From the NCBI GenBank assembly GCA_050251945.1, contig JBFWLW010000005.1, positions 128,001 to 192,000 on the forward strand: a stretch of DNA of 64,000 nucleotides. The letters run 5' to 3'. The position numbers were made by a program, and so were the translations under genes. This DNA is from Deferribacterales bacterium (lineage in GTDB: Bacteria; Chrysiogenota; Deferribacteres; Deferribacterales; Geovibrionaceae). Positions 1 to 64,000 of this stretch are shown piece by piece. Numbering within the stretch: the stretch's first letter is position 1; the number at the start of each line of letters is the position of its first letter. The notes below the pieces were generated by a model. It did not search any database and was not told where the DNA came from. It saw only the letters and a program-made list of their open reading frames with translations.

Positions 1-68
1 GCTTGGGTGCGGTTGAACTTGAAACTGCACTTAAAGTGTTAAAAAATATCTCTGCAAGACTGCCTTAA
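1..68 (+). CDS. 3' end of a gene entering the window (…LGAVELETALKVLKNISARLP*)
   Basis: Open frame from base 3 to TAA at 66-68, overlapping the stop of the convergent GGDEF gene; product not identifiable. Confidence 0.45.
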   Translation, partial: LGAVELETALKVLKNISARLP

Positions 69-1255
69 CTGCTTACAATCCTGTTTCGCCCTGACTGTTT
101 AGCAGTATAAAGCCTTGCGTCGGCAAGTTTGATGGCGGATTCCGCCGTATCATCCGGTTTGAACTGAGCAATGCCGAAGCTTGCTGTGACATTGAACGAA
201 CAGTCTTTCAGACTGAAATTTGTGGCTTCCAGTTTTTTGCGTATCATCTCCGAAACGTGGGTGGCGTTTCTTGCGTCGGCGTTCACTAACAATATCATAA
301 ACTCCTCGCCGCCGTAGCGGAAGGCGAAGTCTGTTCTTCTTATATTCTCTTTTATAAGCTGCGACATATGTTTAAGCACCTGATCACCGACCTGGTGCCC
401 ATAGGTGTCGTTGACTGATTTGAATTTATCAATGTCCGACATGACAATGCTGAAAGGGGTTCCCATTCTTTTGAAGCGGTCTATCTCTTCGGTCAGCTTC
501 ATGTCCATATATTTGCGGTTGTAAAGCCCTGTCATGTGATCCTGAATGGATTCGTTCTTGTACTTGTTGAGGTCGGACTGAAGCTGGTTAACCTGATTTT
601 TATACTGCTCCAGTTCGTTGTTTACGTTGGAATATTCGGTTGCGATGGTTCCTAGATGGTCCCTTTTTGTGGTTGTTTTCTGGTCGAAAGTGCTGACGAA
701 TGACGAGAAAGAATCCAGCATCTTGGATTTAAGATACTCTATGGAGTCTTCGCTTTTAAGGATTCTGTGCATGTCCTGAGCCTCGTTAAGAAGCTTTTTG
801 TCCATGGCGAGGTCTTTTTCAACGAATTCTATATTGTGACCCAGACTGCTTGTAAGGTCTGCCTGAAGATTTACGAATTTTGAGAAAACGTCGTCTATGA
901 AGGTGCTGAACTTGTGCTGGCGCTTTTCAAGCGAAAGCAGGTGATCCGAAACGGTGCGCAAAAGAGCATCCATTGTTTCATCATGAGTCCTTTTCGGGTC
1001 GAAAACCATGTCTTCCACACTTTTAAGTCCCTGATCGGAAACGAAGCCGCGCAGAGGGGTGACGTATTTTAAAACATCGGATTTGTCTCCGCCGGTCATG
1101 ACGGTATGAACCAGATTTCTGAATTCGTTACTGTCCGAAAGATAATTTGAGATGGTTGATGACGATACTTTTGATTTTTCCGTAGCCATCTTTTTTAGAA
1201 CAGCCGTCACGATTTGCCCTAATTGAGCTGCCACATAAGCTGATTTATCCGCCAT
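65..1255 (-). CDS. Diguanylate cyclase (coiled-coil N-terminus + GGDEF)
   Basis: DHMTGLYNR, DIDKFKSVNDTYGHQVGD, RYGGEEF, intact RxxD I-site (RRTD). Start set at ATG 1255 after a GGGTGGGG SD-like run. Confidence 0.9.
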   Translation of the reverse strand: MADKSAYVAAQLGQIVTAVLKKMATEKSKVSSSTISNYLSDSNEFRNLVHTVMTGGDKSDVLKYVTPLRGFVSDQGLKSVEDMVFDPKRTHDETMDALLRTVSDHLLSLEKRQHKFSTFIDDVFSKFVNLQADLTSSLGHNIEFVEKDLAMDKKLLNEAQDMHRILKSEDSIEYLKSKMLDSFSSFVSTFDQKTTTKRDHLGTIATEYSNVNNELEQYKNQVNQLQSDLNKYKNESIQDHMTGLYNRKYMDMKLTEEIDRFKRMGTPFSIVMSDIDKFKSVNDTYGHQVGDQVLKHMSQLIKENIRRTDFAFRYGGEEFMILLVNADARNATHVSEMIRKKLEATNFSLKDCSFNVTASFGIAQFKPDDTAESAIKLADARLYTAKQSGRNRIVSS

Positions 1256-1394
1256 TTCCCCACCCTTAAAATTCATTTTAAGTATTATTTGACAAAAGCG
1301 ACAGTGATGCAACTACAAAATTATGTAATTTTAAACTATATTGCCCACATGTTTCTCTGCTTGATTTTTCATATGTAAAAGGGCAAAGTATCTG

Positions 1395-1423
1395 TTGACT
1401 TATACAGCAAGTTTTGATAAAAA
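1395..1423 (+). promoter_or_regulatory. Putative sigma70 promoter of atp operon
   Basis: TTGACT (1395-1400), 17 bp, TAAAAA preceded by TG (extended -10). Confidence 0.4.
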
Positions 1424-1493
1424 ATCTCTGACTTGTACACTGTATACAGAATACCGTTTTATAAATTCTGACCTACCGGAGGGGATTGCGTCC

Positions 1494-1916
1494 ATGCTTT
1501 ACATCGATTACACTTTAGCTATTCAAATTGTTCAGTTTCTGGTGATCATTTTTATCGGAAAGAAAATGATTCTCGATCCCGTCATGGGAACTGTGAACTC
1601 CCGCGATTCCAAAATCGAAGGTATGAAGCAGGAGGCAGAAAGCCTCAAAGCCAAAGTTGAACAATACAAAGTTGACTATACTGAAAAGATGGCTCAGATG
1701 CGCGTTGAGCTCACAGACCATCACAAAAAACTTAAAGATGATGCTTCAAAAGAGGCCGCAGCAAAGGTTGCCGCTGTTAAGGCGGACGTTGATGCGAAGA
1801 TCCTCTCAGCCCGTGCTGAGATCCAGGCCGAATCTGCCAAAGCGAAAGCTGAAATGGATTCAATGGTGAAAGAGATCTCAGATCTTATCGCAGACAGAAT
1901 AATGCTTTCCGCATAA
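1494..1916 (+). CDS. atpF: ATP synthase F0 subunit b'
   Basis: N-terminal TM helix then charged coiled coil; GGAGGGGA SD before ATG 1494; first gene of the atp cluster. Confidence 0.88.
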   Translation: MLYIDYTLAIQIVQFLVIIFIGKKMILDPVMGTVNSRDSKIEGMKQEAESLKAKVEQYKVDYTEKMAQMRVELTDHHKKLKDDASKEAAAKVAAVKADVDAKILSARAEIQAESAKAKAEMDSMVKEISDLIADRIMLSA

Positions 1917-1934
1917 TACCTTTAGGGGGATATA

Positions 1935-2507
1935 GTGAAAAAGGTTCTTACAGCACTATCGCTTGGACTTGTGTCCTTTGCGGCTTTCGCAGCCGAACAC
2001 GGCGGCGAACACGCACCGGACATGCACGCGCTCTGGAAAAACTTCGGTTTCAGAGTTATCGTGTTCGTCCTTCTTGTTGTTATCCTTGTTAAACTCGCTA
2101 AAAAACCTCTTCTTGATTTCCTCGACAAGAGAACCGCTGACATCGAAAAAGCAATTAAAGATGCTCAGGATGCCACAGCAAACGCAAAAACGGAGCTTGT
2201 CAATTATGAAATTAAGATGAAAGGTTTTGAAAAAGATCTTGAAACAATGAAAGAAAATTCTCTCAAAGCAGCAGAGGCAGAAAAAGCTATGATTCTGGAA
2301 GACGCTGCGAAACAGGCTGATAAGCTTAAGTCATTTGCAGAGAGTCTCATTGATTCGGAACTTAAAAGAGCCAAGGTTCAGCTTAAGAAAGATGCCGTTA
2401 TGGCTGCAATCGCAGCCGCAGAGGCTAAGATCGGTAAAGAGCTTGATGCCGACAGACAGAAAAAGATTCTTGATGATTACATCAGAAAGATCGAGGTGGC
2501 AGGGTGA
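1935..2507 (+). CDS. atpF: ATP synthase F0 subunit b
   Basis: KKPLLDFLDKR after a TM helix; coiled coil; position before atpH. Confidence 0.9.
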   Translation: MKKVLTALSLGLVSFAAFAAEHGGEHAPDMHALWKNFGFRVIVFVLLVVILVKLAKKPLLDFLDKRTADIEKAIKDAQDATANAKTELVNYEIKMKGFEKDLETMKENSLKAAEAEKAMILEDAAKQADKLKSFAESLIDSELKRAKVQLKKDAVMAAIAAAEAKIGKELDADRQKKILDDYIRKIEVAG

Positions 2508-3040
2508 AAGAGAACATAGTTGCCGCACGCTACGCCGATGCTCTTTTTCAGGAGGCAAAGGCAGAGAACAAACTGGATCAGGTCATTGCACAGCTTGCGG
2601 ATGTTTCTTCCGCATATGAGCAGTCCGAAGATTTCAAAATGCTTATCAAAAGCCCTCTCATCGGGAAAGCCGAAAAACAGGCTGTTGTTGACGTGCTGAA
2701 ATCTAAAGGCATGATCGATGAATTTCTTTACAAATTCCTTAAACTTCTCGTCAGCAAGAACAGACTCGGTCTGCTCGAGTATATTTCGACAGAAGTGAAA
2801 GCTATGGACAGAAAAGCAAAGGGCGAGGCGGAAGCTGTCGTCACAGTGGCTGCCGCTATGGATGAAAAATCCAAAAGCACACTGAAAGCCGTTCTGGACA
2901 AAATCACAGGTAAAAAGATTACTATTTTGGAAAAAGTTGACCACACTATCCTCGGCGGCGTTGTCGCTCAGGTGGACAGCAGTCTGTATGACGCCAGCGT
3001 CAGAGGACAGCTTAATAAGATTAAAGAACAGTTGGTATAA
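2504..3040 (+). CDS. atpH: ATP synthase delta subunit
   Basis: VAARYADALF, ILGGVVAQV..YDASVRGQL motifs. Confidence 0.95.
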   Translation: MKENIVAARYADALFQEAKAENKLDQVIAQLADVSSAYEQSEDFKMLIKSPLIGKAEKQAVVDVLKSKGMIDEFLYKFLKLLVSKNRLGLLEYISTEVKAMDRKAKGEAEAVVTVAAAMDEKSKSTLKAVLDKITGKKITILEKVDHTILGGVVAQVDSSLYDASVRGQLNKIKEQLV

Positions 3041-3061
3041 ATAATTTAAGGAGATTGGCTA

Positions 3062-4570
3062 ATGCAGATCAAAGCCGAAGAGATAAGCCAGATCATTCGT
3101 GATCAGATTAAAAACTTCGACCAGAAAGTTGAGATGCAGGAAGTCGGTACCATCATCACTGCCGGTGACGGTATCGCTAAGGTATATGGTCTCGACAACG
3201 CAATGGCGGGAGAGCTTATTGAGCTTCCCGGCGGAGTTTACGGCATTGTGTTCAACCTTGAGCAGGACAATGTCGGTTTAGTTATTATGGGAGATTATCA
3301 GCACATCGGTGAAGGCGACACAGTCAAAAGAACAGGCAGAATTGCATCTGTTCCCGTTGGCGAAGCACTCATCGGACGCGTTGTTAACGCCCTCGGACAA
3401 CCTATCGACGGCAAAGGCGCTATCGACACTAAAGAGTTCGACGTTATAGAAAAGGTTGCCCCCGGTATCATCAAAAGACAACCCGTACATCAGCCTGTTC
3501 AGACAGGTATCAAAGCTATCGACTCCATGATACCCATCGGAAGAGGACAGAGAGAGCTTATCATCGGCGACCGTCAGACAGGTAAAACTGCCATCGCCCT
3601 TGACACTATCATAAACCAGAAAGGTCAGGACATGATCTGCGTTTATGTTGCTATCGGTCAGAAAAGATCGACAGTTGCAAGAGTTGTGGATACTCTGGAG
3701 AAACACGGGGCAATGGACTACACAATCGTGGTTTCAGCTTCCGCTTCAGACCCCGCATCAATGCAGTACATCGCACCCCTTGCAGGTACTACAATGGGTG
3801 AGTTCTTCAGAGACAGAGGCAAACACGCCCTTGTTATCTATGATGACCTTTCAAAACAGGCGACAGCTTACAGACAGATGTCACTGCTTCTGAGACGCCC
3901 CCCCGGTCGTGAAGCATACCCCGGCGACGTTTTCTATCTTCACTCACGTCTGCTTGAAAGAGCGGCAAAACTTTCTGATGCTGAAGGTGCAGGTTCACTT
4001 ACCGCACTTCCCATCATCGAAACACAGGCGAGTGACGTTTCCGCATACATCCCCACTAACGTTATCTCCATCACCGATGGTCAGATATTCCTTGAGACAG
4101 ACCTTTTCTACTCAGGTATCCGTCCCGCGGTAAACGTTGGTATCTCAGTTTCAAGGGTTGGCGGTTCAGCGCAGATCAAAGCTATGAAACAGGTAGCAGG
4201 ACGTCTGAGACTTGACCTTGCACAGTTCCGTGAACTTGCGGCATTCGCACAGTTCGGTTCTGACCTTGACGCTGCAACACAGGCACAGCTTAACCGCGGT
4301 GCAAAGCTTGTTGAAATCCTGAAACAGGGACAGTACAAACCTTGTAATGTCGCTGAACAGATTGCAATTATATTCGCAGGCGTTAACGGACTTCTTGATG
4401 ATGTTGCTACTGCTTCTCTTGCTAAGTTTGAAGCTGAATACGTTTCATACCTTAAGAGCAGCAAAGCGGATATCCTTGAAGAAATCGTCACTAAGAAGAC
4501 TATCTCCGATGAACTTACAGCTAAGATGAAAGCTGCTGTTGCGGAGTTTAAAAAAATCTTCTCAGCATAA
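3062..4570 (+). CDS. atpA: ATP synthase alpha subunit
   Basis: GDRQTGKT Walker [24 protein letters not shown]. Confidence 0.99.
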
Positions 4571-4581
4571 GGAGCTGTTAA

Positions 4582-5445
4582 ATGCCGGGTGTAATGGACA
4601 TAAAACGGAAAATCAAATCCGTTAAAAATACGCAGAAGATCACGAAAGCGATGAAAATGGTTTCTGCCGCCCGTATGAGAAAAGCGGAAGAATCCATGAC
4701 CAACGCAAGAGCTTATGCGAACAAGATTTATGAACTTGTCGGCGATATGGCCGGCAGAGTGGAGGCCGACAGCCATCCTTTTCTCACCGCGAGAAAAGAG
4801 GTTAAGAACGTTTGCCTCGCCATTATAACCAGCGACAAGGGTCTTTGCGGTGCGTTCAATTCAAACGTGGTAAAAAAGACGCTTGCGTTTGCAAGGGAAA
4901 ACCAGGACAAGAACATCAAACTTGTTTGCATTGGAAAGAAAGGTTTTGACTTCCTCGGCAAAAAACATTTTGAAGTTCTTTCAAAATACGTTTCCTTCGG
5001 CGGAAAGGTAACTTACGACGAAGCGAACGAAATAGGCGATAAACTTGCCGAACTCTACCTCAACGAGGATGCAGATGAAATCTACATCGTCCACAACGAG
5101 TTCAGGTCAACCGCCTTTCAGGTTGCGAAAGTGACCAAGGTTCTCCCGCTCTCTTTGGGAAAGAAAGAGGACGCTGCGGATGACACAGATTATATCTATG
5201 AACCCAAAGCCGAAGCTCTTCTTAAAGAGATAATGCCCAGATATATCCACTTCACCGTGTTCTTCTCCATTCTGGAGTCGATAGCAGGTGAGCACGGATC
5301 AAGGATGGTCGCTATGGACAACGCCGCAAGAAATGCCGGCGAGGTTATCAACAAACTGACGCTTACCTTCAACAAGGCACGTCAGGGCGCGATCACCAAA
5401 GAGATTCTGGACATTGTGAACGGTGCTGAAGCACTCAACGGATAG
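4582..5445 (+). CDS. atpG: ATP synthase gamma subunit
   Basis: KITKAMKMVSAA, SDKGLCGAFN, ARQGAITKEI. Confidence 0.98.
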   Translation: MPGVMDIKRKIKSVKNTQKITKAMKMVSAARMRKAEESMTNARAYANKIYELVGDMAGRVEADSHPFLTARKEVKNVCLAIITSDKGLCGAFNSNVVKKTLAFARENQDKNIKLVCIGKKGFDFLGKKHFEVLSKYVSFGGKVTYDEANEIGDKLAELYLNEDADEIYIVHNEFRSTAFQVAKVTKVLPLSLGKKEDAADDTDYIYEPKAEALLKEIMPRYIHFTVFFSILESIAGEHGSRMVAMDNAARNAGEVINKLTLTFNKARQGAITKEILDIVNGAEALNG

Positions 5446-5461
5446 TAGAAAATTACAATAA

Positions 5462-6882
<1,421 letters not shown>

Positions 6883-6883
<1 letters not shown>

Positions 6884-7308
6884 TGGCGGAGACAATCAGG
6901 CTTGAACTTGTTACTCCGGTGAGACAAATTCTCTCCGAGGATGTAGACGAAGTGATAGCACCCGGCGTGGAGGGCGACCTTGGCGTTCTGCCCGAACACG
7001 CACCTCTCCTTACAGCTTTGAGAGTAGGAGAGCTTGCTTACAGAATTAAAGGCAAACTCGAATACGTTGCGATAGTCGGCGGCGGATTCCTTGAGGTTAA
7101 CAACAACAAGGTTATCGTACTTGCCGATGATGCCGAACTTGGTCATGAAATTGACCTTGAAGAGGCTATTCAGCGAAAACTTAAAGCAGAAGCGGCTCTT
7201 GAAAGTGAGCGTAAAGCTGACGAGAAAACATTCAAGGCTGTGGAGATTGAGCTTATGAAAGAGCTCATCAGAGTGCAGATCGCTGAGAAGTATAAGGGAG
7301 CCAAGTAA
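6883..7308 (+). CDS. atpC: ATP synthase epsilon subunit
   Basis: LELVTP, GDLGVLPEHAP, GGFLEV. Confidence 0.96.
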
Positions 7309-7331
7309 GACTTCTTTAACAACTAAAGATT

Positions 7332-7363
7332 AAAAGGCAGACTTAACATAGTCTGCCTTTTTT
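7332..7363 (+). terminator. Rho-independent terminator of atp operon
   Basis: AAAAGGCAGACT-taacat-AGTCTGCCTTTT followed by T run. Confidence 0.85.
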
Positions 7364-7366
7364 GTT

Positions 7367-7490
7367 ATTTAACGTTTATATGCGGCGCATTACGGCGTCA
7401 GTTTTTTAATCTCTCGGTAATGTACTTATATGTACACTCCCCTTCGTGATTAAAAATCTTCCTTGTACTGCTTGCATCTAAACGCTAAAT
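7367..7490. repeat. ~124-bp ERIC-like palindromic element, copy 1
   Basis: Aligns end to end with 24001-24121; terminal IR and central TGTAC-loop-GTACACTCCCC. Confidence 0.75.
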
Positions 7491-7505
7491 TTAGATGCTG
7501 ATGCG

Positions 7506-7539
7506 GTCTCTGCTAGGAGCTGCAGCGACGCGGCAGTCT
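7506..7539 (+). repeat. REP-like unit (GTCTCTGCGAG…GCAGTCT family)
   Basis: GTCTCTGCTAGGAGCTGCAGCGACGCGGCAGTCT matches the units at 24143, 38480 and 61006. Confidence 0.7.
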
Positions 7540-7560
7540 ATCTTATTATAGGTGCGCTAC

Positions 7561-8613
7561 ATGAACATCTGTTTCATCAACTTTAACAAACGCTGGGGCG
7601 GAGTAAAAAGCTGGACTATAGATTACGGACAACAGCTTGTCAGACGCGGGCATAATGTTGTTGCGATAGTACGTCCCGGCACACCGTTCGTTCAGAAATG
7701 CATCGACGCAGGGTTTGAAACCCGCGTTATGCGCCCGGGCATGAAGTATAACCTAGTAACCGTCGCAAAAATATTTTCAATTCTAAAGAGCAGAAAGATA
7801 GATGCAGCAGTGGTTAACATTTCAAAAGATGTGAATATCGGTGCGGTTGCGTGTAAGCTCGCGGGTGTTCCGGTATATCACCGCGTGGGACTGCCTCAGG
7901 ACTATAAAAACACTGCGGAAGAGAAGTTCCTTCACGGACTTATAAAAGGCATAATCGTTCCCAGTCAGGGACTTAAGGACGATATATCAAAGCTGCCGTG
8001 GATGCGTACAGAAATAATAAGCGTCCTTTTCAACAGTAAGGACAGAGCGAAATTTCCGCCTAAAATGCCGTCAGAGCAACAGACGATAACCATAGGTGTT
8101 TCAAGCCAGCTGTCAGTTACGAAAGGGCATATCTATCTGCTGGATGCAGCGAGAATGCTTGCGGACGACGGCGTAAAATTCCGTCTGCGCATAGCCGGAA
8201 CCGGAAGCCATGAGGCACAGCTTAAAGAATACGTCGGCTTACAGGAGCTTAACGATTTTGTCGAGTTCTGCGGGTTTCAAACCGACGTACCTGCGTTTCT
8301 TCAAAGCCTTGATATGTTCGCCCTGCCAAGCCTTGAAGAGAACTTTCCCAATACTCTGCTGGAGGCTATGTTCACGGGACTTCCCTGTGTTGCTTTCAAT
8401 GCCGGAGCTGTTAAGGAGCTCACGGGTGACGCATGCATAGTGCTTGACAAGGGCGATTCAAAGGGGCTTTATGAGGCGATAAGGCTGTATACTGAGCATT
8501 TCGACATAAGAAAGAAATACGGACAGGCGGCACGGAAAAGGTGTCTCGATCTGTTTGACATAGAAAAGAATAGTGAAAAACTTGAACGGATTCTCGGCGG
8601 AGAAGTGATATGA
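7561..8613 (+). CDS. Glycosyltransferase family 4 (GT-B)
   Basis: WGGV N-terminal motif, KGH, FALPSLEENFPNTLLEAM. Confidence 0.9.
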   Translation: MNICFINFNKRWGGVKSWTIDYGQQLVRRGHNVVAIVRPGTPFVQKCIDAGFETRVMRPGMKYNLVTVAKIFSILKSRKIDAAVVNISKDVNIGAVACKLAGVPVYHRVGLPQDYKNTAEEKFLHGLIKGIIVPSQGLKDDISKLPWMRTEIISVLFNSKDRAKFPPKMPSEQQTITIGVSSQLSVTKGHIYLLDAARMLADDGVKFRLRIAGTGSHEAQLKEYVGLQELNDFVEFCGFQTDVPAFLQSLDMFALPSLEENFPNTLLEAMFTGLPCVAFNAGAVKELTGDACIVLDKGDSKGLYEAIRLYTEHFDIRKKYGQAARKRCLDLFDIEKNSEKLERILGGEVI

Positions 8614-9218
8614 CCATACAGACATCAATAGCTTTTGTTCTCACAATGTCGCTTTTTGTGGCAAGCCCTGGACCCGGTGCGCTGGGTGTTGTTGCGGAAA
8701 GTATGCGCAACGGACTTAAAAGCGCGGTGTATTTTATTCTTGGCATGATAGCCGGCGATATGGTTTATCTGATGTTTGCCGTTTTCGGTCTTGCCGCTGT
8801 CGCATCAATAATGGGTGAGGCTTTCATGTATATCCGCGTAGCCGGTGGCATATATCTCCTTTATCTGGGAGTCAAGTTGCTTTTTTCAAAGGAACAGAAA
8901 GCGCAGAAACCCGCACTGCCGAGCGGAAAGAGCAGGTTTTTCGGTGGTTTTTTCATAACAATAACAAATCCCAAAGTAATAATCTTCTATTGCGGCTTTC
9001 TGCCCAACTTCATGGACTTAACGAAACTGTCATTTGCGGACGCAATGGTAACTGCGGTTCTGGTGGCGTTCGTGATAAGCTGTGTGATGGGCGTCTATGC
9101 CTATGCGGCGCACAGGACAGGCAGGTTTATAAGCGGAAAAGGCGGACGGAATCTGAACCGTGCCGCGGGAGCAGCCCTCATCGGCACGGGTTCTTTTCTT
9201 ATCTTTAAAAGACCTTAA
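8610..9218 (+). CDS. LysE/RhtB family translocator
   Basis: [18 protein letters not shown] motifs. Confidence 0.92.
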
Positions 9219-11488
9219 ACTCTGAATCTGTTTACGACATCGTGGAGGCTTGCCGCTTCCTGTTCCTGATCGGAAATAGTATTTGATACGTTTGAAAGCG
9301 CTGCGTTGCTCTCTTCGATGCTTGCAGAGATGCTCTGTACGTCGCTGTTCACCGTGTCTATGGTAGTCATCTGTTCAGAAACAGAGTTGTTTATGAAAGT
9401 GTTGGCTTCTTTTATATCCGTAACGGAACTGACTATCGTGTCGAACACGTTTCTTGTCTGTTCCATCATCTGCACACCTTCGTTGACCGAACTTTCCGCT
9501 GAATCCATATTTTTCGTTGCCGATTTTGTTTCTGACTGAAATTCCGTGATGATGGAGTGTATCTCGCCTGTGGCGGACTGTGTGCGCTCTGCCAGCTTGC
9601 GTACCTCATCTGCCACAACTGCGAAACCGCGTCCGGCGTCTCCGGCTCTTGCCGCTTCGATGGCGGCATTCAGCGCAAGCAGGTTGGTCTGGTCTGCAAT
9701 GTCGTTAATAACGTTCACTATGTCCGATATTTTCGCAGATGAATCTGAAAGGTTATGTATGGTTTCGCCCAGTTGCGTTGTTTTCTGCTTAATGTCGCCT
9801 ATCTTGCCGACTGTTTTGTCTATCATGTTTTTCCCGCCGTTGGTTATATTGGCGGCGTTTTCCGCCTTTCCCATTGCGGACTGACAGTTATTCATTATTT
9901 CAACCGTTGTGGCGTTCAGTTCCTCCATCGCAGATGCAACGGATGATATGCTGTGTGCCTGTTCTGCAAAGGTTCCGCTGAGCTGTTCGGTTGTTGTTGC
10001 AAGGTCTGTTGTGCCTTTTGACACAGTGGCGGATGAATGTTGGACTTCGCGGACGATATTGCCCACGTTCTCTATAAATTTATTGAAATAGCCGGACAGA
10101 TCGCCTATCTCGTCGTTTGCCGTGATGGGGATGCGCTGGGTAAGGTCGCCGTCGCCTGTGGCGATATCTTTGGTCACTTTTGTAAGTCCTCGTATTTTGT
10201 CCACGACAAACTTCTTGATGAATATGAGAGCAACCGACGTGAAAACTATTATAAGCACTAAGGCTGTGATGATTATCGTATTTCTGAGCTTATAGGCTCC
10301 TGCAAGGGCTTCGTCTCTGTCCATTTTGACTATGAGTCCCATGTCTGCGCCGAAGAATTTAACAGGCAGATAGGAAGCCATGACGGTTTTGCCGCTGGCT
10401 GATCTGGCAGTTACTGAGCCTGTTTCTCCGCTGACAGCTTTTTTTCCGTAATCCGTATCCACTTTCATGACGGAGACGGTGGTTCCTGCCTTTTTCACTT
10501 CAGGAAATTCCATTGTATCGGCGAATCTGCTGTTACTGCGCATATACCCGTCTTTGCCTATGAGATACGATTCGCCGCTTTTGCCCAGCCCAGCCTCTTC
10601 GTATGCTCCGCCGAAGTTGGTTATATCTGTGATATTGGCAGGATCGAGCTGAAATGCTATGTAGCCGATCTTCTCGTCGTCAACCCTCACGGTTGTTCCT
10701 ACGAATGCGGCGGGAGTGTTCCAGCTTGGCAGGTACGGTGCGAAATCGGAAAAATATACCTTGTCTCCCTCTTCGTTTTCCATGGATGCGAAGAGTTTTC
10801 CGAGACCCGCGTCTTTTATGTATCCTTCTTTAAGGTTGAGCCCCAGATCCATCTCTTTGCTGACTGAGTAGAGAACGTTTCCTTCGTTATCTATGAGATA
10901 GATGTCTTTCAGGTGGAGCTTTTCCATTATACTTCTGAACTGGTGGTGATACTGGGCGTGTGTTGTGCAGTAGGAACAGATATGTTTTGCCCTGTCCAGT
11001 TTCATCCTGTTGTTTACGTCGTTGGGGTTTTCGTATATCATTATCTGCTGAACGAGTTTTCCGGTGTAAGAGGGCGGAAGATATGCCGACGGAGCCTGTT
11101 TCTGCTGTGAGTTCAGTATGCTGAAGTTTATCTTTTCCAGATAGTCCTTTTCGTACATTGAAGAAAGCATAGAATCCAGCTTCGATTCTTCGGTATTGAT
11201 AAACTGCGGAAGTTTTGCGAAACCGTCGGTGAAATCTTCGACGGCGACAAGAGTTCCCTCCTGCGATGCGATGACCTGCAAAGATGCGGAGACGTTTGAC
11301 GAAAACTCTTCGATGGCAAGCTTCTGCGAACGGCTGATGGAATCGAGCTTCTGTGTTGTGGCTTCGGTCAGGCTGTTTATACTGCTGTTCACTGACACCA
11401 GTGTGACGATAAGCCCCAGCATAATAAAGCCGGAAAGGGTTATTAATGACAGTTTTAAACTGATGGATATGCGTTTTTCTTTTTTCAT
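9215..11488 (-). CDS. Methyl-accepting chemotaxis protein (Cache-type periplasmic domain, HAMP, MCP signal)
   Basis: Two TMs, [34 protein letters not shown]. Confidence 0.95.
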
Positions 11489-11595
11489 GGACAAACCTGT
11501 ATCACTATATATTTATAAATCCAGATATTTAAACTTTGAGATTATGTTACTACGCAGAAATAATGTCAATAATAATATAGAACGGTAATTCCAAA

Positions 11596-12312
11596 ATGCA
11601 GAAGACAATAGACCCGATAATAAAAAGCGATATTAAAATATGCCAGCCGGAGAGCGGATTTCGATTCGGAGTGGATTCGGTTTATCTCGCATGGTTTGCT
11701 CAATTATCTGGTAATAAGAAGATTATTGATATTGGTTCCGGCAGCGGCGTTATTGCGGCTTTGCTTGTGAAGCTTAAAGGAATTAAACAATGCGATGCTG
11801 TTGAAATGCAGCCTGTTATGTTTAATTGTCTGGATGAAACTGTGAGACTTTGCGAAATTCAAAACAACGTTAAACAAATGAATGTCGACATAAGGTCATA
11901 CAGACCGGATTTTCAGTACGATGGCGCAGTGTGCAACCCTCCATATCGCGACCCGTCCTCCGGCAGGGTTCCGGCGGATGAAACAGAGCTGAATGCCCGA
12001 TTTACAACCACTTTGACAGCGGATGATATTTTTTCTTTCGCCCGCAGTTTTCTGAAATTCGGCGCAGGGCTGTTTTTAAGTTATGATGCGGACATGATGC
12101 CTGTCCTCTTCGAGTCTGCGATTAAGTTCGGGTTCGAGGCGAAGAGGCTTATGCCGGTTTGTCCGGACATCAATATTAAACCCAAGGTAATACTGATTGA
12201 GTTCCGCAAAGGCGGCAAACGCGAGCTTTCTTTTGAGGCTCCGCTTTACCAGAAGATAAACGGCGTACCTTCGCCAACGCACGAAAATATTTTTTCAGGA
12301 GAATGGATTTGA
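11596..12312 (+). CDS. tRNA1(Val) A37 N6-methyltransferase-like (TrmN6/YfiC family)
   Basis: GFRFGVDS, DIGSGSG SAM motif, CNPPY. Confidence 0.8.
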   Translation: MQKTIDPIIKSDIKICQPESGFRFGVDSVYLAWFAQLSGNKKIIDIGSGSGVIAALLVKLKGIKQCDAVEMQPVMFNCLDETVRLCEIQNNVKQMNVDIRSYRPDFQYDGAVCNPPYRDPSSGRVPADETELNARFTTTLTADDIFSFARSFLKFGAGLFLSYDADMMPVLFESAIKFGFEAKRLMPVCPDINIKPKVILIEFRKGGKRELSFEAPLYQKINGVPSPTHENIFSGEWI

Positions 12313-13469
12313 AATACGAAACTTACATAAAAGATACTGCATACGGCGGCTATGGTGTTGGAACCATGCCCGACGGCCGTGTTGTGTTCATACCTCATAC
12401 CGTTGAGGGCGACACTGTCAGCTACCGCGTAGCGGAAGACAAAAAGAATTTTACATACGGCGAGCTTGTGGAAGTGATTGCTGCATCGGATAAACGGGGC
12501 GAGAGCTACTGCCCGCATCTCGGCGTATGCGGCGGCTGCACGTTCGGGCATATAGCTTCGGCTCATCAGATAGATATAAAGAAAAACTTTGTATTGGGAC
12601 AGCTTAAAAGAGCAGGGATAGCGTATCCCGAACCGTCTGTTCTGTCTGCCGATTTAAAAGAATTCAGGAACCGTGCCACTTTCCGTATAAGAAACGGTCA
12701 GATAGGGTTTTTTAAGTTCAAATCAAACGATTTCCTGCCAGTGGACGATTGTCCGCTCATAAAAAAAAGCATAGTTGAAAAGGCGAAAAGTCTGGCATCA
12801 ACCATTAAAGGCAGTCACACTCTTTACATCACAGAGAATGAAGAGGGGATGGCGCTTGGCAGCACGGATGCTTCCGTTTCGGGGCTTTGCGGGTTTTCCG
12901 GACTGGAGACTGCAACAGGTGTCCATGGATTGAAGACCGTTCCCTTCGACACGGAATACGGTACTTTTCATGCCGGATTCGGCACTTTTTTACAGGGAAA
13001 CAGATATCTTTCCGGTCGTTTGCAGGATTTCGTTCATGAGAACTCCGGCGGCAAAAATGCACTGGAGCTGTACTGCGGCGCAGGTTTTCTTACGCTGGCA
13101 CTTGCGAAAAGATGCGAAAAGGTAACGGCTGCTGAGATATCCCGCGAATCAATAGCGCTTGCCAAACGTTCAGAGCTCAAAAACGTCAACTGGGTTGCAG
13201 TGTCTAGTGAAAGTCTCATGGGACGTCTCAGGGACGCATATGACATGATAGTGGTCGATCCGCCAAGAACGGGGCTTGATAAAAAGGTCACCGATTACAT
13301 TAAAACAAGCGGCGCTGAACGGGTCATATATATATCATGCAGTCCCGACACTTTGGCGCGCGATATCAAAAGACTTTCGGAAAAATATCGTGTTGCAAAG
13401 CTCACTGTTGCGGATATGTTTCCCGGTTCATACCATGTGGAGAGCGCGGTTCTGCTGGAGTTGATCTGA
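12303..13469 (+). CDS. RlmD/TrmA family RNA m5U methyltransferase with TRAM domain
   Basis: CPHLGVCGGC Fe-S motif, LYCGAG, VDPPRTG, YISC, DMFP..HVES. Confidence 0.9.
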   Translation: MDLKYETYIKDTAYGGYGVGTMPDGRVVFIPHTVEGDTVSYRVAEDKKNFTYGELVEVIAASDKRGESYCPHLGVCGGCTFGHIASAHQIDIKKNFVLGQLKRAGIAYPEPSVLSADLKEFRNRATFRIRNGQIGFFKFKSNDFLPVDDCPLIKKSIVEKAKSLASTIKGSHTLYITENEEGMALGSTDASVSGLCGFSGLETATGVHGLKTVPFDTEYGTFHAGFGTFLQGNRYLSGRLQDFVHENSGGKNALELYCGAGFLTLALAKRCEKVTAAEISRESIALAKRSELKNVNWVAVSSESLMGRLRDAYDMIVVDPPRTGLDKKVTDYIKTSGAERVIYISCSPDTLARDIKRLSEKYRVAKLTVADMFPGSYHVESAVLLELI

Positions 13470-13475
13470 TATCTT

Positions 13476-13985
13476 TCAGGTTTCCTGCAGCCCTTTGCCG
13501 GTCATTATGGCAGCGGTTATCTCTTTAAGGAATCCGGATACTAATTCCAGCTCATCGGAACTGTATGAACTGAGAGCGTCTTTAATGCTGTTAACCGCTT
13601 CTTTGTGAAGTTTTTCATGAATTTCAAAGACCTTTTGTCCGAGAGGCTTTAACCGGAAATAGATCTCTTTCCGGTTTGTCTCTGTCTGATAGGTTTCTAT
13701 CATATTTTTCTTCGCAAGTTTTGCAGTAATTTTTGAAATGCCGCCCTTTGTGATATTCAGATGCTTAGCGATGGCAGTGCTGTTGAACATTTCATTTCGT
13801 CCTATACAGTCGATGGTGTGGCATTCGGCAAGAGAAAGGCTTATGCCGCCCGGTTTTTCAGACCATTCTTTATCGAGGACGTCCATAATTACCTGTATCT
13901 TTAGTTCTTCCTGACTGCTGATATTGTGAATCAGTCCTTCGAGTCTGTTTATTAAATTCTGAAGTTTCTGTTCCCTGTCCTGCAT
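13476..13985 (-). CDS. MarR family transcriptional regulator
   Basis: ECHTIDCIG, IAKHLNITKGGISK, NRKEIYFRL winged helix. Confidence 0.88.
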   Translation of the reverse strand: MQDREQKLQNLINRLEGLIHNISSQEELKIQVIMDVLDKEWSEKPGGISLSLAECHTIDCIGRNEMFNSTAIAKHLNITKGGISKITAKLAKKNMIETYQTETNRKEIYFRLKPLGQKVFEIHEKLHKEAVNSIKDALSSYSSDELELVSGFLKEITAAIMTGKGLQET

Positions 13986-14093
13986 TTCTTCAATCCTTAT
14001 TTTTATATATTATTATCATATATGCTTATTTTATCATACAGCATTAACGGTCATAAAGGCAAATTAAATTGTTTCCATGTTTATAAAATATGG

Positions 14094-14150
14094 TTGACAA
14101 GGAAATAAAAAGCAATTATCTTAATTTTGTTTCCTAGGAAATAAATTTAA
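14094..14150 (+). promoter_or_regulatory. Cyclase promoter with 30-bp palindromic operator
   Basis: TTGACA 14094-99, 17 bp, TATCTT 14117-22; palindrome TTAATTTTGTTTCCT|AGGAAATAAATTTAA 14121-14150 (2 mismatched pairs). Confidence 0.7.
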
Positions 14151-14160
14151 GGAGAGAAAA

Positions 14161-14742
14161 ATGAAAATTGATTTAACAGTAAATGCTGACGAAGGTATCC
14201 GCAGGCTGATTTCAGATAAGACGGCAGGGGATACGATCCCTCCTTATGCGCTGTTCGGACACCTTGGGACTCATTTTGATGTCATGGATAAAACTTTTTC
14301 GCTGGATAACACTGAGAGAAGGGGTTTTTTGTTTGATGTTAGAAATGTAACAGACAAGGAGATAGGAGAGGGTGATATTGATATCGGAAAAATTGATGAG
14401 AATGATTTCGTGATTTTTTACAGCGGCTGTCTGAAAGAACATGGATACGGCACTTCTGAATATATAAAAACTGGTATTGAACTTTCAAACTCATTGATAA
14501 AATTACTGATTGATAAAAGAATCAGTATGATTGGAGTGGATTTTCCGGGAATCCGCAAACAGTCCGAACATGTTCAGGCAGATCAGTATTGTGCAGACAA
14601 CGATGTCTTTGTCATTGAAAATCTGGCTAATCTTGACGTGCTGTGTGAGTCCGCCCACGGGAAAGAATTTCTCGTGCATACGTATCCGCTTAATTTCAGC
14701 GGACTGACGGGGCTTCCGTGTAGAGTTGTTGCGGAGATATAA
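14161..14742 (+). CDS. Cyclase family (kynurenine formamidase-like) metal hydrolase
   Basis: HLGTHFD (HxGTHxD), IGVDFPG, VIENL, GLPCRVVA. Confidence 0.88.
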   Translation: MKIDLTVNADEGIRRLISDKTAGDTIPPYALFGHLGTHFDVMDKTFSLDNTERRGFLFDVRNVTDKEIGEGDIDIGKIDENDFVIFYSGCLKEHGYGTSEYIKTGIELSNSLIKLLIDKRISMIGVDFPGIRKQSEHVQADQYCADNDVFVIENLANLDVLCESAHGKEFLVHTYPLNFSGLTGLPCRVVAEI

Positions 14743-14764
14743 GCGGATGACATCAGAAATTTCT

Positions 14765-14802
14765 TGCTATCAATTCTGTAGCGTGCTATTAAAACAGTAG
14801 CA
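14765..14802 (+). promoter_or_regulatory. Tandem 19-bp imperfect palindromes overlapping a putative promoter
   Basis: TGCTATcaattctGTAGCG then TGCTATtaaaacaGTAGCA; TTGCTA 14764-69 and TGcTATTAA overlap them. Confidence 0.5.
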
Positions 14803-14831
14803 GTGCTGCGATTAAAACTGAGAGGTGTCTT

Positions 14832-15026
14832 ATGCCAGTATTAACAGTTCAGATCGGTAAAATGACAACCGATAAGAAGAAGGAATTCATTGAGAAGGTT
14901 ACCGCGACCGCATCGGAAGTCACAGGTATCCCTTCTGCATCTTTCACGGTGTTTGTTGACGAGTACGATTATGAAAGCATCGGCGTCGGCGGACAGACCA
15001 TCGCGGAAAAGCATGCCGCAAAATAA
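14832..15026 (+). CDS. 4-oxalocrotonate tautomerase family protein
   Basis: Pro-1 (MPVLTV), 64 aa, IGVGG C-terminus; GAGGTG SD. Confidence 0.9.
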   Translation: MPVLTVQIGKMTTDKKKEFIEKVTATASEVTGIPSASFTVFVDEYDYESIGVGGQTIAEKHAAK

Positions 15027-15042
15027 CTGATAATAAATAATA

Positions 15043-15069
15043 TGCCGCTCTCTCTATCGGAGGGCGGCA
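15043..15069. other. Intercistronic GC-rich hairpin
   Basis: TGCCGCTCT…GGAGGGCGGCA, no clear U tract. Confidence 0.45.
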
Positions 15070-15086
15070 CTGTTTAAGGAGTGCGT

Positions 15087-15455
15087 ATGTCTATTCCGTC
15101 ACCCGGAAAACCTGTCAGAGGCTCACATTCAGGAGCGCCCATCATGGCAATTTTTGATCTTTTGGGCAGAAGCTGGGCAATGGGTATAATCTGGAACCTG
15201 AACGGTCATACCCTGACATTCAGAGAGCTTCAGGAGAGGTGCGAATCTATTTCACCGTCAATACTTAACACCCGTCTGAAAGACCTGCGGAATGCCGACA
15301 TTGTTGAAAGAACTCTGGATGGTTATCAGCTTACGGAAAGGGGCAGGAGCCTGATTCAGCTTCTTTTGCCTTTCGGTGCGTGGTCGCTGAAATGGTCCGA
15401 GGAAGTTTTCGGCTTTACAGACCATTTTGCGTTTAAGAAGAAATCAGATAAGTAA
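15087..15455 (+). CDS. HxlR family winged-helix regulator
   Basis: LLGRSW, FRELQ, ISPSILNTRLKDL, YQLTERG; AAGGAG SD before ATG 15087. Confidence 0.88.
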   Translation: MSIPSPGKPVRGSHSGAPIMAIFDLLGRSWAMGIIWNLNGHTLTFRELQERCESISPSILNTRLKDLRNADIVERTLDGYQLTERGRSLIQLLLPFGAWSLKWSEEVFGFTDHFAFKKKSDK

Positions 15456-16358
15456 TTAATGCCTCAACGAAAGCAGGCTGTTCAGAACAATTCCGCCCAC
15501 TATAAGGAATATGCCCGCAGTTCCCGCTGCATCGGGTACCGCTTCGCCAAGCAGCAGCACGCCGCCCAGAAGAGAAAAGATAACTTCAAAAGCCTGTGTT
15601 GATTCCACCGCCGCAAGCCATCTTATGTTTGTTTTCACCATGTCCGTTGCCTTAAAGAAAAGCAGAGTGGCGATTATCCCGGAGAAAAGTGCCACGAGAA
15701 ACGCCTGAATACTCTGATTTGCCGATGGCGCTCCTTTTGCAAAAAGACCGTAAACGCTTAAACCCAGCCAGAAAGGAACACTGCAAAGGGTCATCCCGTA
15801 TACTCTTTCCGTCGTGGATATTCTGCCGGAGCATACCGACATCATTTTTCTGTTGCCCAGCGGATACGCAAATGAGGCAATCAGTATCGGCACCAGTGTA
15901 TAAAGTGCGGAAGCTGTGTCCAGCTCATGTGTTACGCGCGTCTGGAGTATAAAAACGCCTGTGAGAATGACGGCGGAAGCCGCAAGGTTGCGCATTGATA
16001 TCTTTGTGTTGAACAGCGGCGAAAGCAGTATGCCGGAAGTAATGGTTATTTGCCATGATGATGCCACAAGCCACGCTTCGCCGTGATCTCCCGCGAAGGT
16101 CAGCGGGGCGTAGAACAGACCGAACCCTGCCGTACTCCACAAAAGCCATTGTTTCGGCATGCTGACGATTGCAGAGTGGACGTTTCTGAATCCGTAACGT
16201 TTTCCAACTATAGCCGCGAGTATCGGCAATGTGAAAAGGTAGCGCAGGCTGGCGCTCCACACCCAGTTTCCGCCGGATAAATGCATGCTTTTGTTCAGAA
16301 CGAAAGTGAACGCGAAGAAAAACGCACCCGCTATGCCAAGAATAACAGCTTTTTTCAT
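15456..16358 (-). CDS. DMT-superfamily putative multidrug efflux transporter (YjlA-like)
   Basis: FFAFTFVLN, WSASLRY, AYPLGNRKMM, AAVESTQ; about 10 TMs. Confidence 0.8.
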   Translation of the reverse strand: MKKAVILGIAGAFFFAFTFVLNKSMHLSGGNWVWSASLRYLFTLPILAAIVGKRYGFRNVHSAIVSMPKQWLLWSTAGFGLFYAPLTFAGDHGEAWLVASSWQITITSGILLSPLFNTKISMRNLAASAVILTGVFILQTRVTHELDTASALYTLVPILIASFAYPLGNRKMMSVCSGRISTTERVYGMTLCSVPFWLGLSVYGLFAKGAPSANQSIQAFLVALFSGIIATLLFFKATDMVKTNIRWLAAVESTQAFEVIFSLLGGVLLLGEAVPDAAGTAGIFLIVGGIVLNSLLSLRH

Positions 16359-16466
16359 TGCAGTTGCTATATCACAAAATAACATACGAAATCAATTTGA
16401 ACGTTATGCGGTATTGACAGCGACAATTAAAAAGGTTACTGATTTATAGCAATTTAGAGGGGCTGG

Positions 16467-18269
16467 ATGGGAAAAAGAACAGGATTGTCTGCACTTATCG
16501 CGTTTACGCTTGTTTATCACCTTTTGTTTTTCAGGCACGCAATGCCTGTTCAGGAAGGCTGGTTTCAGCTTTTCGGCGGGAAGATACTCAACGGGCAGGT
16601 GCCTTATAAGGATTTTTATTCTTTTCTCCAGCCGGTTTATCTGTATGTTCATGCGTTTCTTATAAGTTTGTTCGGCGACGGCTTTATCGTCGGACGGATT
16701 TACGGCATCTTCGAGCGCATACTGCTGCTTTCGTCCGCGTACCTTTTGCTGACAAGATTTTTTGAACCGAAACACGTCCTTATTGCACTGGTTACGTCTC
16801 TGATGGTTTATTCCAGTACGACCACCGACCTTATCCTGTCATATTACCAGCTCTGCGTTGCGTTTGCTCTGCTATCCTGCTATTTCGCATCGTTTTATAT
16901 AGTTGATCTTTTCTCCCGTGCGTCGCTCAGACTGCTCTTTCTCGGCGGAATATTCGGCGGGCTGAGCTTTCTTACCAAACAGTCCACAGGACTTTTTGTT
17001 CCGTTCGCGATATTCATAGTGATAGTTCTGCAGGCGGTCAAAACAAGGAAACTCGCAGGAGTGACGGTTTACGTCCTTGGCGGCTTGCTTCCGATAGCCT
17101 TGTTTATGCTGTTTCTGCACAGACATGGTGCTGTGGCGGACTATTTCACGCAGGTTTTCGGCGGCACATCCAGCAAAGGTTCAATATCCGATATCTTGTT
17201 CAGCTTTTTTTCAAGGGCTTTTATACCGAAATACCTTATTCCCTTTTTCTTAATAACCGCTCTGATGGTGTCTCTGCGAACTGCTCTGGTAAAACTGCTG
17301 CCGATGCGGACTGAGTCTGACGGTAATTTGAGCAGGCTTGAGATGTTTGCCGTGTTTGCGGCGTTCTGTCTTGCTCCTGTTCTTCTGTATATCGGTATTG
17401 ATCTCTGGTCAGGGCTGTACAGCGCATGGCATATCAGAGACTGGTTCTATGAGGTTAAACTGCAGATAGTCTTTTATACTTTCTTTTTTATTATCTGTTA
17501 TTTCTTTTATTACGCAGGCAGGATGGTCTTTGTTTACGAATACGACCGGATTGTTGTTTTCAAGGCTCTTGTGAGTGCCGTGGGGCTTGCAGTCATGTAC
17601 GCGCACGGGCTTTCGTTCACCATTGAAGAACACTCTGTGATCCCGTCCATGGTGATAATGCTTGTTTTCCTGTTTTCAATGGATTATCCGTTTGTCAGAA
17701 TCAAGAATATCGTGCTTTACTCCCTTTGTTTCCTGATAATCCTGTTTTCGGCGGCACAGAAATTCCAGTGGGTTTATTCATGGTGGGGATGGGAGGAAGG
17801 TTCCGTTGCCGCTTCCAACGAAAGATGCAGTGTGCCGAAACTTGAAGGCTTTCTGCTTTCGCCGGAAGAAAACCGGATATATAAGAGTATTTACGATATA
17901 GTAACCGGAAATACCACCGAAAAAGACCCTATATATGTTTTTCCGCATATGGCTCTTTTATACGTTCTGACGGAAAGAGGCTACAGCACCCGCAACTTTT
18001 TGCATTATTTCGACGTTTGTCCTGATAAAGCGGCTGAAGATGATGCGGAAGTTCTTTCTGAAAACCCTCCCAAGGTCATAGTATACATGGATTTTCCTGA
18101 AGATGCATGGAAAATTCACGAGGTCTATTTCAGAGGCGGAAAGAGAAGCGGACAGAGAAAAATAGATGAAACGGTCAAAAAAATGACGGCACGTGATTAT
18201 ATTCTTGCTGATTCATTTTTGACCCCGGGTTACGGATATCCGCTGAACGTTTGGGTCAGAAAAAATTAG
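16467..18269 (+). CDS. Polytopic membrane protein, putative GT-C fold glycosyltransferase
   Basis: First loop EGW..GQVPYKDF..P, LTKQS motif, many TMs, soluble C-terminal domain. Confidence 0.6.
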   Translation: MGKRTGLSALIAFTLVYHLLFFRHAMPVQEGWFQLFGGKILNGQVPYKDFYSFLQPVYLYVHAFLISLFGDGFIVGRIYGIFERILLLSSAYLLLTRFFEPKHVLIALVTSLMVYSSTTTDLILSYYQLCVAFALLSCYFASFYIVDLFSRASLRLLFLGGIFGGLSFLTKQSTGLFVPFAIFIVIVLQAVKTRKLAGVTVYVLGGLLPIALFMLFLHRHGAVADYFTQVFGGTSSKGSISDILFSFFSRAFIPKYLIPFFLITALMVSLRTALVKLLPMRTESDGNLSRLEMFAVFAAFCLAPVLLYIGIDLWSGLYSAWHIRDWFYEVKLQIVFYTFFFIICYFFYYAGRMVFVYEYDRIVVFKALVSAVGLAVMYAHGLSFTIEEHSVIPSMVIMLVFLFSMDYPFVRIKNIVLYSLCFLIILFSAAQKFQWVYSWWGWEEGSVAASNERCSVPKLEGFLLSPEENRIYKSIYDIVTGNTTEKDPIYVFPHMALLYVLTERGYSTRNFLHYFDVCPDKAAEDDAEVLSENPPKVIVYMDFPEDAWKIHEVYFRGGKRSGQRKIDETVKKMTARDYILADSFLTPGYGYPLNVWVRKN

Positions 18270-18379
18270 TTTATGTAGTGTGTGGAAACATTGTGTGCAG
18301 TTTCCCTGAAACTTGTTCAATTATATTGAAATCACATATCTATAATTATCAATAGTTTACCATCTGTTTTATATAGCGC

Positions 18380-18408
18380 TTGACTGTCAAATTAAGTTTC
18401 TTTACAAT
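18380..18408 (+). promoter_or_regulatory. Sigma70 promoter of liv operon
   Basis: TTGACT 18380-85, 17 bp, TACAAT 18403-08. Confidence 0.65.
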
Positions 18409-18447
18409 TCCCTTTTACGCTTGAAAAGATACCAATAGGAGGAAAAA

Positions 18448-19617
18448 ATGAAGAAACTGCTTCTTTTTGCCCTTGCGGCAATGTTCGTTTTTGCAGGATG
18501 CAGCCAGAAACCGAAAGAAGAGGCCAAACCTGCAGGGGAAGCTCCCGCTGCTGAGGCACCCGCAGCAACAGGCGATGTTATCAAAATAGGTGTTGCAGGC
18601 GCACATTCGGGCGACCTTGCTTCCTATGGTCTTCCCTCTGTTAAAGCTGCTGAATTTGTTGTTAAGGATATCAACGACAAAGGCGGTCTGCTTGGTAAAA
18701 AAGTTGAGCTTGTTGTTGTTGACGACGTTTGCAAACCCGAAGTGGCAGTAAGCTCCGCTAACAAACTTGTTTCCGAACACGTTGTTGCCGTTCTCGGTCA
18801 CATCTGTTCAGGTGCTACAAAAGCGGCTATGGGAACATACCTTGCGGCTAAAATCCCCGTTATGTCTCCCTCTGCAACCAGCCCCGAACTTACAAAATCA
18901 GGCGAATATCCCAACTTCTTCAGAACTATCGCCCCTGACGATTCTCAGGCAAGACTTGAGATCGACTACATCACAAACGTTCTGAAACTTAAGAAAATAG
19001 CTATCATCCATGATAAAGGCGACTATGGTAAAGGTCTTGCTGAATTTGCAAAAGGCTTTGCAGAAGCAGACAAAAAACTTGATATCGTTCTTTACGAAGG
19101 TATCACTCCCGGCGCGGTTGACTATTCTGCAATCGTTCAGAAGATCAAACAGTCCGGCGCAGAAGCTGTTCTTTACGGCGGTTACCACCCCGAAGCGGCT
19201 AAGATAGTCACTCTGCTCGCTAAGAAAAAACTCAATGTTAAGTTCGTTTCCGACGACGGCGTTAAAGACGACACTTTCATCAAAGTTGCGGGTCAGTATG
19301 CTGAAGGCGTTTATGCGACAGGTCCCAAAGACGTGTCTAAAAACCCTCTTGCAATCGAAGCCAACAAAAAACATAAAGACGCTTATGGTGAAGACCCCGG
19401 TGCGTTCTATCTGAACGCTTACACTGCTATGCTTGCTATCACTAACGCTATCGAGAAAGCAGGTTCAACCGACTATGACAAACTCACCAACGCTCTTAGA
19501 ACTGAAGATGTTGAAACACCCATCGGCAAAATCAAGTTTGACGAGAAAGGCGATGCTATCGGTGCCGAGTTCTCTGTTTATCAGGTACAGAACGGCGCAT
19601 ACGTCGAAGTTAAGTAA
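18448..19617 (+). CDS. livK: Branched-chain amino acid ABC transporter substrate-binding lipoprotein
   Basis: Lipobox FAG/C, VLGHICSGAT, IIHDKGDYGKGLA. Confidence 0.9.
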   Translation: MKKLLLFALAAMFVFAGCSQKPKEEAKPAGEAPAAEAPAATGDVIKIGVAGAHSGDLASYGLPSVKAAEFVVKDINDKGGLLGKKVELVVVDDVCKPEVAVSSANKLVSEHVVAVLGHICSGATKAAMGTYLAAKIPVMSPSATSPELTKSGEYPNFFRTIAPDDSQARLEIDYITNVLKLKKIAIIHDKGDYGKGLAEFAKGFAEADKKLDIVLYEGITPGAVDYSAIVQKIKQSGAEAVLYGGYHPEAAKIVTLLAKKKLNVKFVSDDGVKDDTFIKVAGQYAEGVYATGPKDVSKNPLAIEANKKHKDAYGEDPGAFYLNAYTAMLAITNAIEKAGSTDYDKLTNALRTEDVETPIGKIKFDEKGDAIGAEFSVYQVQNGAYVEVK

Positions 19618-19635
19618 CAATTCAAAAGAAGAACT

Positions 19636-19664
19636 GCGGGGGACGATGCGTTCCCCGCTTTTTT
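19636..19664 (+). terminator. Intercistronic terminator/stabiliser after livK
   Basis: GCGGGGGACG-atg-CGTTCCCCGC followed by TTTTTT. Confidence 0.75.
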
Positions 19665-19699
19665 ATTCTCCGGCTTGATTAAACCATAAAGAGGTTATC

Positions 19700-20602
19700 A
19701 TGGATTATTTCCTTGAACTGTTCCTCGGCGGACTGACGAGGGGCAGCATATACGCTCTTATCGCACTCGGATACACCATGGTGTACGGAATTGTTCAGCT
19801 TATCAACTTTGCCCATGGCGAAATATATATGATAGGCGCATTCACTGCACTTATAGTAGCCAGTGTTCTGACCATTTTCGGTCTGAATGCCGCCGCGATA
19901 TTAGTAATAGCCACAGCGGCAGCGATAGTTTATTCCTCCGCATACGGATATACAGTTGAAAAAATTGCTTATAAACCGCTGAGAAACGCTCAGAGACTTT
20001 CGCCCCTTATCAGTGCGATCGGAATGTCTATATTTCTTCAGAACTATGTGCTTCTTGCACAGACATCCGATTTCCTTCCATTTCCGAGATTAATACCTGA
20101 GTTCGCTTTCATGGAACCTGTTTCACATATTTTCAGTTCTGCCGAGCTGGTCATTGTGGTGACCACAATGGTCGTTATGGTGCTTCTGACAGTGTTCATC
20201 AAATTCACCAATATCGGCAAGGCGATGCGCGCCACCGCACAGGATAAGACAATGGCTTTGCTCATCGGCATTGACGTTGACAGAGTTATTTCAGTTACTT
20301 TCATAATCGGATCTTCCCTTGCGGCGCTTGGCGGTGTTCTCATCGCAAACCACATCGGTCAGATAAACTTTTACATCGGCTTCATTGCAGGTATCAAAGC
20401 GTTTACGGCGGCGGTTCTCGGCGGCATAGGCTCCATCCCCGGCGCAGTTCTTGGCGCACTTATACTCGGCTGGACAGAGAGTTTTGCAACAGGATACGTT
20501 TCCAGCGACTATGAAGACGTGTTTGCGTTCGCTCTTCTTGTGCTTATACTTATCTTTCGCCCTGCCGGACTTCTCGGCAAGGCCGAAACCAAAAAGGTGT
20601 AG
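19700..20602 (+). CDS. livH: BCAA ABC permease
   Basis: YALIALGYTMVYG..INFAHGE, AAVLGGIGSIPG. Confidence 0.95.
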   Translation: MDYFLELFLGGLTRGSIYALIALGYTMVYGIVQLINFAHGEIYMIGAFTALIVASVLTIFGLNAAAILVIATAAAIVYSSAYGYTVEKIAYKPLRNAQRLSPLISAIGMSIFLQNYVLLAQTSDFLPFPRLIPEFAFMEPVSHIFSSAELVIVVTTMVVMVLLTVFIKFTNIGKAMRATAQDKTMALLIGIDVDRVISVTFIIGSSLAALGGVLIANHIGQINFYIGFIAGIKAFTAAVLGGIGSIPGAVLGALILGWTESFATGYVSSDYEDVFAFALLVLILIFRPAGLLGKAETKKV

Positions 20603-20604
20603 GT

Positions 20605-21816
20605 ATGGTAGCAAAGGAGATAATTAAATCCTTAAAAGCTGCCATATGGTTTATGTTTCTGACATTTCCCATAATGGTGATAAAGGTTAACACGGTCTAT
20701 AAGACTATAGAATGGCGCTGGATGAACATGGTGTACATAGGCGCGGGCGTATTTGCCGGCTCGTTTGTGTGGCGCTGGCTCCTTGAGCGCAAAGAAAAAA
20801 CCTCTGAAAAAAAAGAGAACATTTCAACCCGTGCTCAGGCTTATCTTGCAGATAATCCCATGGCAAAAAGAGGTCTGCAGGGCGCTTTGCTTGTTGCTCT
20901 TCTGTTTTTTCCAATGTTCATGGACGCTTATCAGATAAACATATTCACGGTTGCTCTCATGTATGTCGTACTTGGTCTCGGACTTAATATAGTTGTGGGA
21001 CTGGCGGGACTTCTCGACCTCGGATACGTCGCTTTCTATGCTGTGGGTGCTTATACGTACGCGCTTCTTAATACGACCTTCGGGTTGTCGTTCTGGGTGG
21101 TGCTTCCCATCGGCGGAGCGCTTGCGGCGATATTCGGTATTCTGCTCGGCTTTCCGGTGCTTCGTCTGCGCGGCGACTACCTCGCGATCGTAACACTTGG
21201 CTTCGGAGAGATAATCAGACTTGTTCTTGAAAACTGGAACGATTTTTCACATGGACCCAGCGGCATCGCAGGTATAGACAAACCGAACTTTTTCGGTCTC
21301 GAACTGAACCTGAACCAGATGACGGACGGCGTATATTACATGATGGTGGTATTCACCATTATCACCATATTCTTCGTGGGCAGACTGCAGAACTCCCGTA
21401 TCGGTCGTGCATGGCTGGCTCTCCGCGAAGACGAGATAGCTTGTCAGGCTATGGGCATCGGGCGCACAAGAACGAAGCTTATGGCATTTGCACTGGGTGC
21501 AACGTGGGCAGGTCTTATGGGCGTTGTTTTCGCAGCGAAGACCTCGTTCATCAACCCTGCGTCGTTCACATTCCTTGAGTCTGCTATCATCCTTTCGATA
21601 GTGGTTCTGGGCGGAATGGGATCAATTCCGGGTGTTATCCTCGGCGCGCTTATCATGATACTGCTGCCCGAGTATATGCGTACCTTCTCCGAATACCGTA
21701 TGATCGTGTTCGGCGGTGCGATGGTATTTATGATGGTTTTCCGTCCGCAGGGGATAGTGAGCAATTTCCGGAGGAAATACTCTTTCCACGGCGTTGACGA
21801 AAGGCTGGGCGGCTGA
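20605..21816 (+). CDS. livM: BCAA ABC permease
   Basis: GLLDLGYVAFY, LRLRGDYLAIVTLGFGEI. Confidence 0.95.
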   Translation: MVAKEIIKSLKAAIWFMFLTFPIMVIKVNTVYKTIEWRWMNMVYIGAGVFAGSFVWRWLLERKEKTSEKKENISTRAQAYLADNPMAKRGLQGALLVALLFFPMFMDAYQINIFTVALMYVVLGLGLNIVVGLAGLLDLGYVAFYAVGAYTYALLNTTFGLSFWVVLPIGGALAAIFGILLGFPVLRLRGDYLAIVTLGFGEIIRLVLENWNDFSHGPSGIAGIDKPNFFGLELNLNQMTDGVYYMMVVFTIITIFFVGRLQNSRIGRAWLALREDEIACQAMGIGRTRTKLMAFALGATWAGLMGVVFAAKTSFINPASFTFLESAIILSIVVLGGMGSIPGVILGALIMILLPEYMRTFSEYRMIVFGGAMVFMMVFRPQGIVSNFRRKYSFHGVDERLGG

Positions 21817-21817
21817 T

Positions 21818-22606
21818 ATGGAAAATATACTTGAAGTAAAAGGACTCACCATGGATTTCGGCGGTCTCCGTGCCGTTGACTCCGTGGATTTATATGTTAA
21901 ACCGAAAGAGATAGTGGCGCTCATCGGACCCAACGGTGCGGGGAAAACCACATTCTTTAACTGCGTGACCGGTATATACACTCCCACGAAGGGGGACATA
22001 CTGGTAAGCTCGAACAAGGGCAGCGCAGTTCGATTGAACGGCTTTAAACCGAACAGGGTTACGGAACGCGGGCTGGCAAGAACGTTCCAGAACATCCGCC
22101 TGTTTCCGAACATGACGGTTCTTGAGAACGTCATGATAGGGAAACACTGCCGTCTTTCCGCAAAAATATTCGGTGCGCTTTTCCGCGATAAGAAAACACG
22201 GGCGGAAGAGCTTAAAGCCGCGCAGGAATGTTATGTCATCCTTGAAAAGCTTGGGCTTGAGAAATCGTGCGACGAGCTTGCGAGCAACCTGCCATATGGC
22301 GACCAGCGTAAACTTGAGATAGCAAGGGCGCTTGCCACCGAGCCGAAGATGCTCCTTCTGGACGAACCGGCAGCAGGTATGAACCCGCAGGAAACTGTTG
22401 ACCTGACACACCTTATCCGTATGATAAGGGATACGGAACAGATAGCCATCCTGCTTATCGAACACGATATGAAGCTGGTTATGAACCTGTCCGAGCGCAT
22501 ATATGTTATGGATCACGGGCAGAAGATCGCTGACGGTACGCCTATTGAGATCAGAAACAATCCTGAAGTAATAAAAGCGTATCTGGGGGAGGATATTGAT
22601 GCTTGA
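21818..22606 (+). CDS. livG: BCAA ABC ATPase
   Basis: GPNGAGKT, ARTFQNIRLF, LLLDEPAAG, AYLG. Confidence 0.95.
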   Translation: MENILEVKGLTMDFGGLRAVDSVDLYVKPKEIVALIGPNGAGKTTFFNCVTGIYTPTKGDILVSSNKGSAVRLNGFKPNRVTERGLARTFQNIRLFPNMTVLENVMIGKHCRLSAKIFGALFRDKKTRAEELKAAQECYVILEKLGLEKSCDELASNLPYGDQRKLEIARALATEPKMLLLDEPAAGMNPQETVDLTHLIRMIRDTEQIAILLIEHDMKLVMNLSERIYVMDHGQKIADGTPIEIRNNPEVIKAYLGEDIDA

Positions 22607-23306
22607 AATAAGCAACATCAATGCATTTTACGGAAACATTCAGGCACTGCACAACGTTTCCATCAATATAAAGCAGGGTGAGATAATCACCCTTATCGGT
22701 GCGAACGGAGCCGGAAAGACCACTACGCTGATGTCTATCAGCGGTATCGTGCATCCGAAATCCGGCGAAATACGCTTTAACGGCGAAGTTATCAGCGGAA
22801 AAAAGCCTGATAAGATAGTTCAGATGGGTCTGGCGCACGTTCCTGAAGGAAGGCACATTTTCCCTTATCTGACGGTTATGGAAAACCTTGACCTCGGCGC
22901 TTATCTGCGCAAGGATAAGGATAACGTTAAAAAAGATCTGGAACACGTTTTTGAGCTGTTCCCAAGGCTTAGAGAGAGAAAGAACCAGCAGGGCGGAACC
23001 CTTTCCGGCGGCGAACAGCAGATGCTCGCCATCTCAAGGGCGCTTATGGCGCGTCCGAAAATGCTTCTTCTTGATGAACCTTCTCTGGGTCTCGCCCCTC
23101 TTATTGTTAGGCAGATCTTTGATATCATCAAACGTATCAATCAGGAGGACGGCACGACCATCTTCCTTGTTGAACAGAATGCGAACCTCGCGCTGAAAGT
23201 GGCTCACAGAGGGTATGTCATGGAAAACGGGCATATTACAATGGAGGACGAGGCGCAGAAGCTGCTGGTGAATGAAGAGGTCAAAAAAGCGTATCTGGGG
23301 ATATAA
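22599..23306 (+). CDS. livF: BCAA ABC ATPase
   Basis: GANGAGKT, VPEGR, LSGGEQQML, DEPSLGLAP. Confidence 0.95.
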   Translation: MLEISNINAFYGNIQALHNVSINIKQGEIITLIGANGAGKTTTLMSISGIVHPKSGEIRFNGEVISGKKPDKIVQMGLAHVPEGRHIFPYLTVMENLDLGAYLRKDKDNVKKDLEHVFELFPRLRERKNQQGGTLSGGEQQMLAISRALMARPKMLLLDEPSLGLAPLIVRQIFDIIKRINQEDGTTIFLVEQNANLALKVAHRGYVMENGHITMEDEAQKLLVNEEVKKAYLGI

Positions 23307-23927
23307 ATGAAAAAACTTTTTATCATTTTCTTAGGAGTGATTTTTATCATGGCAGGAAAAGCAAAGGCGGACACACCCGCAAAAGCTAAAGAAGCAAAAG
23401 CGAAACAGACGGAAGCGAAAGCAGAAAAACCGAAGGCTGTAAAACCCAAAGCGGCGAAAGCGCCTATGGTGGTTTTTGAGACAACTCAGGGCAAGATAGT
23501 TTTTAAACTCTTCCCGAAAGAGGCTCCGAAAACAGTTGAAAACTTTGTGGGTCTGGTGAACAAAGGCTATTACAACGGCATCATCTTCCACCGTATCATC
23601 AAGGAATTCATGATTCAGGGCGGCGACCCCACAGGTACCGGACGCGGCGGCGAATCTCTTTGGGGCGGCAAGTTCGAGGACGAGTTCAGCCAGCTTATCT
23701 TTAACAAGAAAGGACTGCTCGCTATGGCGAACGCAGGACCCAACACGAACGGCAGCCAGTTTTTCATAACGACTGTGCCGACGCCGTGGCTTGACAACCG
23801 CCACACTATATTCGGTGAAGTTGTTGAGGGTTACGACGTAGTTGAAAAACTTGAGAACGTTCGCACAGGTTATGGCGACAGACCTGTTGAGGAACAGAAG
23901 ATCATCAAGGCGTATGTCAAAAAGTAA
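23307..23927 (+). CDS. Cyclophilin-type PPIase with signal peptide and Lys/Ala-rich linker
   Basis: [41 protein letters not shown]; signal peptide ending AKA. Confidence 0.93.
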
Positions 23928-23933
23928 CGTCCC

Positions 23934-23956
23934 GTAGGGCGGACTTGCTCCGCCAT
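23934..23956 (+). repeat. GTAG-type REP unit
   Basis: GTAG followed by GGCGGA-cttgc-TCCGCC hairpin; single copy in this window. Confidence 0.5.
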
Positions 23957-23965
23957 TACATATAT

Positions 23966-23999
23966 AAAATCCCCGTTGCGAAAGTGGCGGGGATTTTTT
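23966..23999 (+). terminator. Rho-independent terminator
   Basis: AAAATCCCCGTTGC-gaaa-GTGGCGGGGATTTTTT. Confidence 0.8.
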
Positions 24000-24000
24000 A

Positions 24001-24121
24001 TTGGCGGTTATCTGCGGCGCACTACTGCGTCAGTTTTCAATTTTTCGGGTCATGTACATCAGTTGTACACTCCCCTTCAAAATCGAAAGCCTTCCTTGTC
24101 CTGCTTGCATCTACCCACCAA
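24001..24121. repeat. ERIC-like palindromic element, copy 2
   Basis: Aligns with 7367-7490 with compensatory changes in the stems. Confidence 0.75.
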
Positions 24122-24142
24122 GTTTAAGATAGGACTTCTCCC

Positions 24143-24171
24143 GTCTCTGCGAGCCGCAGGCGCGGCAGTCT
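24143..24171 (+). repeat. REP-like unit (GTCTCTGCGAG family)
   Basis: GTCTCTGCGAG-CCGCAGG-CGCGGCAGTCT. Confidence 0.75.
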
Positions 24172-24175
24172 GAAC

Positions 24176-24203
24176 AAAAAAGCCCGCTCAAATGAGCGGG
24201 CTT
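24176..24203 (-). terminator. Terminator-like hairpin (minus-strand U tract, likely lysA)
   Basis: AAAAAAGCCCGCTCA-aa-TGAGCGGGCTT; near-duplicated at 24359-24378. Confidence 0.65.
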
Positions 24204-24358
24204 GGGTTGTTGACAAAGTCATAATTTTGATTTTTCTCCCTCCTTTAGCAAAAGGAGGGCTGGGGTGGATTTGATTGATGTTTAATCAAAATCCCCCTTA
24301 ATCCCCCTTTTCTAAAGGGGGAGATAGGAACGCAAAATCCAGTTTGTCATCAGTCTGA
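24204..24358. mobile_element. MITE with IS1182-like ends carrying a CCCCCTTT/AAAGGGGG repeat doublet
   Basis: Ends GGGTTGTTGACAAAGTC and AGTTTGTCATCAGTCTGA; flanked by a near-direct repeat of the hairpin CCCGCTCAnnTGAGCGGGCT. Confidence 0.65.
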
Positions 24359-24402
24359 CCCGCTCAGGTGAGCGGGCTGTGTTATTTAGCGTAAACAGCT
24401 AA

Positions 24403-25644
24403 TTAGAATTTCAAAGTTGCGAACAGGTCGTCGTGGGTTTCGGCGCGGCGGATAAGTTCCACACTGCCGTCCTCTTTAAGCAGGAGTTCCGCGGAGCGGA
24501 GCTTCCCGTTATAGTTAAAGCCCATGGCGTGTCCGTGTGCGCCTGTGTCGTGAATGACCACTATGTCACCCTTTTTAATTTCGGGCAGTTTTCTGTCCAC
24601 CGCGAACTTGTCGCAGTTTTCACAGAGCGAACCGACAACGTCGTAAACACGGTCGGCGGGGGCGTTCTCTTTGCCCATCACTGTGACGTGGTGGTATGCG
24701 CCGTACATGCCGGGACGCATCAGGTTTGCCATACATGCGTCAACGCCTACATATTCTTTATAGATATGTTTTTCGTGTACCGCAGTTGTGACAAGATATC
24801 CGTAAGGACCTGTTATGACCCTTCCGCACTCAAGGTAGATATCGGGCTTGAGACCTTTGGAACCAAGTATCTTCTCATACTGCGCTTTCACTTTTTCGCC
24901 CAGTTCCTCAAGGTTCACTTCGTTCTGTTCAGGTTTGTAGGGGATGCCGATACCGCCGCCGAGGTTGATGAACTCAAGGTCGATGCCTATCTTCTCAGCT
25001 ATTTCCGCAGCCATCTCAAAAAGGATTCCCGCTGTTTCAACGAAGTAGTCAACGTTCAGCTCGTTTGACGCGACCATGGTGTGCATACCGAAGCGTTTGC
25101 ATCCTTTTTCTTTCATAACTCTGTAGGCTTCAAACATCTGCTCGCGGGTAAGACCGTATTTCGCCTCTTCCGGTGCGCCGATGATGGAGTTACCGCCTTT
25201 CAAAGGTCCGGGGTTATAGCGGAAGCAGATAGCTTCCGGCAGTGTGCCGCATGATTCTTCAAGGTATTGAATATGCGTGAAGTCGTCGAGGTTGATTATC
25301 GCCTTCTGCTCGAAAGCTTTTTTATATTCGCTTGCGGGTGTTTCGTTTGAAGTGAACATTATCTGTTCGCCGCTGATTCCCGCCATATCGCAAAGCAGAA
25401 GCTCCGCCATGGAACTGCAATCCGCGCCGAATCCTTCTTTTTTCAGCACTTTCATTATGCTGGGGTTGGGCAGTGCCTTAACAGCAAAATATTCCTGAAA
25501 TTTCGGCGCCCAGCTGAACGCTTTTTTCAGTCTTCTTGCGTTTTCAAGTATCGCTTTCTCATCATAAATGTGAAAGGGAGTGGGATATTTTTCGATTATT
25601 TTTTCGATTTGTTGTTTGTTAAAAGGTACATTTTTCTCTGACAT
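24403..25644 (-). CDS. lysA: Diaminopimelate decarboxylase
   Basis: YFAVKALPN PLP lysine, INLGGGIG, ECGR, VGSLCENCD, GFNYN. Confidence 0.93.
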   Translation of the reverse strand: MSEKNVPFNKQQIEKIIEKYPTPFHIYDEKAILENARRLKKAFSWAPKFQEYFAVKALPNPSIMKVLKKEGFGADCSSMAELLLCDMAGISGEQIMFTSNETPASEYKKAFEQKAIINLDDFTHIQYLEESCGTLPEAICFRYNPGPLKGGNSIIGAPEEAKYGLTREQMFEAYRVMKEKGCKRFGMHTMVASNELNVDYFVETAGILFEMAAEIAEKIGIDLEFINLGGGIGIPYKPEQNEVNLEELGEKVKAQYEKILGSKGLKPDIYLECGRVITGPYGYLVTTAVHEKHIYKEYVGVDACMANLMRPGMYGAYHHVTVMGKENAPADRVYDVVGSLCENCDKFAVDRKLPEIKKGDIVVIHDTGAHGHAMGFNYNGKLRSAELLLKEDGSVELIRRAETHDDLFATLKF

Positions 25645-25814
25645 GGCATCTTCCGATAAATTTTATTTAAAAGTCTAACACCCTAACATACAAAATATGC
25701 GAATTCAACGATTATTCAGAATGGTGAGCATATGTTAAATCTGCTATACTTAAAAATAAAATAATGCGTATTTCTACATGAATGATACAAAAAAGGTGGA
25801 AAAATACTTCGCGA

Positions 25815-25846
25815 TGGTATACTATTGTTTAATACATTTGTTTAAA
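25815..25846 (+). promoter_or_regulatory. Extended -10 promoter and candidate TetR operator
   Basis: TGgTATACT at 25815-23; imperfect palindrome TTTAATACATTTGTTTAAA 25828-46 just before the TetR start. Confidence 0.4.
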
Positions 25847-25847
25847 G

Positions 25848-26486
25848 GTGTTAAAATTGAAAAAGAATGCAAAACAGAAAATACTTGAAGCGGCAATGGA
25901 GGTCTTTGGTGAACAAGGCTTTCGTGCGGCGACCGTTCGTGAAATCTGCAAAAAGGCCGGTGTCAATATAGCGCTGGTCAATTATCATTTCAAGAGTAAA
26001 AAGCTGCTTTATTTTGAGCTTTTCAACGCTATCTCCTCAGATATCGACAGCAGATACCCAATTGAAAAGTTTGTGAAGCCGGAAATGACTAAGGAGGAAA
26101 AGCTCAGAGGGATGGTTGATATGCTCGTCAGCCGCTTTTTTGGTCCTGACGGTCTTTCAAGCTCAAAAACAAGACTTAAACTGGTTAACCGTGAAATGAT
26201 TGAACCGACAGACGTTATGGAGCAGACCATCATAGCGAAAATGGCAGAATTCGAGAAAGCCGGGAAAGACGTTTTTTGCGGATTCCTTGGCGAAGACCTG
26301 CCTATTGAAAAAATTAAACTGCTGATAATAAGTGTTGTCGGTCAGTGTGCCTATCCAATGTTTTCAACAGAGCTTCTCAGAAAATCCGGACTCATTACCG
26401 GACCCATGAACGAATTTTGCAAAGCTCTTACTGATCATGTGTACGAATTTACTATAAGTGCGCTGGAGAATATGCGGAGCAAATAA
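25848..26486 (+). CDS. TetR family regulator (CecR/YbiH-like C-terminus)
   Basis: ILEAAMEVFGEQGF, ATVREIC, VNYHFKSK; start uncertain. Confidence 0.88.
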   Translation: MLKLKKNAKQKILEAAMEVFGEQGFRAATVREICKKAGVNIALVNYHFKSKKLLYFELFNAISSDIDSRYPIEKFVKPEMTKEEKLRGMVDMLVSRFFGPDGLSSSKTRLKLVNREMIEPTDVMEQTIIAKMAEFEKAGKDVFCGFLGEDLPIEKIKLLIISVVGQCAYPMFSTELLRKSGLITGPMNEFCKALTDHVYEFTISALENMRSK

Positions 26487-26488
26487 AT

Positions 26489-27517
26489 ATGAAAAAAGCG
26501 ATTGTCATTGTCATTGCGGCGGTCATAGCTGTTGCCGCGGTTCTGGTGTATCTGGGGCGAAGCAGCGACGGCGATCTTGAAGATATCGTTTTTTCCGGCA
26601 CTGTTGAGGTTACGGACGTTCTTTTGTCGTTCAAGATTTCAGGCAGGGTCATAGACGTTCTCTTCAAAGAGGGTGATTCTGTGCCCGCAGGTGTTGTGGT
26701 GGCGCGGCTGGACGATGCCGATCAGAAGCTTGCGGTTAAAACGGCAGAGGCGAACGTTGCTGTGAGCGACGCCGCTTTGCAGGAGCTTCTTGCGGGAAGC
26801 CGCAAGCAGGAGATAATGAACGCTCAGGCGGCGGTTGACATGGCAGACGCGGCGCTTTTACGCTCAAAGAACGACGCACAGCAGGCGAAGGCAGACAAAG
26901 ACAGGTTTGAATATCTGTATCAGAACAACGGACTCAGCAAATACGACTTTGAGCAGTATGACACAAAATATAAAAAATCGGTGAACACCGTCAGGGAATC
27001 CGAGGCGTCTCTTAAATCTGCAAAAGAGAGCCTCAGCCTTGCCCTTGAAGGGACGCGAAGCGAAACCATAAAAAAAGCCTATGCGGCGCTTGAACTTGCA
27101 AAGACAGAATTGCAGACGGCGAAGCAGAATCTTGAATACACCGAACTGAAATCCTCCGTCAGCGGAAAGGTGCTTACGCGCTCCGCTGAGCCGGGGGAGT
27201 TCTTTCAGGCTGGCAGTCCGATACTTGATGTTGCCGACCTGAACGATTCGTGGGTCAGGGGCTATGTCGGCGAAAAGGATCTGGGTAAGATACATCTCGG
27301 CGACATGGTTGAAATACGCAGTGATTCCTACCCAGACAAAGTTTTTAAAGGCAGGATATCCTTCATTGCGGACGAAGCGGAGTTCACTCCGAAATCTGTG
27401 CAGACACAGGAAGAACGCGTGAATTTCATGTACAGGATAAAGGTCAGTCTGGACAACAGAGACCAGATGCTTAAAACGGGTATGCCGGTGGACGGGACGA
27501 TAGTCCTGAGCCAGTGA
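26489..27517 (+). CDS. HlyD-family membrane fusion protein (YbhG-like)
   Basis: N-terminal TM, FKISGRV, AEFTPKSVQT, LKTGMP. Confidence 0.9.
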   Translation: MKKAIVIVIAAVIAVAAVLVYLGRSSDGDLEDIVFSGTVEVTDVLLSFKISGRVIDVLFKEGDSVPAGVVVARLDDADQKLAVKTAEANVAVSDAALQELLAGSRKQEIMNAQAAVDMADAALLRSKNDAQQAKADKDRFEYLYQNNGLSKYDFEQYDTKYKKSVNTVRESEASLKSAKESLSLALEGTRSETIKKAYAALELAKTELQTAKQNLEYTELKSSVSGKVLTRSAEPGEFFQAGSPILDVADLNDSWVRGYVGEKDLGKIHLGDMVEIRSDSYPDKVFKGRISFIADEAEFTPKSVQTQEERVNFMYRIKVSLDNRDQMLKTGMPVDGTIVLSQ

Positions 27518-29409
27518 TGAACAGCGGGGGATATGCTGTCACTGCGGACAGTATAACAAAGCGCTACGGTTCCGCCGTCGCAGTTGACAACGTATCCATT
27601 AACGTCAAACGCGGCGGCATATACGGTCTGATAGGTCCAGACGGGGCAGGGAAGACCACCATGCTTCGCGTCATATCCGGTATTCTGAGACCGGACAGCG
27701 GCGAGGCTTTTGTCTGCGGTCATTCATGTGAACGTGAACAGACCGCCGTTAAAAATTCAATCGCCTATATGAGTCAGAAATTCGGACTGTACCCCGACCT
27801 GACTGTTCAGGAAAATATCAGACTTTACGCCGACCTCTACGGTGTTGAAAAACACGGTATGCGGGAGCGCATCGAAGAACTTCTCGATTTCAGCTATATG
27901 AAACCCTTCAAACACAGACAGGCAGGGAAGCTTTCCGGCGGCATGAAGCAGAAACTGCAGCTTATCTGCGCGCTGGTGCATAAGCCGGAGGTGCTTCTTC
28001 TGGATGAACCCACCAACGGCGTTGACCCTGTGAGCCGCAGGGATTTCTGGCGGATACTTTACGGGCTGGTCGCAGAGGGCATGACGATACTCATGAGTAC
28101 GGCTTATCTGGACGAAGCGGAGCGGTGCAGTGTCATCGGTCTGATGCATAAGGGAAAAATAATCGCCGAAGGAACACCCGAAGAGGTCGTCGGAAACAGC
28201 GGCATACAGGTTATAAGCGTTAAGGACGGCGGCGACAGAAGTCTTGTGAAAAAGCTGAAAGCCGCTATGGGCGGCGGGCGTGTACACGCATACGGTGACA
28301 GGATAAGGGTTTTGACGCATGATATTCAGGCGGACACTGATGAATTGAAAAAACTGGCTCCGGAGGCTGTTGTAGAGCCCGACAGAGCCATGCTTGAGGA
28401 TATCTTCATGAGCATAGGCGAATCTGCCGATGCCGATGAGAATATCCTTTCGCTCATTGCCGGGGGTGCAGGAGGCAAGACCGGAACTGCACTTGAAGTG
28501 CGGGGGCTGACAAAGCGTTTCGGCGACTTCACGGCGGTGAACAATATAAGTCTGACAGTGCCTTACGGTGAGATATTCGGATTTCTGGGACCTAATGGCG
28601 CAGGAAAAAGTACGACCATAAAGATGCTTTGCGGACTGCTTCCCGCCACATCCGGCGAAGGAGTTGTGGGTGGTGTGGACATAGTGCATAAGCCTGAGAC
28701 CATAAAGTCAAAGATAGGTTATATGAGCCAGAAATTTTCGCTGTACGAAGATCTTAAGGTGTATGAGAACATAGATTTCTACGGCGGGATATACGGGCTG
28801 ACAGGTGCAGAGCTTGCGCAGAGAAGGGACTGGTCGCTGAAACTTGCGGGACTTGAGGACAGAAAGAACCTTATGACCTCGGAGCTTGTAGGCGGCTGGC
28901 GGCAGAGGCTTGCCCTTGCGTGCGCCATCCTGCATAAACCCTCCATAGTGTTTCTGGACGAACCCACCAGCGGTGCCGACCCCTCCAGCAGAAGGCTTTT
29001 CTGGGCTATTATAAACGAACTTGCGGCGGGCGGCGTGACGGTGTTTGTCAGCACGCACTACATGGAAGAGGCGGAATACTGCGACAGGCTGGCGCTGATC
29101 TTCCGCGGCGATACGATAGCGATGGGCAGACCGTCCGAACTTAAGACCTCGCAAATGCAGGACAGGATAATCGAGGTGCTTGTAAAAGACCCTTTCTCCC
29201 ATATGGAGGCGCTGGCGAAGCTGGATTCCGTTCTGGATGTTTCGCTTTTCGGCGCGGGGCTTCATCTGCGAACAAAGGATGCGGCGGAGACCTCCGTTAA
29301 AGAATATTTCGCAGGTAAGGGTACGAGTGCGGAAGTGAACGTCATAGAGGCTACCATGGAGGATGTTTTCGTTTCCATGATAGAGAGAGCCGACGGGGGA
29401 AAAAAATGA
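27517..29409 (+). CDS. ABC exporter ATPase with two NBDs (YbhF-like)
   Basis: GPDGAGKT/LSGGMKQ/DEPTNGVDP and [23 protein letters not shown] twice. Confidence 0.92.
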   Translation: MNSGGYAVTADSITKRYGSAVAVDNVSINVKRGGIYGLIGPDGAGKTTMLRVISGILRPDSGEAFVCGHSCEREQTAVKNSIAYMSQKFGLYPDLTVQENIRLYADLYGVEKHGMRERIEELLDFSYMKPFKHRQAGKLSGGMKQKLQLICALVHKPEVLLLDEPTNGVDPVSRRDFWRILYGLVAEGMTILMSTAYLDEAERCSVIGLMHKGKIIAEGTPEEVVGNSGIQVISVKDGGDRSLVKKLKAAMGGGRVHAYGDRIRVLTHDIQADTDELKKLAPEAVVEPDRAMLEDIFMSIGESADADENILSLIAGGAGGKTGTALEVRGLTKRFGDFTAVNNISLTVPYGEIFGFLGPNGAGKSTTIKMLCGLLPATSGEGVVGGVDIVHKPETIKSKIGYMSQKFSLYEDLKVYENIDFYGGIYGLTGAELAQRRDWSLKLAGLEDRKNLMTSELVGGWRQRLALACAILHKPSIVFLDEPTSGADPSSRRLFWAIINELAAGGVTVFVSTHYMEEAEYCDRLALIFRGDTIAMGRPSELKTSQMQDRIIEVLVKDPFSHMEALAKLDSVLDVSLFGAGLHLRTKDAAETSVKEYFAGKGTSAEVNVIEATMEDVFVSMIERADGGKK

Positions 29410-30530
29410 TATTCAGTCCGCGACGTCTGAAAGCGATGGTGATAAAAGAATTTATGCATATTCTGCGCGACTGGCGCAGTCTTTTCCTCGCAATAGCCAT
29501 ACCCGTCATGCTGATACTCCTTTTCGGCTATGCGCTGAATACCGACCTGAAAAATATCCCTACGGCTGTTGCCGACCTGTCTGACACTCCCCAGAGCAGA
29601 GAGCTTGTGAGCCTGTTCGACGGTTCCGCATATTTTAACGTTTCATCCCGCGCTGAAGGTTTTGAAGATATGCAGAGGCTTATGCGCGAAAAAAAGGCAC
29701 TGGTGGGCATAATTATCAAAAAGGATTTTGCTGAAAAACTGCTCAAGGGTGAGCATACTGAAGTGCAGGTGCTTGTGGACGGAAGTGACGCGAACGTGGG
29801 ACGCACGGCGCTGAACTATGTTCAGGCACTTTCCACTATATATAATATCAAACTGTCAGCACAGGCTTTGCGGACGGACGGCATGAATGTAAGCGTTCTG
29901 CCACGCGCGTGGTACAATCAGGGCATGGTCAGCACCTATATGATAGTGCCGGGCATCCTTGCCATAGTCATGGCTGTTATCGCGGCGATGCTGGCAAGTG
30001 TCACCGTTGCCCGCGAATGGGAAACAGGCACGATGGAACAGCTTATCAGTACGCCTGTTACGCGGCTGGAGCTGACATTCGGCAAGTTCATCCCGCTGTA
30101 CTGCATCGGGCTTGCGGATATAATGATAGCTATATGGCTGGGGCGGCTGGTCTTCGGAGTGCCGATGCGCGGCAATCCTGCGCTTTTGTTCTTCGTGGCT
30201 ACGCTGTTTCTGACAGGGGTGCTGTTCTTCGGGCTTCTGCTCAGCATAACCCTGAAAAAGCAGGTGCTTGCCAACCAGATAGCGCTTATAACAGGCTTTC
30301 TTCCAACTATGATATTAAGCGGCTTTGTGTTCACCATAGCCAATATGCCGCTTCCCATACAGTTTCTGACCTACATTTTTCCCGCCAGATATTTCGTGTC
30401 GATGCTGAAAAGCATTTACCTGAAAGGGGTGGGGCTTGAGATTATATACGTCAATTTTCTGTTCCTCTGCGTGTATACTCTGATAATGATAGTCGCGGCA
30501 AACAAGCGGCTTAAGCTGAGGCTGAACTGA
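29406..30530 (+). CDS. ABC-2 permease (YbhS-like)
   Basis: KEFMHILRD, AREWETGTMEQLISTP. Confidence 0.9.
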   Translation: MIFSPRRLKAMVIKEFMHILRDWRSLFLAIAIPVMLILLFGYALNTDLKNIPTAVADLSDTPQSRELVSLFDGSAYFNVSSRAEGFEDMQRLMREKKALVGIIIKKDFAEKLLKGEHTEVQVLVDGSDANVGRTALNYVQALSTIYNIKLSAQALRTDGMNVSVLPRAWYNQGMVSTYMIVPGILAIVMAVIAAMLASVTVAREWETGTMEQLISTPVTRLELTFGKFIPLYCIGLADIMIAIWLGRLVFGVPMRGNPALLFFVATLFLTGVLFFGLLLSITLKKQVLANQIALITGFLPTMILSGFVFTIANMPLPIQFLTYIFPARYFVSMLKSIYLKGVGLEIIYVNFLFLCVYTLIMIVAANKRLKLRLN

Positions 30531-31630
30531 TGATAACGAAACTGAAGGCGATGCTCGTCAAAGAACTGAAACAGATGCTTCGCGACCCGAAGATGCGTTC
30601 GATCGTCTTCGTTATGCCGCTTCTTCAGTTGCTGGTGTTCTCTTTTGCGCTCACAATGGATGTCAAAAACATAGGGATAGCCGTTCTGGATTACGACAAT
30701 TCGCCGCAAAGCAGATGGATAACCGACAGTTTTGCTGCCAGCGGATATTTTAAGATACAGTACAGACCGACGGGGCTTGATGAAGTGAAAAAACTGCTGG
30801 ACAGAGGCGACGTGCGCGGTGCCGTAGTTTTTCCGAAAGGGTTTGAAAAGGATATCCTTTCAGGTCGCGAAGCCTCTGTTCAGGTTATTGCCGACGGGAC
30901 GATGAGCAACGACGCGGGGATAATAATTAACTATGCATCCGGCGTTATCAGCACATACGCGGCGAAAAACAGCGTAAATGTGACGGAAACGGTTTCTATT
31001 CAGCACAGGAACCTTTTCAATCCGAACCTGCTTAGCAAGTTTTACTATGTTCCGGGGCTTATCACACTTATGATGATGGTGTCGGGCATGCTTCTGACCA
31101 GTATAGCGATAGTCCGTGAGAAGGAGATAGGAACCATTGAGCAGGTTATGGTCACGCCTATAAGCCGCACAGAGTTTATCATAGGCAAGACTGTTCCGTT
31201 TATGCTGACGGGGCTGATAACCACCACGATGATGTTTGTACTGGCATATTTTATATTCGGCATAACCGTTAAGGGAAGCATATTTCTGCTTATTGCGGTG
31301 GTGGTGCTGAGCATAACGACATATCTGGGGCTTGCGCTTCTGGTGAGCGTATCGTCCAAAACCCAGCAGCAGGCGCTTCTGACATCTTTTTTTCTAATGA
31401 TGCCCAGCGCGCTTCTGAGCGGGTACATATTTCCGGTGTCGAATATGCCGGAACCTGTGCAGTATTTCACCTGTCTTGTACCTATGCGCTGGAGCCTTGA
31501 GGGTATCATCGGCGTTGTTATAAAGGGTGCGACTGCGGCGGAGCTTTCAAAACAGCTTATATGGCTTTGCTTACATGCGACCTTTTTTATGGTTTTTGCA
31601 TCAATGAAGTTTAAAAAGACACTGGAGTGA
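30530..31630 (+). CDS. ABC-2 permease (YbhR-like)
   Basis: KELKQMLRD, VREKEIGTIEQVMVTP. Confidence 0.9.
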   Translation: MITKLKAMLVKELKQMLRDPKMRSIVFVMPLLQLLVFSFALTMDVKNIGIAVLDYDNSPQSRWITDSFAASGYFKIQYRPTGLDEVKKLLDRGDVRGAVVFPKGFEKDILSGREASVQVIADGTMSNDAGIIINYASGVISTYAAKNSVNVTETVSIQHRNLFNPNLLSKFYYVPGLITLMMMVSGMLLTSIAIVREKEIGTIEQVMVTPISRTEFIIGKTVPFMLTGLITTTMMFVLAYFIFGITVKGSIFLLIAVVVLSITTYLGLALLVSVSSKTQQQALLTSFFLMMPSALLSGYIFPVSNMPEPVQYFTCLVPMRWSLEGIIGVVIKGATAAELSKQLIWLCLHATFFMVFASMKFKKTLE

Positions 31631-31631
31631 T

Positions 31632-32000
31632 ATGAAAAAACTGTTCGTTTACGGAACGCTTATGTCGGGACTGGATAAAGAGGGCAGGATGAACGGTGCA
31701 GAGCTTACCTGCGCGGAATGCCGCACGTCCCGAGAACTCAGTATGTATATTTACGAAGGCTGTCCGTTCGTTTTTGAGGGAAGAAACAGATACCGCATCA
31801 AAGGTGAGCTTTACGAAGTGCCTGATGATATGCTTAAATATCTGGACGAATATGAAGGCGATTTTTATTTCCGCAAGATGGAGGAGGTTGAGTGCGGTGA
31901 TTCTGTTTTCACGGCATTCATGTATTTCGGCAGGGGACATTTTTTCGGAATGAAAGAGGTCTCTGGCGGTGACTATAGAAAATTTTCGGGTGAAAAATGA
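31632..32000 (+). CDS. Gamma-glutamylcyclotransferase family protein
   Basis: LFVYGTLM, GELYEV, LDEYEG. Confidence 0.88.
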   Translation: MKKLFVYGTLMSGLDKEGRMNGAELTCAECRTSRELSMYIYEGCPFVFEGRNRYRIKGELYEVPDDMLKYLDEYEGDFYFRKMEEVECGDSVFTAFMYFGRGHFFGMKEVSGGDYRKFSGEK

Positions 32001-32668
32001 GAAACAATTCAGCGCTTGTTGTATTTTCGGGCGGACAGGACAGCACAACCTGTCTCGGCTGGGCTTTAAAGAGATTTGAAAAGGTACATACCATAACTTT
32101 TGGCTACGGACAGAACCATTCAGTTGAACTGGTTCAGGCGGAAAAAATAGCGGAAAAAATGGGCGTGAGCCATAAACTTGTTGATATATCGTTCTTTGCA
32201 GGATTAGTGGATTCCGCGCTGACAACGAAAGGCGCGGACGTTTCCGAGCGCCACCCCAGACTCAAAAAACTTCCGGCGTCATACGTTCCCAACCGTAACG
32301 CGCTTTTTCTGACACTTTCACATGCCTATGCACAGCTCAAGGGGTGCGACAATCTTGTGGCAGGAGTTTGCGAAACGGATTATTCAGGTTATCCCGACTG
32401 CCGCATGGTGTTTGTTCAGGCGCAGGAGAGGGCGCTTAACCTCGGAAGCGATACGGAGCTTATCATACATACTCCCCTGATGTATCTGAACAAGGCGGAA
32501 ACTTTTAAACTGGCGAAGGACTGCGGAGTTCTTGATATCGTTCTTGAAGACAGCCACACATGCTATCAGGGCGACAGAAGCGAAAGACACGACTGGGGCT
32601 ATGGCTGCGGTGAATGTCCCGCATGTAAACTGCGGTCGAAAGGTTATGAGGATTTTTTAAAACTCTAG
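31997..32668 (+). CDS. queC: 7-cyano-7-deazaguanine synthase
   Basis: FSGGQDSTTC, VPNRN, YSGYPDCR, CGECPACKLR. Confidence 0.96.
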   Translation: MRNNSALVVFSGGQDSTTCLGWALKRFEKVHTITFGYGQNHSVELVQAEKIAEKMGVSHKLVDISFFAGLVDSALTTKGADVSERHPRLKKLPASYVPNRNALFLTLSHAYAQLKGCDNLVAGVCETDYSGYPDCRMVFVQAQERALNLGSDTELIIHTPLMYLNKAETFKLAKDCGVLDIVLEDSHTCYQGDRSERHDWGYGCGECPACKLRSKGYEDFLKL

Positions 32669-32837
32669 AGCATTTAAGGAAATGGATGTCATATGCCGTG
32701 CAATAAGATAAATGCGAGATCGCGTCGTCGCTGTGCTCCTCGCGAAGACGGGCTTTCTATTCGTCTTTGCGAACCCCTTTAGGGGTGAAGCAATCTCGTC
32801 TTTCGGTATAAGATATAACTTACGTTAAGTGCTCTGG
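32665..32837. mobile_element. Putative MITE shell with CTAGAGCA-type ends containing a REP doublet
   Basis: CTAGAGCATTTAA … TTAAGTGCTCTGG (11/13 IR); REP units 32717-32749 and 32763-32796 inside. Confidence 0.5.
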
Positions 32838-32855
32838 GTTGTGGAGAGCAATCTC

Positions 32856-34556
32856 TCACCTTCTTACATTCTCTATTAGAACGCGGAGACTGGAAAGAAA
32901 CTGTGCGAAATTCTTTGAATCCACAAGTACGGAGGATGCGTCGGGCTGGTTGAACGTTTTTGCTATTTCTGCGAAGAGGTTCAGAAGAAGTGCGTTTTCG
33001 CTTTCAGGTACCAGTATGACTATTATTACCTGCGCGAATGTACCGTCGGACGAGTCGAAATTTATGCCGCCGCGTGATATGCCGACGGCTATGACTGGAT
33101 GTTTCAAGCCCTTAACCCTTGCATGAGGAACCGCAACGCCGTTTGAAAGCCCTGTTGGCATAAGCTTTTCGCGCTCTATCAGCGTTTCTTTTATCACGTT
33201 TACGTCAAGACCTGTCCTTCGGAAAAGGACGCTCAGCTCTTCAATGACCTCTATCGGTGTTCGTGCCGAAACGTTGCTGATGAAGTATTTATCCGAAAGG
33301 TATGAAACGAACCTTCTGCCCGGTTTAAGCTGCAGAACCCTTTTGATCACCGGACCGCAGAAGAGCGATGTCGCAAGAGCCATCACCAGAAGCGACACGA
33401 ATAGCTTTTCGTCTATAACGCCCATCTGCAATGCGAGCAGTGCAAGGATTATTTCCATTGCTCCGCGCGCGTTCAGCGCAACGCCTATCGCAATGGACTC
33501 CCTGTTTGAAAGTCCGCTCAGTTTCGCGGTTATGCCGCTTCCGAATATTTTGCCGGCAAAAGCTATGGCTATGATTATCATTGTGAGTACGAAATCGAAA
33601 TTGGCGGTGATGTTCACCTTAAGCCCGATGCTGGCGAAGAAAAGGGGTGCGAACACGAAAGACACAAGCTGTGTGATGGTCTTTCTGGTGTGTTCTGAAA
33701 GGTGTTTGCTGTCGCCCAGTGCAACGCCGGCGAGAAACGAACCGAATATTGCGTGTATGCCTATGACCTCTGCCGCGGCGGCGCTAAAAAATGTCACCAC
33801 CAGCACGAAGCCGAGAGTTCCGGCAGGCCAGCTGAGATATGCCTGAACCCATGTCAGCGCTTTATCTATTATCTTCCGACCGATTGTGAGCATCGCGGCA
33901 GAGAAGAGTATCGTCATAACCAGTGTGGCGACAATTCCCGATGCTCCGGTATGCCCTATGCCGAACAGAGCGAGGATGACCGCGAACACAAGCCAGCCGA
34001 TAAGGTCGTTCAGAACGGCGGCGGCTATGGTTATCATGCCCAGCTCGCTTCTGTAAAGGTTCAGATCCATAAGTGTTCTTGCTATTACAGGCAGGGCGGA
34101 TATGGACATTGCAGTCGCGATGAAAAGCGCAAAGATGGTGTCGTAATGCCCTACGGCGGCTCCGAACTGTTCGGGGAACATGTATGCCGCGCCGAATCCG
34201 GCTATGAAGGGGACTATGAGACCGCCTATGCCTGTTATGGCGGCGATGCGTCTTGCTTTTATGATGGCGGCGAACTCCACCTCCATTCCGGCGACCAGCA
34301 GGAAAAGTGCGATTGATACGGAGGTGATGCCCTCAATCATGGACGCTGTGTGTCCCTCTGCGGGAAACATCCAATGGAGCATGTCGGGAGAGATATAACC
34401 GAAGACGGTTGGACCCAGAACAAGCCCCGCGATGATCTCGCCAAGAACGGCAGGCTGATTCAGGCGGCGGGCGATTTCGCCGAAACTCCATGCGAAAAAC
34501 AGAAGCACGCCAATTGACAGAAATAACGGTGCGGCAACTTCGGCTGAACCTTCCAT
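32856..34556 (-). CDS. Cation:proton antiporter (CPA2) fused to a PTS EIIA-type domain
   Basis: GEIIAGLVLGP, SISALPVIAR, LNARGAMEII; C-terminal REKLMPTG..GVAVPHAR. Confidence 0.88.
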   Translation of the reverse strand: MEGSAEVAAPLFLSIGVLLFFAWSFGEIARRLNQPAVLGEIIAGLVLGPTVFGYISPDMLHWMFPAEGHTASMIEGITSVSIALFLLVAGMEVEFAAIIKARRIAAITGIGGLIVPFIAGFGAAYMFPEQFGAAVGHYDTIFALFIATAMSISALPVIARTLMDLNLYRSELGMITIAAAVLNDLIGWLVFAVILALFGIGHTGASGIVATLVMTILFSAAMLTIGRKIIDKALTWVQAYLSWPAGTLGFVLVVTFFSAAAAEVIGIHAIFGSFLAGVALGDSKHLSEHTRKTITQLVSFVFAPLFFASIGLKVNITANFDFVLTMIIIAIAFAGKIFGSGITAKLSGLSNRESIAIGVALNARGAMEIILALLALQMGVIDEKLFVSLLVMALATSLFCGPVIKRVLQLKPGRRFVSYLSDKYFISNVSARTPIEVIEELSVLFRRTGLDVNVIKETLIEREKLMPTGLSNGVAVPHARVKGLKHPVIAVGISRGGINFDSSDGTFAQVIIVILVPESENALLLNLFAEIAKTFNQPDASSVLVDSKNFAQFLSSLRVLIENVRR

Positions 34557-34617
34557 CACAACCTCTTTTTAAAAGTCACAGGATTATGGCGTAATCGGTT
34601 TAATTTTGCAACTGATT

Positions 34618-35376
34618 CTATTGTCCCGCGGGTTTGCGGATGAGTATCTCGACACGTCTGTTCTGCTCGCGGTCGCTCTCGGTTATGTTAGGCACCACAG
34701 GCTGATACTGACCGTATGCCACTGCGCTGAAACGTTCGGGGCTGAGTGCCGGATTTTTCAGTATCTCTTTCATAAAGTTTATGGCGCGTTCGGAGGACAG
34801 CTCCCAGTTTGATGTAAATTCGCTGCCTTCCGACGGGTTATCGTCGGTATGACCCGCTACCTGTACCTTTTCCTGCGTTTTTTCAAGTATGATGGACAGG
34901 TCATAAGCTATCTTCTGCGCCTGCGGGATCAGCTCGGCACTGCCGGACCGGAACAGTGCGACGTCTTTTATGGTAAGCATAAGCCCTTCGTCGGTCATGG
35001 ATGTGACCATATAGCCGGGCAGGTTCTCCATAGTGATATACTGGTTTAGCTTGTGCTGTACGGACGAAAGCTCACCGTTCTTGTTGGGGATCAGCTGCTT
35101 GGAGACCTCGCCCTGATCGCTTGTCTTTTCGTTGTTGTCGGTTGAGTGCTTTTCGTTGGAGGGCTGTATGGAAGCGTCACCCATCACCCCTTTCTGAGAG
35201 GTGAAGATGATGCTGAACACCTTGCTCATCTCCTGAAGTTTCACTTTGTCCACCTGACTTGTGGCGAAAAGAACTATGAACAGCGCCAGAAGCAGGGTCA
35301 GAAGGTCGGCATAGGGTATAAGCCACGTTTCGTCGGCATGTTCCTCATGTTTGGGGCAGCGTTTTTTCCTTGCCAT
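34618..35376 (-). CDS. motB: Flagellar stator protein B
   Basis: WLIPYADLLTLLLALFIVLFA; OmpA-like GHTDD, NWELS..RA, NRRVEI. Confidence 0.93.
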   Translation of the reverse strand: MARKKRCPKHEEHADETWLIPYADLLTLLLALFIVLFATSQVDKVKLQEMSKVFSIIFTSQKGVMGDASIQPSNEKHSTDNNEKTSDQGEVSKQLIPNKNGELSSVQHKLNQYITMENLPGYMVTSMTDEGLMLTIKDVALFRSGSAELIPQAQKIAYDLSIILEKTQEKVQVAGHTDDNPSEGSEFTSNWELSSERAINFMKEILKNPALSPERFSAVAYGQYQPVVPNITESDREQNRRVEILIRKPAGQ

Positions 35377-35377
35377 A

Positions 35378-36148
35378 TTATATTTCCGGTATTTTTCTTT
35401 CGTGCGCCTGAAGGAACACTGAAAGTTTATCCTGCATTGTTGATACTGAATCTCCTGCCTGAAGGGACATTATGCCCGCGAAGACTATCTTTTTGAGTTC
35501 CGCCTCGTGGTGGGACATCCTTTTAAGTTTGTTGCAGAAAGGGTTGCAGATAACGTAGCCGACGAAGATACCTAGCAGGGTGGCTATGAACGCCGCAGCG
35601 ATGGAGTGACCGAGTTTTTCAATGTCGTTCAGATTTCCCAGAGCCGCTATCAGACCGACGACCGCACCGAGAACGCCCAGTGTAGGGGCATATCCTCCCG
35701 CCTGTGAAAATATGGATGCAAAACCGTGGTGGCGTTCCTCCATAAGAGCGATGTCCTGATCCAGAACGGTTTCGACAAAATCAGGTTCGCGCCCGTCAAT
35801 GATCATCATCAGCCCTTTTTTTATGAACAGATCCTGCATCTCCGCCGCATGGGGTTCAAGGGCGAGCAGCCCGTCGCGTCTGGCTATTGATGCGTAATGG
35901 AGAAACATCTCAATCACTTCCTCCTCTTTCATTAGTTTCTGACCAAGAAATATTTTGCCGAGAAGTTTCGGAAATGCTTTCAGATCTCGCAGTGGAAAGG
36001 CGTTCAAAATTGCGGCGGCTGTTCCGCCGATGATGATGAGATATGCCGCGGGTACGAGAAGCGCATGCATGGCAACGCCCTTCATTACCATTCCTACGCC
36101 AAGCGCAACGAAGGCAACGATGAGACCGATGATAGTTGAAGGTTCCAT
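35378..36148 (-). CDS. motA: Flagellar stator protein A
   Basis: ARRDGLLALE, GYAPTLGVLGAVVGLI, AAAFIATLLG. Confidence 0.93.
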   Translation of the reverse strand: MEPSTIIGLIVAFVALGVGMVMKGVAMHALLVPAAYLIIIGGTAAAILNAFPLRDLKAFPKLLGKIFLGQKLMKEEEVIEMFLHYASIARRDGLLALEPHAAEMQDLFIKKGLMMIIDGREPDFVETVLDQDIALMEERHHGFASIFSQAGGYAPTLGVLGAVVGLIAALGNLNDIEKLGHSIAAAFIATLLGIFVGYVICNPFCNKLKRMSHHEAELKKIVFAGIMSLQAGDSVSTMQDKLSVFLQAHERKIPEI

Positions 36149-36246
36149 TTTTATATGACCTCAGTTGAGATTATGTCATATTTATACACTTGAATATGTA
36201 ATGTGCAAGAGAGATTTTTTATTTTATATAAGTAATATACGCCGTT

Positions 36247-38112
<1,866 letters not shown>

Positions 38113-38212
38113 ATTATTCCTTCAAATGGTTTTTAACGATGATAGCAAAGTGGACAGAGTAAAGGGAAGGGGAAATTATGTATAAAAATGAGATTTCAGG
38201 ATGAAATCCGCG

Positions 38213-38393
38213 GAGTGATGACAAAGTCAGTAAAATGCGGGATTGCGTCGTCGATTTATTCGATAAATAGTTTAAAGTGGACTCATTCAGCCTTCGGCTA
38301 GTGCTCCTCGCGAAGACAAAAAAACGTCTCTGCGAGGGTTTTAACCCGAAGCAGTCTAATGTGAGTCTGTGTAAATTTAGTTTGTCAACAACC
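38213..38393. mobile_element. MITE with IS1182-like ends and a 24-bp direct repeat, carrying a REP doublet
   Basis: Ends GAGTGATGACAAAGTC and AGTTTGTCAACAACC; perfect DR TGAGATTTCAGGATGAAATCCGCG at 38189-38212 and 38394-38417. Confidence 0.75.
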
Positions 38394-38441
38394 TGAGATT
38401 TCAGGATGAAATCCGCGAAGAAAAAATTATGTATAAAAATG

Positions 38442-38512
38442 AGACTGCCGCGGGCTTCGCCCTCGCAGAGACGCAAAATGTCTTCGCGAGGAGCGCAGCG
38501 ACGCGGCGATCT
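38442..38512. repeat. REP-like doublet (GTCTCTGCGAG family)
   Basis: AGACTGCCGCGGGCTTCGCCCTCGCAGAGAC + GTCTTCGCGAGGAGCGCAGCGACGCGGCGATCT in inverted orientation. Confidence 0.8.
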
Positions 38513-38524
38513 CACTGAAATCTG

Positions 38525-39919
38525 TTATTTCTGCCCGCCGCCAAGTGCCTTGTAAAGGTTGATCCGGCTGGTTATATCAGCCTCCTTCACAGATACAAGT
38601 GCGATCTGTGCATTGAACAGTGACTGTTGTGCTTCAAGTACGGCAAGGTAGCTGTCCACACCTTTTTCATAACGCAGGAACGAAAGCTCATAGGAGCGTT
38701 TTGCCGCTGCCGTCTGCGCTTTCTGCGCGTCGAACTGTTTACCGTAGGTAGCCTTTGCGGAAAGTCCGTCCATAACCTCTTTGAAAGCGGTCTGAATGGC
38801 AAGTTCATATTCTGCCGCAGCTATCTTCTGGTTGTTGTTTGCGTTTTCCAGATTCACCTTGTTTTTGCCTGCATCAAAGATCGGCAGGTCTATTTTCGGA
38901 GCGAAACTCCATGCAAAGGTGGAACCGGATGAGAACAGGTCGCCAAGCTCGCTGCTTGCCACACCGAAATAGCCTGTAAGTGAGACAGAGGGGAAGAATG
39001 CCGCTCTTGCCGCGCCTATATTGGCGTTATACGATATGAGATTCTGTTCGCTCTGGCGCACGTCGGGTCTGTTCAGCAGAACGTCGGAAGGCATGCCCAC
39101 CGGAAGTTCCTTTATGAACTCGACGTTGTCCATGTCCTCTTTAAGGAGCGATCCGTCAAGGTCTGCGCCTGCAAGGAGTACGAGAGCGTTCTTATCCTGC
39201 TCTTTTGCCCTTGTATACTGCTGAATGGATGCTTTTGCCGCCTCAACGGATGACACTGCCTGAACGAGGTCAAGCTCGGTGCGGACACCGGCGTCATATC
39301 CTCTTTTCACGAGGGCGTAAGAATCCTGATTTGATTTCAGCGTATCCTGAGAGATTTCCAACATTCTGGAATCCGCCAGATAGGTTATGTATGCGTTGGC
39401 TGTTTCAGCTATAAGCGAAGTCTGAGCCGCTGTTCTTGCCTCTTCGGTTGCCATGTACTGGCGCAGAGCAGCTTCGTTAAGGCTTCTGACCTTGCCGAAG
39501 AAGTCAATCTCGTAAGAGGTGTTCACGTTGGCGGAGAACGACGAGCTTGTGACAGATCGTCCCGTTGAGCTTGCGTTTTCCGGTACAGCGGCTCTTGAGC
39601 CTTCAGCCGTAAGGTTTACAGACGGAAGAAGGTCAGCTTTCTGTATCCTGTACGCTGCTCTTGCCTTTTCAATGTTCAGAGCGGCAACGCGCAGGTCTCT
39701 GTTGTTATCCAGAGCGGTCTGTATGACCTTCTGCATGTTTTCTGAGCGGAAATATTCTTTCCATGCGATGTCTGCCGCTTTTTGCTCTGAAACTTCGGTC
39801 TTGGTGTCGCCCCACTGGTTTGAAACCGGCATGTCGGGGCGTTTGTATTCCGGAGCCATGGTGGCGCACCCTGCCATGAGGGTGACCGCCGCCGCAGTTA
39901 TTACGATTTTATTTAACAT
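38525..39919 (-). CDS. RND outer membrane factor (OprM/NodT family lipoprotein)
   Basis: Lipobox [34 protein letters not shown]. Confidence 0.93.
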
Positions 39920-42900
39920 TGTCAATCTCCCTGCGTATGATCTTTCTGCCGAATTTTCCTCTGATCATAATGAAGAACATGGGCACGAATATCATTGCGA
40001 GGAACGTTGCCGCTATCATACCGCCGATAACACCTATACCGATTGCGTTCTGGCTCGCAGAGCCTGCGCCGTTTGAAATGGCAAGGGGTGTAACACCGAG
40101 GATAAACGCCAGTGACGTCATTACGATGGGACGCAGCCTCATTTTTGATGCGTGCATTGCCGATTCTATAAGATCCATTCCGTGGTCATAAAGTTCGCTC
40201 GCAAACTCAACGATAAGAATGGCGTTCTTCGCCGCAAGACCGATGGTGGTAAGCATACCCACCTGGAAGTATACGTCGTTTGACATTCCGAAGAATTTTG
40301 TCGCAGCGACCGTACCGAAGATACCCATGGGAACGATAAGGATTACCGCGAAAGGCACAGCCCAGCTTTCATACAGTGCCGCCAGACAGAGGAACACTAT
40401 AAGAAGCGAGAGAGAATACAGAAGCATGGTCTGTGAACCCGCCTGAATCTCTTCATATGAGAGTCCCGTCCATTCAAAACCTATACCTCTCGGCAGTTTC
40501 TGCGCAAAGCCTTCCATGATGGACATCGCTTCGCCGGAGCTGACACCCTGTGCCGCCTGTCCCATTATCTCCTGAGAAGACGTACCGTTATACCTTTCCA
40601 GTTTAGGTGATCCGTATGTCCAGTGCGCTGTGGCAAAGGACGAGAACGGAACCATCTGCCCGCTGCTGTTCTTGATATACCATTTGCTTATGTCATCGGG
40701 TTTCATACGGGATGTTGCGTCACCCTGAATGTAGACCTTTTTGATACGTCCTTCGTGGAGGAAGTCGTTTATGTATGACGAACCCCACGCTGACTGGAGT
40801 GTACTGTTAATATCCGATATGGAGAGACCGAGAGCCGATGCTTTTTCATGGTCTATGTCCACTTTATACATAGGAACGTCGGACAGACCGTTGGGACGCA
40901 CGCCCGAAAGTCTTTTATCCTGTGAAGCCATTCCCAGCATCTGGTTTCTGGCGTTCATCAGTGTTTCGTGTCCGAGGTTTGCTCTGTCGACAAGCTGCAT
41001 ATCGAAACCGGTTGCGTTGCCCAGCTCGATGATTGGGGGCGGGAAGAATGCGAACACCATTGCGTCCTTAATGGGGTACAATGCTCCCATTGCGCGTTGA
41101 GCAATGGCTGCCGCTTTCTGGTCGGGTCTTTTTCTTTCAGACCAGTCTTTCAGCCTTACAAAGCCGAGACCCGAGTTCTGTCCGCGTCCGGCAAAGCTGA
41201 AGCCTACAATTGTGAAAACGGCTTCAACGTTATCTTTTTCAGCAGTCATGAAGTAGTCTTCGACTTTTTTCATTGTTTCTCTTGTTCTTTCCTGCGTTGA
41301 TCCGGGAGGTGTTGAAACCTGTACGAATACGACACCCTGATCCTCGTCGGGGAGGAAAGAAGTGGGGATATGCATGAACAGATAGACCAGACCGCCTATT
41401 ATAAGACCGTAAAGGATGAGGAAACGTCCAACCTTTCCGGCAACGTAGCCTACGCTGGTTTCATACATATCGCGGCTTGCGTTGAACATTCTGTTGAACC
41501 AGCCGAAAAAGCCTGTCATGTGTTCCTTATGCCCTTTTTCAACAGGTTTGAGCATTGTGGCACAGAGCGCCGGAGTCAGTATCAGTGCAATCAGTACCGA
41601 CAGAGCCATCGCCGAAACAATGGTGATGGAGAACTGACGGTAGATGGCTCCTGTTGAGCCTGCAAAGAATGCCATGGGAACGAACACAGCGGAGAGAACC
41701 AGAGCGATACCGACAAGTGCGGATGTGATCTGATCCATTGATTTGCGCGTAGCATCTCTTGGACTCAGTCCTTCCTCACTCATGATACGTTCAACGTTCT
41801 CGACAACGACAATGGCGTCGTCCACCAGCAGACCGATGGCAAGTACCATCGCAAACATCGTAAGGGTGTTTATGGTGAACCCGAATGCCGAAAGTACAGC
41901 AAACGTACCCAGAAGAACAACGGGAACCGCAATCGTCGGGATCAGGGTAGCCCTGAAGTTCTGAAGGAACAGGAACATTACGAAGAACACCAGAATGATG
42001 GCTTCTATCAGTGTCTTAACAACCTCGTGAATAGAAAGCTCAACAAAAGGCGTTGAGTCATAAGGGTAGACAACCTCAAGACCTTCCGGCATGAAGGCTG
42101 AAAGTTCATTTATTTTAGCTTTAACAAGTCTTGCAGTTTCAAGGGCGTTGGCTCCCGTGGCAAGGCTCACAGCCATACCGGTGGCGGGCATCCCTTTGTA
42201 TTTTGTCAAAAAGTCATAGCTTTGTACGCCGAGTTCAATTCTCGCAACGTCTTTCAGACGAACCTGTGAGCCGTCGGTATTGACCTTAACGAGTATCTTT
42301 TCAAAATCCGCAACCGTTTTCAGTTTGGACTGAGCCGTAACTGTGGCGTTAAGCTGCTGACCTTTAACAGAGGGGGTACCGCCGAGCTGACCCGCGGAAA
42401 CGTCCGCGTTCTGCGCTTCAATAGCTGAAGATATGTCCGATACGGACAGCTTGTAGTTGTTCAGCTTGCTTGGGTCGAGCCAGATACGCATTGCATACTG
42501 CTGACCGAAGACCGTAAGGGTACCGACGCCCGGAACACGGCTTACGGGATCCGCAACCTTAGAGTTCAGGTAGTCACCGATGGCGTTCTGATCTATCTTT
42601 CCGTCTTTGGAATAGAAACCTGCGACCAGAAGGAAACCTTTTGATGCTTTGGTGACCGTTACTCCCTGTTCCTGAACTTCCTGCGGCAGTGTGGACATGG
42701 CGCTTTGCAGTTTATTCTGTACCTGAACCTGCGCGATATCGGGGTCTGCCTCCGGCTCGAACGTCAGCGTAATTGTAACGTTACCTGTGGAGTCACTGGC
42801 AGATGAGAAATAACGCAGATAGTCGATACCTGTCATTTTCTGTTCGATGACCTGTGTGACACTGTTTTCCAAAGCCTCTGCGGATGCGCCGGGATAATAG

Positions 42901-43040
42901 GCGCGTATCTCGACAGAAGGCGGTGCTATGCGGGGATACTGCTCAACGGGCAGCGTTTCAATCGCCAGAATACCCCCAAGCATAATTACGATAGCTATCA
43001 CCCATGCAAAGACTGGGCGGTCTATGAAGAATCTTGACAT
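39909..43040 (-). CDS. acrB: RND efflux permease (AcrB/MexB family)
   Basis: [44 protein letters not shown]. Confidence 0.95.
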
Positions 43041-43051
43041 CTATTTAATCC

Positions 43052-44179
43052 TTACTTCTTTTCATAGGGAACGGTTTTAACGGTTGCTCCGGCCTGAACT
43101 TTCATAAGTCCTTCCACCATTACAACGTCTCCCGCCGCAACACCGCTGTCAACCAGCCATTTGTCGCCCACAACGGAAGAAACTTTAACAGGTGCAGGAT
43201 TCACCACACCGTTCTTGTCAACCTTGAAAATGATGGTGCTGCCGTCGGCGTTTCTTATAACTGCCTGCTGGGGGATAAGTATTGCGTTATCAACCTTTGA
43301 CTGTACCAGTTTCGCATGTACGAAAAGTCCGGGGAGTATATCCATTTCCGGATTATCGAATATTGCGCGCAGTTGCACCATTCCTGTTGTTTCGTCAACG
43401 GTAACGTCGGAGAACTGAAGGTGTCCGAGAAGTCTGAACGTCTGTCCGCTCTCAAATATCAGCTCAACCTGAGGCTTGCTTCCAAGGGTGTTTTTAAGGT
43501 TCATGACCTCTTCTGCAGACTGCGTAAGATCAACATAAACTCTGTCGAGCTGCTGAACGGTTGCAAGTGCAGTTTCCTGATTAGCTGTTACAAGAGCACC
43601 TTCGGTGACGGACGATTTACCTATGCGTCCGGAAACGGGTGAAAGCACTTTTGTATATTTAAGGTCTATCTGCGCCTGTGTAACGGCTGCCTTTGCAACG
43701 GCGATATCCGCCTTTGCCTGAGCCAGAGACGCTGTTGCGTCGTCATAGTCCTGTTTGCTCACAGCACCCGCTTTAACGAGTTCTGCGTATCTTTCAGCTT
43801 TCGCCTGAACAGACATAATGTTCGCTTCCGTTTTCTGCAGAGCGGCAACGGCGCTGTCATATGCCGCCTGATAAGGTGCGGGGTCTATCTGATAAAGCTG
43901 TTGTCCCTCTTTAACGTTGCCCCCTTCTGTGAACAGTCTTTTGATTATGATCCCTGATACCTGCGGGCGTATCTGTGCAACGCGGTATGCTGATGTCCTT
44001 CCCGGAAGCTCTTTGCTAACGGCGACTGTTTCAGGTGTTGCCGTTACAACGCTTATTTCTGTCGGGGGCATTGCTCCTGCCTGACCCTGCTGTCCGGCAG
44101 GTTTTTTTGTCATCCAGTACGCAGCGGCAATAACAACGATAGCCAATGCGGCAACGGCGAATAATACCTTGTTTTTCAT
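43052..44179 (-). CDS. acrA: RND membrane fusion protein
   Basis: ELPGRTSAYRVAQIRPQVSG, LYQIDP, VDETTG. Confidence 0.92.
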   Translation of the reverse strand: MKNKVLFAVAALAIVVIAAAYWMTKKPAGQQGQAGAMPPTEISVVTATPETVAVSKELPGRTSAYRVAQIRPQVSGIIIKRLFTEGGNVKEGQQLYQIDPAPYQAAYDSAVAALQKTEANIMSVQAKAERYAELVKAGAVSKQDYDDATASLAQAKADIAVAKAAVTQAQIDLKYTKVLSPVSGRIGKSSVTEGALVTANQETALATVQQLDRVYVDLTQSAEEVMNLKNTLGSKPQVELIFESGQTFRLLGHLQFSDVTVDETTGMVQLRAIFDNPEMDILPGLFVHAKLVQSKVDNAILIPQQAVIRNADGSTIIFKVDKNGVVNPAPVKVSSVVGDKWLVDSGVAAGDVVMVEGLMKVQAGATVKTVPYEKK

Positions 44180-44203
44180 CGCTTTTTTCCTCAAAAATCA
44201 GAT

Positions 44204-44791
44204 TTATTCTACAATCAGGAGCTTTTTAAGCAGCCTGATAACGTCCTCTTTCTTCTTTTCCATGTCATAGTTTTCTATACCCTGACACATTACAGACCTG
44301 AAAGTGCCCATAATAGTTCCCCATATCATTTCCGCAAGAACAATCGGGTCGGCGTCAACTATCTGCCCCATGTCAATTCCCCGCTTTATGGTTTTTGCAA
44401 GCGGGTCAATGATTATTTCGTTCTTTTCGATGATATCTTCCTCCACAGTGCGGTATTTCTGCATGAACATGTAATATTTGTTCACGCGGTCAAACGCCTG
44501 AAAAGTGTAATCCAGAAATTCGCAGAGACTGTCCATAGGGTCTCTGTCCTCCCTGAACAGACGCATTTTTTCCTCTGTGAAGGGGCCTATGAATTCATTA
44601 TGAACATAATGGAAAAGCTCCTCCTTATTGGCAAAATAATTGTAAAGAGTTCCCTTTGCCACACCGGAGTGCTTTGCCACCACTTCCATTGTAATGGGCG
44701 CGTCTTTGTCGATGAGAGACAGCACGGCCGAAACTATCTCCTTTTTCATCATCTCGTCCATCATCTTTTTTTTCTTTGAAATGGTATTCAC
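44204..44791 (-). CDS. TetR/AcrR family regulator
   Basis: TMEVVAKHSGVAKGTLYNYF; GTG start at 44791 after a GGAG SD (inferred). Confidence 0.88.
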   Translation of the reverse strand: MNTISKKKKMMDEMMKKEIVSAVLSLIDKDAPITMEVVAKHSGVAKGTLYNYFANKEELFHYVHNEFIGPFTEEKMRLFREDRDPMDSLCEFLDYTFQAFDRVNKYYMFMQKYRTVEEDIIEKNEIIIDPLAKTIKRGIDMGQIVDADPIVLAEMIWGTIMGTFRSVMCQGIENYDMEKKKEDVIRLLKKLLIVE

Positions 44792-44830
44792 TTTTTCTCC
44801 GTTAAACAATTGTTTGGGATTAATTGGTCA

Positions 44831-44859
44831 ACAATATGACCGAACGGTCATTTAGTCAA
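44831..44859 (-). promoter_or_regulatory. Promoter with palindromic operator in the spacer
   Basis: Minus strand TTGACT (44859-54), 17 bp, TATTGT (44836-31); ATGACCG-aa-CGGTCAT at 44836-44851. Confidence 0.75.
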
Positions 44860-44951
44860 TACATAACTTTGTGTATTTTTGTCTGGAATCTTATTTACAT
44901 TGATAATTAAGAAAAATAATTTATAATGACTAAAAAAACAGGAGAAAACCT

Positions 44952-45188
44952 ATGATAGGTTTCGGTCTTGTCACTCTCGCTTTTATGATCTTCGGGCTTG
45001 CCGCCGCAGTGCTGTTTATATGGACCATAGTTGATATCATCCGTTCCGATTTTAAAGACGGCGCAACCAAGATAGTTTGGATAATCGCTGTTATAGCCTT
45101 CAATTTTCTCGCAATAATAATATACCTGATTTTCGGGAAAGAAACAAAGGTGAAACCGCAAAAATCATCAAATCCGATGGTTGACTGA
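44952..45188 (+). CDS. Small membrane protein with PLD-nuclease N-terminal (PLDc_N) type domain
   Basis: WTIVDIIRSDF…KIVWII…IIYLIFG; AGGAG SD. Confidence 0.75.
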   Translation: MIGFGLVTLAFMIFGLAAAVLFIWTIVDIIRSDFKDGATKIVWIIAVIAFNFLAIIIYLIFGKETKVKPQKSSNPMVD

Positions 45189-45310
45189 TTAACCTCGGAA
45201 CATGAATGTGCCTTTTTCACAATTGCTCATTATCGTGGTGGTTTGCAGTTGACAATTTCTTGTTGCGGTGGTTTTATTGTTTAACATTTATTAAAATATA
45301 GGTTTATCCG

Positions 45311-48300
45311 ATGCACAGGTCTCTTTCGGGAAAGTGGCTTTTTGCGAGTCTCTTTCTTCTTTTTTTGATTGATATAATATTTGTGTGTTTCAGTTATTTC
45401 ACCTCAAAGGACGGACTTCTGAGGGAGACAGGAAACGAGACCGTATCTGCTGAACAGATGTTTACTTCCAGTATGGAATTCTCCGCAAGATATATGCAGG
45501 AGATAGCCACATTCATAGCATCCGACAGTAAAACTCAGGAACTTTTCTATAAAGGTGTGAAGGCGGCACAGTCCGGCGACACAGATCTTGAAAATAAATG
45601 CCGCGAACAGCTTTACGACCATCTGAAAGATGGCTGGAACCAGCTTCACGGTATTTACGGAATAACACAGATTCATTTTTTTCTCCCCGACGGTGCAACT
45701 TCTTTTCTCCGTATGCACAAGCCGGGTAATTTCGGCGACGATCTGCACCACGTCCGTTTTTCAATCGTTGACGCCAACAGCACGAAAAGCAAAAAAATGG
45801 GGTTCGAGGTCGGTCGTGTTGAAGCCGGCATACGCGGCGTAATTCCTTTCTTCTACGCTGAGGCTGGGAAAGAGCCGGAGCATATCGGTGCAATAGAGGT
45901 ATGTTCCTCCTTTGACACCATACTTCGGACTCTGAAAAACTCTCTGTCCGCAGATCTGGCGGTGTATCTTTCAACGGAAAAACTCAGGCAAACTATGTGG
46001 CAGTACCAGTATATAAAAAAACTCAACGAGGCTTCGCCCGTTAACGGCTATATAGCTGAAGACGCTTCCACCAGCATCGTTCAGGACGAGATAGAGAAGA
46101 ACCATGACTTCGACATATTCAAACGGAGCCGTCCGCGTATCATAGAAGATGGCGGAAAGGTCTATTATCTCAGTTCGTTTCCTTTTTATGATTATGTGAC
46201 CATTCGGGACAAAAAGCACGAACCTGTCGGCTATGTGGTTATAAGAAAGGATATAACCGCCCTATATGCGAAATTCAGACAGAACAACAACATGATGATA
46301 GCCTATGCCGCGGCGGCGTATGTGATAGTGGTTCTTTGCGGTTATGCGGCATGGAGATACGGTTCGCGGATGTTTATGGACATCATCAACCAGCGGACAG
46401 ACGAGCTTATCGCTGCAAAGGTTGAGGCGGAACTTGCAAACAGGGCAAAGAGCGAATTTCTTGCGAATATGAGTCACGAGATACGCACTCCTATGAACGG
46501 CATTTTAGGTATATCAGACATAATAATGAAGCAGGATATACCGGAAAAGATACGCGGACAGGTTGATATACTTAAAAGGTCTGGCAGGATGCTTCTGGGC
46601 ATAGTCAATAATATTCTCGATTTTTCAAAGATAGAGGCGGGCAAGATGCATGTCAGCAAAGAACCCGTGTGTGTGCGCGATGAAGTGAGCGGTATAATCA
46701 ATATGCTAAGCGTCAGCGTGTACGGCAAGGAATTGGAGCTGATTGTCGATTATGAGGACAACATGCCGGAGCGCATCATATCCGACAGAATGTGGTTCGG
46801 ACAGATACTTGTGAATCTTATCGGCAACTCGCTTAAATTCACCGAAAGAGGCAGTATCGTTCTTCAGGTCAGCTATTCACCGGACACGTCTTCGATAGTG
46901 TTCCGTATCAGCGACACCGGCATAGGTATTCCGGAGGATAAGGCGTCGGAACTTTTTAAGCCGTTCTCACAGGCGGGGATATCAACCGGAAAATACGGAG
47001 GCACCGGACTGGGACTGTCGATCTGTAAATCTGTGGTGGACGAGCTTGACGGTGAAATAGGTTTTTATAACAATGAAGACGCCGGATGTACCTTCTGGTT
47101 CACTCAGCCTGTGGACAGAGCATCGAATATCGTAAGCGTCCGCCGTGATCTTTCGGACATTTCATTCCAGATAATGGTCAGAGACCCGAAACTGGAGAAG
47201 TGGATAATAAGCTGTCTTGTGGACTGCGGAGCATTATATAAAGGGTCTTATCTCAAAGATCCGGTTAATCGAGAAACGCCGGAATTTGTCATAATAGCGG
47301 ATGCGGATCTGTTTTTTAATACGGAGCTGAACGGGCGGCACAGTGGATTTCACACAGGCAGTATCCGTTATATCCTTCTGGAGAAGGGCGCGGATTCGTC
47401 GCTTCCTTTTGAAAACATAGATTATATGCGGTTTTCCGTGCTGGCAAAACCTATGGACGACGAACGGCTCATCTCCGAAACGCTGGAGTTCAGGGCTGAA
47501 GGCAGCAGCAGGGAGAAACGCAGCGAATATGATAATATTTTCAACGGCTATCGTGTTCTTGTGGCAGAGGACAACGAGATAAACCGTCAGGTCATCTCCA
47601 TATACCTGAAAATATGGGGGTGTGAGTTTGTCATGACTGATAACGGAAAACAGGCTGTGGATATCGCCGTTAACGGCGGGTTCGACCTCATAATTATGGA
47701 TTGTCTGATGCCTGTTATGGACGGATATCAGGCGACGGAAGTGATACGCAACATCGAACGGGCGAAAAAATCGCACCGCGTCCCCATAATAGCCATGACC
47801 GCCAACGCCATGCAAGGCGACAGGGAAATGTGTATCAACGCGGGAATGGACGGGTATATCAGCAAACCATTCAAAGAGGACGAGGCTGTTGAAGAACTCG
47901 GAAAGTGGATAACGCCTCTGATGCCGACGCGAAAGGAAGCGGAAAAAGAGAAGCACGCGGACACCGCGTCGTTTGACAGGGGAACGTTTGATAAACTTTT
48001 CTCCATGCTGGGGGGGAATTTAACGCTTACGCAGGAGTTTGTGACTACCTATCTGCACACCAGCGAACAATATATCAAAGATGTCATTTCGGCTGTTCAG
48101 GCAAAGGACAGCAATCTTATGCTGATGTCTGTTCATTCGCTTAAATCCAGCAGCGCTTCAATGGGCTGTCTGCGTCTGTCGCGGCTTTGCGGCGATGCGC
48201 AGGATATGCTGAAAAACTCGGATAAATTCATTGGAAGCGAACTGGCAAAGCTGATAATTGAAGAGTATAAGCAGTCGTCAGAGCTTCTGGAGGAATATTT

Positions 48301-48334
48301 TAAAGAGATTCAGGATGCATCCTCCGGCTCATAG
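45311..48334 (+). CDS. Hybrid sensor histidine kinase (Cache, HisKA, HATPase, REC, Hpt)
   Basis: [44 protein letters not shown]. Confidence 0.93.
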
Positions 48335-50673
48335 ATGCACGTTGAGTTGCGCCCTTTCTCTTTCGCTTTTGAAAGTGCTTCTTCCGCGTTTTTCATAAGG
48401 GTTATCTCATTGCTGCCGTGTTCGGGGAATATAACGGCTCCGATGCTCACTGTTATGCTGAGATCGTACCCTTCGACATAGAAGGGTTCTTCAAAGAGAG
48501 TCCTTATCTTTTCCGCTTTTTCAAACAGGTCGTTTCTGTCTGATATCCTCGGCAGAAGTATTGCAAATTCGTCTCCCGCAACCCTGCTGACGGAATTTTC
48601 CGCCGCCTGTTTCATTCTGTCCGCGGCGTTTTTAAGCACTATGTCACCGGCGCTGAATCCGAATGACGAGTTTATTCTTTTAAAGCCGTCCATGCCCGCA
48701 ATGAGCAGCGCGCCCGATGCATCTACAAGTTTTGCCGCCTCTATTTCGTCTTCCAGTCTGGCTGTAAAGAATTCGCGTTTAGGCAGTCCGGTTATGTTGT
48801 CGAATTTTTTCATCTCCGCGATGCTTGACTCAAACTGCTTGCGCTGGCTTATATCTCTCGTGACACCGATAAGTCCTATAAACTCGTTTTTTTCATTATA
48901 CATCCCCGTGACGTTCACATCCGACCAGATGGTGGAACCGTTTTTGCACGGCTGTTCCAGATCGGCACGGAATCCGGGGAAGGGCAAATCGTTCGCAAGA
49001 CATTCCCTCAGAAGCCTCAGTCCCTCCGTCACAATCATCTGCGATTCGGGCATCAGAACTTTTTCCAGCGGCTGCTCCATTACCTCTTCGGGGGTGTATC
49101 CGCGCGCCTTTTTTACGGACGGGCTTATATATGTGAATTTACCGTTCAGATCCATTGTCCAGATAACGTCAAGGCTGTTGTCTGCCAGCAGTCTGTGGCG
49201 CTCCTCGCTTATGCGGAGCTGGTCTCTGGTTACCTTGTTTTCAGTTATGTCAATGGCTGTTCCTATTACGTACATTTCGCCGTTATACGTTATTGTTCTG
49301 CCTGAATGGTCTATCCACCTGACCTCTCCGTTTTTTTTGCGTATTTTCATTTCATATCTGTCGGGTACGTTTTCGCCCCTTGCCCTTGCACGGGTTCTCT
49401 CTTTGGCTATTTCTCTGAAATCGGGGTGGACGAACTCAAATTCATCCATCTGTAAAAGTTCCTCTTTGGAGTATCCCGTAAGCTCGCTTATTGCTTTATT
49501 TGCCGTGATTATCCTTGAACCTTTAAGCATATAGATGGCTGCGGTGGCGTTTTCAACAAGTGTGAGGTATTGTTCCTGAGCCTCTGTCAGTTCGTTCTTT
49601 ATCTTTTCGTCCGCGTTCCGTGTCATTTTCATTTTTCTGAACAGCATATAAATATAGATGAGAAGCCCTGCGGCAATGATTACAAGCCCTGCGATAATGA
49701 AGACGTTAAAGAGCGGCAGGTTCTCCTTTTTTTCGGGTTCATAGAGGAAGCCTTTAAAGCTGAAATCATGATCCAGCATACCGAGGCTTTTATAAACGTT
49801 TGCGATATGCTGCCAGCGTCCGGGGTTCATATATCCTATCTCAATAAGTTCCGGCTTGAGCATTTCGTCCATTTCTATTGCTTCGTGGAGATAAAAGTCT
49901 TTCGGATGTTTGGAGGAATATTTGTTGTAGATGATGTCCACGACCTCTTCCTTGTGCGTCATGGCGTAATACCAGCCTTTAAGGGACGCGCGGCGGAAAG
50001 CTTCCACAGTGTCGGAGTTGTTCTTTATCATGTATTCAGAAGTGAACAGGTTGTCTCCGTAAAAATCTATTCCTGCGGCTCTGGGGTCGAACACCTGATA
50101 GGGTATATTCTCTTTTTCCAGATAATAAGTTTCGTTCGTAACATATGCGGAGATGGCATCGACACGATGGTCAATGAGGTCGCGGACTTCAAAGCTGTGC
50201 GGGATGAATCTGATGTCCTTAGGCGATATCTTTTCGCTTTGAAGATAGGCAAGAAGCTCTTCGGACTGTCTTTCAAACATGACCTTTTTGCCGACAAGAT
50301 CGTGTATGGTCTTAACTCTGTTATTTTCCTGCAATGCCAGTATCACAAGGGGGGAGTGCTGAAATATCACGGCGAGAACGACTACGGGCTGATTGTTCTG
50401 TCTTTCCAGCAGCAGACTGTTCGTGCCGACGCCGAACTGAGCTTTTCCGCTCAGCACTTCGCCTATGACGTCGGATTCCGGCTGCGCTTCTTTGATGGTT
50501 ACGTCAAGCCCTGCGTCGCTGTAAAATCCCTTCTCTTTTGCCGCGTAATATCCGGCAAACTGGAATGCATGCGTCCATTTAAGCTGAAGGGTGATCTTCT
50601 GCTTTTCCTGCGCGCATACCGGAAAGACGGATATGATTGACAGCAATACCCCTAAAATAACTGATCTGACCAA
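48310..50673 (-). CDS. NMT1/THI5-type SBP–TM–PAS–PAS–degenerate GGDEF protein
   Basis: [24 protein letters not shown]; two PAS-like repeats; AGDEF motif. Confidence 0.85.
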
Positions 50674-50726
50674 ATGAAACTCCGATAGATGAAAATATCT
50701 ACTTATATTCTAGCAGATTACTAAAA

Positions 50727-51743
50727 CTATAGTTGGAAAAATTTCTTCATATCCATAGAAATTTTTTCACCTGCCCGGAGCATTGTGCGAAGCTGCATAA
50801 GTTTTGCATCGACAGCCTGCAGAACCTCAAGCCCTGCCAGTTCATCTTTATCCGTTTCAATGATCGTTTTAACGCCGCCGTTGTGAATGGCGAGCCTTCT
50901 GTTGCCCAACAGTGCCAGTATGGGGTCGTGGGTGGACATCAGAACTATTTTTTCTTTTTTAACAAGCAGTTCAAGCGCTTTTCGCCTGTCCACACCGGCG
51001 TTCTCTATCTCGTCGATAAGCACTATAGGGGATGAACTGAGCATTGCCGTATCCGCTATCATAAGCGCTCTTGACTGACCGCCTGAAAGCTGTGTCAGAG
51101 CTGTTTCGTATGTGAAGGTTTCCCCTGCAAGTTCGTTTGCGCAGGTTATCACGGCTTCCACTGTGGCTTCGATGTCGGGTATCATGCGGCTTGATGCGTG
51201 CAGGGCGATGAACTCGCCGACACTCATGTCCACAACGAAGTTCATGTTCTGAGAAAGCTGTGCTACCAGCTTGTTTTCCAGACGGAACCTGTTTTCGCCG
51301 TCCAGTATCTTTCCGTTAACCATAACGGTTCGTTCCGTGGGTGTGTCTTTCTGTGCGAAACACTCAATGTCTGCCAGCAGACGGCTCTTGCCTGAACCGG
51401 TGGTTCCGACGATGCAGAGTATGTCGCCGGGTTTCAGTGTCAGTTCAAAGTTTTCCGGTGTGCCGGATTTGTCCTTTCCGCCTATGATTGTGACGCTGTG
51501 AACGGAACGTTCCGCGGTGCTTTTCAGCATTGCCGCCTGTTTCAGAAACTCTATAAAGTGGGATGATATCTGCTCTTTCGAGAATCCTTTGTCTTCAAGT
51601 GTTTCTTCGTTCAGCGCGTCAATTATCTCTCTGGGGGTAAGCGCGCTGTCCGCAACGGATACGCCCACGGAGCGGAAATAGTCCATAGCATAGGGGTGTT
51701 CTTCCGTTATCACCGCTATGGGGGTGTTCATCAGTTCTGTCAT
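50727..51743 (-). CDS. ABC-type ATPase with N-terminal DUF1858/ScdA_N-like extension
   Basis: GTTGSGKS, LSGGQ, VLIDE, STHD; no TM segments; N-terminal domain call is tentative. Confidence 0.8.
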   Translation of the reverse strand: MTELMNTPIAVITEEHPYAMDYFRSVGVSVADSALTPREIIDALNEETLEDKGFSKEQISSHFIEFLKQAAMLKSTAERSVHSVTIIGGKDKSGTPENFELTLKPGDILCIVGTTGSGKSRLLADIECFAQKDTPTERTVMVNGKILDGENRFRLENKLVAQLSQNMNFVVDMSVGEFIALHASSRMIPDIEATVEAVITCANELAGETFTYETALTQLSGGQSRALMIADTAMLSSSPIVLIDEIENAGVDRRKALELLVKKEKIVLMSTHDPILALLGNRRLAIHNGGVKTIIETDKDELAGLEVLQAVDAKLMQLRTMLRAGEKISMDMKKFFQL

Positions 51744-52447
51744 ACCGCTGCCTCTTCTTCCTCTTTGAATACCATTTTTTTCACGTTGCCCTTCTGGTGG
51801 TCGGTACCGATGGTCATTTCGCCCACGCAGTAGGGGCAGATGGCGGCTGGCATTGAGAAGCGGAGTTTCGCGCCTTCAAGGCTTTCGACATCCGAAGCCT
51901 TTGAAAAAGCATGTGACAGGTCATATGCGCCCTGTCCTGTGATGCCGTTAACAAATATAACGGATGCTTTCGGGTTTGCCTGACGCACGCGGAAAGAGAA
52001 AACTTCCCGTTCCGCCTGTGAAACTATGTCGCCCTTTGTTATGGCAACCGTGTCGGCATAGCGGAGCATGGGTCCTATTTTTTTGGGTGTGTCAGCTCCT
52101 GCGAGGCAGTCAATCACGCAGACAGCAGGTATCTCTTTTATGTGGGGACTGCATCTGTTGCACAGTCCTGCGCTTTCACTTATGAGCATGTCGAATCCTT
52201 TGCGCTTTGCCCATTGGAGACAGTCGTCAATGTTGCTGACAAAATAGTGGTCGGGGCAGAGGTTGCCCGACAGACCTGTTACGACGGATATTCCCGCTTT
52301 TTTGTAAAGCAGGTGATCGGACGTTGAAAGACAGTCGAATTTCACCACGCCTATTCTGGAATACATCTTTTTAAGATGTACGGCGGTCTTTATTATTACG
52401 GCGGTTTTGCCCGCGGAGGGCGGTCCCGCAACTGTTACAAGTTTCAT
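51740..52447 (-). CDS. HypB/UreG-like (G3E) GTPase, Cys-rich
   Basis: GPPSAGKT, KFDC, LCPDH, ESAGLCNRCSP, TKGD, C-terminal CPYC; GAGG SD before ATG 52447. Confidence 0.82.
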   Translation of the reverse strand: MKLVTVAGPPSAGKTAVIIKTAVHLKKMYSRIGVVKFDCLSTSDHLLYKKAGISVVTGLSGNLCPDHYFVSNIDDCLQWAKRKGFDMLISESAGLCNRCSPHIKEIPAVCVIDCLAGADTPKKIGPMLRYADTVAITKGDIVSQAEREVFSFRVRQANPKASVIFVNGITGQGAYDLSHAFSKASDVESLEGAKLRFSMPAAICPYCVGEMTIGTDHQKGNVKKMVFKEEEEAAV

Positions 52448-52460
52448 TAATTTCCTCAAT

Positions 52461-52538
52461 GAGATTGCCTCACCATTTCATGGTTCGCAAAGACAGACAG
52501 ACGTCTCCGCGGGGAAGCGCCAGCTTCAGAAGCAGTCT
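52461..52538. repeat. REP-like doublet inside the operon
   Basis: GAGATTGCC…TCGCAAAGAC (52461-94) + GTCTCCGCGG…AGCAGTCT (52503-38). Confidence 0.7.
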
Positions 52539-52541
52539 GTT

Positions 52542-53801
52542 TTATTTGTTCACCAGTATCTGAAATTTACGTTTACCGTGAGAGCTGTGTTTGCTGACTG
52601 AACCTGCTTCCTTGCGGTATTTTGCGAAGCGGGTGTTCAACTCGTCGGAAAATACTTTCATATCGTGTTCGCGCACAAAGTCCCATCCGAACCATTTCAG
52701 TTTTGTTCCCTGAGGCAGAACGTTCGGCACATCGGGGCATGTTGACGGGAATTTAGCGCCGGAAGAGATGCCGCCCATTACGGAGCCTGTCATGAAGTCA
52801 GTCACAACCTTCATCTTTTCCTCTTTGCCGGCTTTCACCATCATATACATGGGGCTGACAAGGGCGCCCTCTTCGGGGAAGACGATTGATATGTGGTCGG
52901 TGTTGGGGCAGGTGTCTGCAAAGAACCACGCAAGAACGTAGATAGCCGTGCCCTCTTTCATACTGCTGCCTGCGGCTTTCGCCATCTGGGAAGCGTGCCA
53001 TGTGTCCTTTATGTTGCCTGCCATGCTTTTAACGGCTTCTTCGCCGCCGTCCTTATAAATGTGCATAAGGAGGACTTCGTTTATTTCGTCTTCACTGCCG
53101 CTGACGATGATATTGTCCTTGTATATGGGGTTTGCAAGGTCAAGCCAACGCTGAGGAACAGGCAGGTTGCCGAGTTTTTTGTGGTCGATGAGCATGACAT
53201 AAGCTGAGAACGAATAGACGGTGTAATGTTCCAGCGGATCCTTAAGGTCTTTGAATTCCTCGATGTAGGGTTTCGTTTCAACGGCTTTGAAAAGACCTGT
53301 GTCGAGGAAGCGTTCGCGGAAGGGTTTGCGCCAGTATGCGCCGAATCCCAGCGATGCTATCGCGTCGGGCAGGTCGTCTATGTTTTCCGTATCCCATATG
53401 TATTCATAGGGGTCGGGACCGCCGCAGCCCATGGGGACGAAGCTGATGAGCTTTTCGCCCGTTTTTTCGTAATGCCCGTTGAGTGTGCTTTCAAATGCCT
53501 CTTTGAAGAGGTGTTTGAAGGGGCAAACAACGTAGCCGAGGAAATCCGTGCGCACGGCAGGGGTTTCGTCTGTGTAGAGTATTTTGACCTGCGAACAGTT
53601 CTCTGCAGTTTCATTCAGCAGTTTAAGAAATATTCCGGGGTTCAGGCTGCGCAGTTTCATGAAAGATTCAACTGTGAGCGCCGTCATAAAGACGTGGTTA
53701 TTCTGCTCAACGGAGAGACCGTTGGCGATAAATATCGGTCTGGTATCAGGATAGGTTGAGATGACCTCTGAAAGGGTCATTTCGGTGGTGACAAGGGGCA
53801 T
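52542..53801 (-). CDS. SBP-fold protein without signal peptide, N-terminal DUF1858-like domain
   Basis: MTLSEVISTYPDTRPIF N-terminus; VPQRWLDL, PEEGALVSP SBP motifs; GGAGGA SD before ATG 53801. Confidence 0.75.
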   Translation of the reverse strand: MPLVTTEMTLSEVISTYPDTRPIFIANGLSVEQNNHVFMTALTVESFMKLRSLNPGIFLKLLNETAENCSQVKILYTDETPAVRTDFLGYVVCPFKHLFKEAFESTLNGHYEKTGEKLISFVPMGCGGPDPYEYIWDTENIDDLPDAIASLGFGAYWRKPFRERFLDTGLFKAVETKPYIEEFKDLKDPLEHYTVYSFSAYVMLIDHKKLGNLPVPQRWLDLANPIYKDNIIVSGSEDEINEVLLMHIYKDGGEEAVKSMAGNIKDTWHASQMAKAAGSSMKEGTAIYVLAWFFADTCPNTDHISIVFPEEGALVSPMYMMVKAGKEEKMKVVTDFMTGSVMGGISSGAKFPSTCPDVPNVLPQGTKLKWFGWDFVREHDMKVFSDELNTRFAKYRKEAGSVSKHSSHGKRKFQILVNK

Positions 53802-54003
53802 AATATTCCTCCGTAAGTCCGCACAAACGGACACGTTTGATTTCTTATATCCTTTCCCCACAAAAGATATCTTATTAATATAGGCATAAGCCATGTTTAG
53901 CAAACACTTTTTTTCCCTGAAAAATCTGACGGAATCCTTACAAATTGCGGAAAGTTTTATGTCACTTCGGTTCTAGATTAGTAAAAAATAACGAGGTGAC
54001 GAC

Positions 54004-54111
54004 ATGACCCTTATATTTTTTCTTGCCGCCGCCGGATATATAATATGGAGAACCGCCCGCATCGCCGAAAGACTCTTCGATGAGATAGCGGACACCGTAA
54101 AAGTTATCTGA
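54004..54111 (+). CDS. 35-aa small membrane protein (not in ORF track)
   Basis: GAGGTG SD 53993-98, ATG 54004; MTLIFFLAAAGYIIWRTARIAERLFDEIADTVKVI*. Confidence 0.5.
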   Translation: MTLIFFLAAAGYIIWRTARIAERLFDEIADTVKVI

Positions 54112-54185
54112 AAAAGCCGCATCGACACAAAAGGTCTTTGCGAGGGCGTCTGTCCGAAGCGAACTGTTTTTATATGTAAAATCAT

Positions 54186-54215
54186 TTGACAGATTTGGTC
54201 TGAATATGCCAGAAT
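54186..54215 (+). promoter_or_regulatory. Putative promoter of the riboswitch-nrdD transcript
   Basis: TTGACA 54186-91; TGcCAGAAT extended -10 at 54207-15. Confidence 0.45.
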
Positions 54216-54221
54216 GATTCA

Positions 54222-54360
54222 TCGGGATTCAGGGAAGTCCGGTTAAAATCCGGCACTGCCCCCGCAACTGTAATCCGGACGAAATCCTCATTTTAAGTCA
54301 CTGCGAAAGCGGGAAGACGGAGGAGAGTAGGTTGATGGAAAGTCAGGATACCTGCCCCGT
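54222..54360 (+). ncRNA. Cobalamin riboswitch
   Basis: AGGGAAgtCCGGTtaAAATCCGG, CTGCCCCCGCAACTGTA, CACTG..GGGAAG, B12-box AGTCAGGATACCTGCC. Confidence 0.92.
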
Positions 54361-54465
54361 AGTAACCAGCGGAGGGATGGATGATCTTACATCATTCCAT
54401 TAACACAAATCACACTTTATACGTCTCTGTTGTCATACCCTCCCGCTGTGTCCAGAGGAGGAAAT

Positions 54466-56517
54466 ATGATAGAAAAGGTAAGCAAACGCGACGGACGGTT
54501 CGTTTCGTTTGACGCGGAACGAATAGCCAACGCCATCTATAAGGCGGCGAAGGCTGTCGGCGGTACCGACAGGAATACGTCGTCTGCTCTGTCCATAAAA
54601 GTGTGCCGGAATATCACAGACAAATACGGTCAGTATGGCACAGTGTCCGTTGAAGAGATTCAGGACGAAGTGGAAAAGGTGCTGATCGAGCAGGGGCATG
54701 CGAAGACCGCGAAAGCCTACATCCTTTACAGGAAGCAGAGAGCCGAAATGCGCGATATCAAAGAGGCGTTCGGCGGGCTGGAATCCATCGTTGAGGAGTA
54801 TCTGGGCGGAAGCGACTGGCGCGTTAACGAGAACAGCAACACGACCTATGCCCTGCAGGGACTCAATAACTATATCTCGTCAAAGATTACGGCTAAATAC
54901 TGGCTGAACAAGATATACCCGCAAAACGTCCAGCAGGCGCACGTTAATGGTGAATACCACATCCACGACCTTGGTCTTTTGGCTGTGTACTGCTGCGGCT
55001 GGGACCTGAAAGACCTTCTTACACGCGGTTTCGGCGGCGTTCACGGAAAGGTGGAGAGCAAACCGCCCAAACATCTGCGTTCCGCCATGGGGCAGATAGT
55101 CAATTTCTTTTACACGCTTCAGGGCGAGGCGGCGGGTGCACAGGCTTTTTCCAACTTCGACACGCTCCTTGCCCCGTTTATAGCGTATGACAACCTGACT
55201 TATGCCGAAGTGAAACAGGCGATGCAGGAGTTCATATTCAATCTGAACGTGCCCACGCGCGTGGGATTTCAGACTCCTTTCACCAACCTGACCATGGACT
55301 TATATGTTCCGAAGGCTTTCCGCAACGAAGCGGTGGTCATAGGCGGCGTTCCTCAGGAACGCACCTACGGCGAGTTTCAGGACGAACTTTTCATGTTCAA
55401 CCGCGCCTTCATTGAGGTTATGCAGGAGGGCGACGCGAAGGGCAGGGTATTCACTTTCCCGATCCCGACTTACAACGTTGACAAGGATTTCGACTGGAGT
55501 AATCCCATTGTTACCGAGCTTATGAAGATCACCGCGAAATACGGCACTCCGTACTTTGCCAACTTCGTAAACAGTGACATGAGTCCTGACGACGCGAGAA
55601 GCATGTGCTGTCGTCTGAGACTGGACAACAGAGAGCTTCGCAAACGCGGCGGCGGTTTGTTCGGTGCTAATCCGCTGACGGGTTCCATTGGTGTCGTGAC
55701 GATAAATCTGCCCAGAATAGGCTACACGTCGGGCAATGAAGCGGAATTTTTCAGCAAACTTTCAAACCTTATGGAGCTTGCCAGAGAGGGTCTGAAGATA
55801 AAAAGAAAATCTCTGGAAAAGCTTACATCGAACGGTTTGTATCCTTACAGCAAATATTATCTGTCTGATATTTACGAACGCAACGGGGAATACTGGAAGA
55901 ATCATTTCAATACAATCGGTATAATCGGGATGAACGAATGTCTGCTGAATTTCCTCGGCGTTGGTATCCTGAACCAGCAGGGACTTGAATTCTCCGTGAA
56001 GGTTCTGAATTTCATGCGTGACAAACTCGTCGATTTTCAGGATGAGGACGACATGCTGTACAACCTTGAGGCAACACCCGCCGAAGGAACTTCCTACAGG
56101 CTGGCGAAAAAAGATTTTGCAGACTTCGGCGATATAGTGACATCAGGATCGGCAGAGAGACCCTATTACACCAACTCCACACAGCTTCCGGTGGAACAGA
56201 CCAGAGATCTTTTCAAAGCTCTGTCCCATCAGGATAAATTGCAGCCGCTCTATACCGGAGGCACTGTATTCCACGTCTTTCTCGGCGAGGCGGTGGACAG
56301 ACCTGAGACCGTTTCAAAACTGCTGGAAAACATAACGCAGAGCTATGCAATGCCCTATATAACCATAACGCCAACTTTTTCCGTATGTCCCATACATGGT
56401 TATATCAAAGGCGAGCATAAAGAATGTCCGCTTTGCGAAGAAGAAAAAAAACATGAGATAAGTCTTCAGATTGAAAGACTTAAGAACCAAATAGAACAGG
56501 AGGTATCTAATGGATAA
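54466..56517 (+). CDS. nrdD: Anaerobic (class III) ribonucleotide reductase large subunit, ATP cone, lacking glycyl-radical C-terminus
   Basis: VSKRDG ATP cone, HIHDL, RSMCCRL, EATPAEG, YYTNST, CPIHGY..CPLC Zn site; no RVxGY motif before the stop. Confidence 0.93.
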   Translation: MIEKVSKRDGRFVSFDAERIANAIYKAAKAVGGTDRNTSSALSIKVCRNITDKYGQYGTVSVEEIQDEVEKVLIEQGHAKTAKAYILYRKQRAEMRDIKEAFGGLESIVEEYLGGSDWRVNENSNTTYALQGLNNYISSKITAKYWLNKIYPQNVQQAHVNGEYHIHDLGLLAVYCCGWDLKDLLTRGFGGVHGKVESKPPKHLRSAMGQIVNFFYTLQGEAAGAQAFSNFDTLLAPFIAYDNLTYAEVKQAMQEFIFNLNVPTRVGFQTPFTNLTMDLYVPKAFRNEAVVIGGVPQERTYGEFQDELFMFNRAFIEVMQEGDAKGRVFTFPIPTYNVDKDFDWSNPIVTELMKITAKYGTPYFANFVNSDMSPDDARSMCCRLRLDNRELRKRGGGLFGANPLTGSIGVVTINLPRIGYTSGNEAEFFSKLSNLMELAREGLKIKRKSLEKLTSNGLYPYSKYYLSDIYERNGEYWKNHFNTIGIIGMNECLLNFLGVGILNQQGLEFSVKVLNFMRDKLVDFQDEDDMLYNLEATPAEGTSYRLAKKDFADFGDIVTSGSAERPYYTNSTQLPVEQTRDLFKALSHQDKLQPLYTGGTVFHVFLGEAVDRPETVSKLLENITQSYAMPYITITPTFSVCPIHGYIKGEHKECPLCEEEKKHEISLQIERLKNQIEQEVSNG

Positions 56518-56677
56518 GAAAGAAGAACTGCAAAAACTGGAAACTGAGCTGGACAGCGTGAAGGGTACGCCCTGTGACGTTTACAGCCGCGTGGTAGGTT
56601 ACCACAGCCCCGTTAAACAATGGAACGAGGGCAAGAAAGAGGAATTTGAACACAGAGAGACCTTTCAGGTTAAATAA
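56510..56677 (+). CDS. Stand-alone NrdD glycyl-radical domain (55 aa, not in ORF track)
   Basis: CAGGAGGT SD; MDKKEELQKLETELDSVKGTPCDVYSRVVGYHSPVKQWNEGKKEEFEHRETFQVK*; stop overlaps the nrdG ATG. Confidence 0.9.
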   Translation: MDKKEELQKLETELDSVKGTPCDVYSRVVGYHSPVKQWNEGKKEEFEHRETFQVK

Positions 56678-57354
56678 TGACAGAATATGACTTTTTTCTT
56701 GCAGATTATCAGCATGTGAGCCTGGTGGAATACCCGGGAAAAATCTCATCCATAGCTTTCACCCACGGGTGCAACATAAGATGCAGATATTGCCACAATC
56801 CTTCCCTTGCTGTCGGCAGAAAGGGGTCAAATAAGCTGGCTGATTTTCTTAACTACCTGAATGGTAAGGATATCGAGGCCGTCGCCGTAACAGGCGGCGA
56901 GCCTCTTTTTTCAAAAAATCTGCATCTGTTTCTTGAAGACCTTAAATTAAGAGGGCTTGCGGTGAAGCTGGACACCAACGGGTTTCTGCCTGTCAAATTG
57001 GCAAAAATACTTGACGCAGGACTCGCGGATTACGTCGCAGTTGATCTGAAATCTTTTTCACCGGAAGACCTTAAGAGTATCGTAAGGACACCGCACAAAC
57101 AGGATTCTTTCTATAAGACAGTTGAGGCGCTTAAGATATTCGGAGTACCCTTCGAGGTGCGGCATACCATGTGGAAGATGCCCCTTGAGGCTGATGTCGC
57201 CGCTGTCGCTGAATATATCGGCGATGCGCCTTTTTATGTTCAGACGCTTCGGGATACGCGTATGCTGGATAAGTCTTTCAAACCGGAGATTTTTGACCGA
57301 AGCGGTGCAGTAAAGCTCATTGAAAAATATGTTAAGAACGTCAGAGTACGTTAA
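56677..57354 (+). CDS. nrdG: Class III RNR activating radical-SAM enzyme
   Basis: SLVEYPG, CNIRCRYCHNP, TGGEP, KLDTNG. Confidence 0.92.
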   Translation: MTEYDFFLADYQHVSLVEYPGKISSIAFTHGCNIRCRYCHNPSLAVGRKGSNKLADFLNYLNGKDIEAVAVTGGEPLFSKNLHLFLEDLKLRGLAVKLDTNGFLPVKLAKILDAGLADYVAVDLKSFSPEDLKSIVRTPHKQDSFYKTVEALKIFGVPFEVRHTMWKMPLEADVAAVAEYIGDAPFYVQTLRDTRMLDKSFKPEIFDRSGAVKLIEKYVKNVRVR

Positions 57355-57393
57355 GCCTGCTTTCTACTCATCTTCGGTGCATTTCTCTCTTCC

Positions 57394-57616
57394 GTCTTTG
57401 CGAGGGCAAAGCCCGAAGCAATCTGAATCTTATGATACCATTCAACGCTGTATGATTATTGAAGATGGCAGATCGCGTCGTCATGTTATTCCTCGCGAAG
57501 ACAGAAAACATGCGGCTCTGAGCTGAATTGAATCACCAACATCTAAACATAAAGTTTTTAAGACGAGCTTTCTTTTCTCACGTCTCAGCGAGCCGATGTA
57601 ACCGGCGCGGCAGTCT
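57394..57616. repeat. Three REP-like units
   Basis: 57394-57424 (+), 57470-57502 (-), 57582-57616 (+). Confidence 0.75.
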
Positions 57617-57624
57617 CATATTCA

Positions 57625-58899
57625 TTAAATTCCGGCTATCTGCTGTGCTGTTTCCGTTGCGTAATTGTCTGTCATACCTGAAATATAATCGGTCACTCTG
57701 TGCAGAGCCTCAAAAACGGTTTCGTCTTTTACGGGCGCGTGGTCGCCCATTATCTTTATGATATGCTGTGTTTTGTCGCTTGACTCAATTTTTGTAATGT
57801 GGTCGTATGCCGCCTCACAGAAGGTTTCCAGAAGTATCCCAAGGATATTATACGCTCCGACCTCAAGTACCAGCTTGCGCCTGTTATTGTAGATAAGCTC
57901 ACTGCTGATTTTTTTTATTCCGGATACCTCTTCGCTGAAAGCCGACTTTTCAAGAAGGTTGTGTTTATACGGGAGAGAGCCGTCTATTATTGCATCTTCG
58001 TTTTTGATAAATTCGCTGACAACGGCGTTGACACAGTTATTTATTGCGATAGCCCTGAGATATGCGATTATTTCTTTGTCCGTTTTGCCTGAAAGTTTGT
58101 CGTCCGTTTTTTTGCATATGCTGTTGAGCAGTTCCTTTACTTCCGCAAACCGCAGAATGCCCATTTCGTATGCGTCTTCAAGGTCGATTATGCTGTAACA
58201 GATGTCGTCAGCCGCTTCGGAAAGATAGGCAAGGGGGTGGCGGCAGTAAATGCCGTCTGTGCCGTTCAGCCCTGTTTTTGCGGCGATATCGTCCAGTATC
58301 TCCCTTTCGCTGCTGAAACAGCAGAATTTTTTGATGTTTTCCTGATATATCCACGGGTATTTCATCATAGCGGTTATGACGGCGTATGTAGGACGCAGTC
58401 CTCCGCTGTCTCTGTACATTGCTGTCCGCGTCATGATTCTGAATGCCTGAGCATTGCCCTCGAAATGTGTGAAATCATTTATTTGGGATTCGGATAAGGA
58501 ATCGAAATATTTGCTGCCGCGTTCTTCAAACCATTTTCCGATGATGGTTTCGCCCATATGACCGAAGGGCGGGTTGCCTATGTCGTGTGCCAGACATGCC
58601 GCCTGAACTATCTGTCCGACGCGGTCTGATGTCATGTGCGGCGGAAGGTCTTTTATCTGCGCGCCGACAAGGGTGCCGAGGCTTCTGCCAACGCATGAAA
58701 CTTCGAGGCTGTGGGGGAGGCGGGAGTGTACGTTGTCGTTGCTGCGCATGGGGTGAACCTGTGTTTTGCGATCCAGTCTGCGGAAGGAGTCGGAGAAGAT
58801 TATCCGGTCGAAATCTACGCTGAAAGGATTTCGCGCGTCGTCGAACTCCCTTTCGTTTTCGTTCAGTCTGTTATAGTTAAGCAGCTTGTTCCACTGCAT
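57625..58899 (-). CDS. dgt: dGTP triphosphohydrolase (HD family)
   Basis: FRRLDRKTQV, HSLEV, LAHDIGNPPFGH, FEGNAQ, EAADDICY, SGMTD. Confidence 0.92.
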   Translation of the reverse strand: MQWNKLLNYNRLNENEREFDDARNPFSVDFDRIIFSDSFRRLDRKTQVHPMRSNDNVHSRLPHSLEVSCVGRSLGTLVGAQIKDLPPHMTSDRVGQIVQAACLAHDIGNPPFGHMGETIIGKWFEERGSKYFDSLSESQINDFTHFEGNAQAFRIMTRTAMYRDSGGLRPTYAVITAMMKYPWIYQENIKKFCCFSSEREILDDIAAKTGLNGTDGIYCRHPLAYLSEAADDICYSIIDLEDAYEMGILRFAEVKELLNSICKKTDDKLSGKTDKEIIAYLRAIAINNCVNAVVSEFIKNEDAIIDGSLPYKHNLLEKSAFSEEVSGIKKISSELIYNNRRKLVLEVGAYNILGILLETFCEAAYDHITKIESSDKTQHIIKIMGDHAPVKDETVFEALHRVTDYISGMTDNYATETAQQIAGI

Positions 58900-58902
58900 C
58901 TG

Positions 58903-60300
58903 TTATCCTGCTATAGCTTTAAACTCGGCATCGTTGGCAAAGCTTTCAAAGTCTTTATCAGTGCGGGCTTTTTTTGCGTAGTCAGGTGAAAGTTCGATAG
59001 CTTTTTTCAGGTTTTTCAGCGCGCCTTCGCGTTTGCCCAGAATTGCATACAGACAGGCGGCATTGTACATGGATTCGTGTTTGTCGGGTTTTGCCGCGAT
59101 GGCTTTTTCAAACGCCGCAAGTGCCTCTTCCTGTTTGTTCAGCCTGCCCAGAGCCAAGCCGAGGTTATGGAGCGCCTCGTGGAAATCCGGTTTAAGGTCT
59201 GCCGCTTTCTGAAAAGCTTCCGCCGCTTTTTCCGTTTCGCCCGAAACAATGTAGGCGTGAGCCAGATTGTTCCATACAGCCGCATCGTCCGGTTTTATAG
59301 ATGCCGCTTTTTCAAGTGCAGATGCCGCTTCTGAGTATCTTCTCAGTTTAAGGCATGTGCTGCCGTATGTTGACTGGAAAGTATCGTTTTCCGGTTCTAT
59401 CATGCAGGCTTTCGCCAGATTTTCGGCAGCTAAGTCATATTTTTTATTCAGATAGGCTATGTAGCCTGTCATATACCATGCGGCGGCGAAATCGGAGTCG
59501 TCCTTTCTGATATGCTCGAAAAGGGTGTTCGCCTCTGTGTAATTCTTTTCATTAAGTCTTTCGACACCGAGAAGATAAAGTTCTTCCGGAGAGAGTTTGC
59601 TTCCAGCTTTATCCAGAAACAGTATTTCGTCTGTTATTTCGGACAGGACGTTCTTCTGTACGCTGGTCAGTCTGACTGCTTTGTCTGCGTCGAACAGATA
59701 GCGGTTTTCGCCTATTTTAACGGCAAGTTTCGCGGCTACAGCGCCGACAGCAGTCAGTATGGGGTTTTCCGCGTCGTCCACGGAGGTCTGAACAGGTTTA
59801 AAACCCGATATCATCAGGCTCTGCGCTACGAATTTTTTTATGCTCACATAGCCCATTATCATTATTACAGTGAATAGTACGAAGACCGCGAGAAGTCCGA
59901 TAAGTACCTGATAGAATTCGTTTCTGTACCACTGCTCTTTTTTGTTGACCGCGGCGAGAACAAGCGTTACGTCGTTCTCAAGCTGTTTGCTGAGCTGGTC
60001 TATACGCGCGATAACCTCTTTGTTGTTTGAAGAGCGCGCTATTATTGAAAGTTTTTTACCTATTGATTTTTCAAGTGCGACAACGCTTGTGTAGACGTCT
60101 GTATTCGCCATGTCAGGTTCTTCCGGCACAAGGTTTACGCCGGAATCTGGCATCTGAAACGCTGGTGTTTCAGGTTGTGCCGCTTTGTTGAGCTGAACAG
60201 GCAGTTCCGTGGGCTTTTTGCCGGTATAAAAATTGACTGAATACGAAACGGCAAGAGCCACTGTAAGTATGATAAGAATTAAAGTGAATATGTTTCTCAT
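58903..60300 (-). CDS. Membrane-anchored TPR protein
   Basis: Two hydrophobic segments, multiple TPR repeats (AVWNNLAHAY, ALHNLGLAL, YNAACLYA), terminal ARTDKDF. Confidence 0.85.
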   Translation of the reverse strand: MRNIFTLILIILTVALAVSYSVNFYTGKKPTELPVQLNKAAQPETPAFQMPDSGVNLVPEEPDMANTDVYTSVVALEKSIGKKLSIIARSSNNKEVIARIDQLSKQLENDVTLVLAAVNKKEQWYRNEFYQVLIGLLAVFVLFTVIMIMGYVSIKKFVAQSLMISGFKPVQTSVDDAENPILTAVGAVAAKLAVKIGENRYLFDADKAVRLTSVQKNVLSEITDEILFLDKAGSKLSPEELYLLGVERLNEKNYTEANTLFEHIRKDDSDFAAAWYMTGYIAYLNKKYDLAAENLAKACMIEPENDTFQSTYGSTCLKLRRYSEAASALEKAASIKPDDAAVWNNLAHAYIVSGETEKAAEAFQKAADLKPDFHEALHNLGLALGRLNKQEEALAAFEKAIAAKPDKHESMYNAACLYAILGKREGALKNLKKAIELSPDYAKKARTDKDFESFANDAEFKAIAG

Positions 60301-60405
60301 GGATGAATTTTAGCATCGGATTAAGTGTAGGTCTACAAAAATCTGCTGGGTTCGGTTCTATTCTAATTTATTGACAACTGTGTATAAATGATGTAATTAG
60401 GTTTC

Positions 60406-60597
60406 ATGGAACTTCTTGAAAAACTGGATGTTTTAAGTAGTAAGATAGACAGTCTGGTGTCCGAGCTTAAAAGAGAAAAGGACAGATGTTCCCTCTTTGA
60501 GTCCGAGAATATCCGCCTGAAAGAGGAAAATCGTCAGCTTTCGGAACAGAAAGACGCCGTTCGCGAGCGTATAGAAAATCTGATCGGCAGACTATAA
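60406..60597 (+). CDS. zapB: ZapB-like short coiled-coil cell division protein
   Basis: 63-aa coiled coil ending ERIENLIGRL directly before zapA. Confidence 0.65.
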   Translation: MELLEKLDVLSSKIDSLVSELKREKDRCSLFESENIRLKEENRQLSEQKDAVRERIENLIGRL

Positions 60598-60616
60598 AAG
60601 CAATAGAGGTGCAAAA

Positions 60617-60880
60617 GTGCCTGTCTATGAACATAAGGTCAATATAAACGGTTTGCAGTACCCGCTGGTAACAGACAGAGACAAAGACTTTGTGGACAAA
60701 GCTACCGATCTTTTGCAGAACCGTATGAACGAGATAAAGAATAAGGTCAACGTGCTTGACACCCAAAAGCTCGCCGTTATGGCGGCGCTTACTCTGTCTG
60801 CGCAATACCTTGACCTGAAAGAAGCGGCTGATGCCGCGGACGTTGTCCTTGATGATCTTTTGAGAAAGGCTGACGTCTGA
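60617..60880 (+). CDS. zapA: Cell division protein ZapA
   Basis: VNINGLQY, KLAVMAAL; GAGGTG SD; synteny with 6S RNA. Confidence 0.85.
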   Translation: MPVYEHKVNINGLQYPLVTDRDKDFVDKATDLLQNRMNEIKNKVNVLDTQKLAVMAALTLSAQYLDLKEAADAADVVLDDLLRKADV

Positions 60881-60889
60881 AAATATAAA

Positions 60890-60956
60890 AGGCACAGGAT
60901 GTGCCTCGCGGATTCAGATTTTTGTGATTTATTGCAAAAATCTGAAATAGCGTGAG
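60890..60956. other. Two hairpins after zapA
   Basis: AGGCACA-gga-TGTGCCT and TTCAGATTTTTG…CAAAAATCTGAA (60913-60946). Confidence 0.55.
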
Positions 60957-60964
60957 CAAAGACG

Positions 60965-61041
60965 AGGCTTTGCCTGTCTCTGCGTTCCTCGAGAAGACAA
61001 AACATGTCTCTGCGAGGAAGCTGATGCTGACGAAGCAGTCT
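60965..61041. repeat. REP-like doublet (first unit degenerate)
   Basis: …TTCCTCGAGAAGAC + GTCTCTGCGAGG…CGAAGCAGTCT. Confidence 0.65.
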
Positions 61042-61061
61042 CATTGAATTAAAAATCTAAG

Positions 61062-61240
61062 GATGCCCCTGCTGTGTTCGTGTATCATATGAAAATTGGA
61101 GCCAATACTCCAGAAAAGGGGGATGATACTGATTGCGGTGTGCAAGCCCGCCATGAGCAGGAAGCCTGATGCGTCGTGATTCCTCCGCCCTGATGAACAG
61201 GGCTACAATTGGATTATGTTAACGGCATGAGCGGGGGCTT
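61062..61240 (+). ncRNA. ssrS: 6S RNA
   Basis: ~180 nt; GCCCCTGCT pairs with AGCGGGGGC; CCCTGCTGTGTTCG, GAGCC, GCGGTGTGCA, GAAGCCT motifs; zapA…5-FTHF cyclo-ligase-rny context. Confidence 0.85.
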
Positions 61241-61374
61241 TTATACCTTTTTTGTCATAAAGTTTTAAACATATCATTGCTCTATTCTGATGATGTGCTA
61301 ATATAATAATCAAAGACACATGAATGTGTCTTGTGAGGAAAGTTTTTTACCGCCCGTTAGGGGTTTATACATAA

Positions 61375-62607
61375 ATGAGAATACTGGAAGAGTTAAGACC
61401 AAAGGTCTTTGACGATATAGCCGGACAGGATCATCTGTTGGGTGCAGATTCCGTATTTCGTAAGATGGCAGAAGACGGCGGGTTCGACTCGATAATCCTT
61501 ATCGGTCCACCCGGGACAGGAAAGACCACCTTGGCAGAAATAATCGGAAACCATTTACAGATGCCTTTTGTCAGTCTCCACGCGGCCACGGCGGGCGCGG
61601 CGGAAATCAAGCAGGTTATGGAGTCTGCGGGCACCAGAGGCAAGACGCTGGTTTTTCTGGATGAACTGCACAGGTTCAACAAAAGTCAGCAGGTTCTTCT
61701 TTTGGGTCTGATAGATTCCGGACACGCAAAGCTGATCGGAGCTTCCACAGAAAACCCCTATCACAATTTAATACACCCTCTGCGTTCGCGCAGTTTTGTC
61801 TTTGAACTTCAAAGGCTTGACCGCAATGCATTTGCGCAGATGTTCGCAAGGGCGTACGAGTATTTTAAAAAGCGGTATAACGCTGTTGATGTCATTCTGT
61901 CTGACGTGGACCTTGACAGGCTCATTCAGGCATCTGACGGTGACGGACGGCGTTTTTACAGTCTTCTGGAGCTGTCCGCAGTGGGCGGAAAGTTTGTCGG
62001 TGACGTTCTGCATCTCAATGTAAAAGAGGCTGCACAGCACACCGCATCCGGAAGGTATAACACCGACGAGCATTACAATATGCTTTCGGCGATGATTAAA
62101 AGCATAAGGGGAACAGACCCCGATTCCGCGCTTTTGTGGGCATTTTCGCTCCTTAAAAGCGGCATGGAGCCGGAGGCGATTTTCCGCAGACTGCTTATAA
62201 GCGCATCGGAGGACGTAGGCAGTGCCTTTCCCGATGCCGTGACGTTTGCGCACGCAGGCTATGAAAACTTCATGGCGGTGGGCAGACCCGAAGGGGATAT
62301 CATCCTCGCCCATGTTGTGACATTCCTTGCCGGATGCCCCAAGAGCAACCGGAGCTATATGTCCATGCACATGGTGAAAGAGTATCTTGAAGAGAACACG
62401 CCGGCGGTGCCGGAACCTTTACGGACGAACGGGCAGGGGTATGTTTATCCGTTCGATCGCGGCGGGTTCGTTAAACAGGAATACGGAGCAACGGAAAAGG
62501 TCTTTTATGACCCTTCCGACGCGGGATTTGAAAGCAAAATAGCCGAAAGGCTGAGAAAACTTCATGCGGGTGTCAAGGAATATGGAAAAGGCAAAGGTCA
62601 GAAGTGA
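61375..62607 (+). CDS. rarA: Replication-associated recombination protein A (MgsA/RarA)
   Basis: LRP, GPPGTGKT, LDELHRFNKSQQ, STENP, SAMIKSIRGTDPD, SEDVG, PKSN. Confidence 0.92.
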   Translation: MRILEELRPKVFDDIAGQDHLLGADSVFRKMAEDGGFDSIILIGPPGTGKTTLAEIIGNHLQMPFVSLHAATAGAAEIKQVMESAGTRGKTLVFLDELHRFNKSQQVLLLGLIDSGHAKLIGASTENPYHNLIHPLRSRSFVFELQRLDRNAFAQMFARAYEYFKKRYNAVDVILSDVDLDRLIQASDGDGRRFYSLLELSAVGGKFVGDVLHLNVKEAAQHTASGRYNTDEHYNMLSAMIKSIRGTDPDSALLWAFSLLKSGMEPEAIFRRLLISASEDVGSAFPDAVTFAHAGYENFMAVGRPEGDIILAHVVTFLAGCPKSNRSYMSMHMVKEYLEENTPAVPEPLRTNGQGYVYPFDRGGFVKQEYGATEKVFYDPSDAGFESKIAERLRKLHAGVKEYGKGKGQK

Positions 62608-63127
62608 GGCACTTGCCCGACGGAAAAACCTTGATCCGGCATATGCAGAGAGAGCTTCCAGAAGCATAACGGAGCGCTTTCTTACCATGTTTCAGGCGTT
62701 TGACAGTTTTTTGCTGTATGTCAGCTTCAAAGGCGAAGTTGACACGGCGGAACTTATAAATGCCTTATACGGAATGAAAAAGGCGGTTTATCTGCCCTGC
62801 GTGCGCGGGGACGGTATAGAGCTTGGGCTTTATAAAGGTGAAAACAGCCTTATCTGCGGTGCATACGGAATCTGTGAGCCTGCCGAATGTACCGATTACG
62901 AATCCATAGACGTTGCCGCGGTACCGGGCGTTGCCTTTGATAAAAGGCTTATCCGGGTTGGCTGGGGCAAAGGTTATTATGACAGGCTCCTTGCGGCGGG
63001 CAGAATACGCAAAGCCGTGGGTCTGGCTTTCCGGTGTCAGCTTTTTGACACCATCGAAGCAGAACCGCACGACATACCATGCGACATGCTCGTCACCGAA
63101 ACTGACATATACAGGAGGAACAGCTAA
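62582..63127 (+). CDS. 5-formyltetrahydrofolate cyclo-ligase
   Basis: GEVDT, YGICEP, VPGVAFD..RVGWGKGYYDR, EPHD. Confidence 0.92.
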   Translation: MEKAKVRSEALARRKNLDPAYAERASRSITERFLTMFQAFDSFLLYVSFKGEVDTAELINALYGMKKAVYLPCVRGDGIELGLYKGENSLICGAYGICEPAECTDYESIDVAAVPGVAFDKRLIRVGWGKGYYDRLLAAGRIRKAVGLAFRCQLFDTIEAEPHDIPCDMLVTETDIYRRNS

Positions 63128-64000
63128 ATGGGTATATCTTATTACCTTCTGGTGGTAGCCGGAGCTGTTATCGGAGCATTCTTAGGAATGTTCTGGCAGA
63201 AAAAAAGAAATGACGCTGAAAATCTGAAACTGAACAAAACCGCTGAAGACATTATCAGCAGAGCAAAAAGAGAGAGCGACGACATCGTAAAGGAGTCCAA
63301 ACTCGAGGCCAAAGATATTGTCAACAAAGGTAAAGCTGAAATCGAAAGAGAAGTGCGCGAAAAACGCAACGACCTGAAAGTACAGGAAAAACGCATCTTC
63401 CAGAAGGAAGAGGCAGTTGACAGAAAGATGGAATCTCTTGAAAAGAAAGAGGAATCCTTTGTACAGAAAGATGCTGAGTACGAAAGACGCCTGAAAGAGA
63501 TCGATGCGACGAAAGAACGCATCAACGAGATGAAACAGAACATCATCTTTGAAACTGAGAAGATAGCGAATATGACCAGCGAAGAAGCCAAACAGATGCT
63601 TATCGCACAGATGGTTGACGACGCGAAACTTGAAGCTGCAAGAACTCTGCGCGAGCTGGAAGAGGAGACAAAAACCGAAGCCGACAAAAAGGCGAGAAGC
63701 ATCATCTCCACTGCTATCCAGCGCTGCGCACCCGAATACATCTCGGAGATCACCGTCACTGTTGTGGCTCTGCCCTCCGACGAGATGAAAGGACGTATCA
63801 TCGGACGTGAAGGACGTAACATCCGCACGTTTGAAAGCGTTACAGGCGTTGACATCATCGTTGACGACACGCCGGAAGCGGTTATCCTCTCGTCCTATGA
63901 CCCTTTCCGCAGAGAGATAGCCAAAATGACACTGGAAAGACTGGTGTCCGACGGACGTATCCACCCTGCGCGCATTGAGGAAATTTACAACAAGGCGAAA
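63128..64000 (+). CDS. rny: Ribonuclease Y (5' part, runs off the window; not in ORF track)
   Basis: N-terminal TM, coiled coil, [21 protein letters not shown] domain, [11 protein letters not shown]. Confidence 0.95.

Follow-up and report, generated by a model that had tools for sequence, protein, structure and literature searches.

A class III ribonucleotide reductase gene split between zinc ribbon and glycyl-radical loop in Deferribacterota, with a predicted helix tether between the two proteins

Introduction

To our knowledge, in every glycyl radical enzyme described to date the radical glycine is part of the catalytic chain itself. The closest described relatives of the locus studied here are the single-chain NrdD enzymes with their activase NrdG, as known from P. 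copri (8P23), T. maritima (4COI/4U3E) and phage T4 (1H78). In the T. maritima enzyme zinc is bound by a Cys/His/Cys/Cys motif in a ribbon that follows the final barrel strand and precedes the glycyl loop; the glycine is buried and has to move out to reach the activase (PMC4493059).

Small free-standing proteins with a glycyl-radical loop that dock into a large body do exist, namely GrcA/YfiD of E. coli and Y06I of phage T4. Both are autonomous glycyl radical cofactors for pyruvate formate-lyase, the T4 protein reportedly a phage-borne one. A ribonucleotide reductase whose catalytic chain is spread over two genes also has a precedent in the split class II enzyme NrdJa/NrdJb of Pseudomonas aeruginosa, which is said to have been described by Crona et al. 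in 2015. Our search of the openly accessible literature found no paper on a split class III enzyme, and section 5.3 of a 2026 review speaks of small spare-part proteins as known for formate lyases only (PMC13450708).

In this paper we describe an nrdD locus of a Deferribacterales bacterium in which the radical glycine motif lies on a separate 55-codon open reading frame (ORF). The window analysed is a stretch of 64,000 nucleotides, and all positions refer to it.

Results

The two ORFs and their operon

The features of the locus are collected in Table 1. The large ORF starts at ATG 54466 (an alternative start is TTG 54430), has its stop codon at 56515-56517 and ends in ...CPIHGYIKGEHKECPLCEEEKKHEISLQIERLKNQIEQEVSNG. 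It matches the Pfam family NRDD (PF13597) with 609.3 bits over profile positions 1-532 of 562, the ATP-cone family PF03477 with 76.9 bits and NCBIfam NF006126 with 1034.3 bits (cut-off 548). Sequence matches in the PDB are 8p23 (E 4.4e-42), 4coi (7.8e-29) and 1h78 (6e-19). The finger loop, residues 379-384 (M380-R383), aligns opposite 'tmgcR' of 8p23 and has the double-Cys form found in the T. maritima lineage, the name of the motif being taken from PMC9669993. Within the C-terminal 79 residues of the large protein 14 are invariant. In 39 sequences of this fragment C37, C50 and C53 never vary, whereas position 40 (residue 644) is H or C. A preliminary description of this DNA had claimed that the chain ends past its zinc site with an amphipathic tail and lacks the RVxGY motif. 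Both are true: the Pfam profile breaks off at 532 of 562, and a search for R-x-x-G-[YFW] over all 683 residues of the large ORF gave 0 matches.

Table 1. Positions of the features of the split nrdD operon in the window
Feature	Position	Strand	Details
Cobalamin riboswitch, nrdD operon leader	54180..54373	+	Rfam RF00174, score 83.1 bits (gathering threshold 31.5), E 3.6e-20, covering model 1-189 of 189
nrdD large subunit, 683 aa	54466..56517	+	ATP-cone residues 4-93, NRDD barrel 122-662, finger loop SMCCRL
Zn ribbon ligands C641-x2-H644 ... C654-x2-C657	56386..56436	+	all four on large subunit
Large-subunit C-terminal amphipathic helix (predicted), residues 655-682	56428..56511	+	heptad I665, I669, L672, I676, V680
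Shine-Dalgarno site CAGGAGGT of small ORF	56497-56504	+	inside nrdD end, 5 nt ahead of ATG
Small subunit, 55 aa	56510..56677	+	N-terminal helix 3-16 (predicted), linker KGTPC, loop YSRVVG30Y, then WNEGKKEEF..R helix
nrdG activase, radical SAM, 225 aa	56677..57354	+	TIGR02495 NrdG2 136.3 bits (cut-off 131.15), PF04055 76 bits

The small ORF lies in the +1 frame and overlaps nrdD by 8 nt, with its ATG on the nrdD stop (ATGGATAA). At its other end the stop codon overlaps the nrdG ATG (TAATG, 56675-56679), so that at both joints of this three-gene row a stop codon overlaps the next start codon. The codon of Gly30 is found at 56597-56599, and the hydrophobic heptad residues of the N-terminal helix are L7, L10, L14 and V17. 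The ORF matches PF13597 with 35.0 bits (cut-off 26.2) over profile positions 532-562, beginning where the match of the large ORF stops. Of the 684 positions of NF006126, 2-659 are covered by the large ORF and 648-683 by the small one. Since these coverages are complementary, the two ORFs jointly correspond to one NrdD with ~30 extra residues at the break. Reading the sequence thus bears out what had been reported of a 55-residue ORF with its own Shine-Dalgarno site, a stop overlapping the nrdG start and a YSRVVGY plus WNEGK motif, and the profile match agrees that the radical glycine motif sits there. A phmmer search of the 55-residue protein against PDB sequences gave 0 matches at E up to 1, for which the query is too short.

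Among 41 related genomes the small ORF is present as a short frame in 27. Twelve of its residues are invariant in 39 copies (G19, V24, Y25, R27, V29, G30, Y31, W38, N39, K42, E45 and R49), and in a set of 8 diverse copies 16 are invariant; judged from these alignments, the conservation far exceeds chance expectation. At Cys22 the copies from spirochaetes (3 of 39) have Thr, and so do the spare-type ORFs. A zinc site bridging both subunits through this cysteine was considered and ruled out, all four ligands being already on the large piece.

The large ORF possesses the profile matches, the finger-loop cysteines, the four-ligand zinc ribbon and the neighbouring NrdG that characterise the NrdD family. 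The R-V-x-G-Y motif, which belongs at the C-terminus of the same chain, sits on the 55-residue ORF instead. In terms of sequence features, the pair satisfies the family definition and neither ORF does so singly. The genome holds a single NrdD, a single copy of the small ORF and an intact NrdG. It also encodes a B12-dependent class II NrdJ (NF006417, 1204.7 bits, cut-off 961). The GrcA-type family Gly_radical (PF01228) has 0 matches in the whole genome, with control genomes positive, and the small ORF matches only NRDD. With one NrdD, an intact NrdG and no PF01228 protein, the small ORF therefore carries the only candidate substrate glycine in the genome. As the sole glycine carrier its product would be an obligate subunit, and the earlier likening of it to a GrcA-type 'spare' does not hold in this respect.

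The junction in independent data and in relatives

Since an insertion or deletion could have broken a single gene, as the preliminary description pointed out, we looked at the junction in Logan contigs. Run X1, which is possibly the source run, covers 56200-56900 with 0 differences and 0 gaps. The same holds for X2 (56344-56604) and for X3 (56438-56652), which comes from a different study. A diverged strain within X1 shows 23 differences and 0 gaps over 56435-56683. Hence no insertion or deletion at the junction, and none that would restore one ORF, is found in the contigs of three runs from two studies. A look-up of RNA runs containing 56200-56900 listed none.

The split was also expected to be conserved in relatives, and this turned out to be the case. 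Of 68 Deferribacterota genomes, 36 have an NrdD core; 33 of these are split, 2 are single-chain (G046, G065) and 1 is ended by a contig edge. A GGAGG-type site and an ATG precede the small ORF in every copy inspected. The geometry of the junction is variable. The overlap is 8 nt in the genus of the window and 4 nt or 1 nt elsewhere, and most other loci of the phylum have spacers of 1 to 36 nt, with 87 nt in L021. All three relative frames are used, with in-frame stops in G010 and G044. Because overlaps, spacers and frames vary in this way, a shared frameshift or recoding signal is excluded, and this diversity rules out programmed frameshifting or read-through.

Helices on both sides of the break

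The extra residues at the break are predicted to be helical. For the 79-residue fragment of the large subunit AlphaFold2 gives a helix at 51-78 (block pLDDT 96, 95 and 81), which begins within the zinc ribbon, and for the small protein helices at 3-16 (block pLDDT 85 and 80) and 38-45. Heptads of 4-3-4 spacing are conserved on both helices, and the a/d positions are kept in 39 pairs. Strong hydrophobics occupy columns 61, 65, 68 and 72 of the large tail in 100, 100, 97 and 74% of 39 sequences. Both predicted helices thus have hydrophobic residues at a/d heptad positions. Counting loci with at least three heptad layers on either side of the break gives all 40 of the helix-type splits and 0 of 35 single-chain loci; we report the three-layer threshold, the four-layer one being noisy. 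In the helix-less split loci the small side does not reach it (9 of 9).

The linker of single-chain relatives indicates how the helices would be arranged. It measures 3-4 residues from the last zinc cysteine to the conserved C-E-V-Y strand, or 6-11 residues in the 35 relatives when counted as a whole to the Y-S-R motif. With only 3-4 residues to span, the exit of the first helix and the return of the second would nearly coincide, and this would demand an antiparallel, hairpin-like pair. Helix lengths differ between clades (large tails of 19-26 residues, small N-terminal segments of 22-30) with no obvious co-variation, and a paired-comparison test of the two helices on the tree found 1-3 concordant and 0 discordant pairs (p 0.25-1), which are too few independent contrasts. 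We also predicted the complex of the last 79 large residues with the small protein, both given as alignments. The truncated pair was chosen because the full-length pair would pass merely by its likeness to solved single-chain NrdDs. The scores, obtained without controls, were 0.17 and 0.16 where the mark is 0.32, and they speak neither for nor against binding.

Distribution of the split

The helix-plus-helix form of the split is also found in Elusimicrobiota, Spirochaetota and others, and clustering of the helix-type small proteins at 50% identity yields at least 150 clusters. A library search with the profile of the small protein gave 4683 matches, the best 150 of which all measure 54-231 aa; hence none of these is a single-chain form that has the helix pair. 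Short stand-alone NrdD-type ORFs, whose existence elsewhere had been anticipated, are in fact very widespread. In the best 80 loci of predicted viral contigs, 71 of 78 glycine-motif ORFs are short and lack an NrdD body in the 3 kb around them; the helix is present on many of the short ones. Orphan copies of the small piece adjoin integrase or phage-like genes in two Elusimicrobia loci (L053, L066). Extra ORFs with a zinc ribbon plus loop lie directly behind complete single-chain NrdDs in three loci (L061, L062, L064).

A split without helices occurs in nine loci, from Halanaerobium, Pyramidobacter, Dojkabacteria, Nanobdellota and others, and a second, E. coli-like NrdD subtype is split without a helix in three Deferribacterota genomes. 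The helix dock is therefore not required for a split NrdD to persist. On a tree of NrdD bodies the helix-type split requires 4 changes, and well-supported branches make at least 3 of these unavoidable. A single clade of all helix-type bodies is rejected with p-AU 1.1e-8 (LG+G4) and 2.9e-5 (LG+C20 PMSF), where the clade tested was defined only after inspecting a first tree.

Discussion

The split NrdD shares with the single-chain enzymes the ATP-cone, the barrel, the finger loop, the Cys/His/Cys/Cys zinc ribbon, the glycyl loop motif and the adjoining NrdG. It differs from them in being broken between the zinc ribbon and the glycyl loop, where two amphipathic helices of about 45 residues in total stand in place of 3-4 residues, and in having its radical carrier on a separate 55-residue ORF with its own start. 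Like GrcA and Y06I the small piece is a free-standing loop protein, and phage-borne copies are common to both types (Y06I of T4; the viral contigs). However, GrcA is not homologous to it at the family level (PF01228, not PF13597), and GrcA backs up an enzyme owning a loop whereas the body of the split NrdD has none. The N-terminus of GrcA is described as disordered (PMC13450708), in contrast to the heptad helix of the small ORF. The split class II enzyme NrdJa/NrdJb is of another class with another cofactor, and its break point is reportedly unrelated to a radical-bearing loop.

We consider it likely that the locus encodes one reductase in two pieces, a 683-codon body and a 55-codon radical piece whose loop is inserted in the barrel, held by a predicted antiparallel helix tether and given its radical by NrdG. 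Large and small protein would together make up the holoenzyme because of their homology to single-chain NrdD, whose C-terminal loop sits inside the barrel and faces the finger loop. The small protein would put its glycyl loop into the barrel of the large subunit, on which the pairing of the two helices may tether it. NrdG would supply the glycyl radical, and the tether might allow the loop to swing out to NrdG and return without being lost. By homology the pair would form a glycyl radical and reduce NTPs, which is its predicted function.

Could the two ORFs be an artefact, a pseudogene, or a single protein made through ribosomal frameshifting or read-through? The 8-nt overlap of two ORFs in adjacent frames in this genome would fit such a reading, but we regard it as extremely improbable given independent contigs without an indel, 33 of 36 phylum genomes that are split with varied junctions in all three frames, and a small ORF with its own Shine-Dalgarno site and ATG wherever inspected. 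The strong residue conservation, the intact nrdG and the riboswitch ahead of the operon argue in the same direction. These sequence comparisons support a genuine split of ancient origin on which selection acts. As to the helices, their partner might be NrdG, or they might hold an NrdD dimer together, rather than pair with each other. The zinc ribbon domain, inside which the tail helix starts, was earlier conjectured to touch the activase (PMC4493059). Yet single-chain relatives use the same NrdG2-type activase without either helix, the two helices always occur together, and the 3-4 residue linker of the single-chain enzymes places their near ends side by side, which makes this arrangement improbable. 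Of the coiled-coil dock put forward in the preliminary description, the predicted helices, the conserved heptads and their co-occurrence with the split stand; that the helices pair with each other is plausible.

The persistence of the split may be due to cheap replacement, to activation in trans, or to neutral fission with a compensating tether. A neutral break of the gene at the permissive joint between zinc ribbon and glycyl loop, for which the helices later compensated as a tether and which brought no repair advantage, is a tentative explanation that we would put at somewhat less than an even chance. Unrelated NrdD lineages, helix-type, helix-less and E. coli-like, are broken at the same structural point, and the four changes on the body tree and the rejection of a single helix-type clade are in keeping with this, with the reservation that the group was named after a first tree. 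Near-fixation across the phylum and phage carriage of the small piece suggest some benefit nevertheless. The benefit might lie in exchange: NrdG would charge the small protein on or off the enzyme and a fresh copy would replace one cleaved by O2 at Gly30, so that 55 and not 683 residues are lost and the split is kept. Extra and orphan copies make sense only if the piece joins a body made elsewhere, and such copies are seen in the body-less ORFs of viral contigs, in the Elusimicrobia orphans beside integrase or phage-like genes and in the additional ribbon-plus-loop ORFs behind complete single-chain NrdDs. GrcA is described as acting in this way for pyruvate formate-lyase (PMC13450708; PMC8683613). 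However, the single copy in our genome, translationally coupled to nrdD and nrdG, looks more like a stoichiometric subunit than like a surplus part. Furthermore, the N-terminal fragment left after cleavage at Gly30 would still have the docking helix and might thereby obstruct exchange. On balance we think that replacement after damage is rather unlikely to be why the split was kept.

The widest reading of our results, which we regard as doubtful, is that widespread anaerobes possess a detachable cofactor. A peptide of ~55 residues would be charged by NrdG, latched helix to helix onto a loop-less NrdD and swapped after O2 damage; phages would carry only the cartridge for the host enzyme, and the latch would have arisen or moved between lineages at least three times.

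At present both pieces carry the name 'anaerobic ribonucleoside-triphosphate reductase', which the split reading would correct. If this reading is true, the tiny 'NrdD' genes of phages would be explained, and the small protein would be a minimal natural NrdG substrate, suited to EPR and structural work. A 6-kDa radical-loop protein would make it testable whether the activase acts on the loop outside the barrel, and likewise how the loop moves into and out of the barrel and whether the radical part is exchanged following O2 damage.

The split nrdD operon

Between 54466 and 57354 on the forward strand, three ORFs follow each other with their start and stop codons overlapping one into the next (see table). 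Judged by sequence, the first two together are a class III ribonucleotide reductase (RNR) on all criteria but one, namely that the glycine motif is off the catalytic chain. The large piece contains an ATP-cone (76.9 bits, Pfam) and, near its end, a Zn ribbon (C641-P-I-H644 ... C654-P-L-C657) followed by a 26-residue tail; a regular expression search found no glycyl-radical motif in the entire large ORF. The nrdD stop and the ATG of the small ORF both lie within ATGGATAA, with CAGGAGGT at 56497-56504 upstream of this ATG. The segment of the Pfam NRDD profile matched by the small ORF is exactly the end missing from the large one, and the 684 positions of NCBIfam NF006126 are shared out between positions 2-659 in the large ORF and 648-683 in the small ORF. 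The small ORF stop overlaps the nrdG ATG in the sequence TAATG. The preliminary description had reported an NrdD stopping after its Zn site without the glycyl motif, a separate 55-aa ORF in another frame with its own upstream SD site, the glycyl-radical end on that ORF and its overlap with nrdG, and it is correct in all details. A dGTP triphosphohydrolase gene lies beside the operon, so that a dNTP-degrading enzyme adjoins a dNTP-making one.

Features of the split nrdD region and related loci in other genomes (G, numbered genome, G000 being that of the window; L, numbered locus)
Feature	Location	Strand	Description
ORF, 421-453 aa	52542-53903	-	Upstream of and divergent from the cobalamin riboswitch; NCBIfam search to E 1e-5 without a match
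Cobalamin riboswitch	54180-54373	+	RF00174, full-length, 83.1 bits, E 3.6e-20; leader of the split nrdD operon
nrdD, large piece	starts 54466	+	683 codons; Pfam NRDD positions 1-532 of 562, 609.3 bits
Small ORF	56510-56677	+	55 codons, +1 frame; Pfam NRDD positions 532-562, 35.0 bits, cut-off 26.2
nrdG	ATG overlaps small ORF stop	+	TIGR02495, 136.3 bits, cut-off 131.15
dGTP triphosphohydrolase	57625-58899	-	NF002205, 492.9 bits, cut-off 439; convergent, facing the end of the nrdD-small ORF-nrdG operon
NrdJ, B12-dependent class II RNR	G000:C5:221188-223497		769 aa; NF006417, 1204.7 bits, cut-off 961
Second NrdD subtype, one Deferribacterota family	L191 (G039:C104:6300-6900), L194 (G047), L195 (G026)		R-I-T-G-Y loop, E. 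coli-like NrdG

Conservation of the split

A check for an indel restoring one reading frame at the junction found none: in Logan contigs, which cover it in three runs belonging to two studies, 0 bases are inserted or deleted (one run may be the source of the assembly, and the others carry no such mark), and in one run a diverged strain spans the junction without a gap. Searching with the 55-aa protein gave matches in 27 of 41 relatives, all in open frames of 59-111 aa. The genome belongs to Deferribacterota according to the names recorded for its close relatives, and at the level of this phylum 33 of 68 genomes were matched, and 32 of the 34 matches lie in frames of 59-182 aa, the other 2 in full-length frames (710 and 761 aa). 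The NrdD body was found by Pfam family search in 36 of the 68 Deferribacterota genomes; by our reading of the search table and the DNA, it is split in 33, single-chain in 2 (G046 and G065) and cut by a contig end in 1 (G031). In the subset of Deferribacterota junctions inspected, a GGAGG-type site and an ATG precede the small ORF, so that in these relatives the split is conserved together with an SD site.

The junction itself varies. An 8-nt overlap is found in all 7 genomes of the window's genus, and in the remaining Deferribacterota loci the ORFs overlap by 4 or 1 nt or are separated by a spacer, usually between 1 and 36 nt long but 87 nt at L021. Each of the three possible relative frames is seen, and in two genomes a short spacer comes after an in-frame stop. 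This variety rules out a single common frameshift signal or one sequencing artefact. Twelve residues are invariant across 39 copies of the small protein, including the radical glycine, Gly30, and the large protein has 14 such residues in its final 79. We take the split to be neither a sequencing error nor a pseudogene nor a case of recoding.

At L008 (G010) and L193 (G044) the two ORFs share one reading frame, with one stop codon and 5-12 codons between them. Read-through of the single stop codon would give one chain with a helix hairpin.

Taxonomic distribution and origin

A scan of one genome per species gave at least 590 confirmed relatives of the small protein. We examined the best 80 of these and 28 loci from relatives, 108 in total, and removed two duplicates (L002 is the window itself and L028 repeats L018). 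Of the remaining 106, we kept the 84 in which the NrdD body extends over at least 400 residues ahead of the Zn motif; the 22 left out are short contigs, orphan small ORFs or loci whose Zn motif was missed by the regular expression. Among the 84 loci, 35 are single-chain and 49 split. Helices are found on both pieces in 40 of the 49, from Deferribacterota, Elusimicrobiota, Spirochaetota and Goldbacteria, and a Hippea locus too short for inclusion in the count has the same layout. The small piece lacks the helix in the other 9; among these helix-less splits, Halanaerobium and Pyramidobacter have the small ORF behind nrdG, in the order nrdD, nrdG, small ORF. Three Deferribacterota genomes possess an E. 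coli-like NrdD subtype (R-I-T-G-Y) in which the same joint, just after the Zn ribbon, is broken and heptad helices are absent; this is an independent break.

Short stand-alone NrdD-type ORFs had been expected elsewhere, and the 49 split loci bear this out. The small-protein profile has 4683 matches with E up to 0.001 among 1.84 billion representative sequences, and the best 150 of these are all 54-231 aa long, so none of these 150 is a single-chain protein with both helices. In public databases the small proteins are present under the name of the whole enzyme.

On a FastTree phylogeny of the 84 bodies the helix-type label changes 4 times, with at least 3 changes forced by well-supported branches. 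The counts are identical in an IQ-TREE analysis of 51 chosen representatives, from which near-duplicates and three long branches (L074, L090 and L099) were removed. The topology tests reject a single clade of all helix-type bodies (p-AU 1.1e-8 with LG+G4, 2.9e-5 with LG+C20+F+G4 PMSF), with p values that are generous because the group was defined after the first tree was seen. These trees are compatible with convergent gain, with fusion having been restored repeatedly, or with a 3' module (tail and small gene) that was transferred independently of the body.

Break point and predicted helices

In the 35 single-chain relatives, which come from the public genome collection, 3-4 residues separate the last Zn cysteine from the conserved C-E-V-Y-S-R-V-V-G-Y strand. 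According to the description of Thermotoga maritima NrdD, its Zn ribbon forms an insertion that separates the last barrel strand from the glycine-bearing C-terminal loop, and the glycine is buried and has to move outward to reach the activase (PMC4493059). The break in the window's nrdD is exactly at the joint of ribbon and loop, leaving all 4 Zn ligands on the large piece.

Extra segments are found on both sides of the break, at residues 655-682 of the large piece and 3-16 of the small piece. AlphaFold2 predicts both as helices (mean pLDDT of 10-residue blocks 96, 95 and 81, and 85 and 80, respectively). Its confidence is low in the rest of the small protein, as expected if the loop needs its barrel. 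Over 39 pairs both segments show a 4-3-4 spacing of strongly hydrophobic positions with charged residues in between: columns 61, 65, 68 and 72 of the large tail are strongly hydrophobic in 100, 100, 97 and 74% of sequences, and columns 17, 20, 24 and 27 of the small protein in 97, 97, 90 and 82%. Since the single-chain enzyme has 3-4 residues between the two ends of the joint, the large-piece helix would depart from the same spot to which the small-piece helix comes back, and an antiparallel pair is the natural reading. Of the coiled-coil dock proposed in the preliminary description, the predicted helices and conserved heptads stand, and the pairing itself is what we infer. In our view the probable structure is an enzyme of two obligate pieces tethered through the helices.

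Is the small piece replaceable?

It had also been suggested that the small piece is an exchangeable part with a role in repair after O2 damage, which we regard as doubtful. Predicted viral contigs (IMG/VR) carry 408 relatives, and in the best 80 of these (L109-L188) a regular expression finds 78 glycine-motif ORFs: 7 are complete NrdDs and 71 are short with no NrdD body (Zn-ribbon ORF) within 3 kb, many of them with the helix. Orphan small ORFs also adjoin integrase and phage-like genes in two Elusimicrobia (L053:2989-3210 and L066:2947-3201). Where no body accompanies it, a small piece must be capable of joining one produced elsewhere. Some Paceibacterota have an additional Zn-ribbon-plus-loop ORF directly behind a complete single-chain NrdD. 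However, the window's genome has one copy of the small ORF only, with start and stop codons overlapping nrdD and nrdG, and the docking helix would remain after O2 cleavage of the small protein. GrcA/YfiD, the spare glycyl-radical domain of pyruvate formate-lyase (PFL), is similar only in being a free-standing radical loop, whereas the window's small protein is outside that family (no PF01228 match) and is not a spare. We rate the obligate two-piece enzyme as more probable than the exchange and repair role.

Five ORFs of 96-112 aa (L061:3147-3437, L062:3125-3418, L064:3116-3415, L102:2767-3105 and L027 in G027:C171) have their own CxxC...CxxC ribbon and glycyl loop and resemble genuine spares of the entire C-terminal domain; in Paceibacterota, three of the five immediately follow a complete single-chain NrdD. 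At L018/L028 (G037:C105) a second partial small ORF is found about 400 nt from the first, after an AT-rich stretch, with the loop and a C-terminal helix, and without the N-terminal helix or an obvious start codon.

Variants of the small subunit

Mostly spirochaete-like small subunits of 140-231 aa (sequences P0035, P0046, P0052, P0066, P0073 and P0159; loci L049, L058 and L069) combine the N-terminal helix and glycyl loop with a C-terminal glutaredoxin/thioredoxin-like domain (C-P-x-C), which passes the Pfam cut-off in 3 of 6 tested. In these proteins the radical carrier is fused to a likely reductant. Elusimicrobiota small subunits (L033, L036-L041, L046-L048, L054 and L057) have Cys-rich C-terminal tails, C-G-C-G-C and similar, and two from Deferribacterota (L019 and L025) have a C-C or C-x-C tail. 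The Cys-rich tails recall the redox-shuttling C-terminal cysteine pairs of class I and II RNRs; the window's small subunit has none.

Implications

The genome has exactly one NrdD, the split one, and a PF01228 search of the genome found no glycyl radical protein of the PFL type. In this genome the sole glycine available to NrdG is therefore Gly30 of the small protein. The only other RNR is NrdJ. Where a genome encodes both a B12-dependent and a B12-independent isozyme, a B12 riboswitch before the latter is a known regulatory logic. With the cobalamin riboswitch in the leader of the split nrdD and the B12-dependent NrdJ in the genome, B12 would turn off the B12-independent RNR.

No description of a split class III RNR was found in the open-access literature text searched. 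The observation of the first reading is confirmed, with a split that is real and conserved, and its interpretation is partly supported; the helix dock and the replaceable part are good, testable hypotheses. What we describe here is a real, conserved and apparently undescribed two-subunit form of class III RNR.
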